A stretch of 64,000 nt of DNA, from NCBI GenBank assembly GCA_965645245.1, contig OZ287074.1, positions 1,488,001 to 1,552,000 of the forward strand, read 5' to 3'. Shown piece by piece: positions 1-64,000 of the stretch. This DNA comes from Massalongia carnosa (Eukaryota). The notes under the pieces were generated by a model. That model saw only the letters and a list, made by a program, of their open reading frames with translations, did no database searches and was not told the origin of the DNA. How positions within the stretch are numbered: position 1 is the stretch's first letter; the number at the start of each line of letters is the position of its first letter. The position numbers and the translations under genes are program-made.

Positions 1-1017
1 AGATCCGGTCGTGGGACGTGGTTGGCAATAGGAGCGGGGAGAATGGGGAAGAAGAGAAGGGGTTTCCAGCCTTGGGGGATGTGGATGCTGTGCTGGTGAG
101 CGGGAGTCGTGAGTTTTTGTTTTGTGTTTTTTTTTGGGGGTTTTCTGGGTGGACCGAGGAATGGGGAAGTTTTCTCTCCAGAGAAATGGACGCCGCTTCC
201 TTTCCAGTAACTTGTCAAGATATATACACATACACACACACATACAAATCCATCTATCCATCCACACAACGCAAACTAACCATCCCCAAAACCGCAGGAT
301 ACAGCGCCTTCGAGACCGCCCCATGGCTGCTGCGCCTGCTGGAATTCGTCCGCGCTGTGCTCGCACAAACCCGCGTGCGCCTGCTCGGCGTGTGTTTCGG
401 GCTGCAGGTCATCGCGCACGCGATGGGCGCCACGGTGGCGCGGAATGCGCTAGGGTTCGAGGTTTCCGTGTGCGAGGTGCAGTTGACGGAGAGGGGGAGG
501 GCGTTGTTTGATGGAAGGGAGACATTGGTGGGTTATAATTATTATTCTTCTTTTGGTTGGTTTTTGAAGTGGAGCTTTCCCGCCCCTCCTCCTTTCCGTC
601 TATCTGTCTATCTGTCTACCTCCCTCTGCCTGTATAAATCTTTGTGCGTGCACACACATATGTATCACAGATCCGCACCCACGAGCTAACAAAATCCTCG
701 CGTGCTTCCTTACTGACCGAGAACAGAACATAATGCAAATGCACCAAGACATCATCAGCCACCACCCAGCGGGGACGGAAGCGCTGGGCGCATCGGCTGC
801 GTGCGCGGTGCAGGGCATGTACGCGCGCAAGCGGCTCCTGGGCGTGGAGGGCCACCCGGAATTCCACGAGGACATCATGCGCGAGTTGCTAACCGTGCGG
901 CGGGCCAAGGGGGTGCTCAGCGAGGCGGTATTCCGGGACGGCATCGCGCGCGTGGAGCGGGCGCAGGATGCGGATGTGGTGGGGAGGGCGTTTGTGCGGT
1001 TTTTGGTGGAGGAGTGA
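1..1017 (+). CDS. Class I glutamine amidotransferase-like protein (5'-partial; introns ~109-297 and ~528-726)
   Basis: Spliced translation gives DAVLVSGS, the nucleophile motif LGVCFGLQVIAHAMG and the EGHPEF triad motif; GT..AG introns with CTAAC/CTGAC branch points. Confidence 0.85.
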
Positions 1018-1229
1018 GAGGAATGGAAAGGAGGGTTGGGTTCATGGAGTTTTGGGATGGGATAGGATGGGCTTGGGAAGTTGAGCGGTGGAAGGATGGA
1101 TGAATGGGAAGAGAATCAGGTAGGTTTTTTTTTTTTTTTTTTAAGAATTCATCGCGCCTGCAAAGCGGGAGGTGCTTCTGAGGAATGGTGTTTCCGTAAT
1201 TTACAGCCCCGTACATGTAACACGCGAGG

Positions 1230-2559
1230 TCAGCGAGACTTGAGTATCATCAGCACGATCAAGCCCGTACACGCCATACCGGCGGCGGCACATTCTATGG
1301 CTTTTCGCGTCAAATCGAGACGTCGTACCGTGACCGGACGCTCGCTGAACAAGTCTCGGACGGATGCCTCCAGGCTCCCAAGCGCCGATGTCGGTGCCGT
1401 TGGCTCCTCGCCGAGGAAGACCGGGTGGGCCGAGATGTCACCCGTGCTCTCCGTGAGGGCATCGATGACCAGAGGCTCGGAGCCCCGAGCAGTCTCCTCC
1501 GAAGACATTTGAGATGTAGCGTCGGGGACCGGCACGCTGCGCAATGCCGGCGCATCGACAACCTTGGCCCCAAAGGGCGCCTCCCTCTCCAGCGCCTCCA
1601 TCACCTTGTCCTCAAACCCTTGCACCAGGCGCTTCCTTCTCCACGGCTCCACCCCGATCTGAAACACCAAGAACAGCAGAATGTTCACCCCCATCAGCCC
1701 CCACGTGCCCCAGGTGCTCATGCGCCGAATTTTATCACTCCAGATTTGCTCCTCATGATAGCGAGCCAGGATGCTGGCGCTCAGTTTCGTGGCAGCTTCC
1801 TCGGCGTTCCGCTCCACCGCCACCAGATGTTCTTGCGCCGCCGACTCGGCCTGCTCGTTCGCGTGATCGGAGCGGTAAAGGGCTGTGAATCGCTCCAGGT
1901 CGTTGGTAGTCCAGGCATGTTTCCGTTGCAGGAGTTCGTTCACCTCCCGCTGGGAGCCCGAGCGCTGGTTTATGGCGGTCGAATATGCTTCTCTTGCAGC
2001 TTGGAGGACCAAGCGAGACTTCTGTACGTGTTTTTCTGTTGTGATACGTTAGAGAGTTCTCTGTGCAAACCATCTGCCGGAACTAACCCTGCTCTTCAAT
2101 CTCCTTCTTTAAAACTTCAATTCCCGAGTACCCGGTCAGGTCGTTGAGTCTTTGGCCAGCTATGAATATGTTGGACTGCAGATGATCCATGAGATGGGAG
2201 AACCTCTTCGAGATCTGGGACCTTCGCCCTTCCTCCTGCGAGGGCAATTCTGTCCGTGGATTCCCCGAGTCATCAGTTCCACCCGTTGATGTGGAGATCT
2301 GCCGGGAGATTATGCGAGAGCCTGTTCGTGTCTGCGACTTGCTTGGAAAGCTCCGCTCTTGCTTTGAAGGAGTAGGTTCCAAAGTAGCCAGTGTTGGGCA
2401 CGGGAGAGGTCGCGTCCGGTACTGACGCTGCTGGCAGACTTGGTGCATGGAAGCCCATGGCCTGCTGCGACTGCAACGCAAGGGAATCGATCTGCGAGGA
2501 AATGCAGCGATCAAAGCGAGAAAAAGTGGTCTCGTAGCATTTCCTACAGTAGATTTCAT
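1230..2559 (-). CDS. SHE9: She9/Mdm33 mitochondrial inner-membrane protein (intron 2036-2087)
   Basis: [69 protein letters not shown] and EPWRRKRLV are family signatures. Confidence 0.92.
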
Positions 2560-3189
2560 TGCCGATCTACCTCCTGCTCTACGGAAGCTGAGTGAGGGTG
2601 AATCCCGAACTTTAGAGCTCACCGAATGAGTACATCAACGATTATGCTGCTTCAAGTATTCTGTACAGGTCCTATAGTGAAGAAGTTGGTCATATCATAT
2701 ATTATTACGAAGAGCAGTTGACATGGCTCGTTCCCCGACTGGTTACAATTGATCGGTTTATTGATTACCCAGTACATGACTAGTATCTAATACCGAGTAT
2801 TTGTACAGAATATAGTGTAAAGAGTACCGCCGCGGCAAAACGCTTTCAAGTGCGCTATCGAATCGTCAAAACGTTAAGAGTAGTGTCGAGTATACTGGAC
2901 TGTGTCATTGTTATTGCCATTGTCATACTAGAGATGGCTAGGACTCCCTGAGAATGTCACCTCAAATAGTTACAATCCTGCTTCCGTCTTTCCCCTTTCT
3001 CCTTTGTTCCCTCTTCCTCTCTCTCGTCAAACTTGTTTTCGATTTATCGTCCTCGACATCCATCTCATTTCATCCATCCAAATTCTTCGTCCCTTCGCTC
3101 AGTGCTTAGAGCCAAAGCAATACCTGTATCCAGCGTTTAATCTCTCTGTACTCTCTGTGAAAACCATCCCCGCAAGTTCAATTATCGCA

Positions 3190-4497
3190 ATGCCTTACTT
3201 CGCTTCGCTACGTCAAAGTCTTGCCAATTTCATTGCTCCTGCGCCGAACGTGTCAGATCAGCCACTACCGGTTTCATCTGCAGGCTCTCGAGACATCAAG
3301 CCGCGGCTGGACCGCGGACGTATAAGTTCAACAAACCATACCAAAGAATGGCTAAAAACCCCTACACAGGAAAGGGATACCAAAAGGTCCAACATCCTCG
3401 GAGCCAAAAACAGCAAGGTCGTCAAGTCTACCTCCATCCAGAGGTCTTCACGAACTCCCAGCACAACTATGAAGGCAAGCGATAAACCATGGAGCATGCA
3501 GTTATTGTTTAGTATTCTCTCCAAGAAGAGCAGCGCCCTGGCTGAAGACCAACTAGAGGGCAGCACTCTGGTCCAAACTCCGCTTGCTGCCCAATCTACA
3601 CATAATAATGCTGCGCCCAACACTACGTTAAAACTGGTTGGAAACGCGAGCACGGTCATTGGCGACGACGACGAGGGTCCTAAAGAGCTTCCCCAGAACG
3701 AGTTTAAGGGCTGGACCCCAGACGAGATTTGGCTCTTTGAAAAGCTCAACATGCGCGGATTCGAGCCGCTGCTTGATTGGACCTGGGCGTTGGATTTTCC
3801 CACTTTAATCGAAGAGTTATTTTCACTAGATGACTCGAAGGTGTTCATCAGGTCGGTTAGCGGCAATGATTACTATGGTAACCTCCTCGAATATTCTCCG
3901 TCACGCCCGCTTCAATAACACTGACGTTTGGCTTCAGCATGCAAAGCCCTCGAAGGTCTTAATTTACTCGGTGCCCGCGTCCGCGATCGCGTGGTTCGCA
4001 GGTCCCCGCCCGAAGATGTTATTCGTCGAGAACTTGAGGGTTACTATAAATGGTCTATGCAAGACGCTGACCTCACCGACGTTGAACACGTGCCCGTTCT
4101 GACTATCGCCTCGGCTGCTCTCAAAGAACCCGTCGCCGGCGTTGTTGGCCGTTTGACCGACCGTCTACAAGAAATGGGGCGTCAATATCGTGCCCTCTGG
4201 ATCGATGAACACAACAGCGACGATAATGTGCAGAGATACTTCCATGAACTGCCCACGCTCTACGGTATTGTGATTAAGTACACCGTCGTGGCGTTCGTAA
4301 CCTTCGACGTTTGCGACCCGTACAAGCCGGTAAAGACTCTAGCGGTGTTTGATCTTCAGAAATACGGCCAGGACGTCTGGCATGGGCTTGCGCTGTCAAT
4401 CTTGTTCGTAAGGGCGAGGGATTACTTGCTGGCATTGCAAGCTGAAGGGGAGCTGGGCAAGAGAATCGTCAGACCCGTGTACGACCCGGATGTTTGA
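3190..4497 (+). CDS. Hypothetical protein, likely conserved in filamentous ascomycetes (intron ~3878-3938)
   Basis: Two long ORFs joined by a GT..CTGAC..CAG intron; disordered N-terminus and an ordered C-terminal domain (RGFEPLL, LPTLYGIVI, QDVWHGLAL). Confidence 0.75.
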
Positions 4498-5343
4498 TCA
4501 TAAGGGGCCAGTTGGCAGCACCATGCGTCTTGTTGGTTAGTGGCTTTCTCTTGCGAGCGTCTTCATGTGTTCGAGATACCCGGAGTGTTTGGCGCGAGCG
4601 GGGGTGGATTGCGTCCGGATCATTGGTGGCGTGAGGATGGATGTTGTTGTGTCATCTCCTTTGGGGCAGAAATTCACCTACTTACTGATGGACCGGTCCC
4701 GAAATGGGGCTTCTCTAGCTTAGGCTGGACTGGGCTGGGGCAGGAAAGAGAGGGAGAGGGAGCGAACAAGCGAACGAGGAATTAAGATCGTGCCTTCTCA
4801 ACGCGCATTGCAGTTGCTTAGAGATGGTGGTAATACATACATACCAGATAGATGGATTGAGTATGGACATACACATGTACCGTGTGTTTATGTAGGCGAG
4901 AACGAAAAATAGTCTATGTCTATGTTTACTCCCTCCTTTTTCATTGTTCATCTAGCTATCTATCCATCATCTATCCATTCCTCCAATCAAACTCACATAT
5001 CTATTCCCTTTCACCCCCTCCACAGCATCTCCGGAAAAACCCGAGTGGGTATATTTATAAACCGGGGTAGGGTCGTGAAACTTTCGATATCAAGGAAAAG
5101 GAGGAAAGAAGGAATCACATTTTAACAAACACACCTCCCCATCCCCGCTTTTTTTTACCACACCCTACCGTACCATAGCCGTGCTGTCTAGCTCGGTGAG
5201 TCGGTCGGCCGATTAGTTCGTGGGAATGGGCCCATGGATGGATAGACAAATAGATGAATAAACAAGTAAACAAGCAGCGAACGAGAAATAGATATACCCA
5301 AGCAAGTACTTGGTAGATGATAAGTAGGCTAAATCCGGGGTAA

Positions 5344-5360
5344 GGAGAGAGAGAGAGAGA
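5344..5360. repeat. (GA)n microsatellite
   Basis: ggagagagagagagaga read directly. Confidence 0.7.
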
Positions 5361-5881
5361 TTGGGCGGGCTGACCCACAGCAATATCTCGAGCAATCAAT
5401 CTGCCATTCCTCCAAGCAATGCCCGAGCCCTTACCCATGTGGTGCCGCCTTTACTTTCCAACGCATGGTTTAGTTAATCGGTTCACAAAAGCGCTTTAGT
5501 TAGGGCTGTTCGTAATGCGAAATGCATATAATTCCCCTTGGATCGACGGCTTTTTTTCGTAAGGATTGCTGGCTGAAGGGGAGGGGGGGAGTTGGGGGTT
5601 CCAACGCTGAGTGCTTTCTTTTTATGTATCAGAATCGTAGACACGATGCTGTTAGGGCTTGAGTGCCTATGCAGTAGTATAGAACGGAGACTTGACGATA
5701 GTAGTGGCAGAAATTGAATCAGTTTAAGAAATCTAGAGAAGATATCCTTAGAGGTAGTGGGCCGATGGTGCCCAATGTCTCCCCCATAGGTTCTATGATA
5801 CATGTAAGGTGAACCTAGAAGACCTTGCGAATGTATACAGTTAGCCCCTTTAATGTCGTTCGCCCATACCCAAGCTTTTTT

Positions 5882-6835
5882 TCAACCAATGACTACTTTG
5901 TTGTCCTCGGCAAAATCATAAGCTGGGACCTCCAGATTCAGCGGCGCAGGCCCCTTTCTTGCTCGACCAGAAACATCATAATGAGAACCATGGCAGGGGC
6001 AAAACCAACCCCCATAGTCACCTGATTCACCAATTGGCACGCAACCCAGATGGGTGCATACGCCTAGAAATACAAATTCAGCCCTCACGCGAATCACGCT
6101 TTTCGAGCCCACATAAAGCAGGAAAATGCGTACCTAGCATGATGAGCCATTCAGGTTTCTTGACCCGATCTTCGTCGCGTTGCGGATCTCGTAACGTTTC
6201 CCAGTTTGTTTCCTCAGCCTCCTTAATCTCGTCCGTTGTGCGATGGCGAATGAACACAGGCTTGCCTCGCCATTTGATGATGATCTAGTAGACTACTGAG
6301 CAAGTGTTTTATGCTTCTAATACGTCTGAAACAAACATTTTTCCCAAGCGGTACAGCGCTAAGGTCGACCTCAACCTTTGCTTGCGCAAGCACGTCTGCC
6401 GAAGCCGACATATTGACAAGGAAGTCTGTATCGATGGATTCTATTAGCCAATGTATCCCTCGTAAACCCTCAGGTTACTCCAATTGAGTCATGGGTTGTA
6501 GGAATTTTTGTGTTTCTACCTTGAACAGTCGCCTTGGCTCCTGCTGCTGCTAATAGCCCCATGCCGCCAACCATGAAGTACTGGAAGGTCTTATTTGATG
6601 TCTCGCCCTTCTTGCTCATATATTTGGCGAAGCTCGGGATTTTGGTCGTTGGATTCGAGTCATTCTTGAAAGGGCTCTGAAATGCGGGTGTCTCGTCATA
6701 CTCTCCCGAAGTCCTTTGTACAATATCAGCTTTGCCTCGCCGTTTCGTAACAATTAATGTCGTTGGCAGGGCCGGCAGTCGCTGCCGTGGACATAGGCGT
6801 AACATTGAGCTTGATTTGAAGTTGAAAGGTTTCAT
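5882..6835 (-). CDS. RIP1: Rieske iron-sulfur subunit of cytochrome bc1 (3 exons; start approximate)
   Basis: CTHLGCVP and CPCHGSHYD boxes, [31 protein letters not shown], transmembrane [16 protein letters not shown]. Confidence 0.97.
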
Positions 6836-7317
6836 TCAAGCAAAGAAACAAAGTACGCTTGTTCCCAAAGCTTGAGGCGAAAGGATGGACTAGGATGGTC
6901 GGTTTGCCCGTAAGAGGCTAGCGCAGGTCCTTATGCAACACAGAGTACAGAGTACTCTGTACACCTAGGAAACCAATCAACTTTACTTTTTACTGTTACT
7001 GAACTTCATCTGATTTAATCCTACCGTGACTTTACTTATTCTCATAATAGGATATAAGAGATAACTTCTGCACATTTTGATTGACGATAACCGGACATTA
7101 CTTCCATCACTAACAGCCAGATGATAGGTAAGAATGCATGAGAGTATAGGCGTTTCGTCAAAGCCCCCGAGGTACTCTGTATAAAGTAGGCCGTCCTAAA
7201 AAAACTTCCACGGTATATTGCCGGACAACGTCTACCTTTCGAATGCCTAGTCATCCTGACGTTTGCACTCATTCCATGTAACGCCAAGGAGAGGAAAACA
7301 AACGCTTCAACAAAGAT

Positions 7318-8054
7318 CTAACCCATATCTACATCTTCTGAGCTCTCTGGCTGAGTGCTGCCATTTTTATAAGCTGTCTTCGGCTTGGTTTGAACATCTT
7401 CGTCGCCTGGATCATTCATGGTTTCATCCAAAGAGATACTACCATCATCAATGGTGCTATCATTCTTTTGAGCTGTCCTAGCTGGCCGCTGTGGCAACGA
7501 CCTTCTTTCATCAAGCGTCGTCTGGCCATTCTGCAAAGGCTCATTGGTTTTTGCTGCCTTGGCTTTTTTCTCTTTATACTCTTTGAATGTTGTTGTCCGT
7601 GGAATGACATCTGAGAGAAATTCAAGGTTATCAAATCGAGCAACAGCATTAGCTTTGGGTAGTTGTTAGCATGTCAGGCGGCCACGTTTGAATGTAGGCC
7701 TTATTTACCGAGATCCTTATATTGAATATTACGTCTTGGCTTTCTCTCAGACTTGACAACGTTGAGGGCTTGTTCCGCTAAGTAGCGAATGAACATTTCC
7801 TGCCTTCGTTAGGCCAGTCCAGAAGGTGGGGACCGAATGAAATTATACCGTGGCGACAGTGATTGCAAAGGCAGCATTAGCAGAACATGGACCGATTTCC
7901 TCATCTATCTGAAGTATCTTCTTGACTCGTGCCACTGGGGGTGGTGAATGAATCAGAAAGAAGAAACTCGAAAGTTTCCGTATTACTCACATGGAAGGGA
8001 AGCCGAGCCCGTAATCTCTTCTGGAGGGGGGATGGCTGTGTTATTGTAAGGCAT
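7318..8054 (-). CDS. Histone-fold (CBF/NF-Y type) protein, Dpb3/Dls1-like DNA polymerase epsilon/ISW2 subunit, multi-exon
   Basis: Manual splicing gives MPYNNTAIPPPEEITGSASLP / ARVKKILQIDEEI..CSANAAFAITVAT / EMFIRYLAEQA..KPRRNIQYKDL / NAVARFDNLEFLSDVIP. Confidence 0.8.
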
Positions 8055-8486
8055 GCTGTAAAATCCACCTATTTCTAGAGTATAAGTATTTTTTTGCTCG
8101 ACGAGAACTAATGCGGGCTGTACATTGGGTATATTTAAAGATATCGAGCCTTTGGAAGGCAATTTGGCCTTATGTACTCTTATATTCGCTTCGTTTTAGA
8201 TACCTAAATATTTTACTCAACCTAAGTAAAGCCCTACTTTAGAATGCCTTAGAATCAGCAAAATATACACTTACGATTGTCCAATACCTCGAAAAATAAT
8301 TCAAATTCTATTGTGCAAAACGCAAATTACATAGAACAAGCTAGGTAATACGTATTACAGGGATTGCAGATAAGTTGTATCGCCTGTATCATATTATTAC
8401 CTGGAAAGGTTACTGACCACAATATTCTACATATAGGTATGTTGTTTCCACATTCGCCTAAATCATTCACCATAGCAGTTATAGAT

Positions 8487-9194
8487 ATGGAAGAAGACGA
8501 AGGTACCCAAATTCCCTTGCAAGATCAAAGAGTCTTTGGTGCTGGCATTAGCAAGAAACGTATTAATTTCGTTCGACCCGAAACGACATCCTCTAGCCTC
8601 ACGACAGACTCTACAAAGAACAGTGTTGGAGATCAATATCTCTCTCTGGTCATGGAGGAAAATCATCGAAAAAGTCTAAACAGAGCATCTGAGGAGACTG
8701 CAACAGAACTTACAGAAGCTACCTCTCAAAGCCATCTAGTGGTTGTATCACCGGAGAAAGATTCGGAAAAGATACTCTGCAAGATTTGTAGACTTCCGAT
8801 GGACGCTACCAGAAAGTCCCCAGCTCCTAGTCAGAGACCCCATGAGGCCTCGTTAGTCCATCAAGTCTGTCTGTCGCATTCCCACCCTCCCTCTAATTTG
8901 GATCGAACCCGTCGAGGCTTCAAATATCTTTCTTCGCACGGCTGGGACCCTGACAGTCGGCTTGGATTGGGCGCTTCAGGTACTGGTATACGTATACCTA
9001 TAAAGGCAAAACTAAAAAACGACACGGTTGGTTTAGGTGTAGAGATGAACAATCACAGACGAAAGTCTCCGGCGAAACTGCAGAAGCTAGATGCGAAGAA
9101 AGTACGGCAGAATGAGCAGGAGGCACGGAGGAAAAAGGAAAAATTGCAAGAAATGTTTTATCGAAACGACGATGTTGAGAAATATCTGACTTAA
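8487..9194 (+). CDS. G-patch domain protein
   Basis: RGFKYLSSHGWDPDSRLGLGASGTGIRIPIKAKLKNDTVGLG G-patch, preceded by a CxxC..H..H putative zinc motif. Confidence 0.85.
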   Translation: MEEDEGTQIPLQDQRVFGAGISKKRINFVRPETTSSSLTTDSTKNSVGDQYLSLVMEENHRKSLNRASEETATELTEATSQSHLVVVSPEKDSEKILCKICRLPMDATRKSPAPSQRPHEASLVHQVCLSHSHPPSNLDRTRRGFKYLSSHGWDPDSRLGLGASGTGIRIPIKAKLKNDTVGLGVEMNNHRRKSPAKLQKLDAKKVRQNEQEARRKKEKLQEMFYRNDDVEKYLT

Positions 9195-9516
9195 GGCACA
9201 TCGACGTAAGGAACTTTGATTTGTTTGATAATTAAGTCTTGCAACAAAACCCTATTTCCCTCTCCCTTTGCGGCTTTGGCGTGATTTAGGTATTTTTATA
9301 CTCCCGTACGGAGTATTCTGGCCGAATTACATGATACTAAATTCACGAAACAAGGTAATTTATTAATACCATAAATAACCTATAGCATCAAATTGCCGCG
9401 TAGCTCTCGTGCCTAGCAAATCCAGCAACCATATTTGAATGAAATCCCATAGGAACACCCAAAAGACCAAGAATTTCTGAACTAGATATAACGAATTCCC
9501 TCCCCTCGAGAAGACC

Positions 9517-10155
9517 ATGGTAAACTGTCCACCTCAACACAGAGTATATCCCAGCTAACCTTCCCTGCTCCACCAAAGTCCCTCCGCATAGCTCCCCCCT
9601 CGGCGCATCCCACCTCCACCACAAACCTTACAACCAACACCCAAAACCCCGTCTCCACCAAAGGCGCCCCTTCCGCTCCTGGCATTCACGACACCCTCCG
9701 CGTAAATCTCCTCTCCACGTCAATCCCCGGCTCGACGGTAACAACGATAACTACCTCGACCCACCCGCTCGAAGCTCGCCTCGCAGGGTGGCAGACTACG
9801 CAAGACAACCTCAAAATGACCGGTCTTCGCCGCACTTTCGGCATCGCGGAGCCGGTGCGCCGAGGCATGGAGCTGAGGATTGCGCGGGCCGGGGAGTGGA
9901 GGCCTCAGATGCTGGGGGGGAGTGCGAGCGTGAGCGCGGATGTGCTGGCCGGGAGGGACTCGGAGATTACTTGGGAGGATGTTTATAGAGGTATGTGCAT
10001 CTCTTATGTTTCATGGGCACCTGGAGTCATGGGTGTACGCAATGTGCGGAAAGAGGCTGATTCTTCGTTCGGGGGGGAATGGCTCAGGCGACGAAACAAG
10101 GGACGGTCTTGACTTCCATGTGGAAATGGAGGGGAGATTTGAGATGAATTGGTAA
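9517..10155 (+). CDS. UMP1: Proteasome maturation factor Ump1 (introns ~9520-9578 and ~9991-10087)
   Basis: M/SLRIAPP..APSAPGIHDTLR..HPLEARLAGW..LKMTGLRRTFGIAEPVRRGME..DVLAGRDSEITWEDVY..FHVEME. Confidence 0.9.
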
Positions 10156-10623
10156 CATTCCGGTGATCCAAACATGATGTGTCAGAGCAAAGGGGCTGTG
10201 GAGCAAATATAATAGACTGTACGTTAGCATAAGACCTTCGAACACCATGTTTAAACATCTTGACCATGTCGCTCGAGTTTGCGGATGGTACTGTCTATAA
10301 AGTCTGCAGAGGACTGCAAATATACTGCAGTTCTAGATTATCCCTGCCTTTGCATCTGAGTGTGTTGCTTAAGAACGCCTAATGATTCGTGAAAAAGGGG
10401 TTTACCGAGAAGGGCCCCAAGCACGCCTAATATGAATACAAGGGAAGAGACATGCCTAAGCTAATACCAGGTCCAAACAACGCGTCCTTAAGTTCAAACG
10501 ACACCTGCGAAGTTAACAGCACCAAGGGCGAGAAATACGCCCAAAATGCTCACTCCTAAGGGTCTACGGAGATCTTAGTAGATGATAGGGTGAGGGTGGC
10601 AGGTTAGACAAAAGTGAAAATGG

Positions 10624-11573
10624 TCATAATATGACACATCGACATCCAGGAACCCTTTCATTGCCGTCCCGGTCTCTAGATCCTGATTTAGCCGTCTTGG
10701 CGTCTTCTTCGTCAACGATTTCCTGGGGCTTAATTGTCATATGCACAACGTGAGTTGTGGGACCGATGACAAATTTACAGTCTAGATGAAGTACGATCAG
10801 CCCCGAATGCATCAGAGTTTTGAGAGATGCCCTTGCCTTGTAACCTCATTTTGTCATCCAATAATTTCCCATAATATATTAAACGTATCGAGCTAGGACT
10901 TGATGGCCGAGCTTCCCATTCTGCTCCTCAAATAGTCAGCACACAGTCCAAGAAACACTCTGCGATGTCGATTCTTCATACCTTCCCTCCACTCTCTCCA
11001 TATTAACTCTTTCAGCGTGTAGGTGCTCATATTGATCGGATTATTATCTTCCACTATGACGTTGCGTTTCTTCAGGTACTTCTCATCAATCTTATAAGGA
11101 TGTCTTGCGCCGTTGGTTAATAATAAGGTAATCATGAGTATAGGACCTGTTATCTCCGAGTCTTTTGGCACAACAGTTGGCTTATCTGACGAAGGACCAA
11201 TCGCAGGAGCAGTTTTTTCGCGTATAATGCGATTTTGGGGAGTCACACTGGAACCTGCAGGTGGGTTGGGAACATTCGCCAGTAAATTCTGTGACTGTAA
11301 TTTGGAACTCGATACAGATTCTGTAGTACGTCCTTCACCATCTCTTGAGGATCTCAACGTATCTGACGCCATTGTCGCAGAAGATGGAGAAAACTCAGGT
11401 GGAATATCCTCTAGTAAGGTTTTGGGGTCGAATCTGCTCATCTCAACCGGTGTTGACAAAGGCGGGGAAGACTGCAATGGTTGAATTTGTCTTGCAAGCG
11501 CTTGCGGAATATCTGTAGGGTCACTCTCAATATTATCGGTCGAAACAACCGGATTGGCAGCTGAGGAAGCCAT
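10624..11573 (-). CDS. UBL3/MUB-like membrane-anchored ubiquitin-fold protein with C-terminal CaaX box (3 exons)
   Basis: ITLLLTNGARHPYKID..YTLKELIWREW, IRLIYYGKLLDD, THVVHMTIKP; ends CRCVIL. Confidence 0.85.
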
Positions 11574-12110
11574 GACGGACAAAAGCCAGAGGGCGTTTAA
11601 GGGGTGGCCACAATAGCAGAGAACACAAGAGGATGGGGCTATCCCCAATCCCCACCCCCGAAGGAAGCTGTCAAATACACTAGGTATGGCAACAGCAGAG
11701 ATATAATTGTCAGTACTTGAGTATTTCTAATCCGGTAGGCCGGACGACCTGATGGTTTGAAAGAACGCGAAATGTGTATCGATTATCACTTCCTCCGCAA
11801 GTCATGGAGCTCATACAATGAAATCACAGGATTCCATGACCATATTCGCAGCGAGAAGAGGCGAGGTAATAAATCTCAATGCGGCGAAAGGCAGAGGAGG
11901 TACAGGATTGGACCGGTTTGGCTTACTTGATGGGAGGGTGCATAACTGATGGTGTCGATCCCGAATTAGCTCAGGTAGAAAGCCATAATACGGACGGGTA
12001 CGTATTTTACCAGACTTTTCAAACCCCTAGTAACTAAAACAAGGTAGTTGCGTAATCTAGGTATATAATTCTCCTTAAGCACGCTAGACAGGCTTGATAC
12101 TTTCTATGTA

Positions 12111-13435
12111 CAGTCGGGTCTAGGAAGTGACCGAACAGCGCACGTTCCACCCCCATTTTACCCCTCACCCCTAATGATGAAAATCACCCCAATCAATCAA
12201 TTTCCAACTTGATGCTTTGAAACCTTCATATTTCGTCAAATACTGTATGCTGAAGAAGATTAAATCATCAGTATTTAATAGAACCCCCTTTAGCCTTAAT
12301 AAGAAAGCGAATACGCTCAGGCATGCTCTCAATGCACCGTCTGAAGTCCTCCTCAGTCAACAGCTCCCATTCCTCCCGAATAGCCTGCTCCATGGCCTCA
12401 ATTGTATGGATTTGGTGACGACGGGCACTGACCCGTATTTTGATAATACGCCAGAGATTCTCAATGGGATTCAAATCGGGTGACTGAGGTGGCCAATCCA
12501 TGCGTAAAAGCCCGTTTCGTCTCCCCCAATCAATCACCTTTTTCGAAGTATGATAGCTGGCTCCGTCATCCATCCAGATCGTCAAACCTCGCCTAGTCAA
12601 GCATGCTTCATAAAACGAGAGCCCTAAAGGCCTTAGCACCTCGTCAATGTAGATATCTGAATTCATTCGTCTCCCCTTATTCAAAACGAGCATAGGGCCT
12701 TTTTCACCCAATCGTATGCTAGCCCAGATGCTCACAGTGCTTCGTCCGCTTTTGAATGTAGGCTTCAGATATCTAGACTCCATGGCCGTGCCTTTTCGTC
12801 TCGTGACGTAGCACGAGCGAGTGTCTAAACCAGTTTCAAACGTAGCTTCATCTGTCCATATAACTCGGCCCCAATCTCCTACCGTCCAATGCTTATGCTC
12901 CTTGCCCCATTTTAGCCTGATTGCTTTGTGACGTGCTGATAGAAACGGCTTTTTTCTAGCCCTGAAACGGAAATAGCCACCGAGCTTCAGATATTTTCGT
13001 ACGGTGACGCGAGAGAGCTTTTGACCCGATTTGGAAGGGGTAGTCATGGCCAGAAAATTATCGTGTGGATTTTTCTCAACATGGCGAATCAATGCCCGTC
13101 TGGCACGGACATTTAGCTTGGTTGGCCGACCAGTACGTTTTTTGGGAACGGAAGAGGCGTCGGCTTGTCTCTTAGCTCTATGAACTATGGTGACCACGGT
13201 GGAACGGGCCAGCCGAACTTGACGGGCTATTTCAGCATAGGAATAGTGGACTTCATGAAGAGCTACAACGATAGCAATGGTTTCAGACGAATGTTCACGT
13301 CTGGCCGTCTTGGGTTTGGAAGGCATTTCGTTGATCAGATGAAAATTGATGGAGAAAGGGGAGGGTGAAGTAAGAGGGGAATTTAGATGAGGGGAAATTA
13401 AGCGAAGTGTTTGCTGACTTCCTAGACCCGATTTG
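12111..13435 (-). mobile_element. Tc1/mariner DNA transposon A (Tc1, DD34E), full length
   Basis: Imperfect ~27-bp TIRs (cagtcgggtctaggaagtgaccgaaca vs reverse-complement caaatcgggtctaggaagtcagcaaaca); TA at 12109-12110 and 13436-13437. Confidence 0.9.
12268..13326 (-). CDS. Tc1-family transposase, uninterrupted ORF (352 aa)
   Basis: N-terminal HTH, GRP motif, WTDEATF, MDDGASYH..SPDLNPIE with 34 residues between the second catalytic D and E. Confidence 0.92.
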   Translation of the reverse strand: MPSKPKTARREHSSETIAIVVALHEVHYSYAEIARQVRLARSTVVTIVHRAKRQADASSVPKKRTGRPTKLNVRARRALIRHVEKNPHDNFLAMTTPSKSGQKLSRVTVRKYLKLGGYFRFRARKKPFLSARHKAIRLKWGKEHKHWTVGDWGRVIWTDEATFETGLDTRSCYVTRRKGTAMESRYLKPTFKSGRSTVSIWASIRLGEKGPMLVLNKGRRMNSDIYIDEVLRPLGLSFYEACLTRRGLTIWMDDGASYHTSKKVIDWGRRNGLLRMDWPPQSPDLNPIENLWRIIKIRVSARRHQIHTIEAMEQAIREEWELLTEEDFRRCIESMPERIRFLIKAKGGSIKY

Positions 13436-13461
13436 TACAACCTTACAAAGAAAGGTACATA

Positions 13462-15352
13462 ATCGTGCTAGACCACTTTCGGAATGCAGAGAGCACCCCT
13501 TAGTGCTTACCGGCTCAAAGACGCTACCGGTTCAAAGACGCATTTTCAACATTTTACACCTCAACTTCGACACGTCAACAATCAACAACATAATGGTCAA
13601 TTCATATTCAGCTATCGAGGATCGAGTTGACAGTGCAATTTACGCGTTACACGATGATTTGTATACTAATTGTCGAGCTGCAGCTACAGCTTTTGACGTT
13701 GCCCCTCGTACGGTTCAAAAACGATGGAATGGAGGCAACTCCAAAAGCAGTCGACCTAGTACCAACAAAGCTCTGACGGATAAGCAAGAACAAGCTGTTC
13801 GTGACTACATCGAGCAATTGGACAAGGCCAACATGTGTGCGCGACCCAAATTGATCGTGGGGGCTGCAAATTATCTGATTCGTTTTGAGAATCGTACTCT
13901 TGGTCATCAGTGGCTGAAGCGATTTCTTGATCGAAATCCCGAGCTTCATGTACGAAAACAGAAGCCTCTCGCAGTCGATCGAAAAAATAGTCACAACGTT
14001 AACGATATGGTTGAATATTTTAGCAAATTTGGAAGGGTGATAAGGGAAAAGGGAATAACGGAGCTGGATGTATGGAATATGGACGAAACAGGCTTTCGAA
14101 TTGGATGCGGACGAGCTCAAATAGTAATCACCTTGGACCCACGAAAGCCTCTTCATATGACTGATCCGGATAATCGTGACTACATTACTTCTGTAGAGTG
14201 TATCAGCTCGGCCGGTGACGTTATTCCACCATTACTTATTCTTTCGGGTATTCATATTCTTCATAAATGGTGTCAACACAACGATCTCGACGGAGAGACG
14301 TTGATTGGGACCAGCGAGACCGGCTATTCAAATGACGATTTAGCCATGGATTGGCTTCGTCATTTCATCGAGCATACACGGACTAAAAGACGTGGAGCTT
14401 GGCTACTTCTAGTCATCGACGGGTTTGGGTCTCATTCAACCATTCCGTTTTTGAAGCTGGACTGAAAATCAGATTGTTCTATTTCATCTTCCAGCACATT
14501 CTACTCATTTGACTCGGCCGTTAGATGTAGGTGTTTTTCAGCCATACAAACACTATCATGCTGAGGCCATTGATCATGCGATACGAATGGGAGACACGGA
14601 ACTTGGAAAATTGGAATTTTTAGCCGCATTCCAGGAATTTCGCAACAAGACATTCAAATCATCTACTATTCGTCATGCATTCAGGACCACCGGCATCGTC
14701 CCATTCAATCCGAACATGGTACTCGACGTCATTCGTCAGAAGCAAGCTGCAGCCTTGGAAATTATGAATGAACCCCGCACCCCGAGCCCCCACTTCTTCA
14801 ATCTCATGAGCGCATCCCTCGAGGCCCTGAATCAATCAGAAAATTCGGTCACAAATTGCAAAGGGCATTGACCGCGGCCGGGCCGATCGGTGGATGGATG
14901 AATAAAAAAACAGTGGACGGTTTTCAGAAATTTATTAGGGCCTCCATCACCTCCGCCAACACCCTAGATTTGACTACGCGGGACCTTCAGCAAGTGCAAA
15001 AAGCCACCACATCGCGTAAAAGTCGGGCCGCTCTCGGGGTCAGGTAGCTGCAAAGGGTGGAGCCATAAAAGTCAGTCAATTATGTTCAATTCGTCAAAAA
15101 AAAGAAGTAGAAAAGGCTAGACGAAAGGAACAAATGGAGGCTAATACTCATCAACTCAGTTAGACAACGTCCGATTTTTACTAGGGCAGGGCCCGTTAGT
15201 AGAACAGACTGAGCCGTAGATTTTGAACCCGAAATGAAGCTATTTGGACGTCTTTTCATAAAGGTCATTTTTTTAAATGTTGAGGTGTTGAAAAATGCGT
15301 CTTTGAGCCGGTAAGCACTGCTCTCTGCATTCCGAAAGTGGTCTAGCACGAT
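13462..15352 (+). mobile_element. pogo/Fot1-like transposon family A, decayed copy (frameshifted transposase, partly deleted right TIR)
   Basis: TIR atcgtgctagaccactttcggaatgcagagagca at both ends; TA flanks at 13460-61 and 15353-54; WNMDETGF, DGFGSH, PLDVGVF split over several frames; near-identical to 40257-42198. Confidence 0.95.
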
Positions 15353-15693
15353 TACCTTCCCCTTGACGGAATATTCTGTATTATTCGTGATTTTCAGGTT
15401 ATATAATTCTTCCGTAACCCCGTCATTCTACTTGCTCAGATCAACTTATAGGCAGTGGTAAGGTTTGCTAGACTTTTTTTTTGGTCGTCATACTAATGAC
15501 ATATATGTATAGAGTACGAAGTACTCTGCGGCTATCCGAAATCCAATTTCCTAAAATAATGCGGGTCAAGGCAATCAATACAAGGTAAAACACATGCCTT
15601 TGAAAGTACAGAAAACTAAGACAAGTACAAATTGCAGCTATAGCCCAAACTTATTGGCCCCTGCTGAACCCTGATGAACCGGATGGATGAGAT

Positions 15694-17316
15694 CTATAGA
15701 GTCCAATCTTCATACATCATCGGATGCTCCACCTTCGCACCTTGCATTTCTTGCTGAACACCAAGAAGACTTACTCGTCCAATGCTAGCTCCATCGCCAT
15801 GATCGGAGTCCACCTTGTAATCGTCGAGAAGAGCATGCAGGGCATCAACAACGTCTGACCTGTCTTCAATCATCAGAACAATAGCATCAAACCCTCCAGC
15901 CCCTGGCACCACACCACCAATCACACCCGGTATTTTGCAACAAGCGTCCAACAGATTAGTCTGCACCTCTGGCTCTATTGGCACACCGGCTTTGATCGAA
16001 ACTTCTCGTATCAGAGATCGGATGGTCAGGAAAATAGTGCGAAGATTCTCGTAATTCCGCAAAGATCTTACGGGTTCGTTTACCAGCCTTTGAAGTTCCT
16101 CTGCAAGGTCTTCGTTGCCTTTCTGTAGTGTTTTCCACAATAACGCAGCTTCACCCGAATTTTCTTTTTTCCATGAGAGTACTGTTCGGACCATCCCTAC
16201 TGTCTCTGAACCGCAGTCCACATCGCACATCACAAGCCTTAGGCCAGCAGGTACAACCGAACGACTCCTATCAATATTCATGTCCCATCGTCTCGATTGA
16301 TCGGTGTTCTCTACAAGCGACTGCAAGCGTGCTGAGAAGCCTTTCGTACCGATTTCGGAAAGTTCTTCTAGAACTGTTGATGAGAAGCGTCTGTAAATGC
16401 ATGAACCATATACAGCAGCAGCAACATCAAAACCAGACCCAATTTTCCCCTGGGCAGCACAATGCGCCGCTTGAGCTAGGTTGTGCACCCGAGCTTTGCC
16501 AGCTTCCAATTGCAGAGAAAGTGTGTCTTCTGACAGATAATAGGCCAACACGGCTGCGGTAAAGGCTGTTACTAATGCTGCAGATGAACCAAGACCTGTT
16601 TTATGAGCCTCATTCAAAGGTAAGTTGAAATCACGGAAACGCTGGTCTGTCGAAGATAGTAAACCTTGCGTAGACCCATTGTTAGAGTAATAATCTGAGT
16701 CGGCCAAGATAGTGATTAAGGCGGATCGAACGTTGTACTGGGCAAGGGCCCAAGCATATGTTAAAGCATAAGCTAGAGCAGTTTCCACGAATTTGTTTCG
16801 GGGCTGCGGCTCTGGAAGGTGGCTAAAGAAAATTAACGGATTTCAGTTGAGATTTCAAGCTGGGATTTTAGCAAGAAAACTTTAGGTTAACAATATGCTT
16901 TGCCATAGGGGCCTTATTCGTGACCAGTGTTCTTCATCGCATCCGAAGAACAGAGATAACAGTATACTACTGAAACAAGCCATGTATCATGGGACAGTCC
17001 TTCAAGATCCCATACACGCGCACACGCCGGGCCACTAGGTAATACAGTGAACTCACCTCTTAAGCTGAGTTACTTCAATGCCCCCTTGATCTTCAGTCTC
17101 ACGGCATTTATATCGCCATTCTGCATTCCTGAATTGAGGCGATCGTACAACGATCTCGGAAAGCATGACACCATCGCTTGTGGGCAAATCCTGCACAACA
17201 ACATGTATTCGAGCGTTGAGACCAAACACCAGGCCCGTATAGTCTCTATCCAAGACTAAATAGCCGCCGGCAAGAAGAACCTTTCCCGGCGCCGAGACAG
17301 CTACAGTAGAGCTCAT
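15694..17316 (-). CDS. ERG8: Phosphomevalonate kinase (intron 16823-17056)
   Basis: VAVSAPGKVLLAGGYLVLD, HKTGLGSSAAL, AHCAAQGKIGSGFDVAAAVYG, GGVVPGAGGFDA. Confidence 0.96.
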
Positions 17317-18317
17317 CCTGCGATACTCAAAACATCATAATGCCCATTCACGAACAATAACCAAGTATGGTTCACTAACGGACAAACTCTTAGATACTCA
17401 TTAACACAGCCGGCCTCGTCTTTACTGCAGGTCAATGTTCCCGAGCTTTACTATGAGTATAGAAATATCGATAGTTATGCGATTTGATCTTGATGCAGCA
17501 TGGGGGTCCTCCTGATCGATGAATGTGATCGGTGAATGTGACATGACATTGAGATGGTGGTGATGCCGTTGACAATGATAATTTTGCGGGCGCTAGTCTG
17601 CTACGGAATCACACTAGGCAAGACCACGATTTTAGTCCACGGGGCTGAATTTCTCACTCGTCACTTATCCAATGGCGTTGAATTCTTCTCTGTCTAACCC
17701 GAAAATTCTTCTTGCAAGAAAATTTCCCGGATGTTTTCTCGCATCAGTGTGCCATTTCGTTCAGGTAACAAACCAAAGCTATTGTTGCTGCCTTGTCGAA
17801 GTCCACGCATTCCCAGCTCCATGCGATTAATAATAAGTATCTTCCTACCTTCTTTTACCAATCGCCAATCGAGGTAAAGTCTAACTAGTCAGCTCCGGAA
17901 CTCGTCATCCATTTTACTCTCAGGGTTTCCTGACATTTTCCCCATTTTTCGTTTGCACCCACTCCTTACTCTGTATGCCTCAGAACGCTTGGATTTGTTT
18001 ATTTCCTGCGGAGCAACGCTCAATACCTAGGGTCTTACAGCCTACCGTACGATAGTCTCTCGTCATTGACATATACAAGAGGTCGACAACTGCTCGTTCA
18101 GTATCAGGCGCGTTGTTTGACGGCTAAAGGCCGTCAAATGAACCTACATTTCATTTTCCCGGTCTATTTGCAGTGAGTCAATCGGCAATTGCATTATCTC
18201 CTCATCCTCCACGGTTGCCTTTCACCTAGCCCCCCCGTTAAATCAATTGGTCTACTCGACACTGACAGAGCTCTAATTAGACTCGACTCTCCCACGTGAA
18301 GGGAAATTTCGTGCTAA

Positions 18318-21300
18318 ATGGTTTTCAAACCATTTACTCATCTTGCGCGTCAAAGTTTTGCCAAGACATTCACCCACGGCTATGCTCAGTCGGTTGTTGC
18401 TGCGACTCAGTCCTCCTATGCTTCGTCGACCACTCCTTTGGGTCCATTCGGCAACTATCACAGCAATAGGGTTGGAAACTTTGGCGCTGTACAGCTCCAT
18501 AGCGCTTTCCACAATGCATCGAACCCGGCTGGTGCTGCCAACAAAACAAACTCGACTACACACAGTGGCGATGTTAGCGATGCTGGTTTAGCGGCCTATT
18601 ACGAGGCGTGGCAAAACCAGCAGAAGCACGGAGAAGGAAACGGGTGGAAGCAGTTTCAATTTACGAAAAGAATTGGATGGAAACCCTCAGCGATCGTTAT
18701 CGACGGGAAGGGGAACGAGAAAGATGATACGGCCCTATCCTTGGGTGTTCAGCCGCATCGTGAAGGGTTAGATCGGGCTTACAGCACAAGCGCCGTGGAT
18801 GAAATCAAGAGGGTAGAAGACCGCATAACTGAAGTCTTTAGTGTTGCTAACCCCGACGAAACGGCTGCTAAAGGGGTCCGCCATTTCCAGCTGTCTGTAA
18901 CATCCAGAGAAGATGGGCAATCAAGTCACATATCGGATTTTGAACCTCAGACTATCAAACCCGAATTGGCAGATTTGGCGAAGTCTGATTCACCCTCTCC
19001 GGTTTCCATAACTAACACTTCAGCTGTCTCTGATGAATCCACTCGACCCAGCGATCCCGCAACATCTCCGATTACGCAAGATGCTGAATCTCAGGCTTTA
19101 TTAGATCACCTTGATAAGCTCAATAAAACGGAGCGGTTTGCAGAGATTCCTCCTGTTTTTGAGTCAATGCTAGCTAAGGGTTGTCTTCCGTCGATCAAAG
19201 CATATAATGCTCTACTTGCTGCCGCCGTCCATCTGCCAACAGCTAAACATCAGGTCGTTCCCAAGGCTCTTGATGTCTATTCGGATATGCTCCGACGGAA
19301 GCTGCTCCCCGACACAGATTTCTATACAACCCTTATCCAGCTTCTTTCTCGCCGAGCTCTCTATGTTTACGCGTCAAGAGAAACTCTGGATAAGCAGCGC
19401 TTGCGCTATGGGGGTCTGAGTGAAAGCGGGCAATTTTTGTTTCGATCCAGTGAAGCGGAGTACCATATTTTAGCGGAGGACGATGCGCTTACAAACGCGG
19501 TTAAGCTTTTCGATTCTTCTGTCAAAATGCATGCGTCTCGCATCTACTCATCTGAGACTTATCAGCTGCTCATTATAGCCTGCGCTACATATCATCGTGT
19601 GGAGGACATGATACGGGTATACTCTCACATGGAGAGGCACAGAGTTATACCAGTTGCCACAATTTTCCCTGCCATGATTAAAACATTGGGAATATCTGGT
19701 GACCTTAGCAGCGTTGTGGAGTGCTATAATGAATACAAGCGGCTGGCGATTGCCGATGATGCAGGCGAGGTGACTATGATTGACCGGAATGATACCGAGG
19801 TTTACACAGCCGTTGTCAAAGCTTATGCTTCTAACAACAATCTGAACGGAGGTCATAGGTTCCTTGCTAAGATTATTGAGTCCTTCGGCGCCGTCACGGA
19901 AAATCGAGAGGCGCGCTTGGCAAACGTTCAAGATTCAATTTATTTAAATGCTATCATTCAACAGCATCTTGATGAAGGCAAGATTCTTGCGGCTTTTAAA
20001 ACAGCAGATGAGCAAAGCTTGACGCCTTTCACTCGCAACCAAGCAATGATACGGATATGTGCTGCAGCCGCCGACCAAAACGACGTCGAATTAGCGGACA
20101 AATCGTATCTACACCTGACCTTGGCCCCTGCTGAAATCTCATTCGCTACATTGTCGATGCTGGCGCTTTACATCCGTAACGGGAATGTTGATCTTGCACG
20201 AAAGTACTGGGCAATTTTGAATGCTTCTTCCGAGTCCGCCGCCCTAGCCGTGGAGCCAGCTACTATGTACGCGATTGCCTTAATCGGCAGCGGCAATACC
20301 GACGAAGGTCTTGCGCAAGTTCGGCAAGCTTTCATGAACATTCGGACTTACCTAAGATCAAAGAATACGAGACCTGACGTTGCCGAGGAAATAGATGAGA
20401 GTATTGAGTTAATTGGAGCCTTTTTGGTAGACAAAGGAATAACACCTTCTCCGCAAGCCAGCATGGGTTTCCTTTGGGCAATGATTGAAAATGGTGGTCT
20501 CGTATCTCCTGTTGCAGAACAATTACTCGCAGGACTGGTTTCTGAAAATATCTCTAGCCTAAGTTGGCAAGATCTTACGCTCGCCCTCAAAATCGAAGCC
20601 GAGATTGTTGAAGAAGAACAAGAAATACAGAACAATGCACATTTAACCGGGTTCGCTTACATTTTGGAATCGGCCCTTGCCAGCGGCATTGTGTTGGATC
20701 AACGGGTCACTGAGCTTGTCGAGCGGGCTATGGTTAAGCTTTCGTCTCTGAGACCCGATCTCGTAGAGAAGTGGCAGCGTCATCAGCGTGCGGCCGCACG
20801 ACCGTCGTATGCCTTACCTCATTTCACACCAAAAGCTAGCCCCGCTGTTCTGATGACAAGCACATATGGTGATCCATCTGATCCATACGCAGCTACTACC
20901 GATAACAAAGGTTCAGCTGTCATTTCTGATCAATTGGACAATCACAGGGTGAGGGCTGCTGAAGGTCTTAACGAGGCCCTCCTAAGATTTCGGAATATGC
21001 GACGTGCTGGCCGACATCCGCGTTACATGGTTTATTCTAAACTTATTTCAGCTGCAGCGAAAGATGGTCGGTCCAATCTGATGTTTGATATACTGGGTAT
21101 GGCACGAAAAGACATTCCGTATTTGTCTCAGTATCCAATTGTCCGTCACGGTTGGTCTGCAATCTTAGATGCAATGGTAGGGGCATGCCTTACGGTGGGT
21201 AATCGCACAGCCGCTGCACAATTTCATCACGAGTTACTTGACATCGGAGCTGCTCCTACAGCCAATACTTTTGGTTTATACATTACTACTCTAAAAGATT

Positions 21301-22310
21301 CGACCAAAACTTTTGACGAGGCAACCGAGGCTGTCAAGATTTTCCACCGCGCCAAATCTGAGGGAGTAGACCCTTCGTCTTTCTTATACAACGCTCTAAT
21401 TGGCAAATTGGGGAAAGCCAGACGCATAGATGATTGCCTATATTACTTTGCCGAGATGCGCTCCTTGGGCATACGTCCTACGAGCGTTACCTATGGTACA
21501 ATCGTCAATGCTTTGTGCCGGGTAAGTGATGAACGATTTGCAGAAGAGTTGTTTGACGAAATGGAGTCCATTTCGAACTACAAGCCCAGGCCGGCTCCGT
21601 ATAACAGTCTCATGCAGTTTTTTCTCACCACCAAACGAGACAAGGGAAAAGTGTTAGCATATTATGAACGCATGCTTTCGAAGAATATCCAGCCAACAAT
21701 GCATACTTATAAGTTGCTGATAGATACATACGCCACCCTCGATCCAGTTGACCTAGTTGCTGCTGAGAATATTCTCGACACGATCCGTGCTTCGGGACAA
21801 AGGCCGGAAGCGGTCCACTATGCTTCACTTATTCATGCAAAGGGATGCGCCCTTCACGATATTGAAGGTGCGCGTCAGCTCTTTGACGAGGTCTTGGCAA
21901 AGGGAGAAGTTCGCCCACAAGCCTGCCTGTATCAAGCCCTCTTCGAGTCCCTGGTTGCAAATCATCGCGTAGCAGATTCGGAGAAGGTTCTTGATGATAT
22001 GTCTACAAAGAAGGTTGAGATGACTCCATACATTGCTAACACCTTAATTCATGGCTGGGCGATGGAAAAGAATATTGCCAAGTCTAAAGCTGTCTATGAT
22101 AGCGTAGGTATTGAAAAGAGAGAACCGAGCACATACGAGGCTATGACAAGAGCGTTTCTGGCCGTGGAAAATCATGATAGCGCCTTGGGAAGTGTGCAGG
22201 AAATGTTATCGCGAGGATACCCATCAGCTGTTGCAAACAAGATACTGGACTTGCTTGGTCATGGTATGGATCGAGCAAACAGTATGGTCCCCGTGCAGCT
22301 CAAGGCTTAG
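18318..22310 (+). CDS. Mitochondrial pentatricopeptide-repeat protein (1330 aa, intronless)
   Basis: Tandem 35-aa PPR motifs (FLYNALIGKLGK, VTYGTIVNALCR, APYNSLMQFF, HTYKLLIDTYA) and a basic, presequence-like N-terminus. Confidence 0.9.
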   Translation: MVFKPFTHLARQSFAKTFTHGYAQSVVAATQSSYASSTTPLGPFGNYHSNRVGNFGAVQLHSAFHNASNPAGAANKTNSTTHSGDVSDAGLAAYYEAWQNQQKHGEGNGWKQFQFTKRIGWKPSAIVIDGKGNEKDDTALSLGVQPHREGLDRAYSTSAVDEIKRVEDRITEVFSVANPDETAAKGVRHFQLSVTSREDGQSSHISDFEPQTIKPELADLAKSDSPSPVSITNTSAVSDESTRPSDPATSPITQDAESQALLDHLDKLNKTERFAEIPPVFESMLAKGCLPSIKAYNALLAAAVHLPTAKHQVVPKALDVYSDMLRRKLLPDTDFYTTLIQLLSRRALYVYASRETLDKQRLRYGGLSESGQFLFRSSEAEYHILAEDDALTNAVKLFDSSVKMHASRIYSSETYQLLIIACATYHRVEDMIRVYSHMERHRVIPVATIFPAMIKTLGISGDLSSVVECYNEYKRLAIADDAGEVTMIDRNDTEVYTAVVKAYASNNNLNGGHRFLAKIIESFGAVTENREARLANVQDSIYLNAIIQQHLDEGKILAAFKTADEQSLTPFTRNQAMIRICAAAADQNDVELADKSYLHLTLAPAEISFATLSMLALYIRNGNVDLARKYWAILNASSESAALAVEPATMYAIALIGSGNTDEGLAQVRQAFMNIRTYLRSKNTRPDVAEEIDESIELIGAFLVDKGITPSPQASMGFLWAMIENGGLVSPVAEQLLAGLVSENISSLSWQDLTLALKIEAEIVEEEQEIQNNAHLTGFAYILESALASGIVLDQRVTELVERAMVKLSSLRPDLVEKWQRHQRAAARPSYALPHFTPKASPAVLMTSTYGDPSDPYAATTDNKGSAVISDQLDNHRVRAAEGLNEALLRFRNMRRAGRHPRYMVYSKLISAAAKDGRSNLMFDILGMARKDIPYLSQYPIVRHGWSAILDAMVGACLTVGNRTAAAQFHHELLDIGAAPTANTFGLYITTLKDSTKTFDEATEAVKIFHRAKSEGVDPSSFLYNALIGKLGKARRIDDCLYYFAEMRSLGIRPTSVTYGTIVNALCRVSDERFAEELFDEMESISNYKPRPAPYNSLMQFFLTTKRDKGKVLAYYERMLSKNIQPTMHTYKLLIDTYATLDPVDLVAAENILDTIRASGQRPEAVHYASLIHAKGCALHDIEGARQLFDEVLAKGEVRPQACLYQALFESLVANHRVADSEKVLDDMSTKKVEMTPYIANTLIHGWAMEKNIAKSKAVYDSVGIEKREPSTYEAMTRAFLAVENHDSALGSVQEMLSRGYPSAVANKILDLLGHGMDRANSMVPVQLKA

Positions 22311-22920
22311 GATTTTCATTGTGATTATGTCCATGCTTCTATTTCGTTCAGCAGGTTCTTAGAACTTGGGAAACTTCTCGTCCTGTTAAATACCCAGCGC
22401 AAATATCAGTTGAAAATATCGCTACTGCTTTTTATTTATTTCAACGGTGGTTATATCGGGGTGCCATTTTCGGCGCGGCGTTATGGTGTTGTTAGGTCTG
22501 CTCCTGTACTACTACGGTTGAGCTGAGTCTAAAAGGAGGATCTGGAAAGGCGCAGCGAGAGTATGGCTGCTGGAGGACGATTTATGTATGATATCCGTGT
22601 TTTACGCCGCATCTCACCTCCAAAACTAGATTTAAAATTTCAGGATCTGGGCTAGCCCAAGACTTGAAAGCAAGAGGTCTAGTAATGCAAACAGTATGGC
22701 AATTTCACAACTGACACCGCTGTTCAACTCTTACTGTGTCCGCCTCTTTTCGACTACCGATTTACCTCACCGCCTTTAGGGACCTTGAGTAACCACCAAT
22801 TCCCACTATTCTACAAAGTACGATACCCACAGCCTCTAGAAATGTCGTGCAAACTCTAAGCGTTCCCAATCCTTTCTACTCCTGATGCGGTATTCCCCCC
22901 TACTACAGCTTTCCAAATCA

Positions 22921-23773
22921 ATGGCTACGAACAATCCGTCGAAACTCATCTGTACGTAAAGTCAACCCCCCCAAAACACATATATCCATATATACATACA
23001 TACGTACCACACACCCCCCGAAACAAGAACAATTTTTCCCTTGTAAAGCACTCTTTTCTCACCATGATGCCCTCGTTCCGTCTCCGTCAGCAGTCGCCCC
23101 CGCCGGCAAGCACGCCTCTCCGCAAGCGGACCAGTACACCAAAGGCTCGCTGGAGCGGCACCAGCTCGACGCCAACCCGTTCGCGCAGTTCCACGCGTGG
23201 TTCACGCACGCGCAATCGTCGGCGGTCCACCAGCCCGAAACCGTGTGCCTGTCCACGGCGGCGCTCCCGTCCGGCGTTGTGTCGTCGCGCTTCGTGTACC
23301 TGAAGGAACTCGACGCGCGGGGCTTCGTCGTCTACAGCAACTGGGGCACGAGCCGCAAGGCCGAGGACGTGCGGAGTAACCCGCAGGCCAGCCTGGCGTT
23401 TTGGTGGGCGGAGCTGGAGAGGCAGGTCAGGGTTGAGGGGACGGTGGAGAGGCTGAGTCAGGCGGAGAGCCAGACGTATTACAACCTGAGGGCAAGGGGG
23501 AGCCGGGTCGGGGCGTGGGCGAGCGAGCAAAGCACGGTTTTGGACCAAGGGGAGGGGGGGAAGGATGTGCTGGAGAGACGGGTAAGGGATGTAGAAAAGA
23601 GGTTTGAAGGGGTGGAGGAGATCCCCGTGCCGGAGTTTTGGGGCGGGTTGAGGGTGCTGCCTACTGTTTTGGAGTTCTGGCAGGGACGGGAAAGTCGATT
23701 GCACGATCGATTTAGGTACAAGAGGGACGAGGCCGAAGACGGGGGTTGGAAAATCGAGAGACTGAGCCCATAA
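22921..23773 (+). CDS. PDX3: Pyridoxamine 5'-phosphate oxidase (intron 22952-~23093, tandem CAGCAG acceptor)
   Basis: NPFAQFHAWF, SRFVYLKELD, RQVRVEG, RARGSRVGAWASEQS, EFWQGRESRLHDRF, WKIERLSP. Confidence 0.96.
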
Positions 23774-23957
23774 TGAGCCTAGCATGTGGCGAGATTCCAT
23801 ATATTCTGACGTTAAGCTTGCTAGAGCTCTTCCCCATTTAATCTGAAAAGAGAGCTATGATATCTTCGAATCGGCCGATCAAATCCCAGATCCTTTCTTA
23901 AAGCCATCCCAATACTCGTTGACAACTCTGCTTACACTTTATTCGTGGTTCAAAAGC

Positions 23958-25900
23958 TTACTTTATAATATAGGGGCTGGCACCTTTTCCAAATATTAAA
24001 TGGGGCTTCTTTTCCGCCACATGGAGAATCGTTTGGGCAAACATAGAATTAGCCCATGCAAACCAGCTCCCTGTTCCAGAGTCAGTACCGATATTGATAT
24101 GATTGATAAGGCTAATGCTTACGAGTAAAGTCCCCCCGAACGTGGTCCACGTTAACGCTCTCGTGAACCAAGCCCAGTAAGCTAGAATCCCGAACAGATC
24201 GTATGGCATCGATTATCTCTTCATCGTCATCGCTGGTCATTGCTTGAACAAGTCTGCTAATGGGCCATGCATACTGCAAGCCAACGTGCGGGCCACCAAT
24301 ACCTGTAAATTGACTACCCTTTAGGAAGTAAGGATTTCCAGCTTTCTCCAGAATCATTTTTCTTGTATTTTGATACGTCTTATCGTCCGCCTGGACGAAT
24401 CCAATGAGAGGGAGTGCCAATAGGGAAGGCAAATTAGCATCGTCCATAATAATGCTCGATCCGTAACCATCAACCTCATACGCAAACACATCTCCATATA
24501 CTTTGTGCCTAACCACGCCATGTTCCCAAATGCCTTTTTCTATAAGCTCAGCGCGTCGATGTAAATCCTCAGCTAGTTCGTTCTTCTTCGCAGACTTCAA
24601 GATCTTAGCCGTGCGCTTCAACTCAACAGCTATCATTGCGTTGGCAGGAATGAAAAACCCAAGAATTGTTGCATCATCGCTTGGCCGAAAGGCACTACGA
24701 ATAAGGCCTGTTCCATTATTCAGCGGGTTGCCGCCTCCGCTAAGACTCAAAGTCTCAGTTCCTATATTCGTTTTTCTTTTGAATGTGTACTCGTTTCTTT
24801 CCAATTTACCGGTTGAAGGATTAAAACTTGGTGCCGCTTGCTGATCTAGGACTTCTAGAAGGACTTCGAGAGCAGTGTACCATCGCGTAGTCAAGAACGC
24901 TTTTGAGCCCGTACTCTTATGAAATTGAGTTCCTAATGCAAGAAAATGAGCTAGAGAGTCGAGTTCGTATTTGCATTCAAATACGCGTGAAGGTTCGTAG
25001 ATCGGATGTACATCGTCAGATTGGCCATTACTTACTGCAGGTTCTTGGCTCGGAGGAGGCGGTTGAAAGGCATTGCAGTATGGCGATTCAATCACAAATT
25101 CTGCTTGAGTATTAATGGCACCAAGGATAAGCATTTCTAGCTTCTTTTCCTTATTTGCAAATGCTTGATACTGAGCCAACTGATTTGTAGAGTCTCTTAG
25201 CCATTCTGCATTGATGTCTCCCGTAACGATGAAGGACTGGGCGCCTCCCCACTCCCCTTCTGCATAGCCAGCCTTGTGTTTTGACTTTTTTATTGACCCG
25301 TCAACATGCCATTTTACTGTGGTATCCAAGGTGTTTGGGAAGGCATTTTCAAAAATCCGAGCGAGATCTTTGTCATCCATTCTTGAAGTAACATCTTCGA
25401 TTACCTTTTCTACCAACGGTGAGGTGAATGTTCGACAATGTGGAGAAGGCCGTTGATATGGTAGGGACAAGGGGCCTTCACTCAAGGGCCGACTGATACT
25501 TGCATCAGTCTTCTTCTTGGTCACGATGTGGATGTATTGAACCTTACTGCCGTATCAATGCGTAGTGCTTGTAGTTTGGACAAACACTCTTGTATCTTTG
25601 AGGATCAATGCTAGATCCTATAACTTTTTGAGCGCCAGCTTCTTGCATTCGCGGTGTAGATTTATCCCCCAAAGCCCCATGGATGCCATCCCATATAAGG
25701 TTCCCACCCAACCAAAGGAAATATATACTAAGCACAAACATGGTGATGACAATAATCCAAGCCAACAAACTTTGAACAAGGTCCTTATGAATCTTCGTAG
25801 CGTCTTTACCTCGCTGGGCGGGCGGCGATGAAGCAAGAGATTGTTGATCCCGAGATATCTGTGAAGATTCGTCGCTGGTCTTTACAGGCCTTTGGTACAT
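23958..25900 (-). CDS. Glycoside hydrolase family 125 (exo-alpha-1,6-mannosidase-like) with N-terminal transmembrane segment, 3 exons
   Basis: FENAFPNTLDTT, TGDINAEWLRDS, FECKYELDS, SAFRPSDDA, AYEVDG..MDDANLPSLL, WFAWANSMF. Confidence 0.92.
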
Positions 25901-26011
25901 TGGACCTCTCACAACCAACAGCCAACATGATTTAAAAATATAACAGCTTTGTCTTTTAGTGCCGCTCAACAAGAGAGGTTGGCCCTCCTAGACATAACAG
26001 CTTGAATGGCG

Positions 26012-26043
26012 CGGTTCAAGAGAATAACGGTTCAAGAGAATAA
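26012..26043. repeat. Perfect 16-bp tandem duplication (cggttcaagagaataa x2)
   Basis: Read directly; lies in the GH125-UBA1 divergent intergenic region. Confidence 0.85.
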
Positions 26044-26583
26044 CGTGCCGTAGTCCGTAATCGTACAATTGAGTAGGTTTAGCTCCGTAAATATTTGTTA
26101 CCGAAAATCGTAAAGTGTGGCGTCTCTACCGCCACTTCCGACGCAGTCATACTATGGTATATAACAGTACCCAGTGACATTTTGTTGACTTCCAAAGGTT
26201 TTTTCCCTACAGGATCGTAAGGTGGTATATAGCTGAAGCTGCACAGCCCACTTTAGAAGAATCTGATTTCTCAAGAGAAATATTCCTGGTTTATGCAGCG
26301 CCCCTTCCACCTGGCGCTTTCCTCCTCAAGCAGTCCGTGAAGTACTAGAAAGCGGCTATCCGCTTGGAATCTGGGCCCTCTGTAACCTGACAGCAACAAC
26401 TTATTATACCACAACCGTCGAGCTTGTATCATTACTACAATTTGTTTCTTACTTAATAACGGCTTGTTGGCTTGCCTGCGTGCAAGCCTATCCACCATTC
26501 ACTCCCACGCTGACATACCGGAGGCGGCTAGGTTGGGTAAGAGAAAAGCTTCAGACGAGCATTTACGCCCTGAGAAGAAAGTC

Positions 26584-29500
26584 ATGACAGTAAGCTTACA
26601 CCAGATTATCACTCTTATACTGCCTTTTCGGTAAAAGACTTCGATCGACCGCTTTCTCTCTTCCTCTTTCCTTATTCCATGCTGTCAGGTCGTTCGGTTA
26701 TCCGCCTATTTGAGCCTCTCAGTCTTGCTCCTTGCAAGAAGTCGCTGATGATTCTATCTTTCAGGATCTCCACGTTGGCGAAATGGACATTGACGATCCT
26801 GCGGTTGGGACTGCAAAACTCCAAAATGGAGATATCGACGAGTCATTGTATAGCCGCCAGCTTTACGTCCTTGGCCATGAGGCAATGAAACGCATGAGCT
26901 CCTCGCACGTTCTCATTGCTGGCCTTAAAGGTTTGGGAGTAGAAATCGGTGAGTGAATATCTTAAGGCATTACAAGCATGTTATAGGAACTAAGTGGTTT
27001 CTTGAAAGCGAAAAATATTGCGTTAGCTGGCGTTAAATCCTTGACTCTTTTCGATCCCGCACCTGTTGCTATCTCCGACTTATCCTCACAGTTTTTCCTA
27101 CACGCACATGATGTCGGCCAGCCCAGGGCTACTGTTACAGCACCCAGAGTAGCAGAATTGAATGCCTACACTCCCGTCTCCGTATATCCATTAGAGAGCC
27201 TAACAAAAAATTTAAGTCAGCTTCGTCAATTCCAGGTTGTTGTCCTGACCGGCACGCCATTGGACGATCAGATCACCATATCTGAATATTGCCACCATAA
27301 TAGCATATTCCTTGTCATCGCGGACACTTTCGGCCTTTTCGGGACTATCTTTACAGACTTTGGCAAGAATTTCACCGTCGTGGATGCAACTGGCGAGAAT
27401 CCGCTCAATGGCATTATTGCAAACATTGATTCTGACGGCTTGGTGACTGCCTTGGACGAAACGAGACATGGATTTGAAGATGGCGATTTTGTAACCTTTA
27501 CAGAGGTGCAAGGCATGGAGGAACTGAATTCCTCAGAGTCTCGGAAGGTCACCGTCAAAGGCCCGTATACCTTTTCAATCGGGGATGTCTCGAAGTTGGG
27601 GCAGTATAAAAGGGGTGGATTGTATACGCAAGCGAAAATGCCCAAAACAATCCATTTTCAACCCCTGACCCAACAGCTACGGGATCCCGAGCTCCTCATC
27701 TCAGACTTTGCCAAGTGTGATCGCTCACAGCAACTGCATATTGGATTTCAAGCCCTACATCGCTTTGCCAAAAGCCACAATGGCGATCTTCCAAGGCCGC
27801 ACCACGAAGTGGACGCGCTAGAGATTCTTCAGCATGCTCATAGTATAGCTAGCGAAGGGACTGACAAAATGGAACTTGACGAAAAGATCTTGCGTGAACT
27901 TAGTTATCAAGCCCGTGGTGATATTAGTCCCATAGCTGCGTTCTTTGGTGGACTAGCTGCGCAAGAAGTCTTGAAAGCAATTTCAGGAAAGTTCCATCCA
28001 ATAGTTCAGTGGCTGTATTTTGATTCTTTGGAGTCTTTGCCTACCTCCGTCAAGCGATCCGAAGAACTATGCAGACCGTTGAATTCGCGATACGATGGAC
28101 AAATTGCTGTTTTTGGCAAGGGATTCCAAGACAAGCTTGCCAATGTAAATCAGTTTCTTGTTGGAGCTGGTGCCATTGGATGTGAGATGCTCAAGTGTTG
28201 GGCAATGATTGGTTTAGCAACGGGCCTTAAAGGCAAAATCAATGTTGCAGATATGGATCAAATCGAGAAGAGCAATTTGAACAGACAGTTCTTGTTTCGG
28301 CCCAAAGATGTAGGGAAACTAAAGAGTGACTGTGCAGCTGAAGCTGTCCAAGAAATGAATTCAGACTTGAGGGGGAAAATCGTTACTCTCAGGGACAGAG
28401 TTGGCGCGGACACTGAGCACGTCTATAACGAAAAGTTCTGGGAAAGGCTCGACGGTGTCACCAATGCTTTGGATAACGTTGATGCAAGACAATACGTTGA
28501 TCGCCGATGCGTGTTTTTCCGGAAACCTCTTATTGATAGCGGAACGCTTGGTACAAAGGGCAACACGCAGGTGGTCCTCCCATTCTTGACCGAGTCCTAC
28601 TCAAGCTCCCAAGACCCCCCCGAGCAATCATTTCCTCAATGCACACTACGCAGCTTTCCCAACAAGATCGAACATACAATTGCTTGGGCAAAAGAAAAAT
28701 TCCATCAATATTTTGTAGGACCCCCAGAAACAGTTAATCTATACCTGACCCAGCCGAATTACATTGAACACACATTGAAGCAGGCCGGCAATGAGATACC
28801 AACACTAGAGAGTATCCGGGACTTTCTTGTCACCGAGAAGCCCCTGAGTTTTGATGATTGTATCGTATGGGCGCGACACCAGTTCGAGAAAGAGTATAAT
28901 AATGCCATTAAACAACTGCTGTATAATTTCCCGAAGGATTCAACAACGTCAAGTGGTGCTCCCTTCTGGTCTGGTCCGAAGCGAGCTCCAGATCCTCTCA
29001 AATTTGATCCTACAAATCGCACTCATCTTGGCTTTGTGATCGCTGCAGCACATCTGCATGCCTTCAATTACGGGATAAAAAGCAGTGGCAGCATTACAGA
29101 TGGTCATTACATTAAAGTCATGGACAATATGATCATCCCTGAGTTTACACCCAATCCCGCAGTCAAGATCCAGGCCGATGATAACGAGGCCGACCCCAAT
29201 GCCCAGGCGTCGAAATCGAATTTCAATGACGACAGGGAGCTCGAGCAGATTTTATCGGCCATTCCATCCCCCAAACTACTTCCAGGCTTCAAACTTGAGC
29301 CTGTGGAATTCGAGAAGGATGACGATTCCAATCATCACATCGACTTCATCACCGCGGCAAGTAATCTCCGAGCAGAGAATTATGCCATAGCTGAAGCGGA
29401 CAAACATAAGACTAAGTTTATCGCTGGAAAGATCATCCCAGCTATTGCCACAACTACTGCGTTGGTGACTGGCCTTGCTGTGCTCGAGCTGTACAAAATC

Positions 29501-30001
29501 ATTGACGGCAAAGCCGACCTTGAGCAGTATAAGAATGGATTCGTCAATCTCGCGCTCCCCTTCTTTGGCTTCAGTGAACCGATCGCTAGTCCCAAGGGCA
29601 AGTATGTCGGCAAGAAAGGTGAAGTCACGATTGATAAGCTATGGGATCGATTTGAGGTCGAAGACGTTACCTTGCAAGAATTCTTGCAAGGCTTCGCCGA
29701 CAAGGGACTCGACATCATGATGCTGAGTTCAGGTGTCAGCCTCCTGTACGCCAGTTTCTATGGCCCGAACAAAGTCAAAGACCGCATGGACCTTCCGTAA
29801 GTTGACTGTTTCGCTCTTGGTGTCATTGCTAATCACAGTCTTCGTTCTAGCTTGAGTAAGCTCGTGGAGAAGATTAGTAAGAAAGCTATTCCCGACCATC
29901 AGAAGAACGTTATTTTCGAAATGACGGTTGAAGACCAGGCAGAAAACCCGGATGAGAGGGATGTGGAAGTCCCTTATGTGATGCTGAAACTTGGACGATA
30001 G
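26584..30001 (+). CDS. UBA1: Ubiquitin-activating enzyme E1 (introns 26590-26764, 26949-27008, 29797-29850; a longer N-terminal isoform is possible)
   Basis: [32 protein letters not shown], catalytic [32 protein letters not shown]. Confidence 0.97.
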
Positions 30002-30186
30002 GCATGTATGCACTCCAGCGCTTTCAAGGCGTACCAGATATCCCCAGTCTAGAATATGTAAGAACCAGCAGATGTTACTTTGGTGAGGCATGCACAACTT
30101 TCTATACATGATTTACAGGAGATTCTCCCGTTCATCGTTGTATTTTTTTCTCCATGAGATGCATGTTTGTAAAGACGGTGTTCGAA

Positions 30187-30237
30187 AGCATAATAAGCTC
30201 CCTAGCATAATAAGCTCCCTAGCATAATAAGCTCCCT
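30187..30237. repeat. 17-bp tandem repeat x3 (agcataataagctccct)
   Basis: Three perfect copies plus a partial fourth, downstream of UBA1. Confidence 0.9.
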
Positions 30238-30510
30238 CGCATACTTTTCCAACGTCGACTCACCAATTCAATCTATGATGCACATTTTTCACATATTTTA
30301 CCTTGTTGATTGTCACGCTAAAGTGGTAATGTACTGTAACTATGCCCCGCCATCTTTCAAGCACCCCCGCCCTATCTTAAAGAGGCAAGTCAATGTGTGA
30401 ATGTTCATTCTCCATGATTTTTATTCGACCCATCTTCCTCTGCCATTGCCCCTCGGTTCGCCTGGATTCGTCTGCCTGTCTCGACCAACCCGCTGATTGT
30501 TACTCGGAGC

Positions 30511-32006
30511 ATGGCGGTAAGGATGCTCACCGGGCCCCTACACTTACACCTCCCATTACTGAACCAAAGCGTCACAGTCGAGCCAACATGAGAAGATCAC
30601 GGACTGGGCCAACAAGCTTTCCGGTGAATTCCAGCGTGGCAAATCTCAATTCCGCTTCAAGGTGTCGAAACAGGCAGGTGCAGAGTTTCCCGCCGAGAAA
30701 GGGCGATATCACCTCTACGTCTCCTATGCGTGTCCTTGGGGTCTGTATCCTGCTGCAGGAGCACTTCTAGGTGTGCTGGCTAAACACAGGGCATAGCCCA
30801 TCGAACCCTAATTGTGCGGAAGCTCAAAGGTCTCGAAGACATCATCCCGTACACGTCGGTGCATTGGGAGATGCTGGAGAACGGTATCCCTATCATTACT
30901 TCTTGGCTCATTTTCATCCCCCCCCTCACAAAGAGAGCAGCTGTCTCATGTTTCTGTACCAGGTTGGCGGTTTGCGAACTGCAGCGAGGAAGTCCCTGGC
31001 GATAACGTCAGACCGGATCCTGTCCATAAGGGTTTCATCCATCTTCGAGACGTTTACCTCAAAGTCGATCCGGAATACAAAGGGCGGTTCACTGTACCCA
31101 CGCTGTATGATGTGAAACAGGGCAAGATTGTAAACAATGAGGTACGCAACGTGACAAGTAACGAACCTGTTAAAATAAATCATTGTACGACGTCCTGCCA
31201 CTTTTTTACTTATATGGTTTCTTGGCTAGTCAAGCGAGATCATACGCATGTTCTACAACGAGTTCGACGACCTGCTTCCGGAGAATTTAAAAAAGGTAGA
31301 TCTCTACCCGGAGAACTTGCGGCAAGAGATCGACGAAATTAACGAATGGACCTACAATAACATCAATAATGGCGTTTATAAAGCCGGGTTTGCAACGTAA
31401 TGACTGTCTGCCTCTCTCTCGCCCTTAGCGCCCTCTGACATGAGCAAAACAATAGAACGCAGGAAGCCTACGAAAAAGCCCTCTGCCCCCTTTTCCACTC
31501 TCTCGACCGCGCCGAAGCCCATCTGGCCAAGCACGCCAGTCCCTTCTATTTCGGCGATCATATCACGGAAGCCGACGTGCGGCTGTACACCACCATCGTC
31601 CGCTTTGACCCGGTGTATGTGCAGCATTTCAAATGCAACATCCGCGACATCCGCTCCGGGTACCCAGCGCTACACAAGTGGCTTCGAAACCTGTATTGGA
31701 CCGTGCCTGCTTTTGGGGAGACGACGCAGTTTGAGCATATCAAGAAACATTATACGAAAAGCCACAAGCAGATTAATCCTTATGTGAGTTCGGTTTTTTT
31801 CCCCCGGGGGGACGATATCCTTGACGTGATTTTTTTTTGAGAATACGAGGGGCTGGTGGCAAGCGTCTAGGGTGGACGAAAGAGCATGGCTAACCTCTTT
31901 TGTTGAATCGGCGCAGAGTATCACGCCTGTGGGGCCTCAGCCGGATATCCTCCCTAAAGACGAGGAAGTTCCCGCCATGAAGGCGTTCTCGGATCATCGG
32001 AACTAG
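30511..32006 (+). CDS. ECM4: Glutathionyl-hydroquinone reductase / omega(Xi)-class GST, multi-exon
   Basis: GRYHLYVSYACPW-AHR, RFTVPTLYD..IVNNE-S, INNGVYKAGFA, TEADVRLYTTIVRFDPVY..HFKCN, HIKKHYTKSH, ITPVGP. Confidence 0.93.
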
Positions 32007-32766
32007 GCTATATATACCAGGGCAACCGTAAATTCTCCCAAAGCCTGGAAATCTGGGATGTAGAGAAGGTTGCTTTTTCCTTCTCGTGTCAAACCCCATG
32101 TAATTACCATACCATACCATACCATAGCCCAAGGCGCCCCTTTGCGAAACTTCTCCACGATCCGTCTTCGAAGCCATAGCGACTTACAAACACACGGGTA
32201 AAGCTGGCTTCGTCACTGGTGCCGATAGCATGTGCTTATGATCTGGTGGTTTTTGGGGAGGGGCAAGTGGTTTATCAGATTTACCAAACTTTCACTCAAT
32301 AGGAGACAAGGGGAAGCGTTGCTGGACCCCAGTAACTGCTTTTTCCGCTTTGCTCAAACGGGAGTATTTGCTACTTTCTTGCTTGCATCTTGTTGCACCT
32401 TCGGTGGCGATTTGTTGGCCTGCTCGGAGTCTGTCAAGAATTGTATCGTCTACAAGGTTTGGGGCAAGCCCCAAGGGGGGGAGATTCATCAAGAGTAGGT
32501 ATGTAGGTTAATCTAGTTTCATGGCGCAGTTTAAGTAATCAGAGCATACGTAGGTCATTCAGAGAAGTTACGTTATGCATGTCTTCGGTTATGTAGGCTG
32601 CTCTCTTAAAACCTACTTTATGGGGGGTGTTGAATAATCTGTAGAATCTATTGATTGATAAGGGAGCGTAAGTGTCTAGGGGGTTTTCGAGGAAACTCGG
32701 AGCCCTCGAATGTGCCAATTTCTTTTTTTTTTAGGAAAGGGGTCCGAGAAGTCCCAATCCAACAAT

Positions 32767-34223
32767 CTAGATGGCATGCGGCGCAAATCCAATAGCCTTG
32801 TCCCCCCCATGAAAAACCACGAATTGGGACTTGAACATGATATCCCCGTAGATTTGAATCGATTGGCCCTGATTAGACTGCAATCCACCGAAGCAAGCTG
32901 CAAGAACAGAGAACCCGTCAGTTTAAATTGTGGTTCTGCGCCAAACACTTTGGCGGGTGGGGGGAGAAAATACAGGAGAGGTGCGCAGGGACTTACTGCC
33001 GGGTAGGCCTTGTGCTTGCGAAAAATTCAGGAGAGCGCCGGGAATCTTGGCCATGTAGGATGATCCCATCGCCACGTGGAAGTCCGGAAGTTCTGCGTCG
33101 CAGGGAAATACAATGGCCTGGAGCTTCTTGTCTTGATGGGCGCCTTGAACTTGCGACCAGTAACCCTGAAGAACGGCATCGTCGACAAGCATGAGCGACG
33201 TGCCAGTATCGGCAATCGCGGCGCTGGCTTGGGTGTTGGTCTGAGTCGGTCCATCGCCCACCGCGAAACTCTTCGAGTCAAATTCCCAGAACCCCCGGGT
33301 GCTGTCGACAGGCGTGAACGCCAGTTGACCTTGGAACTTGGAACTATCGATTTTTCCGAACTCGTAGGATCCCACCGAAGTATGTCTAAGGTTGGCGGTG
33401 AACAGCGGCTGCGCGAGACTGGATTGTATGTTGTCGAAAAAGGTCTTCTGTGCTTGAGGCTGCACGGTGTTGATGGAGCTGAAGCCAAGGCCAAGAAGAC
33501 CATCGGAGTTGGCATCTTTGATGAAGCCATCTGTGATGGCTGTGGCAAGCTCGATGGCCTGATTTGATACCACTGCGCCTCCAATATCGACTGTGTCCAT
33601 GCCAACATTGCCCGTGGCTTGGGAACTGTCTCCGTACGAGATCTTGAAGGTGGACCCTTTCAATGGCTTGAATGTTGCCGATTTGGTAGGATCGTAGAGA
33701 CTATGGCTACTTTCCGCAAAGGCCGGGAGCTGTGGATTAAACACCCATCTACCAAACACGAAGGGGGTTAGCCAACTTCAAGGATGTTTATCATGAATAG
33801 CAAGGGCGTTACGCACAGGTCTGAGGAGCCTGTATCAAAGTCCATGGTCACGGACTGACCACCAATGGTGATGGGAGATAGAAACTCGGAATCTCCCTCC
33901 TGTGCGTTGGCAGCAACATCGGAGCTTGTCCGACCCCCTCCGGTAGCAGCAAGACTTTGAGGGACGTCGACGTCGCCGTCAGTAAGAGCGAGCACTTTGG
34001 TATCGGGAATGTCCGGGGACTCGGGAGTGGGAAAGCCGTATTTCCGATAGGCCTTGCTCATGGCAACAACACCACTACCGGCAGGCCGCGGGGCGGCAAA
34101 ATCACGGCGTTTTTGAAGTACTTTAAAGGACCGGCGCTGCGACTTCAAAGGCGCGGCCAATGCTATGGTGAGCAAGTACATGAAGGTGATCGTTAGAAGC
34201 AGCGAGAAATGCATTATGTGCAT
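32767..34223 (-). CDS. Secreted pepsin-like (A1) aspartic protease, aspergillopepsin-like, 3 exons
   Basis: Signal peptide, propeptide, DFDTGSSDL and IADTGTSL catalytic motifs, SYGDSS flap, DGLLGLGF, final exon CFGGLQ..IYGDIMFKSQFVVF..IGFA. Confidence 0.93.
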
Positions 34224-35515
34224 GCGCTGGCCAGCAGTCACAAAAGCCTGAAGCTGTATAGAACCACTTCAAGTGGCAATAAAAAGGAACGGAGAGACTG
34301 GCACGTGACCTGCACCGTGTAGGAAGTGAATGTATAAGTCGGATGGTTGCAAACCACCTGTTGACGTTATAACGGTATAGGAAAGAATGAGAAAGGAAAG
34401 TGGGTTTGAATGGATGAAGTTGGAGCGACAATAGAATATAGAATGAATGAATGTAGGGTTTTGTGCTCCAAGAAGCGCTCAGGCCAGCCAGTCAGTCAGG
34501 TCAGTTAGGAGGGAATGTGTAGGTCTGAACAATTCTGAACACAGGAATAGGGAGCATTAAGACAGTAAAAACAAGGCCACGCATTTTAATTTCTATCCGG
34601 AATGATACGGGCTGCCATCCTGCTTGCATTGGTGCTGAGAAGCCAGTCGATTAGAGTTGGGTTTCCATCTCCAAAGCACTGACGTGAGAAAGCGTGTCTC
34701 TTACCTAAGTCGTCAGAGATTCTGTAGGCCAATCGAGACACTAGGCAGGAGTGGAGACGACATCGTAAGCTACGTCCATGCTCCTGCTGGTTCATCATGA
34801 CACGAAGATGTTAGAGATCACCTACTCTGCAATTGGTGAGGTGTAGGAGGAAAAGGGGCTAGCTCAGGGGGAGTGGATTCCATGTTCGTGGTTGGCGAAA
34901 GTTCCGGCTTATCGTGCCAGCGGCCTGGCTACCAATCATGTACGAGTAACAACAGCATCTTACCCAATGAAGTAAAATCCCAGTCGGGAGTGGAGCCAAT
35001 CATTAAGAACTGTCCAGAGGATCCGTAACTAAAACTAAAACAGCAAGTCTTGCCCGTTTTGACCATCGAGCATCGCATGGAAAGGGTGGTCTGACATGCT
35101 CCAGTTTGAGTTCTGAAACACATCGCCATCCTCAACTTCGCTTAGGTATCGGTACGTATGTTATGGATTCTAAATCTTTCTACGACCTGTAAGGATCTAA
35201 ATGGCCCTCATAAGCCAACATTGACGTACGCATCTTTTTAAATTTAATTGGCTGGACGACGAAATGAAACTTGATTTTTTGCTGCCTAGTGTCTCACGTC
35301 CTTACTATCATAAGCAAATATCTCTTTATCTAGCCGAACTTTCGAGCAATCCTATACTCAGCGCTATGCTCACAACCCGCGAGTCCGTTTTATGTTCTTT
35401 ATCATAAATTCAAAAAGAACGAAAGCCCCACGAAGACTCGCTGAACCGACTCTTCTCGAAATGTGATAAGATATCCTGCAAATAAGAGATAATGATGCAA
35501 TCGCTGGACTTGGTC

Positions 35516-37266
35516 CTAGGCTTCAGTGTCACCACTTCGCTGTGCCGCCGATGGAGCTACGAGGGATGATTTTCTTCGATGCTTTTTCGCTGCAGACCTA
35601 ATTGGCTGCTTTTCGCTGATAGTATTGTCTGCTGCACTGTTTCCAATTACCATAGGCCAAGTCTGACCGGTATCACGGCCTCCCGTCTCCAGCTCTGGCG
35701 GGTGTACCCAAGTTTCCTCGGTTCTCTCAAACCCCTCGGAGGTCGTGTAGCTCTTGAAATCACCTTCATCGCCTACAAATTCGCGTGCGGAAAAGCGATT
35801 GGTCATCCTGGGAGGAGAGTGGCCAGAAGGAATCTTGGACGCTGTTTCTGCAATAACCCAGTTCTGGCCTCGGCCTGGTACCTCGCTTCCGCTGATTTCC
35901 ACAAGCCCACCCCCTTCCACAGGTAAGAAATGACGTGCTGGAAGCACCTCCACGTCTATAATGGGTAGAATACGATGATAAATATCATGATTGTGTATCT
36001 CCCGTGTGATAACTTCTTCTCGAAAATGGTGGACATTCTCTTTGACTGTTTCATGCACAACAGCTAAGAGCATCAAACGTTAGTGTCTTTACCGAATGTA
36101 TTTCACGGCGAATGTTACCTGGAGCAATAGCTTCAATGACCTCGGTATCAACAGTATTACTCTGAGCTCTCTCCACCACACGCTCGGCGGAACTTGCAGC
36201 GTCAGACTCCGTGGTCATTAGTTTTGATCTTGCAGGAAATCTTTGAGGTGTAGAGGTATTCTGCTTATCAGCTGATCGGACAGGGCCTGTGGATAGTAAC
36301 GGTTGGGCATCGGAACGCTGGCCTCTAGCAGAATTTCCTAGCTGTTTTCTCGAAATTGATTTTCTTGCAGCTAAGTCTGGTCCATACTGGGGTATACCGT
36401 GCGGTGAATCACGATCAACCATACTCGAGTACGGAGATTGCTGTAAAGGATTTCCAGGAGGGCTGCTGGGATATTTTGCCGTGATATTAGATTTTGCACC
36501 GAAATCTGTCCTAAGGCCGGAGTAGGGCATTGTCATATCCTCTAGAGGTTCGGACGGCCCTTTTCTATTTTGAGGTCCTAGTGGATGATTACCACCATCT
36601 GCACCGTCACGGGAAAGCCTTGCTTGCACCATATTTTCGTCCTCGAAGTCTGTCGGATGTTGTTTAGCTTGCTTGCTAGCGAGCTTTTCATGTTGTGGAT
36701 TGGAGATTGCAACGTAGTTATGGTCACGTGGATGAGATTGGTTCGAGCTTCTCACAACTGTTTAATGTCAGCGGCTATTGAATCACCATTTTTTCTTTGG
36801 TCTTACCCTCCTTATCTCCTAAATTCAGCGAGGAGAGATCTTCCTGGGGATGGACATTATGGAACTGCGATCGACCTTCATGACCCTTCTCCACACGATT
36901 GGCTGTATATGGCTGAACGTTTCCGGTGAACACGAGGTCTTCGTTATGTGATGTAGACATAGGAGCGGCTTTCAAGTGCTGGGGGACTCCGTTCACAGGC
37001 GGTAGGTACGATGAATTGATTCCAGGATCCTCGAGGTGAGGGTTTCGAAGAGAAGCTCTGCGATTATGGAATATGGCGGAACTATTATTTCCCTTTATTG
37101 GATAATCCCCTGTCTGAGGGGTCCCCCCTTGCGGTGCGACGTCGTATAAAGATGTACGTAGTGCCGGGCTACTTGTAGCTGCAGCGGACCTCTGACTTCG
37201 TTGCAATGGCTTCTCCGACAGTTGGTCTTTCTTACGATGAAATATCTTCCGAATGCGGGCCTCCAT
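35516..37266 (-). CDS. Hypothetical protein with long disordered N-terminus and allergen-type (APAV.HETV..REIH..EVLP) C-terminal domain; 3 exons
   Basis: Three ORFs joined by GT..AG introns (~36758-36806 and ~36064-36118); the domain resembles that of the neighbouring gene. Confidence 0.75.
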
Positions 37267-38233
37267 AGCTTAATGGAATACTCACAATGTTGATATTCAA
37301 TCGTGTAACACCAGAAGTTTTGTACTCCGCAAATTCCAAGGGGCAGCAAAGGATCGCTTAGTGGAATAAATCACTTCTCACATTGATTGGATGAACCTTC
37401 AACTGTACAATTCAATTCAAACTAATGCTTCGGGCACAATCTTACAAGGTGTAACTTGATCATAGCTTAATCATGAATGAGCTCTGGCTCAGCAAACGTG
37501 TTTTCGAACGACAGACAAAACCTGCATTTAGGTATCGGCTCTTTAGGCAGAATGACGCATTATACAATGTATGACATCATCCCGGCGGAAAGGGACGCAA
37601 TCACAGCCACCGCCACTTTTTCTCGCCGCATGTTTTACCTTACGACTTACTCTTATCAATCTCGTAGCCGCAGACTCAGGAAAAGCGTTGGACTCAGTGA
37701 GTGTTCAAATTCCAAATGATGATACAGAGTTAGCCTATGTAGTTCCAGTAAGTAATTGAACAGTTTTTATTGCTTCTACAGTTACTCAATGTGTCATGAG
37801 GTGGGCAATGTGCCATGATATTCTGTGTAGAGTTGGCTGGACGAACTCGTCATTCCACAGCCGCTATAGGCTAGAGCCAAGATTGAGTTGACATATGCAT
37901 GATGAGTTAACGATCTCAGAAGAGTTTAATGCATTTTCAAAGTATGGACTTTGGAGCTAGAAATGACGTTGTACTCCCGGAAAACTGGGAAAGTTAATAG
38001 AGGGGTATGATGATGCTATATTGTACAGGTGGGGTGACCTGTTCCTTCTTTGTTCTACCTGAATTCACGCTTTGGCGGGGTATTCTTCTATTTATCTGAC
38101 ATTGCTCCCACTCTTTTGTATGATACTTCCTACTTCATATTCGCACACCCCAAACTGCACAATTCTACACCTAACGAGAAAGAAGCTTCATCATCCTTAA
38201 TCATCAACTCAGTTTAAGCTATTGTCAACTATC

Positions 38234-39405
38234 ATGGAGAAAGCCAAGTCCGCCGTCAGTGAATTCTTGTACGTATCCTTTTGTCTGAGCTCACCGTTCC
38301 TTCCAGCCCGCCGAATTACTCTCCCTCGATGCATTCATGGACAATTTGAATTCCCAGTTTGTGTGCCATCTGTGACGTGTTGCTGTTTGTATTTGCTGCT
38401 GCGCTTTCTCATCTAGCCAGAATTAAACCACACACTAATGGATGTGATTGAATAGGCACAAGGCTGGCCACCATGACACCACTGTGCATGAGAAGGTTGC
38501 TCCTGCCGTCGTCAATGAGACCGTTGTAAAGCAACGCCACGAAGAAGCCCAAACCGCTGTTGATCGTGAAATCCATCAAGACCATTACCATACTTCTATA
38601 CAGCCTGTCACCGATCGCGAGGTACTACCAGAAAAGCATTCCCACAATATTGTCGGTGTCGAAACCCGCGAGCACCGCCATGGGGATGCCGAGGCTATTA
38701 AGGCTCGTCTTGAGCAAGAGCGTCTTCAGTTCCAGAATACCCGCACCCAAGGTGGAACCCAGGAAACACATTCTGTAGCCCCGGTCATTGCAGGGGAACA
38801 TGTGCATCATCACGTCCACGAGGTGAATTGATCATAAAGTCTTTTGATAAACGTACTAACATTAATAGACTATCCAACCTGTGGTACAAAAGGAAACTAT
38901 TCAACCATCTGTTGTCCACACCACCATCCCAATTCACGAAATACATCAGAATGAGCCAAAGCATCATGCGGCTTCCGCCTTACCTGCTGTTAGCTTAGCG
39001 GATTTCAAAAAACAGGGTGGTAGCTTGCAAGGTCGGGAAGAGCGCTATGATGGATTTGAAGGAGAGCCAAAAGCTGTAGGTGGAGCTCTCGGTGGACACC
39101 ATCATGGTGGACATCATGGTGGACATCATTCTTCGGGCACGACTGCCGGTCCTCACTCATCAAACCTTGAGAATAAGCTCGACCCACGTGTTGACTCTGA
39201 CCGGGACGGCTCCCGAAACTTGGGTGCGTCTTCGGGTGGATATGGAACTACACATACTGGCACTGGTCATGGATCTGGTACTGGTTACGACAACGATGGA
39301 ATAACTCATTCGTCCACTACTACTGGCAAGAAGCCAGGTCTCTTAGATAGATTGAACCCTATGAAGGATACTGATGGAGATGGGAAGAAGGGTGTAATGG
39401 AATAA
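38234..39405 (+). CDS. His-rich fungal allergen-like stress protein with a dehydrin-type DPR motif, 3 exons
   Basis: MEKAKSAVSEFL/HKAGHHDTTVHEKVAPAVV, GEHVHHHVHE-TIQPVVQKETIQPSVVHTTIPIHE, TTAGPHSSNLENKLDPRVDSDRDG. Confidence 0.85.
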
Positions 39406-40256
39406 GCTTAAATGAGCTTGATATGTACCCTTCTCTGATAGCTTAGTAGTCCTTATGAACATGGTTTCAAAGCCTATTTTAATGAGATTACTTCTGTTTG
39501 TTCTTTCAGAAATATTAATATAATGTATAAACATGCAATTTCTACATCTCTTTCATATGCTGATTGATCCTTAAGTTAATTCTTCTATTACCGCTCCCCC
39601 CCTTTTTTTTCCCGTGGGGTTTGAACTTACATATCAATTTATATAAATAACTCTTTCGAAATTTTACTGTTGACACTTCACAAAAAATCTTTCATTTGTA
39701 TTTTTCTTCTTCATTCTTCATTCTCACCATGTAAGAAAATCACATTTGTGAGGAAGATGAAAAGGGCGAGGAAGACGAGGAAGACGAGCAGAACGAGGAG
39801 GAGGTAGAGAGGGTCATTTGGAGAGACACTGGTGAAGATGGAAGGGGTTTCTCGAAATGTGATTTCGACGTTTCAGCTGCTGTTAGTAGCACTAGTAAAT
39901 AGAACGGGCTGTGGGCACGACTAGAGGCTATTAAGGCCTTCGTCACTGTTAGGCACGGGACGCATAGCCAGCCACGTGAACCCGAAAAGGGGTACACGCC
40001 TATATAGCCCACGCTCGCTACTAACAACTTTACCATCCAACTCAAGCACTGACGTAGTCATACGTCTGGTGCCACGAGTTGGGGTAAACCCACAGCTGCT
40101 TTAGATAATGCTTATGAATATATAATAAACGTTGAGAAATGATGATCAATCATTCTAAAAAACTTCACCAAACGTCGATTTTACGCTGTGAATTTGAAAA
40201 AGAACCATTCGAACTTTATATTTTTCCCGGAGGGAAGGGTAGAGCCGTATCAACTA

Positions 40257-42198
40257 ATCGTGCTAGACCACTTTCGGAATGCAGAGAGCACCCCTTAGTG
40301 CTTACCGGCTCAAAGACGCTACCGGCTCAAAGACGCATTTTCAACATTTTACACCTCAACTTCGACACGTCAACAATCAACAACATAATGGTCAATTCAT
40401 ATTCAGCTATCGAGGATCGAATTGACAGTGCAATTGACGCGTTACATGATGGTTTGTATACTAATTGTCGAGCTGCAGCTATAGCTTTTGACGTTGCCCC
40501 TCGTACGGTTCAAAAACGATGGAATGGAGGCAACTCCAAAAGCAGTCGACCTAGTACCAACAAAGCTCTGACGGATGAGCAAGAACAAGCTGTTCGTGAC
40601 TACATCGAGCGATTGGACAAGGCCAACATGTGTGCGCGACCCAAATTGATCGTGGGGGCTGCAAATTATCTGATTCGTTTTGAGAATCGTACTCTTGGTC
40701 ATCAGTGGCTGAAGCGATTTCTTGATCGAAATCCCGAGCTTCATGTACGAAAACAGAAGCCTCTCGCAGTCGATCGAAAAAATAGTCACGACGTTAACGA
40801 TATGGTTGAATATTTCAGCAAATTAGAAAGGGTGATGAGGGAAAAGGGAATAACGGAGCTGGATGTATGGAATATGGACGAAACAGGCTTTCGAATTGGA
40901 TGCGGACGAGCTCAAATAGTAATCACCTTGGACCCACGAAAGCCTCTTCGTATGACTGATCCGGATAATCGTGACTACATTACTTCTGTAGAGTGTATCA
41001 GCTCGGCCGGTGACGTTATTCCACCATTACTTATTCTTTCGGGTATTCATATTCTTCATAAATGGTGTCAACACAACGATCTCGACGGAGAGACGTTGAT
41101 TGGGACCAGCGAGACCGGCTATTCAAATGACGATTTAGCCATGGATTGGCTTCGTCATTTCATCGAGCATACACGGACTAAAAGACGTGGAGCTTGGCTA
41201 CTTCTAGTCATCGACGGGTTTGGGTCTCATTCAACCATTCCGTTTTTGAAGCTGGCCACTGAAAATCAGATCGTTCTATTTCGTCTTCCAGCACATTCTA
41301 CTCATTTGACTCAGCCGTTAGATGTAGGTGTTTTTCAGCCGTACAAACACTATCATGCTGAGGCCATTGATCATGCGATACGAATGGGAGACACGGAATT
41401 TGGAAAATTGGAATTTTTAGCCGCATTCCAGGAATTTCGCAACAAGACATTCAAATCATCTACTATTCGTCATGCATTCAGGACCACCGGCATCGTCCCA
41501 TTCAATCCGAACATGGTACTCGACGTCATTCGTCAGAAGCAAGCTGCAGCCTTGGAAATTAGGAATGAACCCCGCACCCCGAGCCCCCTACCTCTTCAAT
41601 TTCATGAGCGCACCCCTCGAGGCCCCGAATCAATCAGAAAATTCGGTCACAAATTGCAAAGGGCATTGACCGCGGCCGGGCCGATCGGTGGATGGATGGA
41701 TAAAAAAACAGTGGACGGTTTTCAGAAATTTATTAGGGCCTCCATCACCTCCGCCAACACCCTAGATTTGACTACGCGGGACCTTCAGCAAGTGCAAAAA
41801 GCCACCACATCGCGTAAAAGTCGGGCCGCTCTCGGGGGTCAGGTAGCTGCAAAGGGTGGAGTCATAAAAGTCAGTCAATGTAGAGAATTATGTTCAATTC
41901 GTCAAAAAAAAGAGGAAGAAAAGGCTAGACGAAAGGAACAAAGGGAGGCTAATAAGGGGAAAAAGGCCTCATCAACCCAGTTAGACAACGTCCGATTTTT
42001 ACTAGGGCAGGGCCTGTTAGTAGAACAGACTGAGCAGTAGATTTTAAACCCGAAATGAAGCTATTTGGACGTCTTTTCATGAAGGTCTGATTTTTTTAAT
42101 GTTGAGGTGTTGAAAAATGCGTCTTTGAGCCGGTAGCGTCTTTGAGCCGGTAAGCACTAAGGGGTGCTCTCTGCATTCCGAAAGTGGTCTAGCACGAT
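40257..42198 (+). mobile_element. pogo/Fot1-like transposon family A, intact copy
   Basis: ~85-bp perfect TIRs containing two tandem 17-bp repeats (taccggctcaaagacgc); TA flanks at 40255-56 and 42199-200. Confidence 0.97.
40388..42040 (+). CDS. pogo/Fot1-family transposase (550 aa, uninterrupted)
   Basis: HTH/CENP-B-like N-terminus, WNMDETGFRIG, LLVIDGFGSH, PAHSTHLTQPLDVGVF. Confidence 0.95.
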   Translation: MVNSYSAIEDRIDSAIDALHDGLYTNCRAAAIAFDVAPRTVQKRWNGGNSKSSRPSTNKALTDEQEQAVRDYIERLDKANMCARPKLIVGAANYLIRFENRTLGHQWLKRFLDRNPELHVRKQKPLAVDRKNSHDVNDMVEYFSKLERVMREKGITELDVWNMDETGFRIGCGRAQIVITLDPRKPLRMTDPDNRDYITSVECISSAGDVIPPLLILSGIHILHKWCQHNDLDGETLIGTSETGYSNDDLAMDWLRHFIEHTRTKRRGAWLLLVIDGFGSHSTIPFLKLATENQIVLFRLPAHSTHLTQPLDVGVFQPYKHYHAEAIDHAIRMGDTEFGKLEFLAAFQEFRNKTFKSSTIRHAFRTTGIVPFNPNMVLDVIRQKQAAALEIRNEPRTPSPLPLQFHERTPRGPESIRKFGHKLQRALTAAGPIGGWMDKKTVDGFQKFIRASITSANTLDLTTRDLQQVQKATTSRKSRAALGGQVAAKGGVIKVSQCRELCSIRQKKEEEKARRKEQREANKGKKASSTQLDNVRFLLGQGLLVEQTEQ

Positions 42199-42428
42199 TA
42201 GTGGGTGTAGCGATAATAAGATCAATGAATAACTCGAACATTTATGGAAGGGAGTATTTTATTTAACATCAATTTTCGCCTACTGTGCTTGACGAGAGTT
42301 TATCTAGTACTTTTACGATTGCGCTCCTCCTGGGCCACTTCTGGGCGATTAGAAACTTAGGGCTTCATTGATAATTCTCTCAAAGACCGTGAGAAGAAAG
42401 TAACCTTAACAAGAAAGCATGGATTGAG

Positions 42429-44294
42429 TTATTTCTTGCCAAAAAAAGACATTATGTTTCCTTGTCCTGCCTTTACGTTGGCCTTTTTGCCCTTTCCAGC
42501 GGACGATGCAGGCTTCATGTCTCTTGGCGCAACTGGTTCATCTTCTGAGAAGGATTCCCATACAGGCTCTTCCTTCGTTACTACGTAAATACTTATCAGT
42601 GAGCTGTTTGATAGAAATTTATCGCTGTCAACATCCACGCACCTAGATAGCTTTCATCATCTTTGAGCCTCACCTTCTTCATTATTTTACGCCTTCCTCT
42701 GCGACGCCCTCCAGACACTACGACTGGAGTTTCGGAGGAAGGTGGAGGTGGTGGTCTGGCCATATCAGTTAAAACTGATTCTTGGGTACCTGAAGCAAGG
42801 CCGTCTTTATCATCTTTTGTATTTTCCATGACTATGTCTTTCATTTAATCAGCTCAAGCCAATTACTTCGTCTAGGACAATCTTGCCTTCTTTTTCCATC
42901 ACCTGCCGTAAATGTTGCTCACGGTCGAATTTAGACTTAGCAGGTTTATTACCCAAATTTTGTTTGTCAATAAACTCTTCCGGGAAATCCTCTTCGGAAG
43001 TATCCTTCATAGGTTCTAGCCGATTTAGCAACCCCCCCTAAAAGTGTTCGATTTTTCTCACCATCTTCATGAGTGCTAGACTTTTCTTGCTAGGTACGTT
43101 AAGCTTCAAGGAGTTAAGACTTGGTGGTGTGCATCTTACCGAGAGCGAGTTGGGAATAATTGAGGATGCCCCAGCCGAACTACCAGTATCTTCCCGACTG
43201 ACCGTGGGTTTGGGCCTTGAGAAAGATTTGAAGATGTCTGAGTGTTCTCTCTTGGTGCTAAGCGATCTGCTTCCGGAGCTTTCATCGGGTTTCTCATCCT
43301 GCTGATGCCTGCTTTCCGACTTCATAAGGGGCTGGTTTGTTGCTTTGCCATGTAAGGAATGCTCCATAATGATTTCTGATCCATTTGATCTCGATTTGTC
43401 AACATCTTGCGATTTCCTCTTTAGCGACTTCTTCGATGGGAAGGTCGCTGAATAAGTTGTCACCTGAATAGATTCTTGTCTAGTTTTTCGCTGCAGCTGG
43501 TTCAGCTTGACTCTCAATACTTCCTAAGACAGTGCTCGCCTTCACCCCGGAATTCTTAATTGTGCCATAGCAATCTCCACACTTCAGCGGATCGACTTGA
43601 GCAGATTCTTCTGAAATCTCCAGGTTGCAACTGGACAGTAATTGAAGGCTCTAAATAATATCAAATTTATAAATGAGAAAATGGACGTAGACATAACTCG
43701 GTATCATTACCTGAATTTTTCCTGGGCCTAAGCTATAAACATGAATCGAGTATATTTGCTCATAATTTTCTCTGACAGCTAGTCAAAGTGAGACTGGAAA
43801 TTATATCTTGCGTGGATGAGTTACCCTCCAAGTCTTGCTCTCCTACTATACTTATGACGTTCGGTAAAGCGTATGCTCTAGAATCGTCTTCTATCGGCAT
43901 AGTACTATTCATAAAAGGGCTACTCGGCGATGGGTCATTATTATCCCCTTGCGAGACCTCTTTGATATTTGGTACGTCGACATGGGCTAGTGTACCACTC
44001 AAGAGGTACGTCGCGTAGACGGTACCAGGTTTTTTGGAGTTTTGCTGAATGTAGAATTCATATAGTAAGCTTAACTGAGTATTAGCGGACAGTTCACATT
44101 GTAAAATCATGTGTTTGTTCACTGCTTTGCGATATTACTATGCACTTTCAAATATCTACTAAGAGACCGATATGAGACCTAAGAGAATAGTTAAGCCAAG
44201 CAAAACAATATCAGTAGAACAGTAGAACGCAACTTACAAGCTTTCCATCATTCAGTACTGTTGCAGCAAGATATGCTCTGAATTCCTGTCCCAT
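42429..44294 (-). CDS. POL32: DNA polymerase delta subunit 3 (Pol32/Cdc27), multi-exon
   Basis: VSYRSLSRYLKVHSNIAKQ..LYEF..VYATYLLSG N-terminal domain, RRRGRRKIMKK..DDESYLVTKEEPVWESFSE, C-terminal PIP box QGNIMSFF. Confidence 0.9.
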
Positions 44295-44720
44295 GATTTC
44301 TTGTAATCTAGGCAACCATAGGTGCAAAAGTGTTATGATATCCAGAGTGCAAAGGCGAAATTCTTAGCGTCGCACTTTTGGTTTATTTATCTACCAATCT
44401 GTAAAAAGTTTTTAGTAACAAGAATGCATTTAAAACATTGATACACTGGGTTAGGGAAATCAATACGAGGGATGGAGGATGAAATGAAAAGTCTTTGGAT
44501 GCACTAGTGATATCAACTTAGTAGATGGAAAATACAGATTCTTTCATATTCTTTTGACAGAAACTTAAGAGTTTTATTTTAAATTATAATTAACTCATGA
44601 TTCTACGCTACTACCACGTTTTTTATTTTTTAAAACGTCGTCGCATCTGTTTTGCAGTTGAAAACAGATTATTATACGCTACTGAGGACTTTTCATGTTA
44701 TCCTCGTACTTTAAGACTTA

Positions 44721-46059
44721 CAGTCCCGTGTCAAAAGTTTCCGACTCTACCCGCGATTTTCGTGATTTCGCGTTTTAACCTACCAACCCATCAACTTTGA
44801 CCTCATCATTTCACCATGCCACGCACTCCGTTGACTTCAATTTCTGGTAATAAGCCTCGTAATACCGAATTGAATCAATGTCAAAGAGGTATGATTATTG
44901 GAGCCTAGGCGTTGGGGCATGCACCGGCCGAAATTGCAAAGACATTAAATGTGCCTCGAACCACCGTCATTTACACTCTTCAAAAGCACCCAGAACGCAA
45001 CAACGAAAAGTCCAAATCGCGATCGGGTCGGCCTGGAATACTTTCGAACCGCGATCGAAGACGTATCATCAAACTTGCGCGAATCAATCCACGCATCACC
45101 TACGCGCAGCTGCGTACGGAGGTTGAGGTGCAATGTAGTCGATCCACTCTCTATCGGACGCTCAAAGACTATGGTCTAACAAACTGGCTGGCTAAAAAGC
45201 GACCTTTATTGACGCCCGAGGTGGCAAAGAAGAGACTGGACTGGTGCTTGCTTCGGCGTGAGTGGAATTTTGAGCAGTGGTCAAAAATAATATGGTCAGA
45301 CGAGTGCTCGGTGGAAAAGGGTCCGGGAAAACAGCGTCAATGGGTGTTCAGGTTTCCGGACGAAAAATGGAAAAAACCTATGATACAACCGTACGGCAAA
45401 GGAAAAGAGGTTAAGGTCATGGTATGGGGGGCTTTTTGGGGGGGGGGGGAGGTCGGATCTTTACAAATTGGCCCGCGATTTCGAGGCAAAGAAGATGGGG
45501 TACTCCGCGAATTCATATTTGGAATTATTGAACGATAATCTGCTTGGAATTTGGGAACCAGGTCTCATTTTCATGCAGGATAATGCCCCCATTCACACTG
45601 CCAAAAAGGTGAAGAAATGGTTCGATGAAAACGGTATAACAGTCATCGATTGGCCCCCTTATTCTCCTGATTTGAATCCCATCGAGCACGTTTGGTACGT
45701 GCTCAAAAAGCTCGTCTACCAGGTCAATCCGGACATGGACTCGGTGACTGGTGGTGATGATAGGGTCCGCGAGGTACTTTGGAAAGCTTTGGAAGAAGCA
45801 TGGGCCTTGATAGATGAGGAAATGCTGAAGAGTTTAGTAGACAGCATGGAAAGGAGGATTGAAGCTTGCATCCAGTCAAAAGGATGGTATACGAAATATT
45901 AAAAATATATTTCTCAGCCCAATGTACTTGCTATAATGTATGTAATCATCGTACGAAGTTTCAAGACATCAAAATAACAACTTGATAGTTGATAATTCAA
46001 AGCAGTGGGGGGGTAAAAAGTTGATGGTGGGGCTGTCGGAAACTTTTGACCTAGTACTG
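44721..46059 (+). mobile_element. Tc1/mariner DNA transposon B (Tc1 DD34E), defective
   Basis: Imperfect TIRs cagtcccgtgtcaaaagtttccgac vs reverse-complement cagtactaggtcaaaagtttccgac; TA at 44719-20 and 46060-61. Confidence 0.92.
44816..45902 (+). pseudogene. Tc1 transposase pseudogene (in-frame TAG at 44906; frameshift at the poly-G run ~45438-45449)
   Basis: MPRTPL.., GRPGIL, WSDECSV, MQDNAPIH, PPYSPDLNPIEHVW, GWYTKY across two frames. Confidence 0.88.
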
Positions 46060-46061
46060 TA

Positions 46062-48281
46062 GGCCCCGTTCGGTAACCTCCTTATTGTCAATAAGGAGCC
46101 TCCTTCTTGAAAAGATGGAACCTCCTTTAAATATGGAACACTATTCGTGCCCCACACTTTCGCTCGGTCGACTCGCTTAGTGCTAGCCAGCTATACAGCC
46201 AGGACCAGCCATACAGCCAAAAATCAACTATTCTACATACATCGGGGTTTTTTTCAGCAATTCCTTCATGATCATCATCCATCTTTTGTGACTATTCATG
46301 CTTCTAGTCATAAGCATCTTTCTATGCGCTTTTGACTGCCTAACCACTTTGGTAAGAGCCGTACAATAACGCTTTTCCCATGCGACGTTTCGCTCTTTCT
46401 CCCTTATCTCCTCCTGCTCCTCCCTACCACGAACCATTGAACGGGCCTCACTAACAGTAAGTACGCCTCCGTGATGAAGAATCTTATTGACCTCTCGTTT
46501 ACGAGCTTTCCGAGTAGTTTGGGCCTTGATTTGTTGTTCCCAGCGTTGTTCCAGAAGATCGCCTTTTCGAACCTCGGCAACAGCTCCCTTTACAAATTTG
46601 CTAACAATTTGTACGAGGTCATCCGAGCAAGCTGAATGCGTCATGATTTCTGTGGCTACTGTGGCCAACTGTCGCACGGTTCGAGGGGTTTCTTGTACAG
46701 ATAGGGGGGCTGTATGAGACGGAGTTGACTCACAAGGGGGAGGAAGAAATTCTCGAACTTTGTCGAGAAAAATGCCTGGATTGAACGGAATCAAGCCTGT
46801 TTTTCTCCAAGCAGACTGTATGGTGGAAGGTCTAAAAGCCAGCGATCGAAACTTGCTAAATGCATTCAGAAATTCGACTTTGGAAAAGGGTTGATCTCCA
46901 TTCTGAATTGCTTCATTGACGGCCCCGGAATGCCAGTGTTTCAGAGGTTGAAAAACACACACATCCAATGGTTGTAAGAGATGTGTGGTATGAGATGGTA
47001 ATCCGAATGGAATGATGTTTTTCGTTTCACAATATTCTAGAAATTCTCGAGTATGATAAGATCCATAACCGTCCATTATCAAAAGTCTCCAAGCCCCCCT
47101 CTCTTATTTTTTCAGTGTGTTTGTCGAAATGCTTGATCCATTGCAAACTCAACCAGTCATTTGTACAGCCCGATTCAGCTGTAGAAATGACTACATCATT
47201 GCTCAGATCGTTTTTGACCCAGGGAGCGAGGATGTTGATGCCAGACACAATTAAAAAAGGGGGAATGTCCTGACCAGCCCCGTTGATACACTCCACCGCT
47301 GTCAGCGATTCTCGATTTGATGGATCAGAACTGTATGATTGTCGAGAAGAATCTGCTGTGATTATCCAATCACTTCGTGCCATACCAATACGAAACCCAG
47401 TTCACCAAAATTCCACCGATCCTTCGGATTTATTCCATACTTGTTCACTACTTCTTGATATTTTTCAAAATGCCCAATCAATAACTCCAAATCATGCGCA
47501 TTTTTGCGCTCAGCAGCTAGAGGCTTACGTTTAATCTTGTAAAGATCTGACTGACGTTTTAGCCATCTTTTGATCCAATGCGAGCCGAGAGGAGGAGGAG
47601 GCGTCGAATCGGAAGCCGTTTGACGAGGAATGGAGTATGCAGCCACTTCCACCATATGCAGACGAGCCGGAATGTCCAAAGAATCCAGTTTCAAAAGATA
47701 TAGACGTAGGGCCAACCCCTGATCGGGTTTTAGACGTCTATTATGCAGTCCTCGTACTTTCGTTTTAGATGACACCCCTTTGACCCGAGAACGAAGTCTT
47801 CCTCTAGTACATTAAATTCTCGCGCAATTGTACTGAGTTTGGCGTTTTTGCGTGAGTTTAAGGCTTCAATGGCCTTTGCAATATGATTTTCAATTATAGT
47901 ATAAGATTCAGGCATGATGGTGGTGGATAATGAATTTTTCAAAGGTGGTGGGTAGAAATTTGAAGATTTTGGCTGTATGGCTGGTCCTGGCTGTATGGCT
48001 GGCTAGCACTAAGCGAGTCGACCGAGCGAAAGTGTGGGGCACGAATACTTGTAGCGACGATCGCAAACAGCGACGGTTATCAATTTAATCCTGATGAGAA
48101 TTGTTCCCAATCTAATTCTGACTACTCAGCATGAGTCGAATAGAGGCAAAGAATATACAACGAGTTTACTTACTTGTCAATAGCTTCTTATTGTAGCCGC
48201 GAATAAGACGCTATAAACGCACGGACACCAGCTTATTCAGGGGTGCAAAAAGGAGCAGTCTTAATGTTACCGAACAGACCC
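46062..48281. mobile_element. Tourist/PIF-Harbinger-like MITE (~316 bp when the nested pogo is removed)
   Basis: 16-bp TIRs ggccccgttcggtaac (46062-77) and gttaccgaacagaccc (48266-81), 13/16 match; TTA at 48282-84 and TTA at 44718-20 once Tc1-B is excised. Confidence 0.7.
46144..48045 (-). mobile_element. pogo/Fot1-like transposon family B with frameshifted transposase (ATG ~47915, stop 46228)
   Basis: ~79-bp TIRs ttcgtgccccacactttcgctcgg.. with one mismatch; TA flanks at 46142-43 and 46046-equivalent 48046-47; NRESLTAVECI, MDGYGSY, PSHTTHLLQPLDVCVF in four ORF fragments. Confidence 0.93.
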
Positions 48282-48486
48282 TTATACGAAACCAATTAGT
48301 CTTAGTGTTTATATATATAGGTATTTTCCCTAGAGAACATTACGGCTTAGTGTAATTTTTAACTAGCATTCTGGAAAACGTAATGATTTGCTAGCCACGC
48401 ACCAAATTTACTGTGACTTCATTCAGCTGAGTACTAAAGTGCGGGACTTTGGCATTAGACGTGTTGATTGTTCATATTCTCATCTG

Positions 48487-49876
48487 ATGGATGACTCTTA
48501 TCAGGTTACAGATCCTACAGATTGGCTTCAAACTCGGATGCCCCAACTAGTCCAGGTAGAAGCAGCTCTTCGGTGTCAAGTTTGCAAGGACTTTTATGGT
48601 ACTCCCATGATCACATCTTGTTCACATACGTTTTGCTCGTTGTGTATCCGTCGGTGTTTGACCAGCGATGGCATGTGTCCTGTGTGCCGAGCTCCAGATC
48701 AAGAGCTTAGACTAAGAAGAAACTGGGTCGTTCAAGAACTAGTAGATGTCTTCCAAGCTGCAAGGCCAGTGTTAATAAAGTTGGGAGAATATCCAAAGTC
48801 ATCTAATTTGGAGCTTCAAGAGATGAATGGAAAGAGGAAACTGGAAGCATCCAACCCGGATCAACTTGGAGAGCTGGATGGGCATCAGGAACAGCGCAGG
48901 AAAACATGGGTACAGAACAAGGGAGCTACAAGCGCTCACCTCTATGACTCGGATAATGTGCTTGGAGACCAAGAAGGTAGTGACTATGGGCCTAGTATGT
49001 GTTGATCAAAGCCCTAGCCATATGAAAACTAATTTAATTGGAAGATGATGGCCTTGCCGCATGTCCTATTTGCAACCAACGAATGAGGGAGGAAGAAGTA
49101 TTCCCACATTTGGATGACCACAGTAATGCCTATGACAGTCCAAGCATTAAACCATCAGGATCAAGGTAAACAGCCAGTCAAAAGCGTCTTTGCAAATATT
49201 TAAATGTGCTCATAGGCTCATGAAGTCTCTTAACGGTGTCTCGAAGTTTCAACCATCTTCGAACCCACCTGAGCGATTACCCCAATTGAGCTATTCAATA
49301 TTGAAGGACAATGCCTTACGTAAGAAGTTGACAGAGCTCGGGATTCCCACCGGGGGTTCCAGGGCACTGCTCATTCGACGACACATGGAGTGGGTTAACT
49401 TGGTGAACGCTAATAGCGATTCATCACGACCACGAACAAAGCGCGAACTGCTGCACGAGTTAGATATCTGGGACAGGAGCCAAGGCCGTCACATCTCTAA
49501 TTTTTCCGGTGACCTAATGGGTGGTGGTTCAGTTATGAGAAAAGACTTTGATGGGGAAGCCTGGGCCATAAGCCATGGTGACGAATTTCGGGCACTAATC
49601 GGCAAGGCTCGTCAAAAGGCAGGGTACAAAAGAGTTGAGAGTAATAGCAACGATACTTCGGGCGTTCCGGAGCAGAATCAAGACACTTATAACCTAGAGA
49701 CGATATCGAATCCAGCGGCTCAGTGTGATTTATTACCGACTAGCCATCATATATTGTTACAACCTGACTCTCCTCTGAGATTGAACCCTTCTGATCAAAT
49801 TCTTGACCAGATCGACACGGCTCTTCCACTCAACAACCCAAGGCATAAGGTGATTGATCAAGGTTCTGAAAATTGA
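48487..49876 (+). CDS. RAD18: Post-replication repair E3 ubiquitin ligase Rad18 (3 exons)
   Basis: DPTDW, RING LRCQVCKDF..CSHTFCSLCIRRCL..CPVCR, UBZ-type CPIC..HLD, SAP domain LSYSILKDNALRKKLTELGIP..LIRRHMEW..NAN. Confidence 0.93.
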
Positions 49877-50175
49877 GTCGATTCATCTTGTATTTGGGAA
49901 TATTGATATCATTGGTCAAGGAAGTGGCGTCCTTTTAGCTTTGTCATGAGGGATAACATGCAAAGCCTAACATTTGTATGAACTGAAATGAGCTGCAAAT
50001 GGTCGGCTTTTATGCAATGAACCGCTATGGTTTAGTAAGTATCAATGCGCTTCGATCAGACTTTGTGCTTGGGTTCTCACCATGTGTAGACCCTCCAAAA
50101 ATTTAAAGCTCTGGGCCCTCGAGTTCAGTTCAACTGGTAACCAAGGCGAGGTAGATGATGCCATGGAAAATAGTT

Positions 50176-51313
50176 TTATCTCTCAATTATGAGTAGCTGA
50201 TCCGAAGATTTAGTAGCCTCGGCCGCAGACGAGTTCCCAAGTTCTTCTAATGCAACCGGCAACGCAGTTCCTAATCCCGGTGCATCTTCAACTATCATCT
50301 CTTTTGTTAACCCTTGAATTGCATTGATGCTGAGACTTGCTAGCCGTTTCTGGGTCTCTTGTGCATATTTCATGTCTTGGTCATACTCAACCTGCTCTTT
50401 CAAGGATTTTAGCTCTTCATCAAGAGCAGCATCATCGACTACAGAATTGTTGCCAGCTACCTCAATCAGCTTGCTGACGTCATCCACTTTATTCATTTCG
50501 TTGAGGAGCTCTTCCACCATGCTCTGCAAACTCTCTGTCTTGCCAGCTTGTAAATTCAGATGTCGTAGAACCCCTGTACTAGCTTCCATGACGCGAACTA
50601 TTGAAACATGATCTACTGCTTGTTCAATTTTACTATAGATTTCTTCGAGGGTTGATAAAGTCTCTTGTCTTTGTGCGAGAGTGCTCTCGCGTAGTTTTTT
50701 CAATCGAAGAACTCTAAGCGCTTCTGGTCGATCTTGATTTTTCATTGCGGCTTGTGCCTGGCTTTTCAACATTGCGATTTGGAACTTGAGTAGCTCAGTT
50801 TGTGGAGTGAGTTCGGCCATTAGGGTTTTAAGGGACGAAATGGTTCTGTCTTGGCTTGATATGGCCTCTCCAGAGGTCGTGAACTTGACGACCTAATAAC
50901 TTTTTGTTAAATCCTAAGCTTATTTGCAAAACGGAAATTGTATTTACATGTTGATCATAAACTATAGCTCTTTTATAGTGTGTTAGAAAAGTGAGAATAA
51001 CAAGAAGGTCCGTTTTAGTCAGGTCGGACTTGAGATGCAAGGCTTTTTCAACCTCTTTTCTGAATAAATCTATGGAGTATATTTTATTGACTTCAGTACT
51101 TCTGGTGTTGATGTATGATAGAATCTGGCTTGCGGCTTTCTGTGAAGATCTTAGTACAACTCGAAAGAAAGACAAGCTTGTCTAACATACCTCTACATTT
51201 CTTCTGATTACATATTGTCCATTCTGCAGCTTTGATGACGCTTGCTTTCGTCCGATCAATTCAAGCTGATGGAGTCCCCAGGAAAAAACTTGCGATGGCC
51301 ATACATACCAGCC

Positions 51314-51349
<36 letters not shown>

Positions 51350-51814
51350 TGTACTGGGAGTTATATTTAAGAAATCTTTAATTGGAATCATATGGTACTG
51401 CGATACTGCCTCATCCTGCTCAACACATATTCAGCCACGATTATCAAAAACTGCTACCACTAGATGTGAACTTACAAATACAGTGCCTAAAGCCAACGGT
51501 CTTCCCCATTCCCTACTTTCTAATTCCTGTAGAAGCTCCTCGCCAGTCATCAATGAAAATATGTTCGGGCCGTCCGGGCCTCCTGGTGTTAAGCCTTGAA
51601 AAGTTGCCTTCATCAAAACGTCCTCCCAAGCGACAACATTAGCAGCATATCCGTCGGGATTGGTGTATCGCTGCAAGCTGAAATCAGAATAAAGGGATGG
51701 TAAACGGGCTCTGGAGGACGTCAATATACTTGTTCCGCTGCAAATAGAATAATGATCTATCAACCTTCGAAATTGCACTTCCTGATCAAGTACGAAGCTC
51801 AATAGAGAAGGCAT
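50176..51814 (-). CDS. CHMP7/Chm7-like Snf7-family ESCRT-III protein, multi-exon
   Basis: ARLPSLYSDF..NPDGYAANVVAW, WGRPLALGTV N-terminal region; C-terminal Snf7 coiled coil (ALRVLRLKKL..IEQAVD..MEASTGVL..DEEL). Confidence 0.85.
51314..51346 (-). repeat. (CAA)11 coding microsatellite encoding poly-Q
   Basis: ttg repeat on the + strand; translates as KQQQQQQQQQQQG. Confidence 0.9.
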
Positions 51815-52147
51815 GATAAAAAGAATCAATCGACCGTATTATACCCAAAAGATATGTCTGTATCTTCAGCAGATAGAACGACTAATTGTTAATGGGTGAT
51901 GCTAGAATTTCATATGTAAGGAGCATACTTGTGGATGAGATTCATGTTAAAAGCCTTAGAGGACAAATATAATCTCTGACCACTCTGCGCATTTGATGAA
52001 GGTAGAAATATCACATATTTACAAACTTTCCACCGCCACTTCGCGTCCCATGAAATAACTCCTTATATAATTTGAGATTACCACTATTAAACCTATACAT
52101 CTGATAGGGTTTTCTGCCGCTAGGGACTTTCAGTAAATCATAGACTT

Positions 52148-54398
52148 ATGACACCAAGCTCTGGTTCAGATCATGGATCGTGTCAAGATTTCCCATCAAT
52201 TGTGACCTCCAATTATCCGTCTACACTGCCGAAGCAACCATCTTGCACTCGAGAACATGCGCCATCAATCCCGAGTCCTCAATCCCTTGGAAGTGATGAG
52301 CAGATCTTCACCTCAACAGGATCACTACAGCATTCACTTTATGACCAAGCTGAGACCAAAATCTTACCTACGTCAGCTTCCCAAATATATGACCAATCTT
52401 CTGGCCTGAATGCGTTTGCAACTGCTAGGTCATCCCCCACGATTCTAGGGAAGGAAAGCATTGAGGAGCCTCGACAAATCATACTGAGGGCTTTCGCTCC
52501 TTGCATCGCGGTATATTCGTCAATAGATACTGATAATTTTGTTAAACTCAAAGGCTTCTCTGAAGGGCTCTGTGCGCTATTAAGGCCTTTTGGGGAGGAT
52601 GTATCAGGTAGGGTTATTATACGAGATAGTGTGGGGGGCAGTAGAGCATGGGAAAACTTCGGATTGCGAGTTATCGATCCTGTTACATTACAGTACTCGG
52701 GGGGGAGGGACGATAGTAAGAAAGAGAACGTTTTGCAGCAGGAATCCGGTCTCCGAAAAAATTCTTATGGCTACGATCCCACAGCGGATATAGATGAGGT
52801 CGTGAATCAGTGTCTCAAATACAAGGACGAACTTCCTGGAGAAAAAACCTCATCAGCCAAGCATGCTTTCAGTTCAAGAACACATTCTTCGAATAGCCAG
52901 TTAGCGTATGCGTTATATCTTAGGAAACTTCTATCAAGCACGGGTATTGTGCCTTACGAAACCTTTTCTCACCCTGTTGGTTGTATTATAGCCATAAGCT
53001 CACGCAATTCAACACCGATAGAAACTTTGCACGAACTGTACGAGCGTACAGGCCAAAGAGCCGATTTAAAACATGTGTGGATGAGCACCGAGTATCTTCG
53101 ATATTACATACTTCTACATGATGAGGAGAATGATGATATTGCAAAGTCTATAGCACTATTCGACCTTATGAAACGGAACTTTGGGCTTCACTGCCACCTG
53201 CTAAGGCTTCGAAGTTCTCGGTGTTTACCGACAGATGATGATAGCGTCCTAGTTCCGCCATGTGATTGGCTATCCGCAGTGGACGATTTGGCTCAATTAC
53301 AGAAAAGATGTAAGTTGCAAAACGCACAAGCTGTTGGTATGCCGGCTCACGTTTGAAGACTACCTTGATGATGAGGATACCCCGGCGCACTTTGTATACG
53401 AATCTGACGCAACCGCAATCAAAGGTTTTCTCCGGGAAATGGTAACCCAGTCCATAGTACCATTTATGGAAAGCCGGGTCACGACATGGAACGATCAAGT
53501 TGGGTCCAGACGACGTGGCATAAGTGGTCGCCTCATGTCTCTATCGAAACGGTTGGCCGGGTTCGGGTCCACGAAGGCTAATCAAGCCTCGAGTTTATCC
53601 ACTTCTAATTCAGCAGGGAGCAACTTTGATGTTGTAAAGGGCTTCTACTTACCAGATACTTCAGAAGCAGTCATGCGACGACTTGCTGACTATGCCTTCA
53701 TGTTGCGAGATTGGAAAATGGCACACACCATGTACGAGTTGTTGCGTATCGACTTCGGCAACGACAAAGCGTGGATGTATCATGCCGCGGCTAATGAAAT
53801 GTCAGCTGTCAGCTATCTTTTGATGTCCCAAAATTTGGGCTCAAAAGCCAGGCCTGAAGCCTACGAGCAAAACTTGGAGAACGCATCATACTCATACCTC
53901 ACAAGATGCTCTAAAACGATTGGTGCCATCCGATGCCTAATGGTGGCAATGGAGCTCCTCAAAAGTGGCTGGGTTTCCGGTGTAGAGGACGCTGCTGCTT
54001 GTGGTATCAAACTACTTGAAATTGGCATATTAACACCAATAGCTCAAGCCTTTGTGGCGAAACGAATTGCGGATTGCTTCAGCACTCGGGCAGGAATCGG
54101 GATGTATAAAATAGGATCTCGTGAACGACGAGCAGCGTTGTGGAATCTGTTAACAACAAGAGCTTGTCTAGACTCTAAAAGGCTGTTGCAAGCTTGCGAA
54201 GAACTCCAGCTTGCCCGGGTTGTATACAGGCCATATGGTGAAAACGATACCATGCTACCATTTCTTTCAATGAACGAGTACTGGCAGAAACTAGAACAGA
54301 ATATGAATGATGAAAACAATAGGGTTTCATTAAAAAATAATAGAAGTGTTAAAAACTCGTCAAGTTCAACGATAAAATTTGAATATGTTAAAGTTTAA
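52148..54398 (+). CDS. TRS85: TRAPP III-specific subunit Trs85/TRAPPC8 (intron ~53309-53358)
   Basis: ETFSHPVGCIIAISS, YLRYYILLHDEE, MKRNFGLHCHLLRL, QSIVPFME..WNDQVGSRRRGISGR, RRLADYAFMLRDW. Confidence 0.9.
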
Positions 54399-56178
54399 AT
54401 ATAATAATTTGTTTAATATATTAATATTGATACATTGCTTTACAAAATAATTAGTCGAATCTTAAATCCCGAAACTATGCGGTTAAAAAAACAAATATTC
54501 AACTATTGAATTCAGTTGAACTTTAAATTTGATACAATTATATGATGATGATGATGTATTCATACTCCGATATGTCACCGGCCGTAGGCCGGCCCATGCG
54601 GGCAAAGCTATATAAGTTATGTTACATGGAAAACCTTTTTCAGGTGTAAAAACCATATCCCTAGATACCTGTCCGATGTGACACCAGGCCGACGTCGGAC
54701 AGGAGACGCAGAGCGAAAATCATGTGAGAACTGTGACGCCTTGTGAGATAAGAAGGAAAAGAGAAGTGAAACTACCGTTAATTGTATAATAGTGTAGATG
54801 TCAGTAAGAATTAGGGCAGTAGACCTGTTTTCATTAGCCAAGTAGTTAATATCTTTAGAGTTTTTTATGTTTCGGTCAGCTGTTGATAGTTGTTCGTGCC
54901 AGCGGCGCGAAACATCTGTTCTCTATTGTGAATAAGTATACAGAACATAATTACGTGTTCTGGAGTTTGTCTGTGCCAGCCACATGGGCAGGCCGGTGAG
55001 GTGACGGCGGGGACCCGTCGCTGGTAGAGGAAGTCAGCTAGACCGATCTTACCGGTGCGGATCTGTGTTGTCAGGGCGCTTTCTGCCTTTTTTAGCAGCG
55101 TGTGTATTTTCAGTCGTTTTTTGCTCAGTGGGACTGATTGCGCTATGGAGGGTTCGGTGACGCGATTTTGATATGCGCTCCACGAGTCGTTCCAGACTCT
55201 CAGCTGCCGTGCTTTAATTGTCTGCATTTGTTTTTGACGAGCCAACGCTGCTACGGAGACTTCGCGGAGATGCGCTGGGGAGGGGTCGGACCATGGTGGG
55301 TGTGCTTTAGGTGGTTGAACGATTTTTGCGTCGATCAGTAGGGTTTTGGCCCAGGTGTGCTTCAGCTCTCCCGGAGTGGATTTTTTAAGGCGTTTGCGAC
55401 CTGCCTTGCCTCGGATTTTGTTAACTATTTTGCTGCATGCTGAAGAAATGACCTTCGATTGACCTCCGGCTCGGAGTCGATGTCTGGCCTGCGCCTGTAG
55501 CGTGTCGAGGTGTATATCTATGGGTGCTATATATGTCTCTGCTTTAAGAACTGGAATGGGAGTGGCTTTAAAGGCACCGGCTATGGTGCGAAGGCAGTTG
55601 TTTTGCATAACGGAGAGCTTGCTCGTTGACGTTTTTGACTTTTTGACTTCTTTGGGCATGTGCTATACGGTTGACCCGTATGTCATGACCGGACGCACTA
55701 CGGCGCTGTAAACTTGCCTTGCTTTGGTGAAGTTGGCACCCCAAGTCGATGTGGAGATTTTTGTCAATGCCATTGATTGTTTGACCATTTTCTTTTGCGT
55801 TTTGCGAACGTGCGGTCCCCATTTCAATTTGGTGTCAATTTGCAAGCCTAAGACTCTAATGTCCGTTTTTGGTTCAATTTCGGTGCTTGCAATGTTGATA
55901 GATGCAGCCATATTGAATCTTTTGGGATTTCTAGACAAGTAAATGAGTTCGTACTTCGTTGGAACGAATAGAGATCCGTGTCGGGAAGCCCACTTTTCGC
56001 ATTGTCTGTGTATTGACTCCAGAGTCTTGCAATTCTCTTCGGTACTTTTTCCGTATGCCAAAATGTTGGCATCGTCTACAAATCCTATGGCACTTGTGTT
56101 TGTGCCTGGTCGCTCACATATTTCCAATAGGTCTGCATTATAGAATAGATAAAGGATAGATGAGAGAGGGGAGCCCTG

Positions 56179-56544
56179 TGCTACGCGTCTTCTTCGGTGC
56201 CTCAGGCGCGAGGGGTGTTTGGTCTTATATAGAGCGGTCTGTAGTGTTCGTCGGGTGCAACGGGAATAGCTTCACATAAATGAGAACAATCGTCAATGCA
56301 GTAGATTGTAACTATGAAGTTAAGATGGTAGGAAAGGTTGAACACGAAGTTTCCATAAGGGAATCTTCGCTACCTATATAGTCCTTGCTCACTCTGCTCG
56401 CCCTGCTCGCCCGTGAGCTCGGTGAACTCTTCAGCTCGCCCTGCTCACAAGTGAGCCAGGTGAGCTTTCCGCTGGGTCTAAACCTAGAATGGTTTAACTG
56501 TTCGATCCATAGTAGGATGTCCTATCCCTACTAGGGTCGTAACA
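56179..56544 (-). repeat. 3' LTR
   Basis: Direct repeat of 62033-62398 with 7 transitions; preceded on the element strand by the PPT. Confidence 0.97.
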
Positions 56545-56560
56545 CGATCCCCTCCTTTCC
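56545..56560 (-). other. Polypurine tract
   Basis: ggaaaggaggggatcg immediately upstream of the 3' LTR on the element strand. Confidence 0.85.
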
Positions 56561-56625
56561 TAACGCTAGTCCCTAGCGTTTTATAACGAATGTAATCCCC
56601 CGATGAATCCCCACCCCATCGCACC

Positions 56626-57120
56626 ATGACATCTCTCAAGGCCTGCAACCGTTTGCGTCTTTACAACACCATCGTTCGAGACGGTGATCCGGCGGTCACT
56701 GCTTGTCTTCTCTGTTCTTCTCTCTCGGTCGCTTGCGTAAGAATGGAGAATCATCCCAAGTGTGCGGAGTGTGTTCGTCGTGGTCGCCCCTGTGTTGGCG
56801 CTTCGTGGGAAAGTTTGGATCGCACTCGAGACAAGTTGGAATCCGACCTTAGCTTGGCTGAGGAGGAACTTGCTCGTGCGTTGGCGAAAGTGGCCCGTCT
56901 TCGCAAGACGTTAAGCCATACAAAATCAAAAGTTGATGAGAAGGCTCTCTGTCTCGCACAAGAGCTATCAGCGGATAATGATGGAACGGAGGACGAAGTC
57001 CTCCCTGATCTATCCCAATTTATGAAGGGATTGCCCGACGACTTCTGGCGCTCGGTGGCATCTCCTTCTGCTCTCGTCGGAAGTCCTTCAGGAGTTGTTG
57101 GCAGTTCTCAAGGTTCTTAA
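56626..57120 (+). CDS. Antisense accessory ORF of the retrotransposon: Zn(II)2Cys6-spaced protein with coiled coil and acidic tail (164 aa)
   Basis: CLLC-x6-C-x8-CAEC-x6-C; heptad LDRTRDKLESDLSLAEEELARALAKVARLRK; CACC-ATG start context; no stops or frameshifts. Confidence 0.75.
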   Translation: MTSLKACNRLRLYNTIVRDGDPAVTACLLCSSLSVACVRMENHPKCAECVRRGRPCVGASWESLDRTRDKLESDLSLAEEELARALAKVARLRKTLSHTKSKVDEKALCLAQELSADNDGTEDEVLPDLSQFMKGLPDDFWRSVASPSALVGSPSGVVGSSQGS

Positions 57121-60100
57121 GTGGTTCCCACGTGTTTTCCGATGTAGGATATTCTTTCCTCTTCACTAAGTATCTCTGACCTTGCTGCTCCAGGATCTTC
57201 TCGACTTCGAATTCGTTTTCTTCCTGAGACTCATAATGAAATGTTTCCTGTATAGGTGTGCTTGGGTCGGCTGGTTCCAATAACGATATATGGAATACTG
57301 GGTGTACTTTGGCGTCTTGAGGCAGCTTCAGTTCATAGCTGACTGCTCCTCTTTGTGCTTTGATGAAAAACGGACCGACCTTGACATGGTCAAGTTTCTT
57401 GCTTGGTTTCCTCGTTTTCAAATTCTTTGTTAGTAGGTACACTTTATCCCCTTCTTTCAGCTGAGGTGTCGTTTTTCTCTTCTTATTCTGGTAGATCTCG
57501 GATTTTTTCTGCATCCTCGTGATGTTCTCATGTATCCGTTTCATTGTTTCTACCCTTCCTATTGCTGATTGTGCCGAATAGCTCTGTCTAGCGTCTCCGA
57601 ACAAATTTGGTTCTCTTCCAAAGTTCGCGAAAAAAGGCGTAACTTTGGTAGTGTCAGACACCTTTGCGTTTAGTGCCAACTGTGCCATTGGTAAGAGTTC
57701 TACCCAATTGTTCTGTGTATCGTTGACATAATGTCGCAGATATTGCTCCAGACTTTGATTAGTCCTTTCCGTCTGACCATCCGTCTGTGGATGATAAGCA
57801 GTAGACATTCTTAGTCTCGTTCCTAACAGTGGAATCAACGTCTTCCAATAGTTAGACGTAAAGAGCTTGTCCCTATCGCTAGTGATTCCTTTCGGTATTC
57901 CGTGATACCAGATCAGTCTGTCGAGCACTATGGTTCCTAGCTGCTCTGCTGAGTATTTTTCTCGGAATGGTATTATGTGAGAATACTTGGTGAGTTTGTC
58001 CACTATCACCAATATCGAGTCGTATTCTTCCTTCGTTGTTGGGTCCTTAGATTTTGGAAACTTGACGATAAAGTCCATCGTGACTTCGTCCCATGGCGAT
58101 TCAGGTGGATCCTGATACTGTATTTCGCCGTACCTCGCATGAGTCGCATGCTTATTCTTTTGACAGCTAAGACATTGTCTGATATATGTCTCGACGTGTT
58201 CCCTCATCCTTGGAAACGTACATCTTTGTCGTAAAAGCCGCAGCGTTTTGCTGACACCTGGGTGGCCCTGTAATAACCCGTTATGGTGCTCTCTTATACA
58301 TTCATCGATTTTGTCTTCCGATATTTGGAGTTTTCCCTTCACTATGGGGAATTCCTCCTGGTCGTCTCTTATAATACGGAGTGTTGCGCTCAACTCCTGT
58401 TTGTTTGTTGATAATGATCCATCCTTGTTAAACTCGTAGGATGCTGTGACTGAAGATCTCCTTTGTCTCCATATGATCGCTTCGTCGACTCAGTGCATCT
58501 GCTCTGCCATTCTCTTTTCCTGGAGTATATTGTATCGTGAACTTATATTGTCCTAACAACTCTGACCATCGCACTTGTCGTCTATTCAACTGCTTTGTGG
58601 TTGTGAAGTGCAGTAGGTTCTTGTGGTCTGTGTATATGGTAAGTTCTGGTGCTCCTTCTGCGTACATTCTCCATGACTCCAAGGACGCTACGATTGCTAA
58701 TAGTTCCTTGTCATGAATGTCGTAGTTCTGTTCTGCTGGCGAGAGTTTCCTTGATAGGTTTGCAACTGGGTGCCACTTGCCGTCGTGTTCTTGGCTAAGA
58801 CATGCTCCAATCGCTAGATCTGATGCGTCGGTTTCGATCCTAATCGCTTTCCTTCCATCGAACATTTTCAAAACTGGTTCGTCTACACATGCTTGCTGCA
58901 GCTCCCTGAATGCTGCTTCCTGTTCTGGTTTCCACGACCATGTTATATCCTTCGCAGTGAGCCTAGTCAAAGGTACCGCCTTGGAGTAATCTTTAATGAA
59001 CTTTCTGTTATAGTTGACGAAACCTAGGAACGATTGTAGTTCCTTTATATTTGTTGGTGTTTTCCATTCTTTCACAGCCCTTATCTTTTCTGGGTCGATA
59101 CGGATCCCATGTTGGCCGATAATGAAGCCTAAAAAGTTGACTTCTTCTCTGTGGAATTCACATTTTTCTGGTTTCAACTTCAAGTTCCTTTCTTTCAAGC
59201 ATTCGAGTACTTTCTGCACATGTTCTACGTGCTCTCTCAGTGACTCGGAGTAGATCAGTATGTCATCGAGGTATGCGATAACAAAAATGTCGAGGTATTT
59301 CCTAAGCGTGTCATTGATCATTTCCTGACAGGTTGCCGGGGCGTTTGTCAACCCAAATGGCATAACCTGGTACTCGTAGTGACCATATCGTGTACGAAAA
59401 GCTGTTTTCCATTCTTCTCCCTCTTTCATGCGTATGAGATTATAGGCTCCCCTCAAGTCTAGCTTGGTATAGTATTTGGCCTTGCCTAATCTTGATTGCA
59501 ATTCTCCTATGTTGGGTAATGGATATCGGTTTTTTACCGTTATCTTGTTTAGCTTTCGATAATCGACACATAGGCGGAGTGTTCCATCCTTCTTGGGTAC
59601 AAAGAGGATTGGATATCCTGCCGGTGATTGAGATTTTCTAATGAATCCCTTCTTCATATTTTCATCCAGGTATTTTCGAAGTGCTTCTAGCTCCTTCTCG
59701 GAAAGTGCATATAGAGGTCCAAACGTGGGTTGCTTGCCTGGTTCTAGCTTGATCTCATGATCCCACGGTTGATGTATAGGTAGGGCCGCTGCCGTCACCT
59801 CTTCCCGGAACAGATCTTTCCATGCCCTGTATTCATCTGGTATTTCTCCTTCAGATTTACCGAGGGTCTCAGAAGGTACGTGACTTCCTTCACTAACTCT
59901 GACTTCGTGACCTGTTTGACCTAATCCAGTGTCTGTCGAGCCGAACTCCGTTATTGGATCGTTCTTATTCGAAGCTGCAAGTTCGCGCCTTGCGATCTTT
60001 TTTAGATTCTGCTTCTCATCTACCATCGAACTCTGCCGATGCGCAGGTTGGGCTGCAATCACGCAATTGCACCGCTCAAACTTGAGTACTCTCTTCGTCC

Positions 60101-60512
60101 AATCTATCGTTGGGTTGTGCTTCCTCAACCAAGGCATACCTAACACGATGTCGTGGCTGGCCATCCGAACAACATCAAATGTTAGCTCCTCGTAGTGCTG
60201 TTGGGTTGCTACCGGTAATGGTGTTGTTTCATTCACCACTCTTCCGTCCCCACTAGGTAACGGGTTTCCGTCTATGACCATTAGGTCGTACGCGTCGTCT
60301 TTCTTTCGAGTAGGTAACCCTTTCCTATCGACAAAAGATTGCGACATAAAATTCCCTGTCGCGCCCGAATCGACCATTGCTTGCAGTCGATGTCCGTTGA
60401 CATTAATCGGCGTCTGGAATATCCGTGCATAGCTAACTGAGTTTAACTGCTTCTGGGCTATCATGTTGATCTCTTTTGGTATGCCCTTTACCAAAAGATT
60501 ATGTCTTTTCCC
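57020..60512 (-). pseudogene. pol (PR-RT-RH-IN-chromodomain) with a 1-nt frameshift near 58430
   Basis: ORFs 58428-60494 and 57020-58393 join if one T is removed from GTTTAAC; HHCC, DDE core, VGPF, chromodomain FEVEKIL..YLVK..ENTWEP. Confidence 0.92.
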
Positions 60513-62014
60513 GGTTCTTCTTGCGTTGGCTGCTGCTGTCTCTTTGGCTTCCGTGGTCTCTTAGGGTACCACCCGGAACCTTCTTTCTCTGATATGTGTA
60601 TCTGGACAGTCGTCTTCATAGCAAGCCGTCCAGCTGAGGCATGCGTGGTTGCTTTCTCGTAGCGTCGCATCTTCTCGTCTCAGCGTCGGGATATTACTCG
60701 TTTGCGAGGCTGTGCTCCCCAATACTCCTTCAATTATTTCTCCTAGTTGAGAGTCGCGCTCGAACATGCGCTCTTCGGAAGTCTTCTCGGGCTGGTTGGT
60801 CATATCCCATGCTCCAGGGATTCTGCCCATTCGGTCCAGTCCTGCAATCATTTCGTCGAACTGCTGTCGCCCTAGTTCGGTCCATCCACACTCGTCTTCA
60901 TCCTCTTGTCTAGGATACGGTGTTGGTGGTCTAAATGTTGTCTTGATTGCTTCGTTCAACTGCGTTGTCGTCGCAGGTGCCTCGTATGATCCTTTTCCAT
61001 TGAGCACCTCGAGTAACTCTTCTCGGGTCTCTACATGGAAGTATTCGTCATCTGTGCTGGGGTCCAGGGGGCTCTCGATGCTTCTTGCGGTTCCCTCCTT
61101 TTCTATCTCTTCCCATGCATCAGGATCTCTTTTCAGTGTAGCATTGATCTGTCGTCGTTGCACTAAGTTCTTCGACCGACAATCCTTCGCGAAGTGGCCC
61201 GGTTTGCCACATGAATAGCACGTTTTGTTGTTTCTATTGTTTCCCCTATTCCTTCTAGGTTGGTCTCCTTGCGTCGCTGTGTCGAGTCCAGTTCCATAGG
61301 CGTAGTACCGTAGCTATCGGTATTATTCCTGAAACGTGGTCCTCCTCTGCGATAACCAGCTGGTCCCGTAAAAGTGCCTGCACTTCTGCGTGGATCGCTG
61401 TAACGTTTTTCCATGGCACGCTCGTAGAGCTTGTCGTCGAGTTCGATCGCGGCTCCCATCAAGGATCTGAGGCTATCTATGTCTCCGCCCCATCTCATAA
61501 GTTCGTCCTTGACATTATCCTTAAGGCCTCTCTTGTACATGGCCATTAGAGCTGCGTCGTCCCACTCGGTTAAGTTGGCTTGTTCCTGGAATCGTGCTGC
61601 GTATTCTGCTGCAGACGTTCGTTGTTGCAAATGTTGTATCGCTCTCTCCGCTGTTTCCTCTTCACTAGAGACTCCAAAGACCCTACGGATCTCGGTCTTG
61701 AAACAGTCATAGCGCGCGAATACATGTTCGGGATCTTCGTCATCATCTAGATGCTTGCGCAGAAATGGTTTGAACCATCTCTCGGCCCTTCCTCTAAGAA
61801 AGGTTGATGCGAATAAGGTTTTCTTTGCTGTTGGAACATTATTAAAGGTAAAGTAGATGTCTACCTGTGTGAGCCAATCGTCCAGTCCATTACGATCTCC
61901 GTGGTATACGTCAGGCTTGTTGACCCTGACCTTGTCGTCATCGGTAGTCGTCGTCTGGTGCTGGGTATTGCCAATGGTGCTTGGAGTAGAAGTTCGTTGA
62001 CCTGATACAGACAT
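60488..62014 (-). pseudogene. gag with two 1-nt frameshifts (~61265, ~60605)
   Basis: KVNKPDVYHGDR-type capsid start, PMELD, knuckle CYSCGKPGHFAKDC in a shifted frame, LSWTACYEDDC..IH..GSGWYP. Confidence 0.88.
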
Positions 62015-62022
62015 CTTTAAGG

Positions 62023-62030
62023 GTGTTCAA
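62023..62030 (-). other. Putative self-priming primer-binding site (TTGAACAC)
   Basis: No TGG tRNA-type PBS; the sequence is complementary to GTGTTCAA at 62199-62192 within the 5' LTR. Confidence 0.65.
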
Positions 62031-62032
62031 AG

Positions 62033-62398
62033 TGCTACGCGTCTTCTTCGGTGCCTCAGGCGCGAGGGGTGTTTGGTCTTATATAGAGCGGTCTGTAGTG
62101 TTCGTCAGGTGCAACGGGAATAGCTTCACATAGATGGGAACAATCGTCAATGCAGTAGATTGTAACTATGAAGTTAAGATGGTAGGGAAGGTTGAACACG
62201 AAGTTTCCATAAGGGAATCTTCGCTACCTATATAGTCCTTGCTCACTCTGCTCGCCCCGCTCGCCCGTGAGCTCGGTGAACTCTCCAGCTCGCCCTGCTC
62301 ACAAGTGAGCCAGGTGAGCTTTCCGCTGGGTCTAAACCTAGAACGGTTTAACTGTTCGATCCATAGTAGGATGTCCTATCCCTACTAGGGTCGTAACA
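62033..62398 (-). repeat. 5' LTR (TATATA at 62229-62234)
   Basis: Direct repeat of 56179-56544; gag ATG begins 18 nt downstream. Confidence 0.97.
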
Positions 62399-63402
62399 CC
62401 CTGTGGTATGCCAGTTCTCACCGCGAATCGTCCGGTCGCTTTTCGATTTATAGCTAGAGTTGTGCTACGATCATTTAAAAAGCTGTTTAACCAATCAGTA
62501 ATCCATTTCGGGATTTTTCTTTTACGTAGATTATGCGTTAGTCTTTGATGTAAAACTGTATCAAACGCGCCGGCGACGTCTATGCTTAAAAGTGTGGCTA
62601 CTTTATCTTTTCCTTGTCCCCAAATCGTGTGAACATGTTCGGTTAGTAACTCAAGAGCTGATTCTGTAGATCTGCCCTTTCTCGCTCCCATCTGTGTGTC
62701 GGGTAGGAGCCGATGTGTTTCCGCTAAATAGGTTATTTTTGATCCTATGATAGATTCCATTACTTTGCTGAGCGTGTTGAGTAATGTAACTGGTCGGTAA
62801 GCCTTCGGCGTGGTGTAATTTCCTTTGTCTATTTTTCTTAATGCTATAGTGTTTGCCATTTTGAAGGCTCGGGGATGGTACGAAAGTGTAACGCACGACT
62901 GAAACAGAGGTGTTAATAATTCAACAAGCTATTCCGCGCATGCTTTAAGTACTATATTAGATATACCGTCAGGACGCGGTGCTTTATCGGGTTTGAGCCG
63001 ATGCAGGGCCTTCGACACTTCTGACTTGTTGATGATTATTAGATAATGCGGCGATGCTGGATAGAAGGATCCTTCTATATCGCTTAAGTCGGCCGGTGGT
63101 GATGCGGGAAAGAAAATGCTTTTCAGCATTTCGGCTTTCTCATCGAACGTGTCTGCTGTTTGATTATTGAACTTTAAAGTCGGCATTTTGGGTACTTCTC
63201 TAGCTGAGGCGTTTCGGTAGACTTACTGATCTCTTGACGAAAATTTGTCCTCTTTGCTTTTTGGATAATTTTCTGTTTCTTGTCATTAGATTTCATGTAG
63301 TTGGACCAGTCCGCTGGATCTCGTGTGTCAGACTATATGCGGCGTAATTTTTGTATGGCTTTAGTGGTAATATTGCATTCTTCTGTCCAGAAATACGCCA
63401 CG

Positions 63403-64000
63403 CAACGTTGGGTCGGGTTTTGACCAGTCGAACCCGACCCGGAAACCCGACCCGAACCCGCTTGGCAAAAACCCGACGGGTTGGGGAACCGATCTCGGGT
63501 TAACCCGCTTAACCCTTATATTTTAGTATTTAGAATTAAATTTTATAAGTCGAATTTTAATAACCGTAAACTAAAATACAATTTTGGGGAAATAAAATTT
63601 CTAATAGTCTTTATAATAGTCTTTGTCGTGAAATAAACACGAAATGTAATGATTCGATTTAAAAGTTCCGTAATTAGACTAGAGCAGATTATTGTCCTAC
63701 ATCGGTAATTATTATGCATTTTATGCACTTCCCCCGTATGCTCCTCCCCCGTGTCCTCCTTCTAGGTTTATATTTTTACATCAATTCGTAGCCCGCGAGT
63801 AGGTAAATTGGTTAGTATATAATTGTGATTATTTCCTATTGTGACGAAGCGAGATAGTGAATAGATTTCTACCATTGCGCCACCTGTACTTCCCGACCAA
63901 AAGGCACAATACTTAGTCCGCAGACCAAGTTCTATTCTACTATAACTGGGACTCCTGCTATGTTCGCTGTAGGTCCTGCCGTCCGCACTACGCTTGGTCG
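63403..64000. mobile_element. Probable hAT-like DNA transposon end inserted into the LINE (continues beyond the window)
   Basis: LINE coding similarity stops at caacgttgggtcgggtt, followed by a dense array of ACCCG/CGGGT subterminal repeats in both orientations (63409-63510), then AT-rich DNA. No transposase or second end is visible. Confidence 0.55.

Follow-up and report, generated by a model that had tools for sequence, protein, structure and literature searches.

An open reading frame (ORF) of 164 codons lies antisense between the integrase-chromodomain and the 3' long terminal repeat (LTR) of a chromovirus in a 64,000-nt stretch of the Massalongia carnosa genome, hereafter the window. The question raised by this locus is whether the frame, called aORF here, is a gene of the element and, if so, what its product does there. 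LTR retrotransposons are usually taken to depend on host transcription factors and, to our knowledge, an element-encoded transcription factor is rare outside complex retroviruses. As set out below, aORF is a genuine accessory gene of one ascomycete Ty3/Gypsy chromovirus lineage, and its Gal4-like product is probably the element's own regulator.

The Carrier Element and Its Antisense Reading Frame

The chromovirus occupies 6.2 kb of the minus strand (56179-62398) and has the features of the Ty3/Gypsy chromoviruses, namely LTRs with TG..CA ends, a target-site duplication, the order gag-PR-RT-RNase H-IN and a C-terminal chromodomain; the Pfam domains Retrotrans_gag, aspartyl protease, RVT_1, RNase H, Integrase_H2C2, rve and Chromo are all present. 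The 3' LTR (366 nt, TG..CA ends, 56179-56544, minus strand), which in the direction of aORF lies directly upstream of it, is 98% identical to the 5' LTR (62033-62398, minus strand), and the 5-bp target-site duplication CCCTG is found at 56174-56178 and 62399-62403. These bounds are confirmed by contigs of the runs X1, X3 and X4, which represent the empty site and join position 56173 to 62399, skipping 6225 nt. Neither a second copy of the element nor a solo LTR was found within the 64-kb window. On the minus strand, the gag gene (61163-62014) is followed, in another frame, by a 200-aa ORF (60561-61163), the two together covering 60561-62014; between this second ORF and the one for protease, reverse transcriptase and RNase H (58428-60494) there is an in-frame stop, and the latter ORF is parted in turn by a change of frame from the ORF for integrase (H2C2, rve, SH3) and chromodomain (57020-58393). 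The preliminary description of this locus had assigned three frameshifts to gag-pol; three breaks do exist, but they are two frame changes and one in-frame stop.

The aORF itself (56626-57120, plus strand; 164 aa and a stop) starts in the context gcaccATGa, 80 nt from the LTR, and between the two lies the polypurine tract (PPT; about 56545-56562, minus strand, GGAAAGGAGGGGATCG on that strand), which adjoins the 3' LTR and forms a conserved block there. The 3' end of aORF overlaps the 3' end of the integrase-chromodomain ORF on the minus strand by 101 nt (57020-57120), leaving 394 of its 495 nt outside pol. Position, length, cysteine spacing, start context and overlap were reproduced from the sequence as first described. 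The accompanying argument, that a clean ORF beside a broken gag-pol is telling, does not hold, since a 495-nt stretch would escape three breaks placed at random in the 5.5-kb internal region with P = 0.75, and the intactness of aORF therefore carries no weight alone. Similarly, its length is by itself not beyond chance, whereas its conservation elsewhere is. The 137 nt before the aORF start contain four short upstream ATGs (at -137, -109, -36 and -23), which would make a transcription start deep in the LTR awkward.

A Conserved Family at a Fixed Position

The aORF protein belongs to an unnamed, conserved family of small proteins that chromoviruses carry. A word-indexed search returned 28 homologues at 40-95% identity, the window's protein being the top self-hit and the closest other member standing at 95%; another search added a further 109. 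Searching with a profile yielded 719 cluster representatives at E ≤ 1e-3, of which 243 passed E ≤ 1e-10 and 29 passed E ≤ 1e-30; almost all measure 76-263 aa. The sole label of family members in these searches was "hypothetical protein". The family was defined by a length of about 150-215 aa, an N-terminal helix, a six-cysteine cluster with C-x-E-C-x-R-x-G-x-x-C, a SWESLD linker, a long helix and an antisense position abutting the 3' end of the integrase, all of which are found in the window's copy.

The position is constant. In 29 of 35 metagenome loci the homologue is followed directly, on its 3' side, by an integrase-chromodomain on the other strand; in the remaining six, the flank on that side is no longer than about 120 nt, so that all 29 testable loci conform to the arrangement, antisense between chromodomain and 3' LTR, that the preliminary description had expected of every homologue. 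The carrier integrases share 36-59% identity with that of the window. The homologue is intact (149-234 aa) in 26 of the 35 loci, cut by stops or frameshifts in six and by the contig end in three; intact copies span 26-70% identity, and the six-cysteine motif is kept in 34 loci. All six cysteines are invariant in a 22-row N-terminal alignment, and they are retained in some dozen lineages at identities as low as 26-31%.

Selection on the aORF

Compared with a form about 95% identical that occurs at high depth in runs X1-X4, aORF shows 15 synonymous and at least seven non-synonymous codon events, and the only indel measures 3 nt. A test for synonymous excess gave 15 of 21 codon events against a chance share of 24-34% (p = 5e-4), with six non-synonymous events counted; the change S152P, seen in P0002, is absent from the 21 events listed, hence the true non-synonymous count of at least seven. 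Outside pol, synonymous changes make up 13 of the 18 codon events in aORF (p = 0.001). Moreover, NG86 estimates of dN/dS among less damaged copies are well below 1, the comparison proposed at the outset: 0.10 for L011/L012, 0.12 for L004/L008, and 0.20 and 0.31 in other pairs. The pair L001/L002 gave 1.6, and both of its copies carry RIP-like damage. Judged from these codon comparisons, the aORF family is under purifying selection; aORF is a real gene of the element and not a chance ORF.

A separate observation concerns RIP. None of 18 RIP-susceptible codons in aORF was turned into a stop, against 13 of 59 in the integrase (p = 0.03); this better survival is a hint only, as it comes from two related copies.

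A Divergent Zn2Cys6-Like Protein

The six cysteines of the aORF protein (C27-x2-C30-x6-C37-x8-C46-x2-C49-x6-C56; residues 27-56, positions 56704-56793, plus strand) form a Zn2Cys6-like cluster, C-x2-C-x6-C-x8-C-x2-C-x6-C, whose spacing fits the PF00172 pattern C-x2-C-x6-C-x5-12-C-x2-C-x6-8-C. The cluster is preceded by a helix (residues 4-19) that is part of the same modelled domain, and followed by a long helix (residues 61-116, 56806-56973, plus strand; pLDDT >90), the predicted homodimer interface, which opens with the conserved linker SWESLDRTR and contains a conserved KALCL motif (C109). The acidic/aromatic tail that comes next (DNDG...DDFW, DNDGTEDEVLPDLSQFMKGLPDDFW; residues 117-141, 56974-57048, plus strand) is probably disordered, to judge from low model confidence. 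The succession of cluster, helix and acidic tail noticed in the first reading of the locus is real and conserved in the homologues. In its second half (C-x-E-C-[VT]-R-R-G-R-P-C) the cluster is strongly basic and hardly varies. In Gal4, the DNA contacts are made by the basic residues Lys17/Lys18 of the first loop; as had been remarked, basic residues of this kind are missing from the first loop of the window's copy (SSLSVA), and the nearest clade reads SSLSIL or SNLSIL, whereas more distant relatives such as L010, L029, L030, L031 and L034 keep an Arg at loop position 3 or 4.

Assignment to the zinc-cluster class has been approached by profile and by structure. The Pfam Zn_clus profile (PF00172), named at the outset as a check, does not reach its gathering cut-off in any member scanned: the window's protein scores 18.2 bits (E = 0.0027) against a cut-off of 21, the best score among 21 ORFs from the loci, 10 of which are listed at E ≤ 0.1, is 20.3 bits, and 4 of 146 scanned members (145 representatives and the window's own protein) match at E ≤ 0.01. 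In a profile search against PDB sequences, Gal4 ranked first (E = 0.029) and the alignment with Hap1 spanned both cluster and helix. With the domain-only model (pLDDT 86.8), Foldseek ranks 1-14 are all Zn2Cys6 DNA-binding domains (E 0.53-3.4), those of Pho7, Gal4, Leu3, Ppr1, Hap1, Put3, Lac9 and AlcR, with an rmsd mostly of 2.0-2.9 Å over 33-38 columns and of 6.3-8.8 Å in three rows; no Foldseek match at E ≤ 0.001 was obtained with the whole model or the domain alone (E ≥ 0.49). A separate VIA wide structural search of 48,161 chains placed Zn2Cys6 proteins in all of the top six ranks, with Z only 2.6-3.2. The structural ranking is consistent, but each score is individually weak across searches (Foldseek E ≥ 0.49, Z ≤ 3.8), the cluster domain being tiny. 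Neither the N-terminal helix at residues 4-19 nor the invariant linker SWESLD is covered by the structural matches. The weak fold scores and the sub-threshold Zn_clus match are the reasons for the wording used here, that of a divergent Zn2Cys6-like protein whose long helix is predicted to dimerise and whose tail is acidic/aromatic. A Pfam scan found no Fungal_trans middle region in the aORF protein, of about 165 aa, and its modelled layout would be a minimal Gal4-like one, lacking the large middle region of cellular Zn2Cys6 factors.

Dimerisation is predicted by a homodimer model with an ipSAE of 0.43 (best control 0.00), whose runs share at least 72% of contacts, with a partner pLDDT of at least 72. 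In calibration, the ipSAE mark was passed by 21 of 30 solved homodimers and by 0 of 23 solved single chains, and on eukaryotic proteins by 17 of 29 against 0 of 30; among those lacking an older solved relative 1 of 7 passed, and the result for the aORF protein may consequently mirror a resemblance to Zn2Cys6 or coiled-coil dimers already solved. In the model the two chains run antiparallel, with contacts at i+j of about 167-170, whereas the coils of Gal4, Put3 and Hap1 are parallel.

A Hexamer Array in the U3

The repeated units pointed out earlier in the U3 of the 3' LTR are present as eight GCTC[A/G]C / GTGAGC hexamers at 56387-56465 (GCTCGCCC/GTGAGC), a candidate operator or UAS. They are spaced by 8-9 nt, run in the orientations >>>< and >><<, and include the palindrome GCTCACAAGTGAGC. 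Of the two TATATA motifs already recorded for this LTR, one lies at 56226-56231 and the other (56375-56380) beside the array and is conserved in L001, L002, L005 and L006; between the window and these same four loci the array is conserved and its flanks are not. Inverted 6-N-6 repeats number 9-24 in 20 upstream regions, where about 2.3 are expected. The hexamer pattern GMTCRY was set post hoc, from the data. GCTCAC arrays also occur beside a different aORF clade (L023, L024). The typical target of the Zn2Cys6 family is the CGG triplet, from which the U3 hexamers differ, and pairs of CGG/CCG triplets in the upstream regions were few and shared no pattern. The GCTCAC/GTGAGC hexamers are, on sequence grounds, candidate targets of the aORF protein.

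Two further candidates were rejected. A preferred palindrome gap of 2 was discarded, inverted repeats being enriched at every gap from 1 to 8, and a TATA-like motif 27-42 nt before the ATG (L004, L008, L011-L013, L024) is too near to serve that ATG.

Proposed Function and Alternatives

The explanation that fits best is that aORF encodes an accessory zinc-cluster protein of chromoviruses which, as a dimer, binds the U3 hexamers and regulates its own LTR, and it stands about an even chance of being correct. Under this proposal, aORF would be transcribed rightwards from the U3 end of the 3' LTR or from the PPT spacer, two copies of the protein would pair through the long helix, and the dimer would bind the GCTC[A/G]C / GTGAGC array near the TATA box. 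Binding would set the LTR transcription of the element, either by activation through the acidic tail or by autoregulation. The observation made in the preliminary description is confirmed, and its interpretation of an element-borne regulator is partly supported.

It is possible, if rather doubtful, that aORF encodes a real element-encoded factor that does not read the LTR, its cluster and helix binding instead a host protein, chromatin or RNA; such a factor might counter silencing, aid the chromodomain integrase in targeting, or serve as a decoy for a host Zn2Cys6 factor. The data on conservation, position and selection fit this reading equally. The loop without basic residues in the window's clade, the family's failure to reach the Zn_clus cut-off, and the N-terminal helix and SWESLD linker, which lie outside the structural matches, speak for it, as does the antiparallel dimer model, which would set the two zinc clusters far apart. 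However, the basic and nearly invariant second half of the cluster and the first-loop Arg of more distant relatives speak against it, and the palindromic hexamer arrays conserved in the U3 are of the type used by dimeric DNA binders.

Antisense transcripts are common in LTR elements, and the antisense RNA might be what counts, as a source of dsRNA or a damper of the sense transcript, with the open frame as a by-product. Abundant small RNAs have been described from Botrytis Gypsy elements (Porquier et al. 2021, PMC8365987), which also suits this possibility. Yet a role of the RNA only predicts neither a frame-specific synonymous excess, nor six cysteines kept at the lowest identities in the family, nor a confident fold model of the N-terminal domain, and it appears very unlikely.

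Cellular Zn2Cys6 factors are the nearest structural neighbours of the aORF protein, as would be expected had this element recently captured a fragment of a host Zn2Cys6 gene, or were aORF a domesticated host gene near remnants. Place and orientation are, however, constant in 29 of 29 testable loci whose integrases have diverged to 36-59% identity with the window's, and no long, full-size Zn2Cys6 protein was found among the best 150 profile matches; either reading is highly improbable, and if a capture took place, it was a single old event or was followed by exchange between elements. That aORF is a chance ORF, or a frame held open solely by the pol overlap or by a cis-acting 3' constraint, would agree with its ordinary length, its unremarkable intactness near the broken pol and the 101 nt shared with pol, but this is scarcely credible, being already contradicted by dN/dS, by the synonymous excess in the 394 nt outside pol, by intact homologues in 26 of 35 loci at 26-70% identity and by the 719 profile clusters.

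Comparison with Known Systems

The nearest functional analogue of the mechanism proposed for aORF may be HBZ of HTLV-1. The HBZ gene lies antisense between the 3' LTR and the last sense gene of that retroelement, its transcription is driven from the 3' LTR, and its product is a transcription factor that dimerises and acts on transcription from the LTR. HBZ is of the bZIP type rather than a zinc-cluster protein, and has no sequence relation to the aORF protein; moreover, it belongs to an animal retrovirus and its transcription and activity have been shown, whereas both are inferred for this gene of a fungal retrotransposon. Among cellular proteins, Gal4, Ppr1, Put3, Hap1, Leu3 and Pho7 have the same six-cysteine spacing, and their cluster domains superpose on the aORF model at 1.5-2.8 Å over 33-44 residues. 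The order of cluster, linker, dimerising helix and acidic tail would also be shared, as far as the models indicate. Unlike these factors, which are products of host genes, the aORF protein is carried by a retrotransposon, is of about 165 aa, lacks Fungal_trans and has an extra N-terminal helix; its family stays below the Pfam cut-off in all members scanned, the first loop of the window's copy has no basic residues, and the modelled coil is antiparallel.

The brtn gene of Boty-like elements was reportedly described by Zhao et al. in 2011 (Virology 417:248). In the available parts of later articles it appears as an additional antisense gene of the Boty-like (BcGypsy1) retrotransposons of Botrytis cinerea (PMC8365987, PMC4227169, PMC5987419); the window's aORF, which lies between pol and the 3' LTR, is likewise an antisense extra gene of a fungal chromodomain-Gypsy element, and the two are likened by description only, since those parts do not give the kind of protein that brtn encodes. 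A Monilinia transcript has been reported to resemble both a truncated Pol and BRTN, which is consistent with an adjacent or overlapping arrangement. The name BRTN did not occur among the 28 homologues of the word-indexed search or the further 109 matches, and the text supplements of PMC8365987, as far as available, do not mention brtn. Additional ORFs have been described more widely. Some full-length fungal Gypsy elements or chromoviruses bear an "additional ORF with unknown function" (Novikova et al. 2010, PMC2864245), whose sequence, orientation and domain are not given in the accessible text, so that its likeness to aORF is again one of description only. In plant Retand/Tat LTR retrotransposons, extra ORFs of unknown function, conserved within their lineages and in some cases antisense, lie between pol and the 3' LTR (PMC7264820, PMC11963269); these belong to another kingdom and another element lineage, and the portions of the two papers at hand report no Zn2Cys6-like domain in them. 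Among the hits listed by a literature search that covered few subscription journals, no paper reports an LTR retrotransposon that encodes a Zn2Cys6 or binuclear-cluster protein.

The family described here is a large, unannotated zinc-cluster family that forms a standard part of one ascomycete chromovirus lineage. An array that is a clear candidate target accompanies it, and there are signs of modular exchange; fungal genome annotations call such ORFs host genes. If the proposed mechanism is true, fungal elements would control their own promoters, which would offer a handle on transposition bursts in fungal genomes, including those of plant pathogens, and a source of compact, orthogonal factor/operator pairs.

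Apparent Exchange of aORF and the Adjoining Promoter Region

A point that is new here is that the aORF and integrase trees disagree. Congruence was rejected by AU tests both ways (p = 1.4e-4 and 4.8e-4), with clades that were named once the trees had been seen; on this comparison the history of aORF differs from that of pol, and aORF together with the adjoining promoter region seems to have been swapped between related elements. Replication copies the U3 into both LTRs, by which [aORF + PPT + U3] would travel as a unit of regulator plus target, and template switching could exchange this unit between related elements. A stronger version, in which the unit is a private regulatory cassette of a zinc-cluster factor and its own U3 operator array, co-evolving and swapped as a whole, is tentative and on balance unlikely; aORF and U3 are physically adjacent, and their joint exchange requires no functional link. 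Such a cassette would resemble the repressor-operator immunity regions of lambdoid phages: each lineage would possess a transcriptional switch of its own that does not depend on host factors, and no cross-activation would arise from superinfecting or competing elements that bear another cassette.

The segment looks like an exchangeable cassette because near-identical pol backbones are found with very different aORF and U3 sequences. L012 and L007 share 86-97% identity in pol and 35-68% in aORF and U3; for L001 and L010, identity drops from 92-96% in pol to 38-67% in aORF and U3 and is again 81-91% in the far part of the LTR.

The antisense gene and its carrier

The antisense accessory ORF (aORF) lies on the plus strand at 56626..57120 and encodes 164 aa from the start context gcaccATGa, with the cysteines C27-x2-C30-x6-C37-x8-C46-x2-C49-x6-C56 and an acidic/aromatic tail at residues 117-141. 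It starts 81 nt past the LTR, and at its 3' end it shares 101 nt with the end of the integrase ORF; the observations of the preliminary description are confirmed in these respects, and its interpretation is partly supported. The element that houses aORF is, by its Pfam domains, a Ty3/Gypsy chromovirus on the minus strand. It carries gag (61163-62014), a 200-aa ORF (60561-61163), an ORF for protease, RT and RNase H (58428-60494) and an integrase ORF with chromodomain (57020-58393). The 3' LTR (56179-56544), abutted by the polypurine tract (PPT, ~56545-56562), and the 5' LTR (62033-62398) have TG..CA ends and are 98% identical, with a 5-bp duplication, CCCTG, on the outer flanks. Contigs of three public sequencing runs (X1, X3 and X4) hold the empty site, connecting 56173 with 62399; the bounds are right, because the 6225 nt omitted are exactly the element plus one duplication. 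The gag-pol region is broken at three sites, as had been noted, but these are two frame changes and one in-frame stop rather than three frameshifts, and the argument drawn from a 'clean' aORF beside broken gag-pol does not hold, since aORF would miss all three breaks by chance with P = 0.75.

Judging from family size, position, motif conservation and selection, aORF is a gene. A sequence search returned 28 relatives of 99-212 aa (40-95% identity), and a family profile built from 17 of these and scored against 1.84 billion representatives matched 719 proteins at E<=1e-3, of which 243 passed E<=1e-10 and 29 passed E<=1e-30, nearly all of the best 150 of the 719 being 76-263 aa long; a second profile search gave 109 proteins. 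Where family records carry a name it is 'hypothetical protein', in entries from Cercospora kikuchii and Cytospora mali and in one listed as Quercus suber, and an Atlas look-up with the homologue P0024 led to unnamed Ascomycota clusters, none with a Pfam family.

A scan of metagenome contigs provided 35 loci with aORF homologues (L001 and following), which come from few projects, include near-identical pairs (L017/L018, L020/L021, L031/L032, L011/L012) and amount to about a dozen lineages rather than 35 independent cases. The loci were compared with the gag, RT and integrase proteins of the window. In 29 of them the homologue is followed immediately on its 3' side by an integrase-chromodomain encoded on the opposite strand, which overlaps it or is separated from it by up to a few hundred bases; since the other six (L005, L006, L009, L026, L028, L033) have at most ~120 nt of flank on that side, the expectation that homologues always lie antisense beside this domain is borne out in 29/29 testable loci. 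In 12 loci (L004, L008, L011-L013, L015, L019, L023, L024, L027, L031, L032) gag follows on the opposite strand ~450-770 nt upstream, giving the order integrase, aORF, LTR, gag; such contigs represent either tandem elements with one LTR in common or assemblies in which the LTR was collapsed.

Of the 35 loci, 34 carry the six-cysteine pattern, and the other (L014) is truncated; 26 aORFs are intact, six are cut by stops or shifts and three by the contig end. The conserved block is C-x-E-C-[VT]-R-R-G-R-P-C-V-x-x-S-W-E-S-L-D, and an N-terminal N-R-L-R-L...I helix, a K-A-L-C-L motif and a D-D-N-D-G...F-W tail are also conserved. Several homologues (P0018, P0022, P0026, P0027) and many profile matches begin at an internal methionine, M40 in the window protein, which precedes the fourth cysteine, so that the first three are absent. 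Such proteins may stem from faulty gene calls on damaged copies, or they may be a genuine short form; the 'brtn-106' mentioned in PMC4227169 might conceivably be an example.

Selection on the antisense gene

Four public runs (X1-X4) contain, at high depth, a form ~95% identical to the window copy that matches the homologous protein P0002. Among the differences listed, 24 are single-letter changes in aORF, comprising 15 synonymous and six non-synonymous codon events; these are the best-supported differences and lack at least one further amino-acid difference of P0002, S152P, which makes the count 15 synonymous to at least seven non-synonymous. The synonymous share expected is 24% of random changes and 34% of transitions (p = 5e-4), and in the part of aORF outside pol 13/18 codon events are synonymous (p = 0.001). 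The sole aORF indel among the differences listed is of 3 nt; gag-pol of the same runs has non-triplet indels relative to the window at several places.

Between loci, Nei-Gojobori dN/dS, computed with the pol overlap excluded, is 0.10 (L011/L012), 0.12 (L004/L008), then 0.20, 0.30 and 0.31, pairs that include L016 giving 0.42-0.62. The preliminary description had taken values near 1 as evidence against a functional gene; the less damaged copies fall well below, but L001/L002 reaches 1.6, both being damaged copies in which C-to-T and G-to-A changes are numerous and pol contains stops. In copies rich in such changes (L013 7992-9397, L016 7285-8736, L001 1164-2802, L002 7998-9552) the integrase has 4-8 stops and aORF is still open. 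In L013 and L016 together, susceptible codons were turned into stops in 0/18 cases in aORF vs 13/59 in integrase (p = 0.03); aORF may outlive the element, or the open frame may be due to chance.

The encoded protein

The Zn(II)2Cys6-like character originally proposed agrees with a uniform, though weakly scored, structural ranking but falls short in Pfam scoring. Zn_clus (PF00172) is the best Pfam family for the window protein, at 18.2 bits vs a cut-off of 21; it is found at E<=0.1 in 10/21 locus ORFs (top score 20.3 bits) and at E<=0.01 in 4/146 members (145 representatives and the window protein). Because these scores stay under the cut-off, the family is not a member of PF00172 by Pfam's own rule and should not be filed there, which would require experimental or profile-profile support. 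Against PDB sequences the family profile places Gal4 first (E = 0.029), and Hap1 aligns with it over the cluster as well as the helix that follows (E = 0.2).

AlphaFold2 models the whole protein with pLDDT 73 (helix 61-116 above 90, tail below 55) and residues 1-65 with pLDDT 86.8 and pTM 0.68, helix 4-19 being packed on two short helix-loop halves. In the structure searches no match was significant by itself. Foldseek with the domain ranked Zn2Cys6 DNA-binding domains in all of places 1-14, weakly (E 0.53-3.4), with rmsd mostly 2.0-2.9 A over 33-38 columns and 6.3-8.8 A in three rows. A comparison independent of Foldseek, over 48,161 chains, gave Pho7, Ppr1, Gal4, Leu3, Lac9 and AlcR as the top six, again weakly (Z 2.6-3.2). 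Pho7 superposes over 44 residues with an rmsd of 4.6 A, the other five over 33-42 residues with 1.5-2.8 A. Searches with the whole-protein model gave the same picture.

Modelled as a homodimer, residues 20-125 cleared the mark set by the tool (ipSAE 0.43 vs 0.00 for the best control; at least 72% of contacts agreeing between runs; partner pLDDT at least 72), a mark reached by 21/30 solved homodimers and 0/23 single chains, and on eukaryotes by 17/29 vs 0/30, with 1/7 passing where there was no older solved relative; the pass may thus reflect likeness to solved coiled coils. The modelled contacts (78 with 92, 71 with 96, 85 with 85) describe an antiparallel coil. From these models it is concluded that the protein probably combines a divergent Zn2Cys6-like domain, a pairing helix and an acidic tail, which on paper resembles a minimal Gal4-type factor.

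Probable exchange, together with U3, between lineages

Identity of aORF and of integrase over 209 locus pairs correlates with a Spearman coefficient of 0.59, and the two trees conflict at well-supported places. Ten loci (L001-3, L007, L010-14, L016) that form one tight integrase clade (100/100) have aORFs of four deep lineages. The window integrase groups with L020/L023/L024/L027 (100/98) and the window aORF with L001-3 (92/94); AU tests reject a clade of the window and L001-3 on integrase data (lnL difference 185.9, p = 1.4e-4) and a clade of the window and L020/23/24/27 on aORF data (lnL difference 119.7, p = 4.8e-4), p-values that are optimistic because the groups were chosen after the trees were seen.

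At the nucleotide level, L012 and L007 have 86-97% identity across pol, which falls to 35-68% past the pol stop, in aORF and the LTR next to it. Similarly, L001 and L010 share 92-96% in pol and 38-67% in aORF and U3, returning to 81-91% in the far LTR part, 250-450 nt before the ATG, which would be R-U5 judging by its position relative to the TATA. The switch is abrupt, at the pol stop and, for L001 vs L010, near the TATA of the LTR. Because neutral divergence could not account for a drop from 95% to 50% between adjacent segments, these comparisons suggest that the 3' unique part, a cassette of aORF, PPT and U3, has been swapped between element lineages, possibly by template switching in reverse transcription. 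Metagenome contigs of repeats are possibly chimeric; the window copy, on a long genomic contig, is equally incongruent.

A candidate target in U3

The repeated U3 units pointed out earlier are eight GCTC[A/G]C / GTGAGC hexamers at 56387-56465, spaced 8-9 nt apart in the pattern >>>< and >><<, directly adjoining TATATA at 56375-56380. In alignment with L001, L002, L005 and L006 (aORF 62-66% identical), conservation is seen in the TATA, in the hexamers and in the LTR end plus PPT, and not in the 60 nt between these blocks. Other lineages have their own repeated hexamers at a matching distance, 160-400 nt before the ATG, many forming 14-bp palindromes in two or three copies (GCTCGTGGACGAGC three times in L020, GCTCGTTGACGAGC three times in L027, GATCATGAATGATC twice in L026). 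Across 20 non-redundant upstream regions, 9-24 perfect 6-N-6 inverted repeats with gaps of 1-8 nt were observed vs ~2.3 in dinucleotide shuffles; enrichment of the pattern GMTCRY (209 vs 54) is circular, the pattern being derived from the same data. Every LTR lineage has its own short hexamer in 5-13 copies, often as 14-bp palindromes, as variations on G[A/C]TC[A/G][C/T].

Inside the tight pol clade the array varies with the cassette: GCTCAC in L001-3, GCACGA in L010 and ACGATC in L011-13. GTCGAC accompanies L004 and L009, and AGTCGA is found in L008. Because GCTCAC also occurs with another aORF clade (L023/L024), there is no one-to-one hexamer code. L020 and L027, with the half-site GCTCGT, have C-N-x-C and F-x-E-G in common in their clusters, and the GCTCAC lineages L015, L023 and L024 have C-D-x-C and F-x-[S/D]-G; from these few contrasts, cluster residues may co-vary with the hexamer.

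Proposed role and related systems

The analyses show that the element bears a conserved gene under selection, whose product has a zinc-cluster-like domain and a predicted pairing helix and whose history, together with that of U3, is cassette-like. It is proposed that aORF would be transcribed from the 3' LTR side, that a dimer of its product would bind the U3 hexamer array and that it would control LTR transcription through its acidic tail. The main rival explanation is that the protein binds protein or chromatin. Counted against the proposed mechanism are the family's position under the Pfam threshold, the recognition loop of the window copy, which indeed lacks a basic residue, hexamers that are not CGG-type, the antiparallel coil of the dimer model and four short upstream ATGs within 137 nt of the aORF start; moreover, aORF and U3 would travel together from mere neighbourhood. 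That aORF acts only as RNA, is a chance ORF or is a host gene fits poorly with the family size, position, motif and selection data.

The nearest functional analogue of the proposed mechanism would be HBZ of HTLV-1, a dimerising factor that is encoded antisense and expressed from the 3' LTR. Among fungal elements, the Boty-like elements of Botrytis cinerea are reported to carry an extra antisense gene, brtn, to which the aORF family may or may not be related. Novikova et al. 2010 (PMC2864245) drew 'additional ORFs of unknown function' in some fungal chromoviruses, and plant elements are reported to have antisense ORFs whose role is unknown (PMC7264820, PMC11963269). A full-text literature search that covered a minority of subscription journals listed no paper reporting a Zn2Cys6-type protein encoded by an LTR retrotransposon. 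Antisense accessory genes of retroelements are known; the present one belongs to a putative zinc-cluster factor family with signs of modular exchange with U3.

Genomic surroundings

The chromovirus is inserted within a second retroelement on the minus strand (window 54865-56127 and 62338-63186), whose ORF 62338-62859 matches the start of RVT_1 (positions 3-124 of 205) and whose ORFs 55663-56127 and 54865-55659 continue on the same strand beyond the insertion; contigs of X1, X3 and X4 contain this outer element without the chromovirus. Host genes adjoin the transposon nest at 48388-54398. They include a RING-finger ORF followed by a SAP-domain ORF, a pair we take to be Rad18-like, as well as a minus-strand ORF of the Snf7 family. 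A TRAPP Trs85 gene is divided between two ORFs, with an intron or a change of frame as the probable cause.
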